Shown: positions 1 through 64,000 of the stretch, piece by piece
How the letters are laid out: every line of letters starts with the position of its first letter
How positions within the stretch are numbered: position 1 is the stretch's first letter
Made by a program: the position numbers and the translations under genes
Notes under the pieces: model-generated
What the model was told of the DNA's origin: nothing
Database searches by the model: none
What the model saw: only the letters and a program-made list of their open reading frames with translations
From: Pocillopora damicornis
Lineage: Eukaryota
Direction of reading: 5' to 3'
Length of the DNA: 64,000 bases
Assembly (NCBI RefSeq): GCF_003704095.1
Contig: NW_020846461.1
Coordinates: 310,001 to 374,000, forward strand

Positions 1-960
1 CAGCTACAGTAACCTAGGAACTTTGTTCCAATCACTCTGTCAATATCACAAGGCCCGTGAATATCAGGAGAAAGCACTCGCTATCAATAAAGAAATTGGT
101 GACAGGAATAGAGAAGCAACAAGCTACGGAAACCTAGGAACTTTGTTCCAGTTACTCGGTCAATATGACAAGGCCCGAAGATATCAGGAGAAAGCACTCG
201 CTATCAGTATAGAAATTGGTGACAGGAATGGAGAAGCAACAAGCTACGGAAACCTAGGAACTTTGTTCCAATCACTCTGTCAATATCACAAGGCCCGAGA
301 ATATCTGGAGAAAGCACTCGCTATCAAAGAAGAATTGGGTGACAGGAATGGAGAAGCAAACAGCTGCGGAAACCTAGGAACTTTGTTACGTTCACTCTGT
401 CAATACGATAAGGCCCGAGAATATCAGGAGAGAGCACTCGCTATCAGAATAGAAATTGGTGACAGGAATGGAGAAGCAACCAGCTACGGAAACCTAGGAA
501 CTTTGTTCCAATCACTCTGTCAATACGACAAGGCCCGAGAATATCAGGAGAAAGCACTCGCCATCATGATAGAAATATGTAACAGGAATGGAGAAGCATT
601 AATCTACGGAAACCTAGGAAATTTGTTCCAATTACTTGGTCAATATGACAAGGCTCGAGAATATCAGGAGAAAGCACTTGCTATCAGTATAGAAATTGGT
701 GACAGGAATGGAGAGGCAACCAGCTGCAGAAACCTAGGAGCTTTGTTCCAATCACTCGGTCAATTTGACAAGGCCCAAGAATATCAGGAGGAAGCAATGG
801 CTGTCAAAATAGAAATTGGTGACAGGAATGGAGAAGCAATAAGCTACGGAAACTTAGGAATTTTATTCCAATTACTCGGTGAATATGACAAGGCCCGAGA
901 ATATCAGGAGAAAGCACTCGCTATCACAATAGAAACTGGTGACAGGAAAGGAAAAGGAAC
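1..960 (+). repeat. Coding tandem array of 8 near-identical 120-nt units (TPR repeats)
   Basis: AAC(C/T)TAGGA recurs at 11, 131, 251, 371, 491, 611, 731 and 851, an exact 120-nt period. Downstream TPRs (961-1400) are degenerate. Confidence 0.97.
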
Positions 961-2786
961 ATGCTATGAAATCCTCACGGATTTGTTTATCTCTCTTGGC
1001 AAGTATGCAAAGGCTGACGACTATCGAAAGAAAGCAATGGCAATTAGAAAGGGTATCGATGATAGATGCGGAGAAGCAGCAAATTACAGACAGCTTGGGC
1101 TAATTTCAGAAAAGTGTGGTGAATATGACAAGGCTCAAGAATATTACGAGAAAGCCCTTTCAATTCACATGAAAATCGGTAGGAAAGAAAGAATAGTAGT
1201 CAACTACAGCGATTTAGGAATGTGTTTCCTCACGCTTGGTAAATATGACATGGCCGAAGAATACCTTAAGCAGGCTCTCCTATTAAGTAGGGATATTGGA
1301 CAAAACTTGAACGAGTTTACCTGCCTTTTACAGCTATCGGTGTTAAATTTGTCACAAGGTCATCTTGAAGAGGCTTCTACGTATCTTTTTCAAGGCATCG
1401 AAAAGTTCGAAACTTTGAGGGGTTTTCTTAAAGAAAACGACCAGTTTCAAATATCTCTTTTAGAAAGGCACGGCACCTTTCCTTACAAGTCGTTCAGTGA
1501 GTTTCTTTCTTCCACTGGAAAGCCTCAAGACGCCCTTTACGTCGAAGAACTGAGTAGGGCAAGAGGCCTGGCCAACTTGATGGCAGCTCGGTACTCTATT
1601 CAAGAGCAGATCTCAAGCGATCCACAGTCTTGGAGTGGCATTCAAGGGATCATCACAAAAGAAGCAGACTGCGCATGCCTGTACATTTCGGTTGGTACAA
1701 ATGATGTACGGTTTTGGATATTTAAAGCAACGGGAGCTCTTCATTTTTCAAAAAAGAAAGTGAGCTTGGACAAAAACAGGATGACCGGAATAGTCCCTGA
1801 GTTGGATGAGTTTTTTAAAGAAGCCTTCCACACCCGCTCTATTTTACCCGAACAGAATTGCGAAGATCGATCTTTAGATGACACCGAACTGTTTCAAAAC
1901 AAGTCTTCACTTGTGTTACAAGATAATTATCGCTCCTGTGGCCCGTTTACTGAAGCAGCCCGAGATCATAATTGTCCCTGATTCCTGTGTGTACCAAGTG
2001 CCATTTGCAGCCTTGGCTGACGAAGGAGGCACGTATCTATCAGAGACATGCAGAATTCGGATAGTTCCCTCTCTGACGACTCTCAAGCTTATTGAAGACA
2101 GTCCTCCAGACTATCACAGTCAGACAGGGGCTCTCATAGTGGGTGACCCTGTGGTTGGAAAGGTGATTTACAAGGGAAAGTGCAGAAATATGAAACCATT
2201 GCCGTGTGCAAGAAAGGAAGCAGAGATGATTGGAAGACTTCTTGGCGTAACGCCTCTGATAGGACATTCCGCGACAAAGCATTCTGTACTCCAAGCGATA
2301 AATTCAGTGAGCCTGATACACATTGCTGCCCATGGATATCCCGAAAGAGGGGAGATTGCTCTTTCTCCCAAGCACCATTCCCCACTCCCACCTTTCCCTC
2401 AAGAAGAAGATTATCTTTTGACGATGGCCGATATTTCAAAAACTCGGTTGCGAGCTAAACTAGTGGTGCTTAGTTGTTGTCACAGTGCTCGTGGACAGAT
2501 TAGAACCGAGGGAGTTATTGGAATTGCCCGAGCGTTCTTAGGATCCGGAGCTCGTTCAGTATTAGCGGCACGATGTGCCCTGGATGACACAGCCACAGAG
2601 CAGTTCATGACTTGTTTCTACGAACATTTGTTCCGCGGTGAAAGCGCCAGTGAGTCTCTTCATAAGGCTAGGAAGTGGATGAGAAATAACGGCTTTGAGA
2701 AAGTTTCTCAATGGGCGCCATTTATGTTAATAGGCGACAACGTGACATTTGATTTTGGAAACTGGCTGGTGCCTAGCACACCTTAA
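2..2786 (+). CDS. TPR-repeat + CHAT (caspase-related clan CD) protease, TTC28-like; 5' end lies upstream of the window; one frame break at ~1878-1900
   Basis: Frame is open from position 2 (the ORF-track start at 23 is an internal TTG). It encodes 40-aa TPR repeats (GDRNGEATSYGNLGxLFQSLGQYDKAREYQEKALAI) and then DALYVEELSRARGL. The +1-frame ORF 1878-2786 has CHAT motifs IIVPD..VPFAAL, ALIVGDP, LPCARKEA, IHIAAHG (catalytic His), VVLSCCHS (catalytic Cys), ARAFLGSGARSVLA and WAPFMLIG. No introns evident. Confidence 0.9.
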
Positions 2787-4090
2787 GAGCCATAACTTTG
2801 ATGAAACCTCTGTAGCAGAATGAATTAGACTTAGTAAAGCTCGGAACTATTTAATTACTAGCCTGTAGAAAAAGGACGCCTTCTCAGTGCGAAGGACAAC
2901 GCGGATCGATACACAGTGGAAGGCATTTCTGTAAAATGCTCATCACACATCTAACTTTAATAATCTGAAACAAACCAGCGTATGGTGTTATCTCTTTATA
3001 AGAGTTCCGAAGTTAAAAAACTCCATTTTTGATAAGTCAATGGTTCAGTGAACGAGCCAAGAAAAGTGTAACAATTTTTAGATTTCGAACGTGATTAGTT
3101 CATCAAGGAAAGAAAACTTTTAATTCTTTTTCAAAGGCGATTAGTTAGTCAATTCAAGAGACTTTTAAACAAATGTGACTTGAAAAAAAGGTTTTTTCTA
3201 AGCGTAATTTTTTTGGAAATTTGTTGCAAAGCTTTTGACAAGAAATATTGTGATTCAACATGCCAAAATAAATAAATTTAAAGAAAAGAAAAAAGAGATA
3301 CACTTTTACAGTAATGCAAACCCTTGTATTCTCAGGGATACCCCTGTAATGTTATCAATTTAATCGATACCCCTATGCGTAGATACCGCTGTATCCTAGC
3401 ACAGACTCTTGTATGCTCATAGATACTTTTGTATATTTATTATCCTTCACTTTTGCACTGCCACTTCTATTTCGCTCCGTTTTATCAACTGAACACATGG
3501 AAAAGGTTACTTTATTATCAAAGAAAATTTTATGCATGGGAATTCTTTTTGTTGACCAAAAAACTCAATAGATTCTTCGTCTGTTACTTTTGTGCTATAT
3601 CTCCGGGTTACAGTACAATAAATATACAATGAAAACCGAAAGAATACGACAAAATTTACATGCGAGAAAAATAATTCATAAGACCGTTGAAATGTCTTTT
3701 AAATACACAAATACACATATGCAGTTTAGCAAGATAACTTTTCTAATACTTCAAAACACCGAATCAAAATACATTATCTAGCAAACTACAATGAAGACTA
3801 CTCAAAATTAAGGGGAAAATGTGACCCTCAAGTAAAACCACTGAATAATTCTTAAGAGAAATAAAATGTAAAGTGATTGGCAGCCAGAAGAAAAAATATT
3901 CATCAGATGTAGGGAATCGCTGAAATGGTTGAAACTGACATATTAAATGTGGCTTATTGAACACCTTAGCTTTGAACTAATGAGTGCGTATTTTTTAAAC
4001 GAGTTGTCATCAGAATTTGTCCCACTTTGAGCTCAAAACAGCGTTAGAATGCAATGTGAACTGTGTGACATGAAAACTTGACTCGTTGTC
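2787..4090. repeat. Shared intergenic spacer of the TPR-CHAT/P450 module (reference copy)
   Basis: Homologous sequence recurs at 6475-8326 (reverse), 8427-9213, 13959-15962 (reverse) and 19350-20440. Confidence 0.9.
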
Positions 4091-4097
4091 GTAGTTG

Positions 4098-5960
4098 AAG
4101 ACCCCTCTCATGAACAGCTCCACATTCTCTGCCTCCGGTGGGCAAGAGATGTCAAACTGCTGCACGATTCTGACCATTAGCAGATGAAGCTCTAACTCGG
4201 CAATACGTCCACCGAGGAACATACGTGTTCCGAATCCAAATGGAAGAGAAGCGAAAGCTTCTGCCAATTCGATCAAAGTGGTATCTCCGGTTTGAACGCT
4301 TCGGCATCTTAAAAAATACTCTCATCTCGCCCCATTTGGTGAACAAGGAACTAAACTTGAACAGTGCCCCCAGGGATATAGAAGCCCCCCTACTATTATG
4401 TCTTCTTTCGGTCTTTGCGGGATAGCGGATAGAACAGGATATAGGCGGAGGGTCTCTTGTAACCAGGCCTTCAGGTATGGCATACGAGCGAGCGTTTCTG
4501 GCGTTGCAAAGGTAGAATTTCCAACCACAGAGAGCACTGTATGTATTGACATCTCCCATATATATAAATTAATTTTGTGGTGTATTGTTCAAGATCATCG
4601 GACATTACTGAAAGTTCGTTTAATTTCTCCTCCATGGAAACATGTTGTGCCTTGCAAGTTTCTACCGGATCTCCGACTCTCTGCTGTAGAGAGGCATAGT
4701 TTTTCTCCATCGCTTTTATCCTGTTCTTTAGGTCTTCGTTTTCCTTCACTATAGAGTCGACTGTGGTTTGTGTGAACTCGAGACTAGCTCGTAGCTCTTC
4801 ATAATTTCTTTTCAGGACTGTCTACTGTTCGAGCATTAGGCTGTTATTTGTTTCAATTCTCTTAAGCGCTTCACAAATCGTCGCCAATGTTAAATCCTGT
4901 GCTCGTTTTTCGTTAGGTTGACTGCCACGTGGAGTGGCCTAAAATGCCGCTGAGTTTTCTTCGTTAAGTCGCTTTGCGTTTGGTGAATTTGTAGATTCTT
5001 CGCCACTGGCACTACTAAGATCACTCCTCTTACGTATTGTTTTCTCTCAGGGAGCCACAGAGCTCAAAAAAGTGCGTCCGCCATGTGCAACCATGCACTT
5101 GTCCCAGTCCTGTTTCCTTTGATGGCTTGCACGACTTCTCCTCCAGTTCCTTGATTCTTCTCCCGATAAATAGCTTGGCGTAATCGTACATCGTGTCAAA
5201 ATTATCGAAAAACTTTTTAAATTTCTGGGTCTCGTAGATCTTGTAAAACCAAGTAAGCAAAAAAACCGACCTCGACCGCATGCGCCAGAAAATCTCCGAG
5301 GGCTTTTATGAATGTCTGTGCCTCTTCGTTGATTTCCTCCACAAGACAACTAAACCTTGTCAAACAATATCTCCGCCACAGACTCAAACGACCATTTGAA
5401 AAGTTCATTATCGAGTTCACTAACTTCGTTTTCTTTGTCTGACCCACCAGGCTCTCGAACTAATCGTAATCGGTCAATAAAATCGCTGATAATTTTACTG
5501 AAACCCTGAGTGTAGCTGGCGACTTCTTTCGGTCGAAGCATTCAGGACGCTTCGTAGCTTACATCATTCTTCACCATTGACAAAGAAAACGCCAGGAATT
5601 TCATTCCTTATTTCCCGGTAGAAATTTAGAGATGGAAAGTCCATTCTCTCAGGATATTTGGGATCCGATCGAAGTAACTTTGCAACGTCGGCAGGATCGG
5701 ATAAACTAATAATTTCTACGCCTGGTAGTTTGTTGCGGAATACTTTCCCATATTTCTTGACATTTTCTGCTTGGATTTTGCTTTCCAAGGGGCTGACCTT
5801 TCGTTTCCACGAAAAAAATCCAAGCTGTTCCGAAAACTAGAAGACGGAGCGGACCTAGGATTTCTGAAAAATGTTTTGTTTTTGGTGCATCCTCGACTGA
5901 AATAGACGAAAGAGAACACATTGGTATCGATGGCAGAAAACCACGGAGACCATGGTGTAT
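4098..5960 (-). pseudogene. Intronless mitochondrial-clan cytochrome P450 pseudogene (copy A), interrupted by a LINE fragment
   Basis: Motifs KHFSEILGP, DPADVAKLLR, LRPKEV, FKWSFES, YLKAWLQETLRLYP and PFGFGTRMFLGGRIAELE (heme Cys changed to Phe) are spread over several frames. Confidence 0.92.
4539..5109 (-). mobile_element. Decayed 5' part of a LINE ORF1 (coiled coil ending in DDLEQY motif) inserted in P450 copy A
   Basis: P450 homology stops at 5110 and resumes at 4538. The insert translates with stops to ..KRLNEEN..YEELRASLEFTQ..KENEDLKNRIKAME..DDLEQYTTK, resembling the coiled coil plus LEQYxR start of L1/CR1/L2-type ORF1. Confidence 0.7.
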
Positions 5961-6295
5961 GAACTAAATAGTCCGAACAGATGAGATCGAGAGAGAGTGA
6001 TTACTTTTCATTCTAACAGTAAAGGCCATCTTAAAGAACTTCAGCTATCACTACGCAGCAGATCGAATGAATAACTCGCTCTGCTATGGAACCTGGCTTT
6101 GACGTAGCGAAGGTCTAATGAGAATGGTCACGCACTTCACAGCAGGGTTACATAAGTAGCTAGCTCAACAATTAATATTACATTAATAATACACTNNNNN
6201 NNNNNNNNNNNNNNNNNNNNNNNNNNNNNNNNNNNNNNNNNNNNNNNNNNNNNNNNNNNNNNNNNNNNNNNNNNNNNNNNNNNNNNNNNNNNNNN

Positions 6296-6474
6296 GAACA
6301 CGTATGTGCCTCGGTCGACGTATTGCCGAGTTAGAGCTTCATCTGCTGATGGCCAGAATCGTGCAGCAGTTTGACATCTCTTACCCACCTGAGGCAGAGA
6401 ATGTGGAACCGTTCATGAGAGGTGTTACCATTCCTGACAGACCTGTTAGAGTGCAGTTTGTTGACAGAAAATGA
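6296..6474 (+). pseudogene. P450 3' fragment (copy B); 5' part lost in gap
   Basis: TRMCLGRRIAELELHLLMARIVQQFDISYPPEAENVEPFMRGVTIPDRPVRVQFVDRK-stop. Heme Cys is intact, so it could belong to a functional gene hidden in the gap. Confidence 0.85.
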
Positions 6475-6850
6475 GTGAGGTTTACATGTTGCCACGTTTA
6501 CACTGCATTGTAAGACTGTTTTGAGCTGAAAGTGGGACAAATTCTGATGACAATTGCAACTCGCTTAAATAATCCACACTTATTCGATCGAAGGTGTTCA
6601 ATAAGTCACATTTTATAAGCCAGCTTGAACCATTTCAGTGATTCTCTGCCAATCACTTTACATTTTATTTCTCTTTAGAATTATTCAGTGGTGTTACTTG
6701 AAGGTCACGTCTTCTCGTTAACAATTTTTTGCATTTCTATCAAAAGTTCGCTCGGTGATGTATTTGATTCGGTGTTCTGAAATACTGGAAAAGTTATCTT
6801 GCTAAACTGCATATATATGCATATATATGTGTGTGTGTGTGTGTATAAAT

Positions 6851-7340
6851 GCAGGCGTTTGCAGCGTAGGGAGTCGGAATTCAAAGTTCTCACAAGGACA
6901 TCGATGCACTAAATTTGACACCAGACACGTATAACCGTGATTCCAATGCGATTTATTGCAGAGTAATAATCTGATGTCAAACACGTTAAACTAAAATACA
7001 AGCAAAAAACACCTAATCGAAGGAACATTACACGGAGTTAAGCTAAAACAATAATTATTACACAACAATACAAGAAAAGACGAGCGCACAAAAACCTAAC
7101 AATGATCGATCAAATAATAAAACGAAATCAACAAGGGAAGAGAAAAAATACGTTTATGATTGTCCTCTCTGTACGCCTGAATAGAAGTTGCAAATGAACG
7201 CAGTAATGAACTTCGCAGATAACTCTCTCGCATTAACTCTCTCTCTCAAGCAACAACACGCGAGGTACTGTAATAGCCCTTTTGATCTTACGCGTCACTA
7301 ATGTCTAACAAACCTAATCTTTAACTTAACAACAGTTACA
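6851..7340 (-). mobile_element. ~490-nt insertion in the spacer copy, LTR-like
   Basis: Absent from the other spacer copies. On the minus strand it starts TGTAAC and has AATAAA near the distal end followed by TGGTGTCA. No clear TSD. Confidence 0.4.
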
Positions 7341-7716
7341 ATGTGTATATATTTGTGTATTTCAAATACATTTCAACGCTCTTAAGAACTATTTTTCTCG
7401 CATGCAAATTTTTGTCGTATACAAATTTATTTGGTATTCTTTCGGTTTTCATTGAATATTTATTGTCTTATAACTCATAGATATGGCACAATAGTAGCAG
7501 ACGAAAAATCTGTTGAGTTTTTTTAGTCAACAAAATGCAATCCCCTACATAAATTTTCCTTTGATAATAAAGTAACCTTTTCCAGGCGTTCAGTTGATAA
7601 AACGGAGCGAAATAGTAGCGGCAGAGGGAAAGTGGAGGATAATGAGGATACAAAAGTATCTATAAGCATACAAGAGTCTGTGTGAGGATACAACAGTATC
7701 TACACATATCAATTAA

Positions 7717-7920
7717 CCCTTTACACCTTAAGATCAGTATGCATATTCTCCATACTGTTTTCTATACATTTCCTAAGGTGCTGACAAGGAGAATTTGTTT
7801 AACAATCAAGAGCTTCTGTACTTGTTGATCATTTTCATTATTCTCATGACCTTAATGTTTGATTCAGGAGAGAAACTGTGAGGAGAAATTAGATGCTAGT
7901 CAGTCTTTGGGGTTAAAGGG
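7717..7920. mobile_element. 204-nt TTAA-targeting MITE (piggyBac-like termini CCC...GGG)
   Basis: TTAA-CCCTTTACACC ... GGTTAAAGGG-TTAA. The paralogous empty site with a single TTAA is at ~3360. Confidence 0.88.
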
Positions 7921-9213
7921 TTAAATTAATAAAACTACTGGGGTATCTATGAGAATACAATGGTTTGTATTACTATACGATTAAGAGGATCCTTTTTTTC
8001 TTTTTTTTTTAATGTGTTTATTTTGGCATGTTAAACCACAATATTTTTTGTCAAAAGCCTTGCAAGAAATTTCCAAAAATTTAAGCTCAGAAAAAACTTA
8101 TTTTTCAAGTCACACATTTGTTTAAAAGTCTCTTGAGTTGACTAGCTAATTACCTTTGAAAAAGGATTAAAAATTTTCTTTCCTCGAAGAACTAATCGCG
8201 TTCGAAACCTAAAAATTGTCACACTTTCTTGGGTTGTTTACTGAACTAAAAACTTAAAAAATAAATTGGAGTTTTTTAACTTCGTAACTCTTATAAAGAG
8301 ATAACACTATACGCTGTCTTGTTTCANNNNNNNNNNNNNNNNNNNNNNNNNNNNNNNNNNNNNNNNNNNNNNNNNNNNNNNNNNNNNNNNNNNNNNNNNN
8401 NNNNNNNNNNNNNNNNNNNNNNNNNNTACTGATCTTAGGGTGTAAAGGATTAATCGATACCCTTTGCGTAGGTACCGTTGTATCCTCATACAGACTCTCG
8501 TATGCTTATAGTTACTTTTGTATACTCATTATCCTTCACTTTCGCTCTGCCGCTACTATTTCCCCCCGTTTTATCAACTGAATGCCTGGAAAAGGTTACT
8601 TTAATATCAAAGGAAAATTTATGCAGGGGATTGCATTTTTTGACCAAAAAGACTCGACAGATTTTTCGTTTGCTACTTTTGTGCCATATCTGTGAGTTAC
8701 AATGAAAACCGAAAGAATAAGAAATATATTTGTATTCAACAAAAATTTGCATGCGAAAAAAATAGTTCATTAGACCGTTGAAATGTATTAGAAATGCACA
8801 AATATATACATAAGTCTTGGCTTTAGTCTATCCTTGCGGTAAAGTGCTCGATGCGTTCGCGGAGCGTGGTATATCTGAAGGTTGAGCTAATCAATAAGAC
8901 AACTTTTCTGTGACTCTGAGTTTCACGCTTACGCGATCATATACTATATTGATAAGAATACAGAAATTATTAACGAGAAGATGTGACCTTCAAGTAACAC
9001 CATTGAATAATTCTGAAGAGAATTAAAATGTAAAGTGATTGGCAGCTAGAAGACAAAATTATTCATCAGATGTAGGGAATCACTGAAATGGTTGAAACTG
9101 ACTTATTAAATGTGACTTTTTGAACACCTTCGATCCAATAAGTGTGGATTGTTTAAACAAGTTGTCATCAGAATTTGTCCCACTTTCAGCTAAAAACAGT
9201 GTTACAGTGCAAT

Positions 9214-9445
9214 TTAAACGTGGCAACATGAAAACCTAACTGATTTTCTGTCGACAAACCGCACTCTAACAGGTCTGTCGGGAATGGTGACCCCTCTCAT
9301 GAACGGCTCCACATTCTCTACCTCCGGTGGGTAAGAGAAGTCAAACTGCTGCACGATTCTGGCCATCAGCAAATGGAGCTCTAACTCGGCAATACGTCGA
9401 CCGAGGCACATTCTTGTTCCGAATCCAAATGGAAGAGAAGCGAAA
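9214..9445 (-). pseudogene. P450 3' fragment (copy C1)
   Basis: PFGFGTRMCLGRRIAELE...VRFVDRK, with the stop codon changed to TCA. Fused 5' to unrelated sequence at 9446. Confidence 0.88.
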
Positions 9446-10086
9446 TAAGATGATAATGACTTCTTTGTCTTAAGTCCACTTCAAAATCAGATTATCAGTT
9501 ACGTGTTCGAGGTGACTAATACACTGATCTTTCTTGATGACTGCGCTGCTTCGATAGATGTGTACCAATAATTTTTTTGACCCGGCATTTAGCTCTCAGC
9601 ATAAGATCCAGAGAAATCATGGTTCGGGTCCTCGCACAGCAGATGATAAGCATCGTAAAACCATCCAGAGAGAACATCACTGAATTAGTTCTCTTCTGCA
9701 CACTATCATCTGAAGACATGAGGATTATATTTGAGAATTACACAGGCGACTTTAAATCTGATGAGCAGAACGAATTAATGTCTGAGCTTAAGCGAGTAAG
9801 TTATTCACATCTCATATTCTCACTTCGTCATTCTTATAGTATTCATCTTGAAGTAATTCAATGAAAATATTTGCATTTCTTTCTAATAAAATGGAAATCA
9901 TTGAACATGATTAAGAAGCTGTTAAAGATGTTATTAAAACTTTCGAGGCCGAACCCTCAAGTGATTCAGATCATCCAGAGCAACTCNNNNNNNNNNNNNN
10001 NNNNNNNNNNNNNNNNNNNNNNNNNNNNNNNNNNNNNNNNNNNNNNNNNNNNNNNNNNNNNNNNNNNNNNNNNNNNNNNNNNNNNN

Positions 10087-10897
10087 CCGAATCCAAATGG
10101 AAGAGAAGCGAAAGCTTCTGCTGATTCGATAAGAGCGGTACCTTTGTTTTGCAATCATCTCTCTGGTTTAAACAGCATCTTCAAAAATACTCTCATCTCG
10201 CCCTATCTGGTGAACAAGGAATTCCACTTGAGCAGTGACCCCAGGGATATGGTAGCCCCCTAATATTATGTCTTCTTTCGGTTTTCGCGGGATAGAGGAG
10301 AGAACAGGATATAGGCGGAGGGTCTCACGTAACCAGGCCTTCAGGTAGTTGTGTTAACTCCGGCAAACAGAACATCGCTTACGTTGGCCAACCAGTCATC
10401 TTTTGTCAGCTTTCCGCCGGCCAGGAGGAACTTGAAGAAGCCAGCTCGGTCACGCTCTGTTTCCTTCGATGGCTTGCATGACTTCTCAAGTTCCTTGACT
10501 CTTCTCCCGATAAATAGTGCGGCTTAATCTTACATCGTGTCAAAATTTTCGCAAAACTTTATAAATTTCTGGTTCACGTAGATCTTGTAAAACCAAGAAG
10601 GAAAAAACTGAGCTCGACCGCATTCGCCAGAAAATCTCCGACGGCTTTAATGAAGGTCTGTGCCTCTTTGTTGATTTCCTCTTCAAGACAACCAAACCTT
10701 TTGTCAAACAACATCTCCGCCACAGACCCAAACGACCATTAGCAAAGTTCATCATCGAGTTCAAAAACTTTGTTTTCTCTCTCTGACCCACCAGGCTCTC
10801 GAACTGATCGTAATCGGTGACTAAAATTGCCGATGATTTTATTGAAATCCGGAGTATAGTCGGTGACTTCTTTCAGTCGAAGCATTCTTTTGCTCAG
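10087..10897 (-). pseudogene. P450 fragment (copy C2) with stops and an internal deletion
   Basis: Homologous to copies A, D and E. Premature stops near 10525-10533. The region from the I-helix to just before the K-helix is deleted at ~10345. Confidence 0.9.
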
Positions 10898-10898
10898 T

Positions 10899-12016
10899 CC
10901 ATGTCAAGGTGAATAAAAAAGGTCTGGGGTTACAATCCTCTTGGGAAAATAAGTTCTTTCTTTGTCCCACCCCTGTTACACGACGGATAAAATCTGAAAA
11001 AAACTTTGTCGCACGCATGGTTCACACAAAATTCACCCCCTGATGAAAATGCACAACTATATCAGGGTTTCAAGGTAAAAAAACTGATCAATCAAGCAAT
11101 ATACACGATCAGTGAAATAGAGTTTACATACCTGCTGGGCTGGCTGCGACTAAAAACTCGGCAACAGGGTCTTGCTCGGCCTGAACAAAGAATCAGACCA
11201 TCATGCAACAGAATGTTAAACAAACAACAACAACAAGAGTTAAAAGCAGCAACATTTCCGTACAATGTGAAACCAACACTCTGGCTCACTAAGAATAGAC
11301 CCTTTTTTTTCTCAAGCAGAGAGTTTCACCCTCTCCTTTTGCATCAACTATGGGCTTCCAAAACAACAGAAAAACGCAAAACAAAGACAAAATACAAAAT
11401 AATACGTAAAAAAACTGGAGAGGAAAAATGTCCACTGTTACCAATGTCATTTAAACAATACCTACTGGAGTTACATTTCTCTTCGGTATTCCGTAAACTT
11501 CCTAAAACCAAAACAAGGCAAAAAATACCCCAGTGATAGCGCGTTAGACTCTGGCCTAAAGGGTCCGAGTTCTAGCTTGTCAATCGCGCGTGTTACAAAC
11601 GATCACACCAGCCAGTAACTCGCTGTGTTTTAAAAACATATTACTTTTCTGGTAAGGTTCAAAACAGAATAGCAAATTAACAGGATACCCATAATTGAAT
11701 GAGCTTTGCGTTCAAAAATTCTCANNNNNNNNNNNNNNNNNNNNNNNNNNNNNNNNNNNNNNNNNNNNNNNNNNNNNNNNNNNNNNNNNNNNNNNNNNNN
11801 NNNNNNNNNNNNNNNNNNNNNNNNTGATCAGTTTTTTTACCTTGAAACCCTGATATAGTTGTGCATTTTCATCAGGGGATGAATTTTGTGTGAACCATGT
11901 GTGCAACAAAGTTTTTTTCAGATTTTATTCGTCGTGTCACAGGGGTGGGACAAAGAAAGAACTTATTTTCCCAAGAGGATTGTAACCCCAGACCTTTTTC
12001 ATTCACCTTGACATGG
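10899..12016. mobile_element. Long (>=190 nt) imperfect inverted repeat, possibly the TIRs of a DNA transposon, spanning a gap
   Basis: 10899-11090 (CCATGTCAAGGTGAA...AAACTGATCA) is the reverse complement of 11825-12016, with several mismatches. Confidence 0.65.
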
Positions 12017-12176
12017 GATGATCCTGAAATCTCTGCTCATTGTTTCCTAATAATCTGGAAAAACTAACTTTTAAACAGTGATTAATTTGATGTTTTTTTT
12101 TTACAGGAAGTGGTGACGGTGATCATGCCAGGTGAGACTTCTTCAGGGATTTTTACAGGTGGACACTAAACGCTTG

Positions 12177-12380
12177 TATTTATAAGCCATGGTTAGCGAC
12201 CATTATTTGGATCAAACACTATAAAGGCTTGGCCAGATTTACGAACAGGAACCGGCGAAGTTGTAGAAAAGTTTTCAAACAAGTCGAGTAATAGATTTTA
12301 AGCCGTGGCTCCCAGATCTTTTTCTCACCTTGCCTTGAAACTTTTTTTACATAATAGCTGCCAACTATGGCTTATAAATA
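12177..12380. mobile_element. MITE with ~30-nt imperfect TIRs
   Basis: TATTTATAAGCCATGGTTAGC ... GCCAACTATGGCTTATAAATA. Confidence 0.6.
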
Positions 12381-12933
12381 TGGGCCTTTATTGTTACCAG
12401 TAAAAATCCCTGAAGAAGTCTACGACAGTTAAACGAAACACGTTGGAGAGTAAAACAAGTCTCAGAATAACCGTTCGCAGAGCGCTGCTCGCTGTTTGAA
12501 CGTTAAAAAAAATAGTCTTGTCCGTGAAAGAAAAAAAACTACAGTAACGCACACACACAAGAAGAAAATAAAACATCTCTAACGATCGCAAAGACACAAG
12601 CTGCGAACTTTTTTATCAAAAGCACAAACCAAATTTAGGGCCCAAAGAATTGATAAAAACTGCAAACCGCTACAATCGCAGGATCCGCCAATCCGTTAAT
12701 ATTTCGCTCTGAATACGAAATGCAAAATGCGGGAAAACACATTGTCTAAAACTCTAGCTCTCCCCATCCTTCTCTGTAAACCTCAAAGAGCACTGAGCAC
12801 TCGCTTGCCAAAATTACGCTTGCTCTACAGGCTACCATTCCTAGAGTGACTTTTATAATGAAAGCTACTTAGCAATATTTTCATTTGTGGCAAAGTTATT
12901 TCGATCGAACATCAACTATCCAGAGAGAGTGTG

Positions 12934-13958
12934 CTTTCCGTCTCTAAATTTCTACCGGGAAAAAAGGAAGAAAATTGCTGGCGCATTTTTCGCCGATGGG
13001 GAAGAATGGTAGAAGCTACGAAGCGTCCTGAGCAAAAGAATGCTTCGACTGAAGAAGTCGCCGACTATACTCCGGATTTCAATAAAATTATCGGCAATTT
13101 TAGTCACCGATTACGACCAGTTCGAGAGCCTGGTGGGTCAGAGAGAGAAAACAAAGTTTTTGAAATCGATAATGAACTTTCCAAATGGTCGTTTGGGTCT
13201 GTGGCGGAGATGTTGTTTGACAAAAGGTTTGGATGTCTTGAAGAGGAAATCAACAAAGAGGCACAGACCTTCATTAAAGCCGTCGGAGATTTTCTGGCGA
13301 ATGCGGTCGAGGTCGGTTTTTTGCCTTCTTGGTTTGACAAGATCTACGTGAACCAGAAACGTATAAAGTTTTTCGAAAATTTTGACACAATGTACGATTA
13401 GGCCGAACTATTCATCGGGAGTAAAGTCAAGGAACTTGAGAAGTCATGCAAGCCATCGAAGGAAACAGAGCGTGACCGAGCTGGCTTCTTCAAGTTCCTC
13501 CTGGCCGGCGGAAAGCTGACGAAGGATGACTTGTCGGCCAACGCAAGCGATGTTCTGTTTGCCGGAGTTAACACAACTACCTGAAGGCCTGGTTACGTAA
13601 GACCCTCCGCCTATATCCTGTTCTCTCCTCTATCCCGCGAAAACCGAAAGAAGACGTAATATTAGGGGGCTACCATATCCCTGGGGTCACTGCTCAAGTG
13701 GAATTCCTTGCTCACCAAATAGGGCGAGATGAGAGTATTTTTGAAGATGCCGAAGCGTTTAAACCAGAGAGATGATTGCAAAACACGTATGTGCCTCGGT
13801 CGACGTATTGCCGAGTAAGAGCTCCATCTGCTGATGGCCAGAATCGTGCAGCAGTTTGACATCTCTCACACACCGGAGGCAGAGAATGTGGAGCCGTTCA
13901 TGAGAGGGTCACCATTCATAACAGACCTGTTAGAGTGCAGTTTGTTGACAGAAAATGA
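12934..13958 (+). pseudogene. P450 pseudogene (copy D)
   Basis: TAG at 13399-13401. Same internal deletion as C2 (GTTAACACAACTACCTGAAGG). An extra deletion removes the PFGFG part of the heme loop. Confidence 0.92.
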
Positions 13959-15178
13959 GTCAGGTTTTCATGTCATCAAGTTCACACTTCATTGTAACAC
14001 TGTTTTGAGCTGAGAGTGTGACAAATTCTGATGACAACTCGTTTAAAAAAACCGCACTAATTAGATCGAGGGTGTTCAATAAGTCACATTTAATAAGTCA
14101 GTTTCAACCATTTCAGTGATTCCTTACATCTGATGAATAATTTTCTCTTCTGGCTGCCAATCACTTTACATTTTATTTTTCTTTAGAATTATTTAGTGGT
14201 TTTACTTGAAGGTCACATCTTCCCGTTAATAAATCTGTGTATTCTTAACACTAGTTCATTAGATAATGTATTTGATTCGGTATTTTGAAGTACTAGTAAA
14301 GTTAACTTGCTAAACTGCATATTTCAAATTCATTTCAACGGTCTTATGAACTATTTTCCTCGCACGCAAATTTTTGTTGCATATGAATGTATTTCGTATT
14401 CTTTTGGTTTTCAGTATATAATTATTGTCTTGTAACACGTAGATATGGCACTAAAGTAGCTGACGAAGAATCTGTTGAGTTTCTCTGGCCAAAGAAAAGT
14501 ATTCCCCTAGACAAATTTTCGTTGATAACAAAGTAACCTTTTCCAGGCGTTCAGTTGATACAACGGAGCGAAATAGTAGCGATAGAGCGAAAGTGAAGGG
14601 TAATGAGTACACAAAAGTATCTAAGAGCATACAAGAGCCTCTGAGGATACAATGGTATCTACGCATAGGGGTATCCATTAATCCTTTACACCTTAAGATC
14701 AGTATGCATATTCTCCATACTGTTTTCCATTAATTTCCTAAGGTGCTGACAAGGAGATTCTGCTTTACAATCAAGAGCTCCTGTACTTGTTNNNNNNNNN
14801 NNNNNNNNNNNNNNNNNNNNNNNNNNNNNNNNNNNNNNNNNNNNNNNNNNNNNNNNNNNNNNNNNNNNNNNNNNNNNNNNNNNNNNNNNNNCGTATTCTT
14901 TTGGTTTTCAGTAGGTGCTTAATGTCTTGTTACACGTAGATATGGTACTAAAGTAGCAGACGAAGAATCTGTTGAGTTTCTCTGGCCAAAGAAAAGTATT
15001 CCCCTAGACAAATTTTCATTGATAACAAAGTAACCTTTTCCAGGCGTTCAGTTGATACAACGGAGCGAAATAGTAGCGATAGAGCGAAAGTGAAGGGTAA
15101 GGAGTACACAAAAGTATCTAAGAGCATACAAGAGCCTGCGAGGATACAATGGTATCTACGCATAGGGGTATCCATGAA

Positions 15179-15382
15179 TCCTTTACACCCTAAGATCAGT
15201 ATGCATATTTTCCATACTGTTTTCCATAAATTTTCTAAGGTGCTGACAAGGAGATTCTGCTTTACAATCAAGAGCTCCTGTACTTGTTGATCATTTCCTT
15301 TATTCTCAGGACCTTAATGTGTGACTCAGGAGTGATATTGTAAGGAGAAATTAGACGCTGGTCACTCTTAGGGGTTAAAGGG
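15179..15382. mobile_element. TTAA MITE, same family and same insertion site as 7717-7920
   Basis: Same 204-nt body and flanks. Partial copies at the paralogous site occur at 8427-8449, 14682-14791 and ~19898-20089. Confidence 0.85.
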
Positions 15383-15962
15383 TTAAATTGATAAAATTAC
15401 AGGGGTATCTATGAGAATTCAAGGGTTTGCATTACTATACAACTGTGTCTCTTTTTTCCTTTTTTAAATGTCTATATTTTGGCATGTTAAACCACAATAT
15501 ATCTTGTAAAAAGCTTTGCAAGAAATTTCCAAAAATTTAACCTTTGAAAAAACTTACTTTCCAAGTCACACATTTGTTTAAAAGTCTCTTGCATTGAGTA
15601 ACGAATCACCTTTGATAAAAGATTTAAATAGTTCTTTCCTTGAAGAACTAATCGCCTTCGAAACCTAAAAATTGTCACACTTCGCTTGGCTTGCTCACTG
15701 AACTAATGACTCAAAAAAAGATTGGAGTTTTTTAACTAGGAAAATCTTATAAAAAGATAACACAATTCGCTGTCTTGTTTCAGATTATTAAACTTAGATG
15801 TCTGATGAGCATTTTACAGAAATATCTTCCACTGTGTGTCGATCCGAGTTGCCCTTCGCAGTGAGATGGCGTCCTCTTTCTACAGGCTAGTAATTAATTA
15901 GTTCCGAGCTTTACTACGTCTAGTTCATTCTGCTACAGAGGTTTTATCAAAGTCATAGCTCT

Positions 15963-17050
15963 TAAGGTGCGCTAGGCGTTATTTCTCATCCACTTCCTGG
16001 CCTTGTGGAGAGATTCACTGGCGCCTGCACCGCGGAACAAATGTTTGTAGAAAAAATTCATGAACTGCACTGTGGCAGTGTCATCCAGGGCCCATCGGGC
16101 CATCGGAACGCTCGGGCAATGCCGATAACTCCCTCGGTTGTAATCTGTCTACGAGCACTGTGGCAACAACTAATCACCACTAGTTTAGCTCGCAACCGAG
16201 TTTTTGAAATATCCGCCATCGCTAAAAGATAATCTTCTTCTGGAGGAAAAGGTGGGAGAAGGGTAGGGTGCTTAGGAGAAAGAGTAATCTCCCCTCTTTC
16301 GGCATCACCTTGTGTAGCAATGTGCATCAGGCTCACTGAATTTATCGCTTGGAGTACAGAATGCTTTGTCGCAGAATGTCCTATCAAAGGTGTTATGACA
16401 AGAAGTCTTCAAATCATCTCTGCTTCCTTTCTTACACACGATAATTGTTCAATATTTCTGCACCTTCCCTTGTAAATCACCTTTCCAACCACAGGGTCAC
16501 CCACTATCAGTGCCCCGGTCCGACTGTGATAGTCTGGAGGACTGTCTTGAACAAGCTTTAGAGTCGTCAGAGAAGGAACTAGTCGAATCCTGCATGTCTC
16601 TGATAAATACTTGCCTTCTTCATCAGCCAAGGCTGCAAATGGCACTTGGTACACACAGGAATCAGGGACAGTTATGATTTCGGGCTGCTTGAGTTAACTG
16701 GCCAAAGGAGCGATGATTATCTTATAACACAAGTGAAGACTTCTTTTGAAACATTTGGATCGATCCTCGCAATTCTGTTCGGGTAAAATGGCGCGGCTGC
16801 GGGAGGCTTCTTTAAAAAACTCATCCAACTCAGGGACTATACCGGTCACCTTGTTTTTGTCCAGGCTCACTTCCTTTCTGAAAATTGAATGGCTCCCGTT
16901 GCTTGAATTATCCAAAACCGTACATCATTTTGACCAACCCAAATGTACAGGCATGCGCAGTCTGCTTCTTTTGTGATGATCTCTTGAATGCCACATCAAG
17001 ATTTTGGGTCACTTGAGATCTGTTCTTTAACAGAGTACCGAGCTGCTTCC
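15963..17050 (-). pseudogene. TPR-CHAT pseudogene (copy 2), CHAT region
   Basis: Paralog of 1580-2786 with stops, frameshifts and deletions. Catalytic HG is changed to QG (HIATQG). Runs into the gap. Confidence 0.92.
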
Positions 17051-17150
17051 NNNNNNNNNNNNNNNNNNNNNNNNNNNNNNNNNNNNNNNNNNNNNNNNNN
17101 NNNNNNNNNNNNNNNNNNNNNNNNNNNNNNNNNNNNNNNNNNNNNNNNNN

Positions 17151-17347
17151 AGAAACTAGCCAAGGCTCCTACAACACCTCCGGAGACTCCCCCTGAAAGC
17201 CCGACGCTTACCTACACCACAGATCCAGCAGATACCACTGCAGTGCATTGTTCGGACACTTTTCTGCCGGTTGTTATCTACGTACTCTTGTGTTGCGTTT
17301 GTTTTTTATGTCGGTGCTGTGCGTTTTTCCTTAAAAGAAGGCGCTAA
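17151..17347 (+). CDS. C-terminal fragment of a probable single-pass membrane protein
   Basis: Pro/Thr-rich stalk (APTTPPETPPESPT), hydrophobic Cys-rich segment (FLPVVIYVLLCCVCFLCRCCAFFL), basic tail KRRR-stop. 5' part is in the gap. Confidence 0.45.
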
Positions 17348-17612
17348 CTTTGAAGATAACTAAAGATAGGAGCGTAAAATATTTGTAAAATATTTCGCAC
17401 GACTCTGCCTTTACTTTTTAAAAGTCTGCTATCACTGTGTTTGTCTGCTTACAATAACCGTTGGCAGAGTACTGCACCCTAGTTTGTTTGTTATGGAATC
17501 CAAGTTGATAAAAGCGCGAAGATAACATGTCCCGCTGGTAACATGTCACCATCCTGCACTATCCTCCGAAAGAAAACGGGGAAGGGGCCCCCGCCCGATT
17601 TTCTTTTCGATT

Positions 17613-18851
17613 ATTAGTTTATCCGATCCTGCCGACGTTGCAAAGTTACTCCGATCGGATCCCAAACACCCAGAAAGACTGGACTTTCCGTCTCTAAATT
17701 TCTACCGGGAGAAAAGGAAGAAAATTCCTAGTGGTTTTTTTTGCCGATGGCGAAGAATGGTACAAGCTACGGAGCGTCCTGAGCAGAAGAATGCTTCGAC
17801 CGAGAGAAGTCGCCGACTTTACTCCGGGTTTCAATAGAATTATCGGCGATTTTATTCACTGATTACGATCAGTTCGAGAGCCTAGTGGGTCAGAGAAAGA
17901 AAACGAAGTTTGTGAACTCGATAATGGACTTTCCAAGTGGTCGCTTAAGTCTGTGGCGGAGGTGTTGTTTGACGAAAGGTTTGGCTGTGTTGAAGAGGAA
18001 ATCAACAAAGGGGCACAGACCTTCATAAGAGTCGTCGGAGATTTTCTGGCGAATGCGGCCGAGGTCGGTGTAGTGACACTGTGATGATTTAATCTTTAAT
18101 TACTGGGCTTCCTGTGTATTTTAGTGCCCACGCACATGTCAGCGGAGTTGTTAATCCGCAAATGATAGCGGACTTGTTTTTGTTAGGCCACCATGTTTAT
18201 GTTGTTCAGTATGTAAGCACGAGGTCTTATTGAATAAAGCCTAAATTGTGCAAGGATTAAACTTCTCTTTCATTACAGTCGGTTTTTTGCCTACTTAGTT
18301 TTACAAGATCTAGGAGACCCAGAAATTTAAAGAGTTTTTTCCAGAATTTTGATACGATGTACGATTCTGCCGAATTATTTATCGGGAGAAGAATCATGGA
18401 ACTGGAGGAGAAGTCATGCAGGCCATCAAAGGAAACAGACCGTGACTTAGCTGGCTTCTTCGAGTTCCTCCGCTCCTGCGGAAAGCTGACGAAGGATGAC
18501 CTGTTGGCGAGCGTTATGGATGTTCTGTTTGCCGGAGTTGACACTACGTCCAACACGATGCAATGGGTTCTTTATATGTTGGCCAAAAATCCTGAGAAAC
18601 AGAAGTTCTTTGATAGGAAGTGCTCTCAGTGGTTGGAAATTCTACCTTTGCAACGCTGGAAACGCTCACTCGTATACCGTACCTAAAGGCCTGGTTACGA
18701 GAGACCCTCCGCCTATATCCTGTTCTCTCCGCTATCCCGCGAAGACCGAAAGACGACATAATATTAGGGGGCTACCATATCCCTGGGGGCACTGCTCAAG
18801 TTGAGTTCCTTGTTCAGCTTATAGGGAAAGATGAAAGTATTTTTGAATATG
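17613..18851 (+). pseudogene. P450 pseudogene (copy E)
   Basis: Retains DVLFAGVDTTSNTMQW and YLKAWLRETLRLYP. Has TGA (~17860) and TAG (~18296) stops, a solo-LTR insertion and 3' truncation at ~18851. Confidence 0.92.
18069..18277 (+). mobile_element. 209-nt solo LTR with 5-nt TSD
   Basis: TGTAGTG...CATTACA termini, AATAAA at 18233, GTCGG duplicated at 18064-18068 and 18278-18282. Other P450 copies show the empty site GAGGTCGGTTTTTTGCC. Confidence 0.9.
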
Positions 18852-18875
18852 TATAGCAAAATCTCCTAGCATCAG

Positions 18876-18917
18876 CACTGCACTGATGAGGCCCAGAAGG
18901 CCGAAACAGTACTGTCT
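18876..18917 (+). ncRNA. Type I hammerhead ribozyme (retrozyme/Penelope-type), truncated by the gap
   Basis: CUGAUGA (18883-89), stem II GGCC/CAGAA/GGCC (18890-902), GAAA (18903-06), palindromic stem III ACAG-UA-CUGU (18906-15), cleavage triplet GUC (18914-16). The first stem I base pair (A18882-U18917) is visible before the Ns. Confidence 0.85.
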
Positions 18918-19017
18918 NNNNNNNNNNNNNNNNNNNNNNNNNNNNNNNNNNNNNNNNNNNNNNNNNNNNNNNNNNNNNNNNNNNNNNNNNNNNNNNNNNN
19001 NNNNNNNNNNNNNNNNN

Positions 19018-19349
19018 TGGTGCTTAGTTGTTGTCACAGTGCTCGTGGACAGATTCGAACTGAGGGAGTTATTGGAATTGCCCGAGCGTTCTTAGGAGCC
19101 GGAGCTCGTTCAGTGTTAGCGGCACGATGGGCCCTGAATGACACAGCCACAGAGCAGTTCATGATTTGCTTCTACAAATATTTGTTCCGCGGTGAAAGCG
19201 CCAGTGAATCTCTCCACAAGGCCAGGAAGTGGATGAGAAATAACGGCTTTGACAAAGTTTCTCAATGGGCGCCATTCATGATCATGGGCGACAACGTGAC
19301 ATTTGATTTTGGAAATTGGCCGGTGCCTGACGCACCTCAAGAGCCATGA
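19018..19349 (+). CDS. TPR-CHAT C-terminal fragment (copy 3); upstream part in gap
   Basis: VLSCCHSARGQIRTEGVIGIARAFLGAGARSVLAARWAL...WAPFMIMG in an open frame with the catalytic Cys intact. Confidence 0.88.
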
Positions 19350-20427
19350 CTTTGATAAAACCTCTGTAGTTGAATAAATTAGACTTAGTTAAGCTTGGAA
19401 CTACTTGATTACTAGCCTGTAGAAGGAGGACTTCATCTGCGAAGGACAGCTCGGATCGATACCAGTGAAAAGCATTTCTGAAAAATGCTCATCGGACATC
19501 TTAGTTTAATAATCTGAAACAAGACAGCGAATAATGTTATCTCTTTATAAGAGTTCCGAAGTTAAAAAACTCCATTTTTTTGTTGACTCATTGGTTCAGT
19601 GAACAAGCCAAGCGAAGTGTGACAATTTTAAGGTTTCAAACGCAATTAGTTCTTCAAAGAAAGAAAATTTCTAATCCTTCTTCAAAGGTGATTAGTCTGT
19701 CAATTCAAGAGACTTTTATACAAATGTGTGACTTGGAAAGAAGTTTTTTCTAGGCTTAAATATTTTGAAATTTCTGGCAAGGCTTTTGACAAGAAATATT
19801 GTGGTTTAACATGCCAAAATAAACACATTTAAAGAAAAGAAAAAAAAGAGATACTCATGTATGATAATGCAAACCATTGCATTTTCATAGATACCCCAAA
19901 GAGTGACCAGCATCTAATTTCTTCTTACAATATCTCTCCTGAATCAAACACTAAGGTCACAAGAATAATGAAAATGATCAAAAAGCACGGTAGCTTTTGA
20001 CTGTTAAGCACAATCTCCTTGTCAGCACCTTAGGAGATGTATCAAAAACAGTATGAAAAATATGTATACTGATCTTAGGGAGTAAAGGGTTAATTGATAC
20101 CCCTATGCATAGATACTGTTGTATCCTCACACAGACTCTTGTGTGCTTATAGATACTTTTGTATACTTGTTATCCTAAACTTTCACTCTGCCACTACTAT
20201 TTTGCTATCAAAGGAAAATCATGTCGGGAATTCCATTTTGTTGACCAAAAAAAACTCAACAGATTTTTCATCTGCTATTTTTGTGCCATATCTGTGATTT
20301 GCAAGACAATAAATGAACAGTGAAAACTGAGAGAATACAAAATAAATTTGCGTGTGACAAAAATTTGCATGCGAGAAGAATAGTTCATAAGACCGTTAAA
20401 AAGTAAAAAAGTATTTGAAATACACAA

Positions 20428-20458
<31 letters not shown>

Positions 20459-20590
20459 GGAGGTCTATGTATTGATTTGTCTGTTTTACAGTGCTCGATA
20501 CATAGAAGTAGGGCGTTATATATGTTGCCATAGGGAAAAAAAACAGAGAGACTATACTTTCATCCCTACAAGCCCTATTTCATTCCTATT

Positions 20591-21232
20591 TTTGGCCAAC
20601 ATATAAAGAACCCATTGCATCGTGTTGGACGTAGTGTCAACTCCGGCGAACAGAACATCGATTACGCTCGCCAACAGGTCATCCTTCATGAACTTTCCGC
20701 TGGCCAGGAGGAACTCGAAGAAGCCGGCTCGGTCGCGCTCTGTTTCCTCTGATGGCTTGCATGAATTCTCCGCCAGTTCGTTGATTCTTCTCTCGATAAA
20801 TAATTCGGCGTAATAATACATCGTGTCAAAATTATCGACAAAATTTTTAAATTTCTGGGTCACGTAGGTCTTGTAAAACCAAGTAGGCAAAAAACCGACT
20901 TCGACCGCGTTCGCCAGAAAATCTCCGACGGCTTTTATGAAGGTCTGTGCCTCTCTGTTGATTTCCTCTTCAAGACAACCAAACCTTTTGTCAAACAACA
21001 TCTCCGCCACAGACTCAAACGACCATTTGAAAAGTTCATTATCAAGTTCACAAACTTCGTTTTCTTTCTCTGACCCACTAGGTTCTCGAACTGATCGTCA
21101 TCGGTGAATAAAATCGCTCATAATTTTATTGAAATCCGGAGTATAGTCGGCGACTTCTTTCGGTCGAAGCATTCTTTTGCTCAGGACGCTTCGTAGCTTG
21201 TACCATTCTTCACCATCGGCAAAAAAAACACT
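20591..21232 (-). pseudogene. P450 internal fragment (copy F), truncated at both ends
   Basis: Open stretch FDKRFGCL...DVLFAGVDTTSNTMQWVLYMLAKN. Homology ends abruptly at both ends within one contig. Confidence 0.9.
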
Positions 21233-21444
21233 AAGTCTAAGACAATCAGAACAAACACGTTGGAGAATAGAACAAGGTTTTCAACGACTGCACTACAACT
21301 CTGTGACAGCAGAATAAACAGTTCCACATGAAAGGGCTTCTCCGTAGCTTTCGTTTGAGTGATCAAACAGAAAGGTGACAGACAAACACAGTGACAGCAG
21401 AAAAAGTAAAGGTAGAGTCGCGCGAAATAATTTACAAACTAGAC

Positions 21445-21673
21445 CACGGCTGTAGTCAGACTTCAGAACAAGACGAGGCAAGTTTCGAGCGCCGAAGGCG
21501 CGAGCCGCCAGGGGGGTCTGAGGGCATGCCCCTCCAGAAAATTTTGAAATCTAAGAGGCTCAGAAATGCTCTTTTAAGCATTTCTCGTGGAATTTTTCTT
21601 CAGAAAAGTCAATCTTGGGCCAAAATCAAGACGAGGCAGTTGCCTCGTCTTGCCTCATGCTAGCTACGGCCCT
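21445..21673. mobile_element. Non-autonomous DNA transposon/MITE (hAT- or Harbinger-like termini)
   Basis: Left CACGGCTGTAG, right CTAGCTACGGCCCT, TAGAC on both flanks, internal AAGACGAGGCA direct and inverted motifs. Confidence 0.6.
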
Positions 21674-24600
21674 TTAGACGAGGAGTCGGATTCGCTCTTA
21701 TCTATAGTTATCTCCAAAGTTAGCGCTTTCTTTCAAGGAAAAACGCACAGCACCGACATCAAAAACATACGCAACACATTCACAAGAGCACGTAGATAGC
21801 AACCGGCGGAAAACTGTCCGAATGGAGTATTCTACAAGGATGCATTTCAAAAGACAAATTATTTCACATCCTAATAAATGAAATCACAGAAACGACAAAA
21901 CTTTGTATTTACAATTATCCTCCATGATTTGAAATGTTAAGGAAGCCTAGATACAAGCTATGACTATTCTTGAACTAATCTATATCAAACTAAAGGTTTT
22001 TAGCAAAATCCAATTGAGTGTCCTACGTACAAAATCTAGACTATCTTTGCATATCTTAAATAAGCTCTGTGATTGGTCAGGAAAAACTCGCACCATCCTC
22101 ACGACCAATCAGATCCAGGGCTAAACATCAATCGCGACTTGGCAACGTACGTTTTCCCGCGCTTTCAGCTGCTTGGTTGTTTTACTTTGAGATCCCACTG
22201 GGCATTAAACCTGAGTATGAGTTGTATGTAGTCTCGTACCCAGTCCTTCCACCTTATCAGTGCCAAATAAGACGTAGAGAAGAGTGTGGAGAATATGGAT
22301 GCTGATGTTAGTGTGCAAGGGGTTAAACGAGCTGATGATGTGTTATTGGTGATTTCCCATGAAGAACCATACACGTGTTAGACCGCCACAAATAAACTAG
22401 AGGCTTAAAAGAACACACTGGAGTCCTCTGGCTCCCCAATTAATGAGGACTTCTCCCAGGCTTCCATTCGTCAGGTCGTCAGGTTGTAAAGTGCAGTATA
22501 CTAGGAAGTTCTAGCGGGGAGCCTTCCATCTTGCCACCTTATAGGTGGGCCTAAATCTGCCATCGGCATTAGCACTTAGACATAAGCTGATGATTTGATT
22601 TCTAAAGTTGGTTGTTTCACTTCACAAAACAAGCAAACGTTCAGAATTCAAACTGTGGTAAGTGTAATGTGTGATTAATAATTTGTTGCATCATCTACTC
22701 ACTGTGAGGAAGTTTTACAACACATATTTCCAAGCCTTTATCTATAATTACTTCTGCCTTCAAACGAACTATTATTTAGGGGATTATCAACTGAGGGATT
22801 AGTATACCAACGCTTTGAAGAGCGGCCGAGGGACGTGATGTTAATGATAGTTCATCTACATTTCTAAATCTTGGTAAAGCAAGAAAGGAAATTCGCAATA
22901 AACAACACAAGGGCTCTTGATATAAATAAATCGCTAAGGCAGATTAACACGGCACGATTGTTACTTACAATCGGCTACCTTAAGATGTAACATCGACATC
23001 GATCATGCCGTCGGAGTCATACACTGACGACTCTTTGACAGTCGTGCATACGAAAAGCTGCCATTCGCATGACTGGCATGCGATATTCTATAATAAAAAA
23101 GTGGAGTGGACCGTTTTTTATGTTATCATGACGACCTTTATGAGGACAGCAAAGGGGGGACATACGTGATCAGATCGTGGAAAATAACTCTCAAACACAA
23201 GCACCATATATAGGTTGACATTTAACACCGCACTGTTTTTTTAAAACGAATTAAGTGTTAATACTTATCTGGAGCTGGTCAAAACAGTTCGAAAACGTCT
23301 GTCTGAAATCACTGACAGACAACCTGATTTGTGTCTAGAAACGAAGATTGTTCCCCATTCAAAATTATCTTGAGAGCGGATTTTTAAAATGCTCAGAAAT
23401 ATTCACTGCATGTCGTTAAACCTCCTTTTGGTTTTTTGGATTGTTTAATTAAAAAAAAAAAAAGCGGGGAATGTCCCAGATCTTAAACTCAGATGAAATA
23501 CTTGGCTATTTCACGTTGTTACTTAAAAAAAAAATGACAAAGTATACAGAAATGCACTACGGATACATGTACATCCAATGCTCTGCTCACAATATGTATG
23601 ATTTTTGTTATTATCATTATTATTTCTTTTTAACTGATTAGGATTGTAATATGTCCTCACTTAAGTTATTTTTAACAATCTTTGTTTTCGCCCCAGGGAA
23701 ATTTTTATTTCAGTATCTTCAATTTAGTTTCAATAGTCATACCATCAGAACACTGAAAAAAGACACAACTCTTTTTTTTCTAGGTAAGAAGCTGGAAAGA
23801 AATTCAGTTCATCTCTGAAAACTGAAATATTCTGGACTGGAACTCGATGAAATTTTGTGACAGAGGACTCAGAAATACAAAAATTCTCAGAAGTTGAGCA
23901 ATTTTTACTTTTCATCCACTTTAACATGACTTCATCCATGTTTTTGAGCCGATCAGAAGTTAATCCTTTGTAATAACACCAGCTGTTTGCATCCATCTTT
24001 GTTTTTCAGGGAGTTTTTTGATTCTGGTTTCATTCGTCAAACGGCCGGAATACTAAACTCGGCGAGCCTTAAGTGTCACGTTTTCATAAGGTTAGCAGCT
24101 AAATAAACTAATTCATCGATATTGTCCTCTCTTTCTCAGTTCTGACATATTTCTGAAATGAACTTGATTACATTTGGCAACGACGGATTTATTAGTGAGA
24201 GCAATCTTTGAACCGGTGAAAATTTTTTGGGCTGCAATAGTCGACATAGTCTATATGGACTTAGATCTTTTATGATTATTTTACCAGTCAAGTTAATATT
24301 TTGTTCTTCATCCGAGTGATTCTAGCTTTTTGCATCCATCCTTCCTTTACTGGTGTTATTTCAGATTCTTACTTTTGGTTTCTGTAGTCACACAGCCAAC
24401 ACATTAAACTTGGTTGGGATCCAAACAATCTCAGAAATTCAGGAAGACTTTTCTTTACTTTCTGTAGGCAAAATTAATTGGTTTTCACCGCCTCAAACTC
24501 TCACCTCCAAGATCTGATTAGTGGTTCTCTTAAAGAATTTGATGTTGGATCAAGATGACATCCTTAAGATGGTCATTTTTTGTTATTGATCTCATCGCCT

Positions 24601-25097
24601 TTTCAAATGTTATGTTTTGATATTTTAATATCATAAAAGGAGAAATTACTTGTGAATCACCTCTGACAGTTAGAGGGTTAAAACAGAGACGGGGAAAATA
24701 AAATTTTTAAAAGCAGAACAGTCTGATTTAAAATGCACGAGCTCCAGTCCTTTACTTTTTATGTTATGAGAAAATAACAAAGTGGTGGTATTGTAGTCTT
24801 AGCTTTTCAACGTTTCTTTTTTTCTACGGATCAAGTCCTTACTTTGTAATAACACTATATTATTTGCATTCATCAGCGACGGAGCAAGTTTTACGACGCT
24901 TGTAAAAAAGACAGGAAAAAATTTTTCACAATCTATGAAATGATATTAACGAATACTTCTAGACATCGACTATAGGTTTCACTGAAGCACATTTAATTTG
25001 AATTAGGCGCGCACACATAAAACATCAGAAAGAATCAGTATTGATAAGAACTAATTTTAAACTGTTTTGTATATTGTTATGCCATCTGGTGAATTTT

Positions 25098-25230
25098 TAA
25101 AATTTCCGCACAGCCCCATACTATTGTAAAACAAATCTGTTTTCCCAATGGCAATGTATTGTTTTTTTCATTGTTTCCTCCATCCAAGAACTGAATGCAT
25201 AATGTAGTATGGGGCTGTGCGGAAATTTTA
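25098..25230. repeat. Perfect 26-nt inverted repeat with 81-nt spacer (MITE-like)
   Basis: TAAAATTTCCGCACAGCCCCATACTA (25098-25123) and its exact reverse complement (25205-25230). Confidence 0.85.
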
Positions 25231-25431
25231 CCAATTTTCCCAACGGAAATATACGAGCGAGAGCTGCACGTGTCGAATCCTATTGTACAGGGTCTCAAAA
25301 TTTGTTATTTTTTATTACTCCAGCTCACTTTGTTCAGAATTAATTGTTTCATGAGTTTAGCCGCAAACGCTAATCACTCGTATCCAACTGAAAAAATTAG
25401 CTGACATTACACATTGTTGTTTAAGTCACAT

Positions 25432-25473
25432 GGTGAATATCAGAAGGCTAAAGAATATCACGAGAAAGCACTG
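25432..25473 (+). pseudogene. Isolated TPR repeat remnant
   Basis: Translates GEYQKAKEYHEKAL, matching the TPR consensus GQYDKAREYQEKAL. Confidence 0.6.
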
Positions 25474-27031
25474 TTAACTTTAGACTGATGCCAATGCCTC
25501 CTCCTATTTTCCAAAATTTTGAACAGAACTATAGAGGGCACAACCCTGGCACAACTTCAAGTGGGCTTATCTTACGAAGTTTTAACGAGGTCATAGTAAC
25601 CATCAGATTAATGGCAGCAATTTTATATTTGAATAATAAGGAACAGCGTTATTCCTTATAACGCCCACAACAACTCGGTAAGAATAAAGTAAAAGTACCA
25701 AAGCTCTAGAGATGTGGCTAACCGATATGTGTGGGCAGTTCATACTCTGAACTTAGGTTGGTTGTTATGAAAACCGTCTCAGGGTTCTCTAAGTTAGAAA
25801 ATGCTTGGGATAATTTTAAACAACTACTCACCGTTCTGGAGGTGGCTGGTGGCGGATATTTCAAGTACCGAGACATGCAGCGGCTAGGCCTGTCGCGATT
25901 TTGCTCGCAAAATACTGAAAAGTTGCCAAGACTTACCAAATATTGCCAAAAATTTCCCAAAATCAAAAACTTGCTGACTAAATTTTTTGGTACCTTTATA
26001 CGTTAATTAAAAGCTTGATTATTTGATCTTCGTGGTGATTGCCAACATCGGTCATGGAAAGTAGCTTAAAAATTAGCTTTAAAGAGTTGCACGCAAATAT
26101 GGGCAAAACTTAAGGATACTCTTAACTCTAGCAGAACAAAACAGTTGGTTAATTCATTTGTGTTAAAAAAGGTTGATAATCGTTCAACAAATTTTCATAA
26201 ATCGAAGTTTTCTATGAAATCGTTGACTTTTCGTTCTTCCTATATTTCACTCAAAACAGGCAGAAATTGTTCGATGTCGAGAACCAAACGTCAAAAGTTT
26301 CTCAAAAGTTACCGAGAAAAATTGGGAAAGGTCTGACAGTAGCGAGGTAAATATCTACCGTTAGCCACTGACAATGAGGCGAATAGTTTTTCAGTATATA
26401 TTTAAAAGGTGAGATAATGTAACACAGTGAGATGATTTTAACTCATTTGTTCCTGCAACGATTACAACATTTTCGGGCGTAAATCCCGCGCGAGTTGCTC
26501 TGAGTTGAATAGCTCGGGATATTCGGGGTTTGAGTAGCCAATCATAGCGCGCCTTCCACGCTATTCATTTTTTAAGTACATAAAACATACTACTATATGT
26601 TATATATTATATTCCATTTACAGCTTCGTATGTGGGAGAACTCTTCTCCCAACATGGAATCACAAGGAAAGAAAATTATACCATGAAGTGATCTCTTTAT
26701 ATTTTTATTTTTCATCATTGAAAAAGACTTCAACACTAGTTTTAAATATTGAATATTTGTATCACTAGCGTTCTAAAAAAGCTTACTCATGAATTTTGCC
26801 TGGGACTCACTCTATTTAAAAATAACACCAAATACAAAACCTGAAATTAAAATCCAACTCGTTGTTCCAGAATGATACAGCGCTCACTCAACCAAATAAT
26901 CACAGACAAAAATAATATAATAGATAATACTTAATACCATGCAGTGTTCACATATTTTTCCTTTTACCTGCACGTCTGGCAATCTCGTGAAAAAACAATG
27001 AATTTCCAAATAATGATTCTCGATTAGATCG

Positions 27032-27976
27032 CTACTCAGCGAATGTGACAGACTTGTGTGAGTCATATGGTCTCCTGAACAAGTCCCTTGAATTTGAGTG
27101 AGGAGTAAAAGCAACAAACGGTTCACTGAGGCCTCTCTCGCGCATTACCGATGTTGACTGACCAGAGAGATCAAAACTTCGCTTCCAAGGCCAAGTCAAG
27201 TGATGTTCATTGGTTTTTAGCATCAGTTTTTCTTTGACTGGTTTATTTGCTGTGGGTTTAGAAGCTAAATAACGTTTAGTTCGTGTTTTTAGACACAAAT
27301 GTCGACTGTTCATCAAGGTTTTCCAGCTGGCAGGCTTTGAGTAGAACACTTCTAAGTTTGATGTAATTTTGCTGACGTGAGGTAGCCTTGTGGTGGACTC
27401 ATCCGTCTTTGTACATTCGTTTGTATTTCTTGTTTGTTTGCATGATCCCTCCACTTCAGAATCATTTTGATCTATGGTGAGTTGTTGAAAATGAGTTTTG
27501 TCTGGGACACCAAGTGATTCGTACAATCTCTTCATTAACTCATGTACAACATCTTCGTTACTAAGATCAATGACGTCTGGTGAAGGCGCCTTTGGTTTGA
27601 CCCTCACTTTCTCAGTTTTAGATCTTGTCGTCTTTGCATTGCTCAGCGAACTGTCCTTATGTGTTGAAGTACCAAGTGGTACTGACACTCGTCTTGTTAA
27701 CTTTTTCTGATTACTTGAAAGTTTCCCAGATTTGGTGACATCGTCTGCAGCATCTTCGCCGCTTCTCACGGCGGCAACAGAGTCCTTCACCTCAGAATTG
27801 TCGATGATGTATGGCTCTGAGTTGACGCGGATCCTTCGTTTCGATGGACTTTTTGGTATCAAACCTCTTCCATATGATGTGGATTGGTTTAAAACTTCGT
27901 TTTCGCCTATGCATGGAAGTAAACCCCTGGACTTTTCGTTTCTCTCTCCACTATGTGAACTGTATTTGGAAGCCAT
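27032..27976 (-). CDS. Uncharacterised single-exon Ser/Lys/Thr-rich, probably disordered protein (314 aa from the first ATG)
   Basis: 945-nt open frame in AT-rich DNA. No recognisable domain. Confidence 0.7.
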   Translation of the reverse strand: MASKYSSHSGERNEKSRGLLPCIGENEVLNQSTSYGRGLIPKSPSKRRIRVNSEPYIIDNSEVKDSVAAVRSGEDAADDVTKSGKLSSNQKKLTRRVSVPLGTSTHKDSSLSNAKTTRSKTEKVRVKPKAPSPDVIDLSNEDVVHELMKRLYESLGVPDKTHFQQLTIDQNDSEVEGSCKQTRNTNECTKTDESTTRLPHVSKITSNLEVFYSKPASWKTLMNSRHLCLKTRTKRYLASKPTANKPVKEKLMLKTNEHHLTWPWKRSFDLSGQSTSVMRERGLSEPFVAFTPHSNSRDLFRRPYDSHKSVTFAE

Positions 27977-29038
27977 ACGGTCATATCGCAAAAAATTCTT
28001 CGGATAAATATCTTTGTATCAACTTTCACAGACGACAGAATGATCGTGATTAACCTTTTGCATTCCAAGTTAATAATACTCTTAGCTCTTTTTACACGAG
28101 ATAATTGGTTTTCACATAAGTTATTTAAGTAAGGAAACAACAATAACCCACAAATCACCTTTAATTTCATTACCATAGTAACCAAACCTATTACAGGAAC
28201 CGTTCCAAGATTCAAAATGCTGCGTAGCCTCTGAAATGATCCCTAAAATAGACAAAAGAACCATAAACATTTCTAAAATTCTGAATTGAAATTACCTTGC
28301 ATTTAAACGAAATTCGTGTTCGACTGATCTGTGGTTGCCCAATGATTAGCACCTTCTTAATTAAGGAAGACATAATTTATCCATCGTTCAAACAATAAAA
28401 TCTTTGAAATCGCTTCTAAATATATTTTGCGCTGCTTTCCTTCTTTCGCTTTATCTTTATTTTGTCATTCTTAATTGCCCTACTTACTCGGGTAAATATA
28501 TTAAGCAGACACACCAAACAAACTCTGTAGTCCAGTAACATGAGCTCTTCTGTGTGAGCATGTGGAGCAACAGATATCTGCCATCTGGCACCTCGGTATA
28601 AACAGTGAATCCCACGGGTAACAAGTCATTGAGGTAGAAAGGCTCAGATACGCGAGAGAGATTACCTGATTAACACAAAACTGAGGGACACACGAGGTGC
28701 AGGCTGCCCGCCCCAGACTCCTCTTTCTGAGTTCTAAGAGGCTCATTCCCAGAGAACTGATGCAAACTTGTATCAAATCATCCTGAAAAATGCAGTCAAG
28801 ATCTTTAAAACACCACTTATTCATCTGGGTCACACCATACATATAACGTCAAATGTATGATTTATTAAGCATAGGCTTACACTTTCTACCGGTTTACTGG
28901 CTCTTCTTCAAAGGAGATCTTTTAGAGACACATGCAAAGAAATCCACTTCTTAAATGCTACGGAACTTTATCGATTTAAAGCTGTCTGGGTAAATTTACT
29001 CAACGAACATTTGGTTCCCCAAATGTATCCCAGCATTG

Positions 29039-29122
29039 TAGCTTACGTGTAGCCGTACCCTCCTCCCCCCCAAGGAGAAACGTTTCTCCTTGAGGGGGAT
29101 GGGTACGGCTACACGTAGGGTA
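29039..29122. repeat. Near-perfect 84-nt palindromic hairpin MITE
   Basis: TACGTGTAGCCGTACCC..CAAGGAGAAA-CG-TTTCTCCTTG..GGGTACGGCTACACGTA, flanked by TA. Confidence 0.85.
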
Positions 29123-29795
29123 CCATAAACGAAGGCCGCTGTTCATTTATCAAGTGAAAAACTGATAGCTATGAAACGAAAGGGAAATGCATTTCTTTCC
29201 TAAAACAAAGGAAGAATTCAGACTTGTAGAAATCAGTCGAGAAAGGCTCTGGAGGTCGTGTGCTGGAGTAAAGCACTCATGTCGTCTGCAAATATTCTAA
29301 AAGTGAGTTCTTCCGTGCTTTTTTAACTTAAAATTCCACATTCCTGATACAATATTTATAACTTTTATTACTTAACTTAGAATGTCAACAGTATATACGA
29401 AGTTATTTGAGGTTTTTTTTCCCTAAGTTTGCTTTGTTTGTTTGTGCGTCATAAAAAATTCGAGTGCAACATCGTTTAACTAAACATATTGTCCAGTCGA
29501 TGTTTGGGCTGATTATGGCAGTTCTAATGGCCATACCCTATATTTTTTCCAATTTTTTTTCGTGTAGAGTCCTTTAGAAGTTTCCTCTATATTGTGTATG
29601 CATGGGCACTCGGCATGATCGATGACATTGAAAAGCTCCTGGATGTTTTGTCCGTAATGAAGATAATCCAGCGATCAATGATCCAATATTTGGAGAAACT
29701 CTTATGCCAGTCCGACAAAGAAGAGGATTAACAGTGTGGAGACACTGTTCGTAAATCCTGTGAAGAGTCAGCCTGGTTATAAGAAGCATTTCTAA

Positions 29796-40182
<10,387 letters not shown>

Positions 40183-40343
40183 ATTAGATCATATGATCGC
40201 AAGAGCTATCCTCGATTATTTGTAATCTTATGATGCTCGGAGAATCGCTCTTTGCCACGTGAAGTTGTTAGTGGTCAGCGGATAAGAATGGCCATACTTT
40301 TGGATATGTCTGGTGTTTAATGTGTCCGAGAGAGATAACCAAG
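40183..40343. promoter_or_regulatory. Compact bidirectional promoter
   Basis: Only 161 nt between divergent ATGs. E-box GCCACGTG at ~40254. YY1-type CAAGATGGCGG overlaps the + strand ATG. Confidence 0.7.
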
Positions 40344-43300
40344 ATGGCGGACGGAAGGATTCAGGATGAACTTACAAAGATTCGATTGAAAATTCTCCAA
40401 CAAGTGAGTTAAATTCTGTGACATTAAATGTGCAAGCTTTGATTTAATTCGTGGTTTTCTGTCCTCTGCGGTCAATTTTAAGAAAATGAGAAGCCAGTCA
40501 AGTGGAAACGTAGAAGGACAGCGCATAGATTTCTATGATCAACCTGCAATGACAAGTTCTACAGCTGGTGAGGATAGCTAAAGCTAATAGATATCACAAG
40601 TGTAACGGTATTGGTTTCAGCCATTTTTCCGCTTTTGTCTATTAAAGTTGTCGGCTTACCTTGTTCGGCAAGAGAGCACGAGTGTGAGTGCCTATTGCTT
40701 TTGTAAACGTTTTCATCAAATGGTCATTTTATGATATGAAGCAATTATTGGATAAGGTTGAGCAAAATATCATTAATTATCAAAACTGAGGTCCGAGTTA
40801 TTTGCCGAAGTCCAAGACTGAGGCAGAAGATAACGTGGACACAGGGTTTGATAATTCATGATATCATGCAAAAGCGAATCCAATAACTGTATTTTCATAA
40901 ATTTTTTTTAAGTTATCTGCAATCTCTCTGAGTTTGAAAAGTTTGAGAACTCTACATAGACGAGGGGCTTGAAAACTAGGTCATGAGAAATGCAATCTCT
41001 GCTACATACATAGATATTGAAGTTATCATGTCAACTTTGTTTAATAATTGAATACTCTCAACCAACTAAGCCCAATGCATAATTATACTAATCAGAAGTA
41101 CCTGCATTTACTTCCTTTTCCTTGTCTTATCAGATTATGTTTACCACATGATTTTGTCACAGAAAATTTTTGTTATTTTTATGGTCGTGTAGGTTTCCAT
41201 CAGCAACTGCAAGCTGAAACTCTAAAGAGTAAACAACTTCTTCAAAGAGTTAAGGTACAGTATACCTATTCTTTGCCTCTCTCACTGTAATAAATGTAGT
41301 GTTGAGAGTTCAACATGTTCAATGTTTGATAAAGCTGTGTGGGTTCTTACCTTAGTTGGGCCATTTTGTTGTGTTTTTGGGGTGAGACAGTGTATCCTCA
41401 ATGTGCCTTTCTCTACCTAGTTTGGAAGTGCATTTTTTAGGATGGCTAGCAACCTCTTTCACAGGTCTCAGATTATGTACATCATCAGTGAGGGTTTATG
41501 TTCCTGTATATGTTGATAGAGGCAACGGTGTTTTTTACCAAAATGAATATGGTTTACACCATACAAACCACATTTAAATTTGCACAAGATTCTGTTGCTT
41601 AACTGAGGGAAGCTACCATTATATTTATCCAATCACATCAGTGGTCTTTTTGCCTTATAAGGTGAGATGCCATCCATGATTCATGATCATGAAGTTTAAG
41701 TGGGAACCATGTGACCAGTTCTCTGATCCTTGTAAGGCATTGTGAGACTGTCCAATGTGGTTTGGCCTAGGTTTGGAGGGGACTGTAGATTGGATCACTT
41801 AATAAGTTTGTTTCTTTAACATGTAAATTTGATGATGATGATAATGAAGCTGTCAAAATGTCATGTAACTTTTTATTCTTAACTTTCCTTTAAAAGTGTT
41901 TTTCTATCACCCTTTATTGATTGTATCTCTACAACATAATTTTTTTTGCCAAAGGAAGAAAGAGAGAAGCAGCTGCAGAAGCCATCAATACAAACCCAAA
42001 ATGATGACTATATGAAAGGTGACTAAAATTTATCAGACATTAATAGGGGTGAATAAGAATTATTAATGACCTTTTTATTTCACCAACCAGTGACTCAAGA
42101 GTGCAACATGTAATCAGAATTGCTGCTTTATTCATGCAAGCCAAAGTGAATCACATATAGGCACCATGACTTAGAGCATGCTCGTAATTTGATTCCTGCA
42201 GCTTACTTTTCTCAACTTCACATTTCAAAACACATTTGAATGGTTTTATTCCCTATATGGGATGATGATACCCTGAAATATAATATTACATGAAAACATC
42301 TTTAGTTAGTGCTTTGAGAAAAACCCACTCAGGTATCTCATATCAGTTTGAGGGAGCTTTTCTTGTTGATATTCTATTTATAACCGTATCAAGATGTGGT
42401 AAGGACAACACCATGATCACTGTTTTTTAAATTTTTCCAAGATATGATGGCTAGTATGATGTCCCAGAATGTACAGCTTCAACAGTTACTATTGCAACAG
42501 ATGGTCTTACAACCTGGAAAATCAATCAATACAGAAGGAACACAACAGCAAAGGTAGCTTTAATGTAAAACTTTTATAACACACTGATACTTCATAAACA
42601 TAAAATTAATTAATTTTTTATATTTATTCCATTTCTCAGTCCCTAGTAACTGTTATTTCCATCAAATTTATCAGACACAATGGCTGAGTGATCAGTGTAT
42701 TGGACTGCAGATTGAGGGGTCATTGGGTTGTATTATTTGGAAAGGCACTAAAATTTCATAGTTTCATTATCTACCCAGTGTAACTGGGTAGTGGCTAACA
42801 TTTAGGGAAACCTCTTGGAATATCAGGGAAAACCCTGAGATGGACGGGAATCTTGTCAAGGGCTTCAACCTTCTAGAACTGGGATAAATTTTGGCTGGAA
42901 TGGTTCCCAGGCTCCTAAGCTGGCTATACTTTCTCTTTATTTTTTCAGTAACTACTAAATAAATATTTTTTTCTTTAAAAACAGTTATTGAGTATTGCAG
43001 TAAGTCTGGGCAATGACATTCGGTTAATATTGTTTATAACAAGTTGTATTGATGAGTGGCTCTTTTCCTTTTCCCTTAACCAACATGCTACAATAAAGCT
43101 TGTCAGTTGTCAAACCGGTGGAGATTGAACAAATTGGTCAACGGGAAATGTCTCCATTTACTACTCATGCAACAAACAGGAATCACCAAAGAGGTACTTT
43201 TTTGATTTAATTATTTCAACAGCAGAAATAATTTTGTTGGATAAAATTCACAGTTTTTTATACTAGCATTTAATTCTGCACCTTTTCTGTTTTTTTTTTA

Positions 43301-46300
43301 ACTTTCTTATTAATGTCCTACATAGCCCAAAAAATCTCTCATTGGTTGTTATTATTTCTCCATTGTTTCACATTTATTTCTTGAGGTCTTTCCTCTTAAA
43401 GCAAGCTTCTTATGGGCTAAAATTTTGATTTTAGCTGCACCTGAGCCAGTAGTAAACCACCTGCAAGTTCCTGCTCAAAGAAATCCTGCTCAAAGAAATC
43501 CAGCTCAAAGAAATCCTTCATCAAAAGCAGTGGTAAGTTTTTAAATGTTTCATTGTACCTGTATATATCAAATGCAATTATTTTCTATCTTGTTAAGCTA
43601 CTGTCTATAACAGATACATGTATTTGTTTCCTTTCAGATCAGTGTGTGGCTGATTTATACTTACAGTAATTACTCAAATGAGTGCCACCCTCTCATAATT
43701 GCTTCCCTTAAATAAATGCCTCATTTGAGATGGAAAAAGCTAGATAGAGTCAGTAGCCTGGAGTTAATTATACTGTGTTTATGATGAATTATCATGATGA
43801 GTCACAAATTTTGTATTTTGTCACTGTCATTTGTGTTCAGGTACCAAGAGGTGTTGCAACTCCTGTAAGACCAACAGAAAGACTTCCAGAAACACCAATG
43901 AAACCTCGGTTATCTCTAAGACCAGAAGGATTTCTTAGTAACCAAGTTCACTGGAATGAAGAACAACCATATCCATTTCCTGGATCTAGCAGGGTCAGAA
44001 AATTACGTCATGTTGGTTATGTCGCCTGGGCATGTTTTATTCTTATAGCACTCTTAAAACAAGCTCATCAAAGGCAGCTGAGTGCCACTGAAAACCTCAA
44101 CAGTCTTATAAAACAAGCAATTGATGAACTTCATAGAGAATACTACCTCAGCCATGACTGGTCCATGTACTCTACCATTCAAGATGCTATTACAGATGAA
44201 GCCTTTGATTTTTACATAAAAAATCCAGGTGTTTTTCAGAGACTTTCAAAGGATTCTCAAAGTGCCTTTAAAGAACTCTCATCCATGGTTGAGACCATTA
44301 TTCATAATGTTATTCAGATTAAACCTGATACTGGAATTTTAAGTGCTTCAAGAGAGGGTGTCTTGTGGCTTATGACTCAGGAAGGTGTCTTTCTACCACC
44401 AAACTACCTGTGGCAAGTTGAAAAGGTATTTGAAAGAGGACCCTTTAGTGAAGTTTAATTCACAAAGGCAATTGAGACAGAGGTTGAAGGCTACATGTAA
44501 ATATTTCCTTTATTGTTCAGTTTGTATTTCTGACCTACCTCCCCCCAGCCTGGGTGCCAGTGTCTTGTATAGACATAGCAAGTTTAAGTCATATGAATTT
44601 ATAAGAATTACAAGGGGAGGGGTTAGTATTATTTAGGTGAGGAGCAAAATTAATAATGGTAATAAACCAAGTGGAGTCCAATTTGGTCTGTAATCTTACA
44701 AGTGTTTAAGAAAATTGGATCAAATGAATTGGATGACACAAAGTCCTGTTACCAATCAATCATAACCATTACAATTCCATAAAAAATACAATTAGGGAAA
44801 ATATTTCTCGTGGAGACAATGTCTTCAGTAAAGAATTCCTCCATTTTTTTTAAATTCCCCAGTTTTTATGGTTACTATGATTAATTCTGTGGTTGGTGGA
44901 TTTGGCTGAGTGGACTTAATATGATTGGCTGCTTTAACTGTCCAATTACAGGTTTTCAACTAAAACTGTTTGATTACAACACTACACTTATAATTAGTGA
45001 AAAATAAAGCAGCCAATGCACCAATAATCACATTTGATGAAATTGTAATGGTTATAATCAGTCAAAGTTTTTGTCCATTTAACTGATTACTAGACAGGAG
45101 TAACAATCCTTGAGTCACTTTGTTAACCCTCTGACCCCTATGAGTGAGTCTAGCATGTAATTTCTCCATACAATATCACTCCTGAATCACACAGTAAGGT
45201 CATGAGAATAAAGGAAATGATCACCAACCAGAGAAACTCTTGATTGTTCAAAAAATTCCCCTTGCTTGTACCTTAGGCAATGTATAGAGAACGGTTTGGA
45301 GATTATGCATGTTACGTAAGGGTGTAAAGGGTTAAAGGTAATCATCGTCCAGTAAAAGTTGTCAGTACCAGTGACAAATTTTTTATTTAATGGTGAATAT
45401 CTTGGGTTAAAGGGTTAAATCAGGTTCAGTTTTTCAATAAAAACACAATTACATCTTATTCTGAGCCTGTTATCTTTAATGCTGATTTATAGGATAGCAT
45501 GATGTTCACTGACCAAGGTGCTTTAACTAAAGTGACCAATGAAGTGATCACCATGTTACTGCTGGGCTTGTTTATCTCAAGAGGACTGGTATCTACACTG
45601 CTGTTCAAGCCTACTGAGTATGGACTAATGGATAATACACCCAGTGGTCTGGCACAGTCTAACCTCAAGGTACATGTTTATACAGTGTACCTGAAGATAT
45701 ATTTTTATAATCAATGAAATAATTAGTAGACACAGTAATCAGTATACAGAAATAACCAGTATTCACATTTGCCCTGAAAGCTTCACTTCCTTGCCAAATA
45801 TTCTTTTTTTGGACAATCTCTCAAACGTAAACATAATCAGCCAACAAACATGTGGTCAGAAGAATATTTTCACACCAAATGGAGGCGACTGTTTATATAT
45901 ATTCAAGGTTATCAGATCACAAGTCATGGAGTGTTTTATTGTATTCATGAACAAATATTTGATGAGTGATTGCAAACCAAAATTGTCTTCAGCAGTAATT
46001 CTTGGTGTGGATGAAATTTCATTGTGCTTTTCAGGTCTTGGGAACCATTCTCATGAAAATTGTCCGTGATGTCTCATTAAAGAATAGTAGGAAAGTAATG
46101 GTAAGTTTAACCTGGTGGTCAGTTTTATTATATGGTATNNNNNNNNNNNNNNNNNNNNNNNNNNNNNNNNNNNNNNNNNNNNNNNNNNNNNNNNNNNNNN
46201 NNNNNNNNNNNNNNNNNNNNNNNNNNNNNNNNNNNNNNCATGTCAATCATTAACAACATAACTATTTCTTTGTAGCCTGTAGCCTCAGAGATCAGCTCAC

Positions 46301-46856
46301 AATTATTCAGTGATGTGGAAATGAAGTATATTTACAAAAAACTGGAAGACTCGCTGATTTGGTGCAAGGTGTGTTTAATGATTTAGGTTTACCTTTGTCA
46401 TAGAGTTTTTAAATATGTGAGGAAACTCTACTTTCACTTTAAAATTGTAAATGAAAGCTTGACTGTTTGCCCCACTGAAAAGAAAAGTTCTTCACAGTTT
46501 GATCAATTTTATTTCACAATTTTTCTAATATAAGTACAGTCAATTGAACCTCTATTTAAGGACATCTCTCTAGGTTTGTTGTCTCTCCAGTACAGACAGT
46601 TTACTTCCTGTTAAAATTCCAAGAGATGTATTCTACTTGGAAAAAAAAACTCTCCACCATGGATCCTCTCTGATATGGACAACAGATACTTAATCTCTGC
46701 CCCAAAAATGTTGTTAGGTTTCTTGACATTCTCACAATTTTTTTGGTTGTCTAGTTTTGAGTCTAAGATTAATTTAATTTTTGTTTGTTTTTTTTTCTGC
46801 AGGCCAATCTCAAGAGATGGACAGAAACATATATAAGTTCAATAAACACCCGTTAA
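40344..46856 (+). CDS. Multi-exon uncharacterised protein with a C21orf58/DUF4587-like N-terminus
   Basis: Phase-consistent GT-AG exons start near 40344, 40483, 41193, 41955, 42441, 43099, 43435, 43841, 45493, 46035, 46276 and 46803. Motifs ELTKIRLKILQQK and DMMASMMSQNVQLQQLLLQQM. Ends ANLKRWTETYISSINTR-stop. Family assignment is from motif recall only. Confidence 0.75.
40743..40890. repeat. Imperfect palindromic MITE in intron
   Basis: TTATTGGAT..ATTATCAAAAC..GTCCGAGTTAT / ATAACGTGGAC..GTTTGATAAT..ATCCAATAA. Confidence 0.6.
43470..43517 (+). repeat. Coding 15-nt tandem repeat (PAQRN x3)
   Basis: CC(T/A)GCTCAAAGAAAT x3 inside an exon. Confidence 0.9.
45127..45331. mobile_element. TTAA MITE of the same family as 7717-7920
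   Basis: TTAA-CCCTCTGACCCC...GGTGTAAAGGG-TTAA. Related fragments at ~22255-22326, ~24495-24681, ~58826-58892 and ~59573-59795. Confidence 0.8.
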
Positions 46857-49216
46857 TTAAAGACTGTCCAAATGTTTTACAGCTGAATTGTGTAGCTTGT
46901 ATATATCACAGAAAGAGACAGGTTTTTCTCTTAAGTAGTGATGTACTCACATTTTGGCTTCAGAATACTGGTTCAAGCATGTTTGATGCAATATTTAACA
47001 GACTGAATAAAAGTTTTCTTTATTTATTTGTACCCATGAAGTCAAACTTTTTTCTGACGATTCTCCATACAAAGATGTAGGTATACAATAAATAGCTTTT
47101 TCTAACGAGTTACCTAAAACAACAATTCTACAAATCTGAGAAAAGATACTTCATAACTAAGATCACTTTTATAGTCACTCCAACAAAAAAGTTTTCTTTG
47201 CAATGTTGTGAGCCTGTGATGACCTTTGTTTTTTTAAACATCAGGTAACAAACTTCTTAAACAGATTTATGTAGTCTCTGTATTTTAATGATGGAGTATT
47301 CATTCAGGCTTACAATTGGTGTAATAATACTATTGAAGGTTTGTCAGTATTGCCAAAACTCTGCCAGATGTAAAGAAATTCATGAAATCAATGTAATATC
47401 TTATTATTTATTTTTGTATGGTACAATTTCAGTATGGGAAAATAAAATGTGTTACTTTCCCACACAGTATTTTTTTTCCAGTGGATCTTGCTGTCAGATA
47501 CAAGTTGTGCTTTGGTTTAATCAAAGGAATTTGTTCTGTAGTTGAGAGATGGCATAAAATTGACATCGAGTTGTGGCTGAGCAAAGTCTGTGACATGGAT
47601 CAGCATTCAGGCCAGACATTTTTACTACACACTAATACAAGATTCAGGTCATCACTGAAGACAGAAAAACCATGGATTTAAACTTTTCGGTAGAAAGAGA
47701 AGCACATCACAACCACTGACCTCTTTTTGAACTACTGAAACCCAATCTAATCATTTAATTCAGGCCCTCTTAACTCTCTAGACAAAATTTTATTTCCAAG
47801 TGATACAGGTGCTGTGTGGTGAATACAGTCAAAATTCTTCAAAATAATAATGGAAACAACAAGGAATTTTATGGCCATCAATGACTGAAACAACTCTGAG
47901 TGATTCTGTTTGAAAACCAAATAATTTCCTTCTTGCAACTTTCTTTCCAAGTCACAGTAAAGTAATGTAAAGGATATATCTACAAGTAAACATGCACGAT
48001 CATAATTTATTTCTTTCATTTTTAGTAAGGTAGACAAAAAAAATCAAAAGAAGCATATTGTAAGAATTTGTGGCAAGATAAATATTGTTAACACTCCTTA
48101 ATTACGATATTTCTCATATAACCAAACAATTAATTCTGCAGAGTTTGAGCATTAAATGCGATGAATCAGATGAATAAGATGAATCATAATTCCTCCAAAA
48201 GATCAAATTCCATTAAAAATGCAAACCACATTGGCTGAGTGAAAAAAAAAATGCTCCCAGTCACAAATTAAGGGTGGAGAGAAGAACTTGAGCATCATTA
48301 ATTACCATAAAGCAGAGAATTAACAACTTTTTCTCCTAATATGTTTGTATCAAATCAGGGGTGCAGCTTGTCTCCTCATTTGACAGTTTTTCCCCAGGAA
48401 AATATCTTTCCATTTTTTTTTTTTTTAAGTTTGTTTCAGTCATCCTAAGCAAGTGCCATCCCAATTAAATACTTAATAATAAAAAATGGATTACGACATG
48501 AGTAAGTAATCAGAGAGTTTTATTTCATTTCAGACAACAAAGAGTCATAAATACTGAAACACTCAAAACTGCACTTGCAATCACCTAACCACACTGTGAG
48601 TGGATGTCCAATTTTAAAAGGAAGTATTTGTCTGCTTATCTCTTAAACATCCACTGTGAAGAGGTTTCTTGAGTAGCTACTTGTAAACTTTTACAGGTAA
48701 AGTTCTATGGACTAAATAAATGAACAGCATAACATAGATTTTACACCTATATAGCTACATCTCATGTATGTACAATTATGAGGTTTATAAGGCCTTAGTA
48801 GCAATTTCATTTTGCCCTTGTCCATACTAATGTGATTGGAACAAATTTTCAATTTGAAAAAAAGATTTTCTTTCCACACTTTCATTTTTGTGATGTTTAT
48901 AAAAATTTGAACAATTCAGGACTAATCCAGATGAATTTGCTAACCAAACTCTGCAGGATAAATGGTTAACTGCACTCAAACAAAAGTAGGAAGGGTGTTT
49001 TTAAAGAGATAATGTAGCCAATAGATGTCAGCCTTTTTGGCCCACCAACAATTCTAAAAAGCTTTGTTTAAAGCTGTCCAAATTAGATATGCAACACCTA
49101 CAGTAGTTTGTATTTTTCAAAGATGAAAAGTACTCAGTTGAGTCTACAATTTAACAATAAGTGTGATGTGAAAGGGGAATTCAATACTGTTTTCTTTATC
49201 CAGTTTAAACACAAAT

Positions 49217-52200
49217 TTAAGGCTTGTTCAACAACACCATGCACATGAAGTCTTCATAATTAATGGTGATGCTGCCATTCATGGTTGTGTCTCTGACTCG
49301 GAAAGCATCTGTTAGTCCTCGCAGCATCACACAGCACTGGATAAAACTGTCCAGCTTTAAACTTCTACGAGCATGTTGATCAAACCTGATGAACAGAGTA
49401 AATAAACTGTACAAAATATTCATAATAAACAAAGTAAGGGTAAATCAACTTTTAGAAGCAATGTGGCCAATTTGTGTCAATGTGCCCAGTAACTGGTAAA
49501 CAAATAACTGGTAAACAAATAACTGGTAAACAAATAGGTCAAAAACATTCTTTTAATATTAAAATATATGTTTGTCATTCACCAACTGGGAGGTCCATAT
49601 TGGGAAAAACTATGCCTGAGGTCTTGAGTATTGCTTAAGGCTGTAGACAAAGGGCAGTACTCAAGACAGAGGGCACAGTTTTTCCCAATACGGACCAACC
49701 TAGGCTGGAGAATATCATTTTAATTTTTTTCTAAAACTTCACAAAGTGTTTTCCAAAAAAACCCTAATGATTTAGGACTGTAATTACAGCAAAGGCCTCC
49801 ATAATTGGACCAATGTTGAGGGAGTAGATGGTAGAGAAAACAAAGGTAATGCAAACTAAAAAGAGAGGCTTCCCAACAAAATTTTTATCTGTAAACAGAT
49901 AAGGGTGATTTAGAAGGCTTCCTAGCAAACTTTGAAACTTTTTTTTTTTTAATTATCTGACACAATCCTACACCTGTCGAAGTGCATAAGAAAGTGCATA
50001 AGAAAAAAAAAAAGAGAAGCTTATTCAGGACTACACTCAACCAGACGATTAAACTACACTATCACATTATTCTGTGACTACAATAGGTTGTGTGCTGATC
50101 AATTAGAAGCTTCAACACCTCCCACCCCACCCTGCCTGGCAACCCACAGGCATTTGGCTGTCATTCATGGGGTGGGAAATTTGAGCCAACTTAATGCACA
50201 TGTTTTAATTTAAAATTTGAAGGAGTTTAAATATCATGAATCCTCTTTCATGAGCAAATGGCTCAGAAGAAAATTTTACATTGCAGGATGATGTTTACGA
50301 ACAAAAAACCAATTTACGAACCACTCTATACTCATATACAAGAAGCTGCAGGTACCTGGTAACGACAATGTTGACAAAATTCGGTGAAACATTAAAACCC
50401 ATCTCAGCAAAAGCTCGATGTAATTCTTGAGACTCTATAGCTCCTGATCTGTCTGAATCATATCTGTCAAACGCACCCTTCCATTGCTGAATATACTGCC
50501 AAAGTTGTTGAAACTCTTGGAAACTGATAGTACCAGACTGATCTCGGTCAAAGATACCTGATAAAAACACATGCCATAAACTAAACAACTTGTAATCGAT
50601 TGTTCAACATCTCCATGCAACCACCTCCCCACAGGCATCAAGTTTCTATACTCCAACAACAAAAACACAGCCATACATTTGTTATTCAGCATAAGGTCTC
50701 TTAAAATATTATGAAAAAGACATTTACACATACTATTTATAGTGTTGTTTTACAAAGGTGTGGAAAAGGGAAAAAAATTGTTTTTTAATTAACAAGGTTA
50801 CACATTGCCAGAAATATCCTAGTGGCCAAATAGTTCATTGTGCAGGACCATCACTTTCAAAAACCAATTCCATAGAGTTGGATAACCTGATCTGATACAG
50901 ATGACTTAGGATCCCAAATCTGAATGAGTAGACAGGCAGAGTCAAGAATCCAGGCTAACATTATCTAGTAATCAGCCAATTTCTGCTGTAGGTTTGGGGT
51001 CCACTCATCTGCTCAAATCATTGACATTAAAGTGACTAATTTTTAGGCCAAATCCATTGAATAGGATAAGGAAACCTATTCAGTTATCATGGATTGATGC
51101 AGGGCAGGTCAAAATACAAACTACAAGTTAAAACACTCAGCAGTACCAGGTACATCAAAACATCTAATAAGTTGTTGGTATTTATTACCCAACTACTTTA
51201 TTTTATATGCATTTTTTAAAACCACAGGAAAAGCAGAGCTGTTGCAAACTAGTTGAACTAGCTTTTTAACAGTATAAAATAACCAACTGTCCAAATATTA
51301 TGTGATATTTGTACTTGATTGGCACATCATTTGTACTCTAGTAAGTGTAGTTGGATAATAACAAGAGATTGATCCATTGATGTTCATAATGTTGGGAAAT
51401 GGTACTCGCCGACAAAGGAAACTCTCACGTATGAAGATTTTCACCAGATTTAATATTTCTCACGATTCACAGCTCTCACTTTGTGGGTACACATCGTGGT
51501 ATTCTCTCTCCAAAATCGATCTCATCTGTCTGTAATTCTATATTTTTTCCTTAAGATGAATAGCCTATTGTTACAATCACGTGTTTCGCAAACAGTTCAT
51601 GCACGTAACATAAAAAGGTAACACAACTCGCTTCCGGTCACGACAATAATCAGTAACCAATCATGGCCAAAATGCCTTTTTACATGTACATATGAAGACA
51701 AGAAAATCAATATATACCTTTGATTTTTTTTCATTTCATAGCAAATAAGAGATGCCTGAATGCACAAATTTAATATTAGCAGCAAGTGTGGTAAACCTGG
51801 TGATCTTTGAGAGATCTTTGGCTTCAAAAGCAATAATAAAAAAATGTATATATGTGAGACAAACTTGGGTTCTGAAGGACAAAATTAATATGACAAGTAA
51901 ATGTAAAAGAAAAAGGGCACTTTACCAATCATAAGCCTGCATGTCTCACTGTTGAAGTGGGACCAGTTTCCATTAAGCAGTGCCTGTTGTAATTCATCTG
52001 CTGTTATTTGACCTGACCTGTCTCTATCAACAGTAACAAACCAGTTCCACAAGGTAGGGTCAGCTCCTGGGGGTGGAGCAGAAGATCCTCCATACCCCCC
52101 AGGGTACCCCCCACCAGGAGGTGGATAGCCCATGCTGGGTGGGTAACCAGGCGGCTGTCCATAACCTGAAAAGGAAAACATAAAATCAAACGTACTATGC

Positions 52201-52964
52201 CTGTTACCTAAAATTGGTTTTGATAGATGTAGATTATTTTGCATCCCATAAAAATTACCTTGGAAGGATTTTTGAAAAACAATATATATATATATATATA
52301 TGCAAGTTAAAAAAGTTTCTTTACTTTGCTGCTTGGAAAAGAGGTTTCTAGTTTATTCAAACACTTTGAATTTTCCCAAATTAGCTTCATTCCTTTTGAA
52401 AACTGGCATTAAGTTCTAAGCTGTGACATAGGAAGGCTCTTTTCTAGAACATGTCTCCTTGATCAAATAAATTCTGTCCAAAACATTTTGCGAGATAAAA
52501 AATTATTGCATACTTGTGAAAAAATAGTATGTGGATGGTATAAAATGTCGTGAATTTAAAGACAAAGTTAGCGTGAGACCCACTGGATTTCTAGAACTGA
52601 GAAAGTCCCGAGAGTGTTGCTACCTAACTGAAAAATTAGAAAGATGGCTTTTTTTTTCAAGAGGTCTTCATTGAATAAACACTGGCAAACGTGATTCAGG
52701 TGAAACCAAATAATCTTAACGATAATCACGGACAATGCCTTTGATAACTTCACACACCTTTCTACATGAACAATATAACACTTCACAGTTTTTTAAAACA
52801 GTAAAATAGTCGTATTTTGTACAATAGTTTTTTCATTTGAATAATAGTAAATTCTGCGTTATAGGAAAATCCTTGTTCTTACCTTGAGGATGAGGCTGAT
52901 TTCCGTACGGATTTGAGCCAGCTGCTGGGTTGTAGCCACCATAGCCAGGGTACTGACCCGCCAT
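49217..52964 (-). CDS. PEF1: Penta-EF-hand Ca2+-binding protein, peflin-like (PEF1/PDCD6 group), 4 exons, ~230 aa
   Basis: Exons 52883-52964, 51926-52165, 50356-50557, 49217-49385. Gly/Pro/Tyr-rich N-terminus. EF loops DRDRSGQITADE, DRDQSGTISFQE, DSDRSGAIESQE. QYIQQWK motif. Confidence 0.88.
49592..49696. repeat. Imperfect palindromic MITE in intron
   Basis: GGTCCATATTGGGAAAAACTATGCC..GTCTTGAGTA / TACTCAAGAC..GGCACAGTTTTTCCCAATACGGACC. Confidence 0.75.
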
Positions 52965-53546
52965 GTTGTACCACTGTTCGAAGTATTGTTTCTGTTTAGG
53001 CTTACATGACGCAGAAGCTTTAGAACTCACTCAGCGGAGGAGAAAAGTAGGTCCACAGTGCGTACACACTTAGTCGTGGGATCACATTATTTGCAAGAAA
53101 TGGAGCAAACATAAATTTTAAACTTTATCTGAGGGAGATCAATTTTCACTGTTTGAAACTTATATAAATACTTAGAACAGGTTAAATAAAACCAGTTTTC
53201 ATTGTGAAAGGGACTGGTTGTTGGCCGAATCTTTAAAATTGAGGAGCTTGTTAAAGTCACTGTAGCTCAGAATTCGACTGTTCGAAGCTATTCATAAATA
53301 TTTTCTTGCAGTGTTAACCTCTCCAAAGGTACATATGGTCAACCTCATAGCAGAAACGATGACGTCGCCATGCTTAAATGAAACTACAGTGAACCTCAGT
53401 TATGTTAACTTTGGACAACTGGTCTACGCATTGTTTCTGTTCAGGCTTACATGACGCAGAAGCTATAGATCTCACTCAATTCAGCGATCCACGATACCAG
53501 TGAATACTTTCGCGAATAGAAGGAGAAAAGTAGGTCCTCAGTCTGG

Positions 53547-53620
53547 GTCGCCACTGACGACAACAGTTCTTCTCAGGACTACCCTCGTCCGGACGATCAG
53601 ACTACATAATCAAATGTTAC
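53547..53620 (+). mobile_element. Penelope-like terminal repeat fragment (related piece at ~50021-50065)
   Basis: ACAACAGTTCTTCTCAGGACTACCCTCGTCCGGACGATCAGACTAC. A similar CAGGACTACACTCAACCAGACGAT occurs at 50026. Family identity is from recall. Confidence 0.45.
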
Positions 53621-54673
53621 AGCAGAGATGTTGGACCATTTTTCTTCGAATATTTTTTAATTATTTAAGTAGCTAATCGTGACATGGACTTAGGGTGCCG
53701 CTAAATATTACAATGAAATCAACACTGACGCACACTAAGAACACTAAAAATTTATCGCGGTGGGTTTATCTAATCAGTGCAATGATGAATGCCCCGCATG
53801 ATACCTCGTTGCTATAGTGAGAAGTTCGTCGTGTTTAGGTCAGCAGGTAATTTTTACCATCATTTAGAAGTTTTAAAGGACGTGTTTTGTGTACCGCTCC
53901 TTCAGTTACTACGAACACACAGTCCGCTGAAGACCCAACACGAAATCATCACTAGGGCGTTTGTTTCGTAAACGCTTGTTTTGCTGAATCTGGTTTGCGC
54001 AAAGCATGTGCATAAAGCATAGTAAGTCAATACTCTTAATTTTGCCTCGTGGTTGCTCTTTTAGCTGAGGTTGAAAATTAAGACCACAGGCAGCCCAAGC
54101 TCCAGCTGTGAAATGACAGTCCTGCGAAATGTGAGTCATGGCGAAATTATACGAGTTTGTATGGGAATATTAACGATCGCTTCTAGGAATTAAAACATAC
54201 AGTCAAATTCTCAGTAACAATACCTCGCCTTACTCCCACAAAGTATCGCTTGTAACATGACCGCTTACTATGTTGTAGTTATCCATTTCTGGGTTTACTA
54301 TATTCATATGAGAAGCCCTCTTCTGTAACAAAGGTGGCGGTTATAATTTTCGTTAAGAAAATACTTAGCACTCGCTCACCAAAATTACGCCTGATAGACG
54401 TGATATTTGCGCCACGCCTTTGAAGAAAAAAGTAAACGAATTTCAGTTTTTTATCAGCCTATAGGCATTCTGCAATATCAAAAAGTTAAATCGGTTCCCG
54501 CCAAAGCTGCGAGAAAAAGGAAGTAGAACTCAAAGAACGTGGGTATTTAGGAAGTAAATTACATAAGGAGACATCTGATAGATTGATTGTGAAGGAGGCA
54601 ACTTTTTTAAAAATGACCTAACAGAGATTTCTTTTCAACAAAGAAGTCAAAACAAAACTGATAAACAATATCA

Positions 54674-54679
54674 TTTATT
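54674..54679 (-). terminator. Candidate Pumilio polyadenylation signal AATAAA
   Basis: AATAAA on the minus strand followed by a U/GU-rich tract, implying a ~2.2-kb 3'UTR. Confidence 0.5.
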
Positions 54680-56863
54680 TGTGCAACCACCTTTAAATTT
54701 TAATACAGGAATTGAAAAGGCTACTTTCTTTACATCATTTACATACTTCTACACAACCGCACACATTGTACAAGGCGGGACTTGTTCAGTTTTACACAGA
54801 AACATACAAAAACACTAACCCTTTCTGCTTCATTACACCGTGAGACTCCAAAAAAAAAAAAAGGAAAACCGAGTCTGATTAAAATTACCCTAAAACCTAA
54901 AACGGCAAAAAGTTTTAAGCGCTCTTGATCAAAATGATAAATTATCCTTACAATATATTTGTCTTTGTTGTTTTGATAGTGTTTAATATCTCTGAATACA
55001 TATAAACAGTGGTACGAAATATTTACCGAAGCAAAACTGCTCTGTCCAGCGACATACATCCCAAGTACAAGTATCTGATAATCAACCTTTGAACATCCAA
55101 ACCATGGACCCCGAAACGTTTATGAAAACACTCGAACACTTGCACTTGCGATAGCCGCTACAAGTATGTTTACGTTATCTATACAGTGTGCTGGTTACAA
55201 TTCAATGCAGCTCTCGCCAGTGGCCATTTACAAATGTACAGAATGTACAGGAATTTCCTTACAAGGGCCTTAAAAACATTGCAATGTTACAGTTTACATT
55301 TTGTTACAATTCTTTGAATCAAATATATAGAAGTTTGCCACCTGAATTAAATCCACATACATACTTACAAAACATAGAAACTTGAATGTTACAACACGTG
55401 GCTAATAACCTCGCCTATTCACCTTAGACAATACAATAGTAGGGAGAATTCGAAAAAATTATTTTCTAAAAGCAAGGGAAGAGCATAGCCCTGACCTACA
55501 GATCGCTTCCGGCCGACCCCACGTGACTGTTATTGGTACACTAAGTCAGTCTTGTATAATCTGAACTCTCATTTTATGTAAACACTTTCTTCTTTTCCAA
55601 TTAATTTACAAGGCTGCTCACCACGCGAGTGAAAACGCTCTAAGACGGCTACACCTTCCCTTTCCCAAATATGGTCACAGCATTTTTGCTTCAGTAAGTG
55701 AAACATGTACAACTGTCAAAAAGTTCTTAAGTATGAAGGAACAACCTTCTAGTTGAAACTATTTGAATTCCAACTTAAGAAACAATAAACGAATACGCCT
55801 CATGAAATTTCAGTGAAGGTATTGAAACCTCTACCAACAAACAGTCATTAACCTAAAGTACAAGCAATTTCCTGTTAACATTACATGCATGGGCTTGGGT
55901 TTCCCGTCAAATAAATACTTTACATAATTTTCACTCTTATCTTTTGCAAACAACCTGAAAACTACAGAAAAATCATTGACAGGCATGTACTTCCTTTGCT
56001 AACTAGTATGGGAAACAATTTATCTTGTAAAAGATTAACCGTTTCTAAATGTCAAAACAGATGCCAAAAATGGTAAATTGTACATTTACCTAATAAAATT
56101 TAAAATAATCTTTGCAGGCTTTGATTCATAGTAACACGTCTATACTGCAGGGATGGACACTCACAGCTCTTAGAAACCCACTTAAAATAACAGGATTGCT
56201 GACTCTGGCTTTGACTGCCTGTAATTTTTCCTAATTAATAAGCTTTGTTTATTAACATAACATGCATGTGCTATCTATCTACCAAAAAGAATCTACCTCC
56301 CACGCGGAAGGAAATACTACAATTATCGGACCTAGCATTTTTATTAACTATTACTTAAGCAAATGTATACATTTAACATGTAACTGTCATCAATGATAGC
56401 TATTCCATTTAAGAAAACTAAAAGTTCATTGAAATGATAAAATTCAACCATCAATCTGCCCTTGATCAAAAAGACGCAACAACTACGTTTTACCTATACA
56501 GTTACAGGTAAAAAAATTAACTGCATTCATTGATACAGTTGACACACAGATGAAGCTTTTCAATGCATAAAATTCAATAATTGAACCGAGAACGTCAATA
56601 ATGAGAACTGATTTGGAGACAAAAGATTTTAAATTGAGTAAAATATAAGATCAACACCTATAAGAAAGGATTTTCTTTACAGTTTTACAAGGAAATTTAC
56701 AGCTTCATAAGAATGAAAATATTTCACCAAATCAAGGTTTTGATCAGTATCAATAGATCTATATTCATGATGTCAAATCTAAAAACATCTCCAAAAAATT
56801 TAAGCAAAAAAAAAACAAACAAATAAACAAACAGAAAATGGGTGCCTTCAACCAAGTATGTTT

Positions 56864-59800
56864 CTAAAGCAAAGGACCATTTGTCAAAGGGAGGAAATCT
56901 GGTGTTGGTTTCATTGTCATGTAGTACTTCTCTAACTTGGCTAAAATGTGTTTTCCATAAGTGTACTTGCGCAATGTTGCCACATGGGGCCGAATCCTGT
57001 GCATCAGCAGCTTGCGTTGAGGTGGTTCTGCCACATCAATCATCTTCTGAATAACATAGTTTGCAAACTGATCCTTCATCATAGTGTACAAGGCACTAAA
57101 CATAAAAAGTCATGTCAAGAATTAAACATCAATGTATTTTCCCAAAGTAGCAAGTCTACAGAAAGTTATTATTGCTCTAGTGATAATAGAGATGCACTCA
57201 GTTCGATTGGTCAGGGATTGCATCATCTTTCTATAATCATCTAGCACATGATGATTATAGTGAGAGCACTAAATTTCAAAATGGTTGCCTTACATTTCGT
57301 CAGTGTTACAGAGGAAGTTAAAAATTGCCATAGAAATTCAATTCCAAGGAGTGCAAAAGATGCTGCTGAGTTTGACATACCACTTTTCAAAAATATATGT
57401 TGAGCTTTTGCCTGCTGAATTAAATAAACCTGTTAAATTCAAATGGAAATTGGCTGCTTATCTCAATAAAAGTAATCAAAGCTATTGCAAAAGAATGGTT
57501 CAACATCAAAACAAATCTATAGCAGCACCTGAGCAATTATACTAAAACAATTATTTGCCTCAGGCTCAATGAATGTTGTTGATAATTACTTTGACAATTA
57601 TTCACAAATATTCATTTCACCTTCTGCAAATACGGAAATAAACAACCTTTAAGACATTTCCAAAGTTATTAAGTATAAAAAAATTCTCTTTTCTAAACCA
57701 AACAAAATGCACATCAAGTACAAATTTGTTAATCTCCACCAAAACATACAGGCATGAAAATCTGTGTTTTAAAGAAGTTGCAGCCTTGCAAACACTGATC
57801 AAGTGTCAAAGTAAAGATTACATCAGAATTTGCTTAAAAAAATTAAAAAAAAAAGATCAAAGTAACAGCATTTTAGGGGCACATATTTATTGACATTCTA
57901 AGGAAAATTGAAAAAAACACTGCATCTTACTTATCACTGCTGCTGCAAACTTCATCAATGAGCATAGCTCTTTCTGTACGTGAAGCATGAGTAACACACT
58001 TCTCAACCACATTGCTAAAAAAAAAAAGAAAAGGAAAAAGAGACAGTCAATCTTCTAAACTTGTGAAATATGGTAGATTTGAAAAAATTGAATATTGTTG
58101 GTAATAAATAAAACATATGGTTCATTTTTTTATTTTTTCTTTTTTCAGTATTTTCAAACTTGAAATAACTTTAGTGCTTGTTACTTGAAGAAATTACTAT
58201 GGATACCCCCTTTGTTTCAGCTTTGAGATAATTCTTCAAAGCAAAATTACCTGGCAAATTTGTGCTGGCTAAAATTCAGTATGTTGCCTCTGAGTTCATG
58301 CACAATCTTGCTCTTGTCCTCAGGTGTGCCATGTTCCAAGACATGTTGGATCACATAGTTACCATATTGATCTTGAACCAGTCTCTCTGTATGCTGATGT
58401 AACTCATTCAGTATTGGTGATGTCTGCTCTGGCATGCAGTGCTCAAGGATACGTTGGATCACACGACATCCATAAGGATGAGTTGACAAGGCATACACCT
58501 GCAATTATGGAACAATGAGTTATCCACAAGTTAAGTAACATCACTGATAGTCATTTTCATGGTATCATGGAGAATTGACTTTGAATATTTAGAACCAAGA
58601 AAAAAATTTGTTTGGTGAAGCCGCAAATGGCAAACTTACAAAAAGAAACTAAGCTTTTATTCTTGTTCTTTTTTCCAGAAAAATAGAATCCTGGAAAAGG
58701 CTCCCTTAGAGTCCCCCTATTGTTTGCTTTTCCCAATACTTGGCATTAACAATTAACAATCTTAACTTAGAGATTTATTCATAAACATCACCATCAATAA
58801 AAAAACAAATACAAAGTAGGAACTTTGTGATTCAGGGATGATATTGTAAGGAGAAATTAGATGTGAGTCACTCTTAGGGGTTTAAGGGTTAAACCTTGGG
58901 ATGCTTCATTAATTTTCTCCACTCCACTCCACTCCACTAACCTTTGCGCAATGAATGCTGCCAAAGGTTAACAGATCCTGTTAACTTGAAGTTTTTTTTG
59001 TACAACAATTTTTCTGCATGTTTTATCATCACAGACATTAACATACCGACAATTGAAGCAACAACTGTTTTTAAAATGTATCTACTAAATACCTGTGCCT
59101 GGAAAGCTCCAATAATGAACTGAAGAGAAGATGGGTCAACACACTCAATACACTTCTGTACTACATGGTTCCCATTTTGATCCTTGACACACTTCAGCAC
59201 ATGTCCATCCAGTTCTCTGACCAGATCATTCTACAACACATAACATACCATAAGTTAACATAGCTATTTAAAACAGACAATGTGTTGTTGACCCCATCTG
59301 GTAGACATATTCACACATATTTTATTGTGTGACACACAAGAGGAAGGACAAACCTGTACATCTGTAACAAGGACTGGACTAATATCAAGTAGACAAGGTT
59401 TGAGAATTAATATATATATATTAATATTAATATATATATATATATATATCAATGAGGGGATCATTAGCTGATCAAGCACCAAATTCTCCAAACTTGCACC
59501 ACAAGAACTGTTTAGCAGACAGTCAGGAGAATTAAGAAAGAGATCTGGGGAGGGAAAGGGATAAGAGTTCTCAACCCTTTCACTTGCAAGATCACATGAG
59601 TAATTCCCCTTACTGTCTACCATAACATTCTTATAATGTTAGTTTGGGAATTTGGTATTGGAGCACCTAATAATCCCCTAATTGATATTTTTCTCTGTTC
59701 TCACCTCATTTCTGCTAGATATTTTATTAATATTGTAGGGAGAAATTCTGTCTTGGTCACTCACTTGGTGATAGTTAAAGAGTTAAAGAGTTAAATGAGT

Positions 59801-61947
59801 GCCTTTGTGTCTCACCATCTATCAGGACATCAATTCAAGGACAAATCATACCTTCACAATTGCTTTGATTCAGCACAGCTAAAATTTACTTCACAAAACT
59901 GTACAAGATATTTTTATATTTCAGTACTTCAATTTAAGACTAATATTGCACCATTTGTGGCTGAGTGAATTTCCTGATCCTTAGATGAAAATTTCTGGTA
60001 GAAATACAGTACGTGTTCACCGAGGGTTAACATACCTGAACATCTGGAGAAATACACTCCAATGCTTTCTGTATGACGCGACATCCATACATTTGTAAGG
60101 CAAGAGGCAGCACATGTCCCCGAATGCAGTTGGCAAGGTGATGCTTCTGTTCAGGACTCCCAAACTCAAAGAACTTCTGTATAACATAGTTTCCAAACAC
60201 ATCAGTCATCAAGCTGTAAGCAGCTGGGAGGATTTCATGAAAAACCATCTGCTTTTCAGTAGGAGAAGCACGTTCTAATTTTTGCTGGATAAATCTTGAA
60301 CCATGTTGGTCCTGTGAGAATTCCACAATGTGATTTGCCAAGTCACGCAGCTGGATGTTGGGATAGCGATTATTACGGAAGTCTTCTAAAAGCCTACTTC
60401 TCCCTGTTTCTTTACCTCTTGATCCTCTAAAGCTACCAACACCTAAAGCTGAGCTGCCATATTGCATTCCACCTAGTCCACCAAGTGATCCCTGATATTT
60501 TGTAGGAGTATCTCTGGGAGCAGCTGCAAGTTGCATGTAACGAGAGAGTCCATTGGATAAGGGGCTTCCTACAGTGAAGCCTGACTGTCCGCCATATGCT
60601 GACTGACCACCAAACCCTGACTGTCCCTGTGAAAGAAGAGGAGGTGTTGGCAGCTCCTGGGGAGTATTGTAAGATGGTTGTGCTGAGATTGACAAACTTG
60701 CAAGGCTGCTTACAGCACCCGGGGTTGTATAGTACTGGGTGATTCCTGCCCGTTTGCCATATTCAGTAGCATTCATAGAATCTCTTCTAGTTCCTCCACC
60801 TGGAATGGTACCAACAGCCCCAACTCCAGACGAGCCTCCCACAACACCTCCCAGCATACCCAGAGCACTGCTATTCAATTGTGGCTGTTGCTGCTGTTGT
60901 CCAAACAGCCCTAATGTTGACGCACCACCCATTGAGCTGGCATTTCCCAGTCGTCCTCCAGTGACAGAATTGGCACCTGCATTCTGGGCATTTACCACTA
61001 CTGGTGATACCATTCTGAGGGCTCCCATCTGACTAGCTGCCATTTGTGCTGTTGCCATATTGTTAACATTTTGTGTATTCCCTAGCACCAAGTTCCCAGA
61101 CTGATCATAGTAAGCAGTAGTTCCTAGTCCCAAAGGGGCTGCCCCAGCTGGAGCTACTAGCTGGTAGTTAGTTCCAGAAGATGCAGCAGCCATTGCCTGT
61201 TGCTGGTGTGATGGCGGAGTCCCAATAATCTCCACCTGTCCCTGCATAGGCCGTCCAGTCATCCCACCCGAGTTAGAGCGGAGCAGCTGAGCATGCTGTT
61301 GTTGTTGTTGCTGTTGTTGCTGTTGAAGGTATCCTCCTGTACCTGATGCTCCAGCTGCAGAATACACACCCCATGGTTGAACACTATAAGCTGCATATTG
61401 AGGATGGACCACCTGATGGGCACCGCCACTGACTGCAGCAAGTGAAGGATTACCATATGGATCTTGGGATGGTGGTGCTGTGATGAAGTATGGGTTTGGA
61501 TGGCCAATACCAGTGGATTGCAAGCCAGACTGCAATCCAAGTTGTTGCTGTTGTTGTTGCTGTTGCTGTTGTTGCTGTTGTTGAGCAGCCATTGCTAATG
61601 CCAACTGATGTTGTGTCAAGTGAAGTGACTGACCATGCTGAGAGGGAGCATTATGGCTTTGTAAAGATGCTCCAGAGACCATAACAAAATCTGATGGACT
61701 TGTAGGAGTACCCACCACAGGCTCTCTCTGGGGTGCAAATGAAAGTTGCTCCAGTGGTACACTTTCCAGAGGATCTATTAATGCCACAGGCGTGACAATA
61801 TCTTCCATAGCATCAGACTGTTTGAAGGGTTTGGCTTTGTTCTGACCCACTGGTTGCTGTGTGGGCAGCTGTGTTTGGGTGGTCTGCTGAGCATCTTGAT
61901 GTTGAGGGCCTGAAGTAGGAGATGGTTGTCTACTGCCAGGAGTTCGG
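56864..61947 (-). CDS. PUM: Pumilio homolog (PUF RNA-binding protein); 5' exons upstream or outside the window
   Basis: Exons 60036-61947, 59093-59230, 58251-58498, 57931-58014, 56864-57095. PUM-HD: [95 protein letters not shown]. Confidence 0.97.
61297..61583 (-). repeat. Two CAA/CAG polyglutamine tracts in the Pumilio low-complexity N-terminal region
   Basis: Gln runs at ~61297-61325 and ~61541-61583. Confidence 0.9.
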
Positions 61948-64000
61948 CTAAAAAAAGAAACAAGTGAAATGTTATGTGGAATTGCTTATCTCCTCATGCA
62001 TTTCTAACCAGCAAGAACCATCAATTTCAGGATTCAAACCTGGGAAACGACAGTTAGGAAACTAATAGGAGCAAATCAAAGACAATTTTTGACACAATTT
62101 GAAAAATTCTGGAAAATCACCAGGGTTTCAGAGGCAATTAGCTTTCTTCATGCAGGCTCTCTTCATGTGAAAGTCAGTTTGCAGATGTCTTATTCCCAAC
62201 ACAAAAGAGGTACCAGATGTTTGCTTGACACTGAGGTAAAGTAATAAAAACCATAACTATTAATTTAGGGTTAGGGGTTATTGTTATTGGTGGTGGTTTG
62301 TTTCAATTCTCACAGAAAACTAAGTTATTGTCACTAAAATTTAATTGCCAAGAACTAAAGATTACTTATCCCAAAAACAATCACAAGCATAATAGTACCC
62401 TGCATATGCCAGAAGTTTTGCATACATTTTCTCCATGTCACGTTTCTAGAATTTCTCCAAAGAAACTGTCTGCCTTTAAAACTTTGCACAATTACAAACT
62501 GCCGATCCCATGTAACCTCCAAACAAAAATCTATGAATTTTCTTTCTTCATTTTTCTTTTGGAGGTGGGGAGAAGGTTGGGAATAATGTGAAGTGTGAAC
62601 AATTTAAAATACTAAAATGCATAACATTTTCTGTAACTTTGAGAATATTATAATGTGCAATATTTGACTCAAGTTATCTTTGGGACAACAGATATCTTGT
62701 TCACCAATCTTTGTCAATGATCAATACTAAACTCACTCCAACTTTTTCATTCTTTTTTTTTTCCAATCTGTACAAGTGCACTGTTAGAATGCATGATGTA
62801 AAAAGCATTTGAACACCCCTCTAGACTTATGCTAACACAAAAAAATAAGTATTGCAGAGACAATCAGGTTAAGAAGCATGATCCTAACTGAAACAGCTGC
62901 CCTTGAGAGAGCAGATATTCTTGGAACTCAAAAGTTCAAAAGATTTTTAATGATGTTCCCCTAACGAGATTCCTCCGCAAATGATGTTATTGCAAACAAA
63001 CCATCTACTAAAACTATATTTCTGATGAAACAGGAAACAGGTGACCAGAAGGCATACCTTATAGTGCTACACATGCAAATTGACTTGCAAACATCACAAG
63101 TTGAAAGCCATGCTTGTGTTTTAGAAAATTTCAAACCTACATTTGTCCATCTACCAGGACTTCTAAAAATTTTCAAAGATATTGAAAAAACCAGTTTCTA
63201 GCAACCTCAACTCAAAGTCTTACAGAAAATGAAATTCAGACAAAATTTATGAATAAATCATAAACTTGATTCAACAATGAGCTGCTGGAGCTGCATTAAT
63301 TACTTAAGTTCTGCAATGCCAAGGTCAAGGTATTCTGGAGAATAACTTGATAATTTCAAGGATTGAGGCTCAAGTCAAGTTGCAAGACTTTCAAATGGAG
63401 TTTCCAGGCTTTTCAGACAAGAAAAGAAAGGGATTTTCATGCAACTAATTGTTCACTTAAAGCTTTTTACCTTATGCCTAACTAATGGGTAAAAATCCTA
63501 ACAGCATGGATCCTGCCCAATACAAAGATTAGAGTTTCTATATTAAGTGTCTTTTTTCCATTACAACTAGGCTTGAACCAGTTTACTGCTGATCTAAAAG
63601 TAAGCTCTCTAATTACTTTGACAGTTTAAGCAACAAGCTCAGAAAGATACTTCCTACATAGCTAAGTTCTCTGCCATACTGAAACTTTCCTTTATTTACA
63701 CCTTTCCTGTTTCAGCTTACACTACAGTCACTTATCCAAGACAATCTTGACCACCTTCAACAAGAAATATATCATTGCAGAATCATTGAAAACTAACTAG
63801 TTTGTCTGCATAAAATTAAGGTATGACACCAAAAAGTTCTTTAAGCTTTAAAACTCAAAACAGGATTTCTGTTACTTGATTCTTGAGAGTTTTTTCCCTC
63901 TAAAGCTGCCACATTCAATTAATTTTCCTTTCAAGTTTGAATTTGGTAATGTAACTGAGGGCTGAATGACAATAGCACTGTCAGCACCTAGGAAGCACAG

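What the first reader, a model, noticed from the sequence alone, without database searches (positions are those of the whole stretch)
1..960. Near-identical 120-nt TPR repeats with codon-specific variability, upstream of a CHAT protease with an intact catalytic dyad
Seen: eight TPR units are highly similar at the DNA level, but changes cluster at a few codons and are mostly non-synonymous. The codon after AI/AV reads AAT/AGT/AAA/AGA/ATG/AGT/AAA/ACA (N,S,K,R,M,S,K,T). The codon after EA reads T,T,N,T,L,T,I. The NLG+1 position reads T,T,T,T,T,N,A,I. S/L-L-C/G and H/D alternate in a mosaic. The CHAT His (AAHG) and Cys (LSCC) are both present. Established: homogenised repeats with hypervariable positions mark ligand-binding arrays of fungal NLR/het receptors, and TPR-CHAT proteases act as sensor-activated proteases in bacterial defence (e.g. 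Csx29). Inference: this is a recombination-diversified sensor-protease immune family in a cnidarian, not a housekeeping TTC28 ortholog.
Basis: partly seen in the sequence, partly recalled or inferred. Interest (0 to 1): 0.75.

Follow-up and report, generated by a model that had tools for sequence, protein, structure and literature searches.

The report
Frameshifted coral TPR-CHAT gene copy
This is the tail of one copy of a large, already published stony-coral gene family that joins a long array of helical repeats to a caspase-like protease; a few repeat positions do vary faster than silent sites, but in this copy the protease is out of frame.

Summary
The eight units are the last 8 of a 21-unit, 120-nt TPR array. 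Its single-exon gene starts 1,972 bases upstream of the window.

The units are 86% identical in DNA and 75% in protein, with silent divergence near 0.20. They are similar, not near-identical.

Variation is strongly clustered. Over 102 units from five paralogous arrays, overall dN/dS is 0.56. Three repeat positions carry 1.6 to 2 times more replacement than silent diversity, beyond neutral simulations: the codon after AI, NLG+1 and NLG+4.

The CHAT domain is real. Its His and Cys align with the catalytic H862 and C907 of the solved DdvA structure.

In this copy a 50-nt deletion relative to intact paralogs puts CHAT in another frame, and the repeat frame stops at 1979-1981.

The genome holds at least 136 CHAT matches and a separate canonical TTC28 orthologue. 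The coral TPR-CHAT expansion is already published, and this scan met it repeatedly on other DNA of this genome. No nucleotide-binding (NOD) domain was detected, and an immune role is untested.

Verdict: an ordinary, probably decaying member of a known family.

The parts
1..949 (+). Last 8 homogeneous 120-nt (40-codon) TPR units of a 21-unit array: unit 14 cut by the window edge (1-109) and units 15-21 (110-949). The array starts at window -1570 and the gene's ATG lies at window -1972 (G000:C3096:308028).
   Evidence: TRF; ORF; register; Pfam TPR_12 E 3.4e-93
950..1429 (+). Four progressively diverged TPR-like units (22-25) that close the array
   Evidence: Register print; the same diverged tail is seen in paralogues L033, L034 and C1417
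1430..1891 (+). Non-repeat linker between the array and CHAT, read in the TPR frame
   Evidence: only weak TPR matches; conserved in 123 relatives
1891..1892 (+). Deletion junction: 50 nt present in the intact paralogue L003 (53 nt in L004) are absent here, shifting the frame
   Evidence: Alignment A1; count; contigs with extra letters exactly here in 3 of 4 public runs, which may come from paralogues
1979..1981 (+). TGA that ends the 1,317-codon TPR reading frame
1890..2786 (+). CHAT (caspase-like) protease domain, in a different reading frame from the array; stop TAA at 2784-2786
   Evidence: Pfam PF12770 E 9.7e-56 covering profile 5-289 of 289. AlphaFold model pLDDT 78.7, pTM 0.83. Foldseek: DdvA E 1.6e-8, separase, Craspase TPR-CHAT
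2331..2333 (+). Catalytic His codon (CAT) of the AAHG motif
   Evidence: Aligns with H862 of DdvA 8rot (dyad named in PMC11506125); invariant in 28 of 28 aligned copies
2478..2480 (+). Catalytic Cys codon (TGT), the second C of LSCC
   Evidence: Aligns with C907 of DdvA 8rot; kept in at least 90% of 28 aligned copies
16097..16756 (-). Decayed second copy of the family's CHAT region (2 stops, His motif reads IATQG, larger deletion at the same junction)
   Evidence: L022
19017..19337 (+). Third fragment of a family CHAT domain (residues 196-302 only), starting at an assembly gap
   Evidence: N run 18918-19017

Best explanation
The region is the 3' part of one single-exon member of the coral TPR-CHAT ('TTC28-like') family. 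The layout is a short helical head, 21 similar plus 4 diverged 40-residue TPR units, a linker, and a caspase-fold CHAT protease.

Shown. The family has over a hundred copies in this genome. Its CHAT domain is under purifying selection and keeps the His-Cys dyad. Its arrays differ in length and have turned over unit by unit since the genes duplicated. Structural repeat positions are strongly conserved. Three or four positions carry more replacement than silent diversity: columns 11 and 14 on the helix-A stripe that lines the TPR groove, column 33 in helix B, and more weakly column 4.

Inferred. The array is a long solenoid whose variable positions set partner specificity. Partner binding would allosterically switch on the protease, as in separase, Craspase and DdvA.

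This particular copy lacks 50 nt present in intact paralogues. As assembled, it can only give a 1,317-residue TPR protein without the protease. I read it as a young null allele or pseudogene (about 60%) inside a duplicated, decaying TPR-CHAT/P450 segment. The chance that the deletion is an assembly or haplotype artefact is about 25%.
For: Architecture.

Family size: 136 CHAT matches and 121 array matches.

Published family: passages of PMC12314368, PMC9145168 and PMC6208414.

CHAT constraint: dN/dS is 0.08-0.20 against older paralogues and 0.35-0.43 against the closest. His and the second Cys are both kept in 27 of 29 loci.

Fold and dyad.

Unit turnover.

Site pattern:
- Overall dN/dS is 0.56. 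Structural columns 9, 10, 22, 29 and 32 are at 0.15 or below.
- Replacement counts at columns 33, 14 and 11 are 2.25, 1.78 and 1.67 times the neutral simulation, reached by 0 of 240 simulations each.
- The tree-free piN/piS is 2.04, 1.98 and 1.58 for columns 11, 33 and 14. In 2 of 500 simulations any column reaches 2.04.
- The same columns are the most variable within 100 arrays of related coral proteins.

Frameshift.

Decaying neighbourhood: L022 has stops and has lost the His. Every P450 copy beside these genes has an open frame of only 58-128 codons.
Against: - No function has been tested for any member.
- The focal units are only 75% identical in protein, with silent diversity 0.20, so recent homogenisation is weak here.
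- The a-priori canonical groove set (TPR 2, 5, 9, 12, 13) has dN/dS of only 1.12 by simple counting (p 0.15).
- Silent changes are also unevenly spread (p 8.5e-11), so the uniform-mutation assumption behind the simulations is imperfect. Gene conversion among units can inflate tree-based counts.
- Column 33, the hottest, lies in helix B of a low-confidence model (pLDDT 57.8). I could not place it on the concave or the convex face.
- Both reading frames are otherwise free of stops over 1,317 and 302 codons. The assembly is gapped (eight 100-N runs in the window). The public runs neither confirmed nor excluded the deletion. An intact gene therefore remains possible. A short-read assembly may also have mis-ordered or collapsed units.
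Confidence: 0.7

Rival explanations
1. The gene is intact in the animal. The 50-nt gap is an assembly or haplotype-collapse artefact in a multi-copy family, so a full TPR-CHAT protein of about 1,600 residues is made.
For: - No stop interrupts either frame apart from the shift.
- CHAT dN/dS against close paralogues (0.35-0.43) is no higher than among them.
- The assembly is scaffolded with many 100-N gaps.
- In 3 of 4 public runs, contigs carry extra letters exactly at 1891|1892, and one loose end matches the paralogue-type insert.
- RNA-library contigs identical to the window lie at 1640-1870 and 2339-2528.
Against: - The assembled sequence has no gap or N at the junction.
- The undeleted contigs can equally come from paralogues such as L003 and L004, which share the flanks.
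- Neighbouring copies of the same segment are clearly decayed.
- A neighbouring copy (L022) has its own deletion at the same place.
Confidence: 0.25
2. One reading: an active, recombination-diversified sensor-protease of coral innate immunity or allorecognition. Hypervariable TPR positions recognise non-self, and the CHAT protease executes the response.
For: - Excess replacement diversity at 3-4 positions per unit.
- Unit turnover and array lengths from 11 to more than 32 units.
- Close relatives with 90-93% internal protein identity that differ only at columns 4, 5, 14, 25, 33 and 40 (P0018 and P0019).
- Dyad kept in 27 of 29 copies, while 8 of 9 canonical TTC28 sequences lack the Cys.
- The family sits in copy-number-variable, non-syntenic regions beside NACHT genes in Acropora (PMC12314368).
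Against: - No experiment links any member to immunity.
- No NOD, Death, TIR or other signalling domain was found. The Death tag on P0018 is spurious.
- Variable groove positions are generic to TPR proteins (PMC1261162).
- Only 2 of 100 arrays reach 85% internal identity.
- This copy cannot make the fused protein as assembled.
Confidence: 0.3
3. The pattern is a neutral by-product. Tandem amplification of a TPR unit was followed by relaxed constraint on solvent-exposed residues in a family expanding by hitch-hiking, with no diversifying selection and no special recognition role.
For: - Overall dN/dS is 0.5-0.8, so net purifying to relaxed.
- By simple counting only one column passes a Bonferroni test.
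- Silent-site heterogeneity shows that mutation is not uniform.
- The family carries many dead copies.
- The published model allows neutral expansion and hitch-hiking (PMC12314368).
Against: - Neutrality predicts piN/piS near 1 at the freest sites, not 1.6-2.0 at three columns. The family-wise count is 2 of 500 simulations and 0 of 240 by tree counts.
- The same columns recur in all five arrays and in 100 related arrays.
- CHAT is clearly constrained.
Confidence: 0.2

Closest known systems
Coral TPR-CHAT domain-containing proteins (TPR-CHAT DCPs, 'TTC28-like'), Acropora, Montipora and Pocillopora (PMC12314368, PMC9145168, PMC6208414; passages read)
   Same: N-terminal TPR_12-type array followed by one CHAT domain; hundreds of copies; tandem or segmental duplication; very variable TPR length; P450 genes co-expanding nearby. 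Named relatives of the focal gene are annotated this way in Pocillopora and Stylophora.
   Different: This copy has the two domains in different frames. In the passages and searches I saw, those papers do not give the per-codon hot spots, the unit turnover, or the contrast with TTC28's missing Cys. Supplements were closed.
Canonical TTC28 / TPRBK
   Same: 40-residue TPR units followed by a CHAT-like domain; probably the ancestor of the family (PMC9145168).
   Different: It is a separate gene in this genome (C3436). Its units are all diverged and it has one copy. The focal CHAT query matched it at only 30-39% identity. At the dyad Cys position, 8 of 9 TTC28 sequences examined (this genome's copy plus 8 named non-human ones) have no Cys, though all 9 keep the His.
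Fungal NLRs with highly conserved TPR, ANK or WD repeats (Dyrka et al. 2014, PMC4986451; passages read)
   Same: Repeat arrays similar at DNA level; unit reshuffling; a few positions per repeat with excess replacement change; arrays of different length.
   Different: No NACHT or NB-ARC domain. Focal internal protein identity is 0.75, below their 85% criterion (2 of 100 related arrays pass). Repeat-number polymorphism between individuals was not tested. The effector is a CHAT protease C-terminal to the repeats.
Bacterial and eukaryotic TPR-CHAT proteases: DdvA (8rot), Craspase Csx29 (7y84, 8eex), separase (5fc2, 5u1t)
   Same: CHAT/caspase fold with an aligned His-Cys dyad, preceded by a helical-repeat domain. 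In those systems the dyad is switched on allosterically (PMC11506125).
   Different: Sequence identity is only 12-22%. There is no CRISPR partner, no membrane anchor and no securin-type context. The array is far longer and more regular (25 units of 40 residues). Activation and substrates are unknown.

Membership tests
Coral TPR-CHAT DCP (TTC28-like) family | TPR (PF13424/PF13176) array N-terminal to a single CHAT (PF12770) domain in one protein | tested here: inconclusive
   Both domains are present and adjacent, in the order and spacing of intact paralogues. As assembled they lie in different frames.
Coral TPR-CHAT DCP (TTC28-like) family | Large lineage-specific expansion in scleractinian corals | tested here: met
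   At least 136 CHAT matches in the own genome. 123 relatives were found, and every named one is from Pocillopora or Stylophora.
Canonical TTC28 | One-to-one orthology with bilaterian TTC28 | tested here: not met
   The orthologue is a different gene (C3436). Its best named hits outside corals are TTC28 of Nematostella (65%) and of bilaterians (42-48%). The focal CHAT query matched that gene at 30-39% identity.
CHAT / caspase-fold cysteine proteases (clan CD) | CHAT fold | tested here: met
   Pfam E 9.7e-56 over the full profile. Model pTM 0.83. Foldseek hits to DdvA, separase, Craspase, SAVED-CHAT, gingipain and MALT1, with 52 matches at E up to 0.001.
CHAT / caspase-fold cysteine proteases (clan CD) | Catalytic His-Cys dyad in place | tested here: met
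   The His of AAHG and the second Cys of LSCC align with H862 and C907 of DdvA (residues named in PMC11506125).
CHAT / caspase-fold cysteine proteases (clan CD) | Proteolytic activity | not testable with these tools
   Needs expression of an intact paralogue with a Cys-to-Ala control.
NLR / STAND receptors (fungal het-type included) | Central NACHT or NB-ARC nucleotide-binding domain | tested here: not met
   Pfam finds only TPR families and CHAT in the C-terminal 659 residues, the N-terminal 141 residues and the linker. The stretch between them is the unit array.
Highly internally conserved repeat arrays (criterion of Dyrka 2014) | Over 85% protein identity between units over at least 100 residues | tested here: not met
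   Focal mean is 0.747. Two of 100 related arrays pass: P0018 at 0.93 and P0019 at 0.90.
Highly internally conserved repeat arrays (criterion of Dyrka 2014) | Positive selection at a few positions on the binding face | tested here: inconclusive
   Columns 11, 14 and 33 exceed neutral simulations. Columns 11 and 14 are canonical groove positions TPR 9 and 12 (PMC1261162). The 3-D place of column 33 was not determined. No recombination-aware codon model was run.
Highly internally conserved repeat arrays (criterion of Dyrka 2014) | Repeat-number polymorphism among individuals | not tested
   Only differences between paralogues were seen (11 to 32 or more units).

The most novel reading that the evidence does not exclude
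Coral TPR-CHAT proteins are an NLR-independent family of cytosolic sensor-proteases. Partner specificity is written at three to five positions per 40-residue unit (columns 11, 14, 33 and 4) and is rewritten by unit gain, loss and exchange. They keep an active caspase-like dyad that the canonical TTC28 lineage has mostly lost. They would then be a protease-coupled recognition repertoire for pathogens, symbionts or allogeneic tissue, analogous to fungal het-type NLRs and bacterial Craspase.
Probability: 0.25. Interest if true: 0.7.

Novelty: new member of a known kind. Interest (0 to 1): 0.3.

Why it matters
The locus itself is ordinary: one probably broken copy of a family whose expansion in corals is already in print.

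Three family-level results could matter.
- The same few repeat positions carry excess replacement diversity in all five arrays tested.
- Units turn over within genes.
- The expanded family keeps the catalytic Cys, which 8 of 9 canonical TTC28 sequences examined lack.

Together these make a testable case that corals evolved a variable-sensor, constant-protease repertoire outside the NLR family. That bears on coral disease, symbiosis and allorecognition. It would need biochemistry and population long-read data to stand.

Tried and rejected
- Death-domain link. One relative (P0018) carried a precomputed PF00531 tag. A direct Pfam scan shows no matched stretch, so it is a repeat artefact.
- Rescue of the frame by splicing or programmed frameshifting. 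The only GT..AG pair at the junction would be about 12 nt, and the shift is explained by the deletion seen against paralogues. Rejected.
- Read evidence for the deletion. All four runs are short Logan contigs with fixed differences from the window, so they are other individuals or paralogues. No listed contig bridges 1870-1941 in the window's form, and there are no indel rows. Inconclusive.
- Single-sequence AlphaFold model of seven units. Low confidence (pLDDT 57.8), used only for helix limits. No coordinates are returned, so the concave or convex face could not be computed.
- First alignment of TTC28 C-termini. It took the wrong region and was discarded. It was redone on phmmer-located CHAT segments.
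- Three-array counting test. No column passed Bonferroni. It was extended to five arrays and calibrated by neutral simulations.
- Positional orthology of units between close paralogues. Rejected by nearest-neighbour analysis.
- Rows dropped. Units touching masked N (p33a_04, p98_15, p98_16) and the diverged tail units were left out of all unit counts. In one search, only HMM-scored units of 25 bits or more and arrays of 6 or more units were used (100 of 120 proteins). In one search, 2 of 29 loci (L010, L022) were left out of alignment A2.
- Not in print. I found no per-codon selection analysis of coral TPR-CHAT arrays in searches or in the passages.
Full report
**What is there**

Window 1-966 holds a 120-nt tandem repeat with 8.0 copies and 86% matches. 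It lies inside an open frame that runs off the 5' edge of the window. The window is G000:C3096:310001-374000, so I fetched the upstream DNA (L032).

- The frame starts at an ATG at window -1972 and runs for 1,317 codons to a TGA at 1979-1981.
- TRF finds 20.9 copies of the 120-nt unit there.
- In register the protein has a 134-residue helical head, 21 similar 40-residue units, four progressively diverged units, and a linker.
- Pfam finds TPR_12 (E 3.4e-93) and related TPR families only. In a second ORF (1878-2786) it finds a full-length CHAT domain (E 9.7e-56).

The array and the protease are in different frames. I aligned the junction with the closest paralogues. One of them (L003) is a single 1,272-codon open frame through this place. 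The focal copy lacks 50 nt present in L003, and 53 nt present in L004, exactly between 1891 and 1892. No other indel compensates, and no plausible intron restores the frame.

I laid four public runs (two probably DNA, two RNA libraries) on 1150-2900.
- All are short contigs with many fixed differences from the window.
- No indel row appeared.
- In three runs a contig has extra letters exactly at 1891|1892, and one loose end matches the paralogue-type insert. Such contigs can come from the paralogues themselves.
- RNA-library contigs identical to the window lie at 1640-1870 and 2339-2528. No listed contig bridges the junction in the window's form.

The deletion is therefore neither confirmed nor refuted by independent data.

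Apart from the shift, both frames are free of stops, so the lesion is young or artefactual. The neighbourhood argues for decay.
- A second family copy at 16097-16756 has two stops, a lost His and its own deletion at the same junction.
- A third fragment begins at an assembly gap.
- The P450 copies that accompany these genes all have open frames of 58-128 codons.

**The family**

The own genome gives at least 136 matches to the CHAT domain, many inside single open frames of 1,000-2,160 codons. It gives 121 matches to seven units of the array.

The linker region finds 123 relatives. Every named one is from Pocillopora or Stylophora and is called 'tetratricopeptide repeat protein 28(-like)' or 'CHAT domain-containing protein'.

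The expansion is published.
- PMC12314368 counts 276-362 'TPR-CHAT DCPs' in coral genomes, against one or two in most animals. It places them in copy-number-variable, non-syntenic regions and suggests that diverse TPRs widen partner range (passages).
- PMC9145168 separates a 'TTC28-like' expansion from a conserved canonical TTC28.
- PMC6208414 lists TPR proteins with CHAT among coral-diversified genes.

This scan's own notes show the same family reported on at least seven other pieces of this genome.

**Not the TTC28 orthologue**

A weak CHAT hit on contig C3436 lies in a frame of 1,586 or more codons with fully diverged 40-residue units. Its last 587 residues match Nematostella TTC28 at 65% and bilaterian TTC28 at 42-48% over 97-99% of the region. 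That gene is the orthologue, not the focal family.

I aligned its CHAT with eight named non-human TTC28 proteins. All nine keep the His. Eight of nine have no Cys at the dyad position; only the spider sequence keeps it. In contrast, 27 of 29 family loci in this genome keep both His and Cys.

**The protease**

phmmer against solved structures finds only DdvA (8rot, E 4e-5). The focal AAHG His and the second Cys of LSCC align with its residues 862 and 907. The authors name these as the catalytic dyad (PMC11506125, passages).

An AlphaFold model built on 28 family CHAT domains has pLDDT 78.7 and pTM 0.83. By Foldseek it matches DdvA (E 1.6e-8), separases, Craspase TPR-CHAT/Csx29, SAVED-CHAT, gingipains, MALT1 and caspases.

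CHAT dN/dS is 0.08-0.20 against older paralogues and 0.35-0.43 against the five closest, at dS near 0.15.

**Are the repeats homogenised?**

- Mean unit identity within the focal array is 0.858 in DNA, hardly above the 0.849 against the closest paralogue's array.
- It is 0.747 in protein, and silent diversity among units is 0.199.
- This is below the 85% protein identity used for fungal NLRs (PMC4986451).
- Among 100 related coral arrays only two pass, at 0.93 and 0.90. These two differ almost only at columns 4, 5, 14, 25, 33 and 40.
- There is no positional orthology. The nearest unit is in the same array for 20 of 21 focal units. Over the three closest arrays this holds for 42 of 51 units, against a mean of 16.9 and a maximum of 28 in 2,000 label shuffles.

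So units have been gained, lost or converted since the genes duplicated. The focal array is nevertheless not freshly homogenised.

**Is variation codon-specific and adaptive?**

I took 102 units from five arrays: focal 21, C1781 16, C984 14, C1417 19 and C967 32. Changes were counted on FastTree trees with codon parsimony.
- Overall dN/dS is 0.56 (focal 0.65).
- The replacement share is 63-74%, against 77-79% expected under neutrality.
- Replacement changes are very unevenly spread (p 6e-36).
- Structural columns L9, G10, A22, A29 and I32 have dN/dS of 0.15 or less.
- Column 33 (the codon after AI) has 1.74 (p 6e-4), the only column passing Bonferroni. Column 11 (NLG+1) has 1.49, column 14 has 1.28 and column 4 (after EA) has 1.18.

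Parsimony undercounts and codon make-up matters, so I simulated neutral evolution on the same trees. I used kappa 2.2 from the data and scaled the rates to reproduce the observed silent counts.
- Observed replacement counts are 2.25, 1.78 and 1.67 times neutral at columns 33, 14 and 11. None of 240 simulations reaches them.
- Column 4 is 1.49 times neutral (p about 0.02).
- The a-priori canonical groove set gives 140.5 observed against 99.0 ± 9.1, reached in 0 of 240 simulations.

A tree-free statistic is not inflated by recombination in expectation: per-column piN over array-wide piS, averaged over the five arrays.
- Column 11: 2.04. Column 33: 1.98. Column 14: 1.58. Column 4: 1.47.
- These were reached in 1, 1, 0 and 7 of 500 simulations.
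- Any column reaches 2.04 in 2 of 500 simulations.

Caveats:
- Silent changes are also heterogeneous (p 8.5e-11), so mutation is not uniform.
- The trees are uncertain.
- No recombination-aware codon model was available.
- The arrays come from a gapped assembly.

**Where the hot columns lie**

With N8-L9-G10 set to TPR positions 6-8, columns 4, 7, 11 and 14 are TPR positions 2, 5, 9 and 12. They form one i, i+3, i+7, i+10 stripe of helix A. Magliery and Regan found positions 2, 5, 9, 12, 13, 33 and 34 to be the most variable in TPRs in general and to line the concave, ligand-binding face (PMC1261162, passages). The pattern is thus what any TPR binding surface shows. Only the excess over silent change is unusual.

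Column 33 lies in the long helix B of a low-confidence model. Its face could not be determined.

**Mechanism**

Shown:
- the architecture;
- an intact dyad in most copies, with constraint on CHAT;
- conserved structural repeat positions;
- a few fast-evolving, probably surface positions;
- unit turnover.

Inferred from separase, Craspase and DdvA, where the dyad rests inactive until a partner or signal realigns it: the array binds partners through its variable stripe and gates the protease.

Not shown: any ligand, substrate, activity or immune role. For this copy, as assembled, only a protease-less 1,317-residue TPR protein could be made.

**Verdict**

The family is already known, so the locus is a new, probably decaying, member of a known kind.

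Noticed in passing
G000:C3436 (locus L048:243-5000, minus strand); proteins P0125, P0130, P0131, P0136, P0144, P0152, P0158, P0194: The canonical TTC28 orthologue of this genome and 7 of 8 named non-human TTC28 proteins have no Cys at the CHAT dyad position, though all keep the His. Canonical TTC28 may be a pseudo-protease, unlike the coral expansion.
   Followed up: partly
window 4010-5800 (-), 6295-6438 (+), 9280-9456 (-), 13780-14028 (+), 12931-13401 (+), 20552-21010 (-): Several fragments of a mitochondrial-clan-like cytochrome P450 lie convergent to the TPR-CHAT copies. All have short open frames (58-128 codons). The copy at 4010-4276 reads FGFGTRMFLG, with Phe where the haem-binding Cys is expected (motif recalled). 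The same P450 fragment follows the close paralogues on contigs C1684 and C1766, so a two-gene segment was duplicated as a unit.
   Followed up: partly
protein P0018 (Pocillopora verrucosa, 1,061 aa) and P0019: Close relatives of the focal gene in a sister species have 11-12 units that are 90-93% identical in protein. They differ almost only at columns 4, 5, 14, 25, 33 and 40. This is a much cleaner case of a homogenised array with hypervariable positions than the focal one.
   Followed up: partly
window 60027-61850 (-): A long open frame with poly-Q runs ends in a Pumilio-repeat-like sequence, probably an exon of a Pumilio homologue. Named from the sequence by eye, not tested.
   Followed up: no
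window 6196-6295, 8327-8426, 9987-10086, 11725-11824, 14792-14891, 17051-17150, 18918-19017, 46139-46238: There are eight runs of exactly 100 N. Seven of them fall within the 21 kb that hold the duplicated TPR-CHAT/P450 segments, so this part of the assembly is fragmented and copy order may be unreliable.
   Followed up: no
window 1850-1900 and the same place in L003, L004, L022 and P0018: The stretch just before the CHAT domain is indel-prone across the family. It is 50 and 53 nt longer in two paralogues, has a larger deletion in L022, and has a different, shorter peptide in P0018.
   Followed up: partly

What the first reader, a model, noticed from the sequence alone, without database searches (positions are those of the whole stretch)
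18852..18917. Intact-core type I hammerhead ribozyme inserted into a P450 copy, at a contig break
Seen: P450 homology stops at ~18851. The next 66 nt contain every hammerhead core nucleotide in order: CUGAUGA, 4-bp stem II GGCC-CAGAA-GGCC, GAAA, a minimal palindromic stem III (ACAGUACUGU) and GUC at the cleavage site. U18917 pairs with A18882, predicting UGCAG.. as the stem I 3' arm inside the gap. Established: type I hammerheads with short palindromic stem III are typical of Penelope-like elements and of non-LTR retrozymes, which occur as tandem 150-400-nt repeats, can cleave as dimers and give circular RNAs; these are reported in cnidarians. Inference: the gap hides a tandem retrozyme array or Penelope end. 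Self-cleaving retro-RNA in an array of intronless genes also raises the speculative possibility of retro-mobilised cargo.
Basis: partly seen in the sequence, partly recalled or inferred. Interest (0 to 1): 0.8.

Follow-up and report, generated by a model that had tools for sequence, protein, structure and literature searches.

The report
Truncated coral retrozyme hammerhead copy
The hammerhead ribozyme is real, but it is a short broken-off end of an already published family of small self-cleaving mobile RNAs of stony corals, landed in a dead P450 gene copy, so it is ordinary.

Summary
Window 18877-18917 carries, in order, the stem I 5' arm, CUGAUGA, stem-loop II (GGCC-CAGAA-GGCC), GAAA, the ACAGUACUGU stem III and the GUC cleavage site. 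A 100-N gap starts one base later. P450 similarity ends at 18851.

It is one of about 50 dispersed copies of a 244-nt non-coding repeat in this 234-Mb genome. The repeat is the stony-coral non-LTR retrozyme of Cervera & de la Peña (2020). Their Acropora millepora clone shares exact 22- and 32-base stretches with it, self-cleaves as a monomer and forms circular RNA.

The window copy keeps only the last 54 nt (18864-18917), is 100% identical to about 20 other copies, and sits in a frameshifted P450 pseudogene after 12 nt of filler.

- **Complete copies:** they continue TGCAGTTA(GTTA)(TA)n, which gives a 6-bp stem I. They lie in (TA)n microsatellites and are 5'-truncated at many points.
- **Multi-unit insertions:** only a few copies exceed one unit, so a tandem array in the gap is possible but not the norm here.
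- **Cargo:** nothing supports retro-mobilised cargo.
- **Possible partner:** a Penelope-like element (PLE) with the same (TA)n target and a similar tail. At one locus it is fused to the retrozyme end.

The gap was neither filled nor looked up. Other first readers in this scan flagged hammerheads elsewhere in this genome.

The parts
17530..18851 (+). Decayed cytochrome P450 copy (pseudogene). It has several frame changes and in-frame stops and is cut off before the PERW and heme-binding region.
   Evidence: Pfam p450 hits for 18357-18686 (profile 223-297) and 18644-18850 (profile 314-378). Frame-by-frame translation. Paralog similarity ends at 18851. The start coordinate is approximate.
18070..18278 (+). 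209-nt GT...AG segment inside this P450 copy (intron-like). It is absent from four paralogs in the same window.
   Evidence: It is not part of the ribozyme element.
18852..18863 (+). 12-nt filler (tatagcaaaatc) between the P450 sequence and the repeat. It matches neither.
18864..18917 (+). 5'-truncated 3' end (54 nt) of the 244-nt coral non-LTR retrozyme unit.
   Evidence: 100% identical to about 20 other loci and 94-98% to about 20 more. It corresponds to reference positions 201-254 of L005:1301-1566, that is positions 192-244 of the 244-nt unit plus one base past the cleavage site. The exact 22-mer of the published A. millepora clone is present.
18877..18882 (+). Stem I 5' arm, ACUGCA.
   Evidence: It pairs with UGCAGU in complete family copies.
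18883..18889 (+). Catalytic core CUGAUGA.
18890..18902 (+). Stem-loop II, GGCC-CAGAA-GGCC.
18903..18906 (+). Core GAAA. A18906 is also the first base of stem III.
18906..18915 (+). Stem III palindrome ACAGUACUGU.
   Evidence: Folding.
18914..18916 (+). Cleavage triplet GUC. The predicted cut lies between C18916 and U18917.
   Evidence: This is the same site as in the A. millepora clone, where the supplement marks the cut by a space.
18918..19017 (.). 100-N scaffold gap. It was left untouched.
   Evidence: It is one of eight 100-N gaps in the window.
19020..19349 (+). C-terminal fragment of a CHAT-domain protein on the next contig. It is unrelated to the element.
   Evidence: Pfam CHAT, E 5e-25.

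Best explanation
Window 18864-18917 is the last 54 nt of one 5'-truncated insertion of the stony-coral non-LTR retrozyme. This is a 244-nt non-coding retroelement whose RNA carries a type I hammerhead.

The family is thought to work as follows. Longer transcripts are cut by the hammerhead after GUC, the monomers are ligated into circles by a host RNA ligase, and a reverse transcriptase supplied by another element copies the RNA at a nicked target.

In this genome the target is a (TA)n microsatellite. Copying starts at a fixed point 8-12 nt downstream of the cleavage site and often stops early, which gives 5'-truncated copies. The window copy landed in, or was joined to, a dead P450 copy. The contig stops inside the repeat because repeats and (TA)n tracts break short-read assemblies.

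Shown here: family membership, anatomy, copy number, truncation series and (TA)n flanks. Taken from the literature on the A. millepora orthologue: self-cleavage and circular RNA. Inferred: the copying mechanism and the Penelope-like partner.
For: - **Motif and family.** The motif is as described. The 54 nt recur at 40 or more places. A 23-mer across the cleavage site occurs 50 times with at most 1 mismatch, against 0 for the control.
- **Stem I in complete copies.** They continue GTC|TGCAGTTA(GTTA)(TA)n, giving the 6-bp stem I ACUGCA/UGCAGU. They align end to end to Rfam Hammerhead_1.
- **Unit and truncation.** The unit is 244 nt cleavage site to cleavage site, 45% GC, with no ORF. The 33 distinct copies measure 53-253 nt up to GUC, and almost all have (TA)n on both sides.
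- **Multi-unit copies.** A few copies exceed one unit.
- **Published family.** The A. millepora clone Amil224 in the supplement of PMC7229834 shares an exact 32-mer across the cleavage site and unit head. It also shares an exact 22-mer covering the stem I arm and core. By eye it aligns over the whole unit. That paper reports monomeric self-cleavage, circular RNA, 225- and 245-bp variants and similar elements in other stony corals.
- **RNA.** Contigs from poly(A) RNA-seq runs of four studies contain the element.
Against: - The 3' arm of stem I of this particular copy is hidden by the gap, so its completeness is not shown.
- Rfam scores stay below gathering thresholds.
- The window copy lacks the (TA)n tract that flanks the 5' side of almost all other copies. 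It has 12 nt of filler instead, so its insertion was atypical (a target deletion or another rearrangement) or the contig is chimeric.
- No back-joined (circular) RNA form was seen here. The RNA evidence is contigs from poly(A) libraries, which cannot show ends or small circles.
- Large tandem arrays, typical of A. millepora, are not seen in this assembly. They may be collapsed.
Confidence: 0.88

Rival explanations
1. The gap hides a tandem retrozyme array, with the window fragment as the truncated first unit of a multimer.
For: A. millepora has arrays of up to 62 units. Some copies here exceed one unit: C796 about 1.7 units, C1759 about 1.5 units, and L005 one unit plus 9 nt. Short-read assemblies collapse arrays. 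A second scaffold gap abuts the same ribozyme on C3883.
Against: Of 33 distinct copies aligned, only two exceed one unit, and then by only a few bases. Outside that set, adds one tandem locus (C1759) and one rearranged composite (L060). The other copies end in an 8-12-nt tail plus (TA)n.
Confidence: 0.15
2. The fragment is the end (pseudo-LTR) of an autonomous Penelope-like element, not of a retrozyme.
For: At C1396 the same 113-nt ribozyme end is fused directly to the 3' UTR of a Penelope-like element with RT and GIY-YIG domains.
Against: That fusion is unique. The other ends of the same element (C925, C3662, C3284, and an older diverged 5'-truncated copy on C1985) finish with TGCAAATTA(TA)n and have their own different minimal hammerhead. 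In the window the upstream DNA is P450, with no RT or GIY-YIG ORF.
Confidence: 0.04
3. The P450 fragment and the ribozyme end form a chimeric retrocopy. The reverse transcriptase copied 54 nt of retrozyme RNA and then switched to a P450 mRNA. This is the 'cargo' idea in its most concrete form.
For: The two are in the same orientation. The junction has filler and no (TA)n, like the Penelope-retrozyme fusion at C1396. Four other P450 copies in the window lack a 209-nt GT..AG segment, so processed P450 copies may exist.
Against: This P450 copy keeps the intron-like segment, so it is not a processed copy. It carries several frameshifts and stops and is 83-91% identical to paralogs that continue past the junction. 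The 54-nt piece shows no change from the family sequence, so it is probably younger. No (TA)n flanks the P450 5' side. None of the other 32 copies carries foreign sequence except the Penelope fusion.
Confidence: 0.04
4. The P450-to-repeat junction is an assembly artefact, that is a chimeric short contig.
For: Window positions 6-19 kb are a patchwork of short contigs joined by 100-N gaps among duplicated P450 and CHAT fragments.
Against: The junction lies 54-66 nt inside the contig and has unique filler found nowhere else. Assemblers rarely invent that. I could not lay DNA reads on it because the read tool's single call went to the RNA test.
Confidence: 0.05

Closest known systems
Stony-coral non-LTR retrozyme (Acropora millepora Rtz Amil224 and its ~245-nt variant; Cervera & de la Peña, Nucleic Acids Res 2020, PMC7229834)
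   Same: The unit size matches (244 nt here, 225 and 245 bp there). The same type I hammerhead has an identical stem I arm, core, stem III, GUC site and unit head, with an exact 22-mer and 32-mer shared. GC is under 50% and there is no ORF. The paper states that similar elements occur in other stony corals.
   Different: Loop II reads CAGAA here and AGAAA there. In this assembly the copies are about 50, mostly solitary and 5'-truncated in (TA)n. A. millepora has about 1500 motifs in tandem arrays of up to 62 units. Cleavage and circles have not been tested in this species.
Amphibian and newt satellite hammerheads (axolotl retrozymes)
   Same: They are type I hammerheads with a weak, short stem III. 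A palindromic stem III allows a dimeric form, and cofolding of two copies gives a 10-bp intermolecular stem III.
   Different: Those ribozymes need the dimer for good activity. The coral orthologue cleaves well as a monomer. There is no sequence similarity outside the core.
Minimal hammerheads of Penelope-like elements (Cervera & de la Peña 2014; Lünse et al. 2017)
   Same: They belong to the same genomic ecosystem. This genome has Penelope-like elements with minimal hammerheads in their 3' UTRs, for example CUGAGGA...GAAACGCGUC.
   Different: Those motifs sit beside RT/GIY-YIG ORFs and, per the literature, lack a proper helix III and loop-loop contacts. The window motif belongs to a non-coding 244-nt unit and is classed as 'canonical' in A. 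millepora.
(TA)n-targeting Penelope-like elements (Neptune and Naiad; Arkhipova 2006; Craig et al. 2021, PMC8557442)
   Same: They show insertion bias for (TA)n, frequent 5' truncation, partial tandems and short tails. These are the same features as the retrozyme copies here.
   Different: Those are autonomous elements of 3-4 kb. The element here is non-coding and would only borrow such machinery.

Membership tests
Hammerhead ribozyme, type I (Rfam RF00163) | Conserved core CUGANGA ... GAAA ... NUH, in this order | tested here: met
   CUGAUGA 18883-18889, GAAA 18903-18906, GUC 18914-18916.
Hammerhead ribozyme, type I (Rfam RF00163) | Helix II closed by a loop, and helix III closed by a loop with an A15.1-U16.1 pair | tested here: met
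   Helix II is GGCC/GGCC with loop CAGAA. Helix III is ACA/UGU with loop GUAC, or 10 bp in a dimer.
Hammerhead ribozyme, type I (Rfam RF00163) | Open helix I formed by the 5' and 3' ends | tested here: inconclusive
   The 5' arm is present at 18877-18882. In this copy the 3' arm lies in the N gap, which was not looked up. At least 45 other family copies have UGCAGU, giving 6 bp.
Hammerhead ribozyme, type I (Rfam RF00163) | Score at or above Rfam's gathering threshold | tested here: not met
   Window copy: nothing at gathering and 22.4 bits to Hammerhead_3. Complete copy L002: 26.0 bits against 34 for Hammerhead_1, full-length alignment, E 7.7e-5. Short-stem-III animal hammerheads commonly score low. 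The threshold is a curation device, not a biochemical criterion.
Hammerhead ribozyme, type I (Rfam RF00163) | Self-cleavage after H17 | not testable with these tools
   Shown in vitro for the A. millepora orthologue with the same core, stems I and III and site (PMC7229834).
Metazoan non-LTR retrozyme | Non-coding unit of about 170-400 nt with low GC that contains one type I hammerhead | tested here: met
   Unit of 244 nt, 45% GC, no ORF.
Metazoan non-LTR retrozyme | Sequence homology to a described retrozyme | tested here: met
   Exact 32-mer and 22-mer of the published Amil224 clone. The whole-unit alignment was judged by eye only, because I did not type the published sequence into a tool.
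Metazoan non-LTR retrozyme | Tandem head-to-tail repeats | tested here: inconclusive
   Only a few loci exceed one unit (C796, C1759, L005, L003). Most copies are solitary or 5'-truncated. Arrays may be collapsed in this short-read assembly.
Metazoan non-LTR retrozyme | Expression as linear and circular RNA of unit length | tested here: inconclusive
   The element is present in RNA-seq contigs of four studies. These are poly(A) libraries held as contigs only. No back-joint was seen, and many contigs run into flanking (TA)n and unique DNA.
Autonomous Penelope-like element (as the identity of the window copy) | Adjacent RT and GIY-YIG ORF | tested here: not met
   Upstream of the fragment lies P450 pseudogene DNA. 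None of the listed GIY-YIG matches lies on the window's contig.

The most novel reading that the evidence does not exclude
The dispersed copies in this genome may record how a metazoan retrozyme is mobilised, and by which element.

- **Template.** Every copy runs 8-12 nt past the hammerhead cleavage site (TGCAGTTA[GTTA]) before the (TA)n target. The template was therefore an uncleaved or religated (circular or multimeric) RNA, not the cleaved monomer. Priming plausibly used the AUAUA that follows UGCAGUUAG in the unit head.
- **Partner.** One low-copy Penelope-like family has RT, a C-x4-C-xx-C motif and a GIY-YIG domain with CCHH. It inserts in the same (TA)n targets and ends in a similar tail (TGCAAATTA against TGCAGTTA).
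- **Fusion.** At C1396 its 3' UTR is fused, without any (TA)n, to the last 113 nt of the retrozyme. This is what a template switch within one reverse-transcription event would leave.

That would name the autonomous partner of a retrozyme from genomic evidence. The retrozyme would be an unrelated hitch-hiker rather than a derivative of that element's own terminal repeat.
Probability: 0.4. Interest if true: 0.5.

Novelty: already known. Interest (0 to 1): 0.25.

Why it matters
For the finding as given, very little. It is one more dead, truncated copy of a published coral retrozyme, in a pseudogene at an assembly break. Its main use is as an annotation, and as a warning that hammerhead motifs at contig ends in coral genomes belong to this repeat.

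The family-level pattern seen on the way is of modest interest to people working on retrozymes and Penelope-like elements. That pattern is the fixed 3' end beyond the cleavage site, (TA)n targeting, the 5'-truncation series and one fusion to a Penelope-like element. The retrozyme papers read here call Penelope-like elements the likely mobilisers, on co-occurrence and terminal similarity. This genome offers a small, tractable set of insertions and a named candidate partner to test.

Tried and rejected
- **Rfam at gathering score** over the whole window found nothing.
- **Rfam RF00163 over the whole genome** was uninformative: only 73 of 31,546 candidates were scored, with genome-size E-values.
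- **MFE folding** of the 61-nt motif does not return the hammerhead fold and is not better than shuffles (z -0.74). This is expected for a ribozyme held together by non-canonical core contacts. The constrained monomer fold is -11.1 kcal/mol against an MFE of -14.7.
- **RNA contigs** of four runs show presence but no circular junction and no ends at the cleavage site. This counts neither for nor against circles.
- **A 37-mer across a full unit junction** from the published clone had no exact match in the fetched loci. The 32-mer did.
- **Derivation from the Penelope-like element.** Blastn of the unit against the C925 element copy found only short matches, none significant.
- **An intact P450 reference ORF** was not found in the paralog loci, so P450 was mapped by Pfam and frame-wise translation instead.
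- **Chance origin of the motif** is rejected.
- **Cargo or chimeric retrocopy** is judged unlikely (see the rival explanations).
- **The N gap.** I did not lay reads over it, search for its content or infer its letters. Statements about what follows GUC refer to other, paralogous copies at their own loci.

Full report
**1. What is in the window**

| Feature | Sequence | Coordinates (+ strand) |
|---|---|---|
| Stem I 5' arm | ACUGCA | 18877-18882 |
| Core | CUGAUGA | 18883-18889 |
| Stem-loop II | GGCC-CAGAA-GGCC | 18890-18902 |
| Core | GAAA | 18903-18906 |
| Stem III palindrome | ACAGUACUGU | 18906-18915 |
| Cleavage base C17 | C | 18916 |
| First base after the cut | U | 18917 |
| Scaffold gap | 100 N | 18918-19017 |

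A generic hammerhead pattern matches once in the window, against 0.02 expected from shuffles. The same kind of pattern gives 56 matches genome-wide, against 2 for the reversed control. The motif is therefore not a chance hit.

Rfam reports nothing at gathering score. In E-value mode the gap-truncated copy reaches 22.4 bits against Hammerhead_3.

The window between about 6 and 19 kb is a patchwork of short contigs joined by 100-N gaps. The contig that carries the motif is only 17151-18917.

**2. The P450 context**

- Pfam finds p450 in 18357-18686 and 18644-18850.
- Frame-wise translation shows several frame changes and in-frame stops from about 17530 to 18851. This copy is a pseudogene.
- DNA similarity to seven paralogous matches stops at 18847-18851. 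The paralogs continue in frame with ..AEAFKPERW.. and no intron.
- The P450 sequence is therefore interrupted at 18851/18852.
- Twelve bases (18852-18863) match nothing else in the genome. Repeat homology starts at 18864.
- The next contig begins with the C-terminal end of a CHAT-domain protein.

**3. The repeat family**

The last 54 nt before the gap recur at 40 or more places in the window's own 234-Mb assembly, at 94-100% identity. A 23-mer across the cleavage site occurs 50 times with at most one mismatch, against 0 for the control.

These are other, paralogous copies at their own loci. I used them to describe the family, not to fill the gap. What follows U18917 in this copy is left unknown.

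In complete copies the ribozyme continues GTC|TGCAGTTA(GTTA) and then a (TA)n microsatellite. Such a copy (L002:1514-1559) aligns end to end to Rfam Hammerhead_1 with every pair standard. It scores 26 bits, below the gathering score of 34.

The unit has these properties:
- It is 244 nt from cleavage site to cleavage site (L005:1310-1553), 45% GC, with no ORF.
- Thirty-three distinct copies form a 5'-truncation series, from 253 nt down to 53 nt before GUC. There is a cluster of starts near unit position 100.
- Nearly all copies have (TA)n on both sides.
- The window copy is the shortest. Together with the Penelope fusion described in section 6 and a few others, it lacks (TA)n at its 5' side.
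- Only a few loci exceed one unit: C796 about 1.7 units, C1759 about 1.5 units, and L005 and L003 one unit plus a few bases.
- A second scaffold gap abuts the same ribozyme on C3883. Contig breaks in this repeat therefore recur.

**4. It is a published family**

The supplement of Cervera & de la Peña (Nucleic Acids Res 2020, PMC7229834) prints the cloned Acropora millepora retrozyme 'Amil224'.
- Its stem I arm and core, as an exact 22-mer, are present in the window and in over 30 fetched loci.
- Its stem III, cleavage site and unit head, as an exact 32-mer, are present in L005 and in the C1759 tandem.
- By eye the two units align throughout. Loop II differs (AGAAA there, CAGAA here), and there is a roughly 20-nt indel.
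- That indel corresponds to the paper's 225- and 245-bp variants.

The paper reports the following:
- This ribozyme is classed as a canonical type I hammerhead with loop-loop contacts.
- It self-cleaves efficiently from a monomeric construct, with kobs about 0.8 per min.
- The RNA accumulates as linear and circular molecules of unit size.
- Similar elements occur in other stony corals.

The window motif is thus one more copy of a known element.

The genome is coded, so I cannot name the species. One RNA run holding the element is labelled 'coral metagenome'. The assembly size and scaffold count recall, from memory only, a published Pocillopora assembly.

**5. RNA evidence here**

Six RNA runs from four studies hold the unit. 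I laid the contigs of four of those runs on L005:1301-1566. They cover the unit, often running into (TA)n and unique flanks. None shows a back-joint.

These are poly(A) libraries kept as contigs. They cannot show ends or small circles. The result is neutral.

**6. How it probably moves**

*Shown by the sequences:*
- Every copy ends at the same place, 8-12 nt beyond the cleavage site, and then meets (TA)n.
- Truncation is always at the 5' end.
- Some copies are longer than one unit.

*Inference:* reverse transcription starts at a fixed site on an RNA that still spans the cleavage site, that is an uncleaved multimer or a religated circle. It is primed at a nick in (TA)n. The unit head reads UGCAGUUAGAUAUAG, which offers AUAUA for pairing.

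*From the literature:*
- (TA)n insertion bias, 5' truncation, partial tandems and short tails are hallmarks of Penelope-like elements of the Naiad clade (Craig et al. 2021, PMC8557442).
- A similar insertion bias was hypothesised for Neptune elements, mediated by their CX2-5CxxC linker.
- Penelope-like elements are the proposed mobilisers of animal retrozymes.
- Li et al. (2026, bioRxiv 10.64898/2026.07.22.740005) argue the same.

*A candidate partner in this genome:*
- The best GIY-YIG match in the genome lies about 360 nt upstream of a retrozyme end on C1396.
- The assembled copies are broken by stops or frame changes.
- Its other ends (C925, C3662, C3284, and an older diverged 5'-truncated copy on C1985) finish ...CCATTG TGCAAATTA(TA)n.
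- They carry their own minimal hammerhead, CUGAGGA..GAAACGCGUC, about 55 nt upstream.

At C1396 the 3' UTR is instead joined at CCATTG| directly to the last 113 nt of the retrozyme, with no (TA)n between. This junction is unique in the genome. A template switch during one reverse-transcription event explains it simply. An insertion into the element's own (TA)n tail, with loss of the tail, cannot be excluded.

Apart from the tail (TGCAAATTA against TGCAGTTA), the retrozyme unit shows only short, non-significant matches to this element. Other (TA)n-targeting elements, such as Naiads, remain possible partners.

**7.

- **Family assignment and stem I prediction.** Both are right.
- **Array in the gap.** This is possible but is the minority state in this assembly. 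I give it about 15%.
- **Dimer-only cleavage.** The palindromic stem III does allow a dimer. The orthologue does not need one.
- **Cargo.** No copy carries foreign sequence except the Penelope fusion.
- **Age of the P450 fragment.** The P450 fragment keeps a 209-nt GT..AG segment and is much more decayed than the 54-nt piece, which shows no change.

**8. Verdict**

The feature is real and correctly recognised. Its kind is already known and this copy is dead. Interest is low for the finding itself. The family-level insertion pattern and the candidate partner have some value for retrozyme biology.

Other first readers in this scan noted hammerhead-bearing repeats elsewhere in this genome. I saw other minimal hammerhead families in passing but did not check those notes.

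Noticed in passing
L048 (G000:C1396:18864-22699, minus strand), junction at G000:C1396:20409-20428: The 3' UTR of a Penelope-like element (RT + GIY-YIG) is fused at CCATTG| to the last 113 nt of the retrozyme, with no (TA)n between. The junction is unique in the genome. In this copy the element's own hammerhead has GAAAC changed to AAAAC.
   Followed up: partly
L049 (C925), L050 (C3662), L051 (C3284), L052 (C1985): This is a low-copy Penelope-like family ending ...CCATTG TGCAAATTA(TA)n. It has a minimal hammerhead (CUGAGGA-aggcaaaugcc-GAAACGCGUC) about 55 nt before the end and inserts in TA-rich microsatellites. The C925 copy has one long frame broken by three in-frame stops.
   Followed up: partly
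window 18070-18278: A 209-nt GT...AG segment with a polypyrimidine tract sits inside this P450 copy, flanked by TCGGT on both sides. It is absent from four P450 paralogs in the same window. It is present beside the 97%-identical paralog on C1781 and at four other places. So P450 copies differ in intron presence, and some may be processed copies.
   Followed up: partly
window 4305-5713, 10176-10897, 12887-13749, 20588-21233: P450 fragments repeat in both orientations, interleaved with CHAT-domain fragments and eight 100-N gaps. Several share the same disabling changes, for example a stop in ..ERW.. at about 10176 and about 13749. This looks like a duplicated array of pseudogene pieces.
   Followed up: partly
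L063 1579-1701 (G000:C3883:1832579-1832701): A second 100-N scaffold gap directly abuts the same retrozyme hammerhead. Here the contig starts inside loop II. Assembly breaks in this repeat therefore recur.
   Followed up: no
L050 (minus strand) about 2385-2560; also L018 downstream flank: A diverged retrozyme subfamily has a different internal region and a core reading CUGGUGA, a change at a conserved core position. It lies inverted next to the C3662 Penelope-like copy.
   Followed up: no
L004 (minus strand) 1231-1320; L038/L042, L040, L044 downstream of GIY-YIG ORFs: Other minimal hammerhead families occur here. One is an inverted pair (..cugaugagugcuuaggcgcaaaacucagagu.. and its complement). 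Others are motifs such as CCUGAUGA-ugccguagaacggc-GAAAgcuc in the 3' UTRs of other Penelope-like families that do not end in (TA)n.
   Followed up: no
L005:1551 (RNA runs X18 and X19): RNA contigs from two different studies share an alternative continuation (AAAGCTTCTCGGCC...) starting two bases before the cleavage site. This may be a rearranged, transcribed copy or a different junction.
   Followed up: no
reference positions 98-116 of L005:1301-1566 (unit positions about 89-107; for example L008, L009, L013, L018, L028, L030, L054): Thirteen of 33 copies start within 20 nt of each other, at ..TATGCATGCTCAC.. This suggests a preferred stop or joining point for reverse transcription, or a shorter subfamily.
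   Followed up: no
L022 1509-1566: Both partners of one stem I pair are changed (C-G to U.U) in the same copy. The two changes fall on paired positions but are not compensatory.
   Followed up: no
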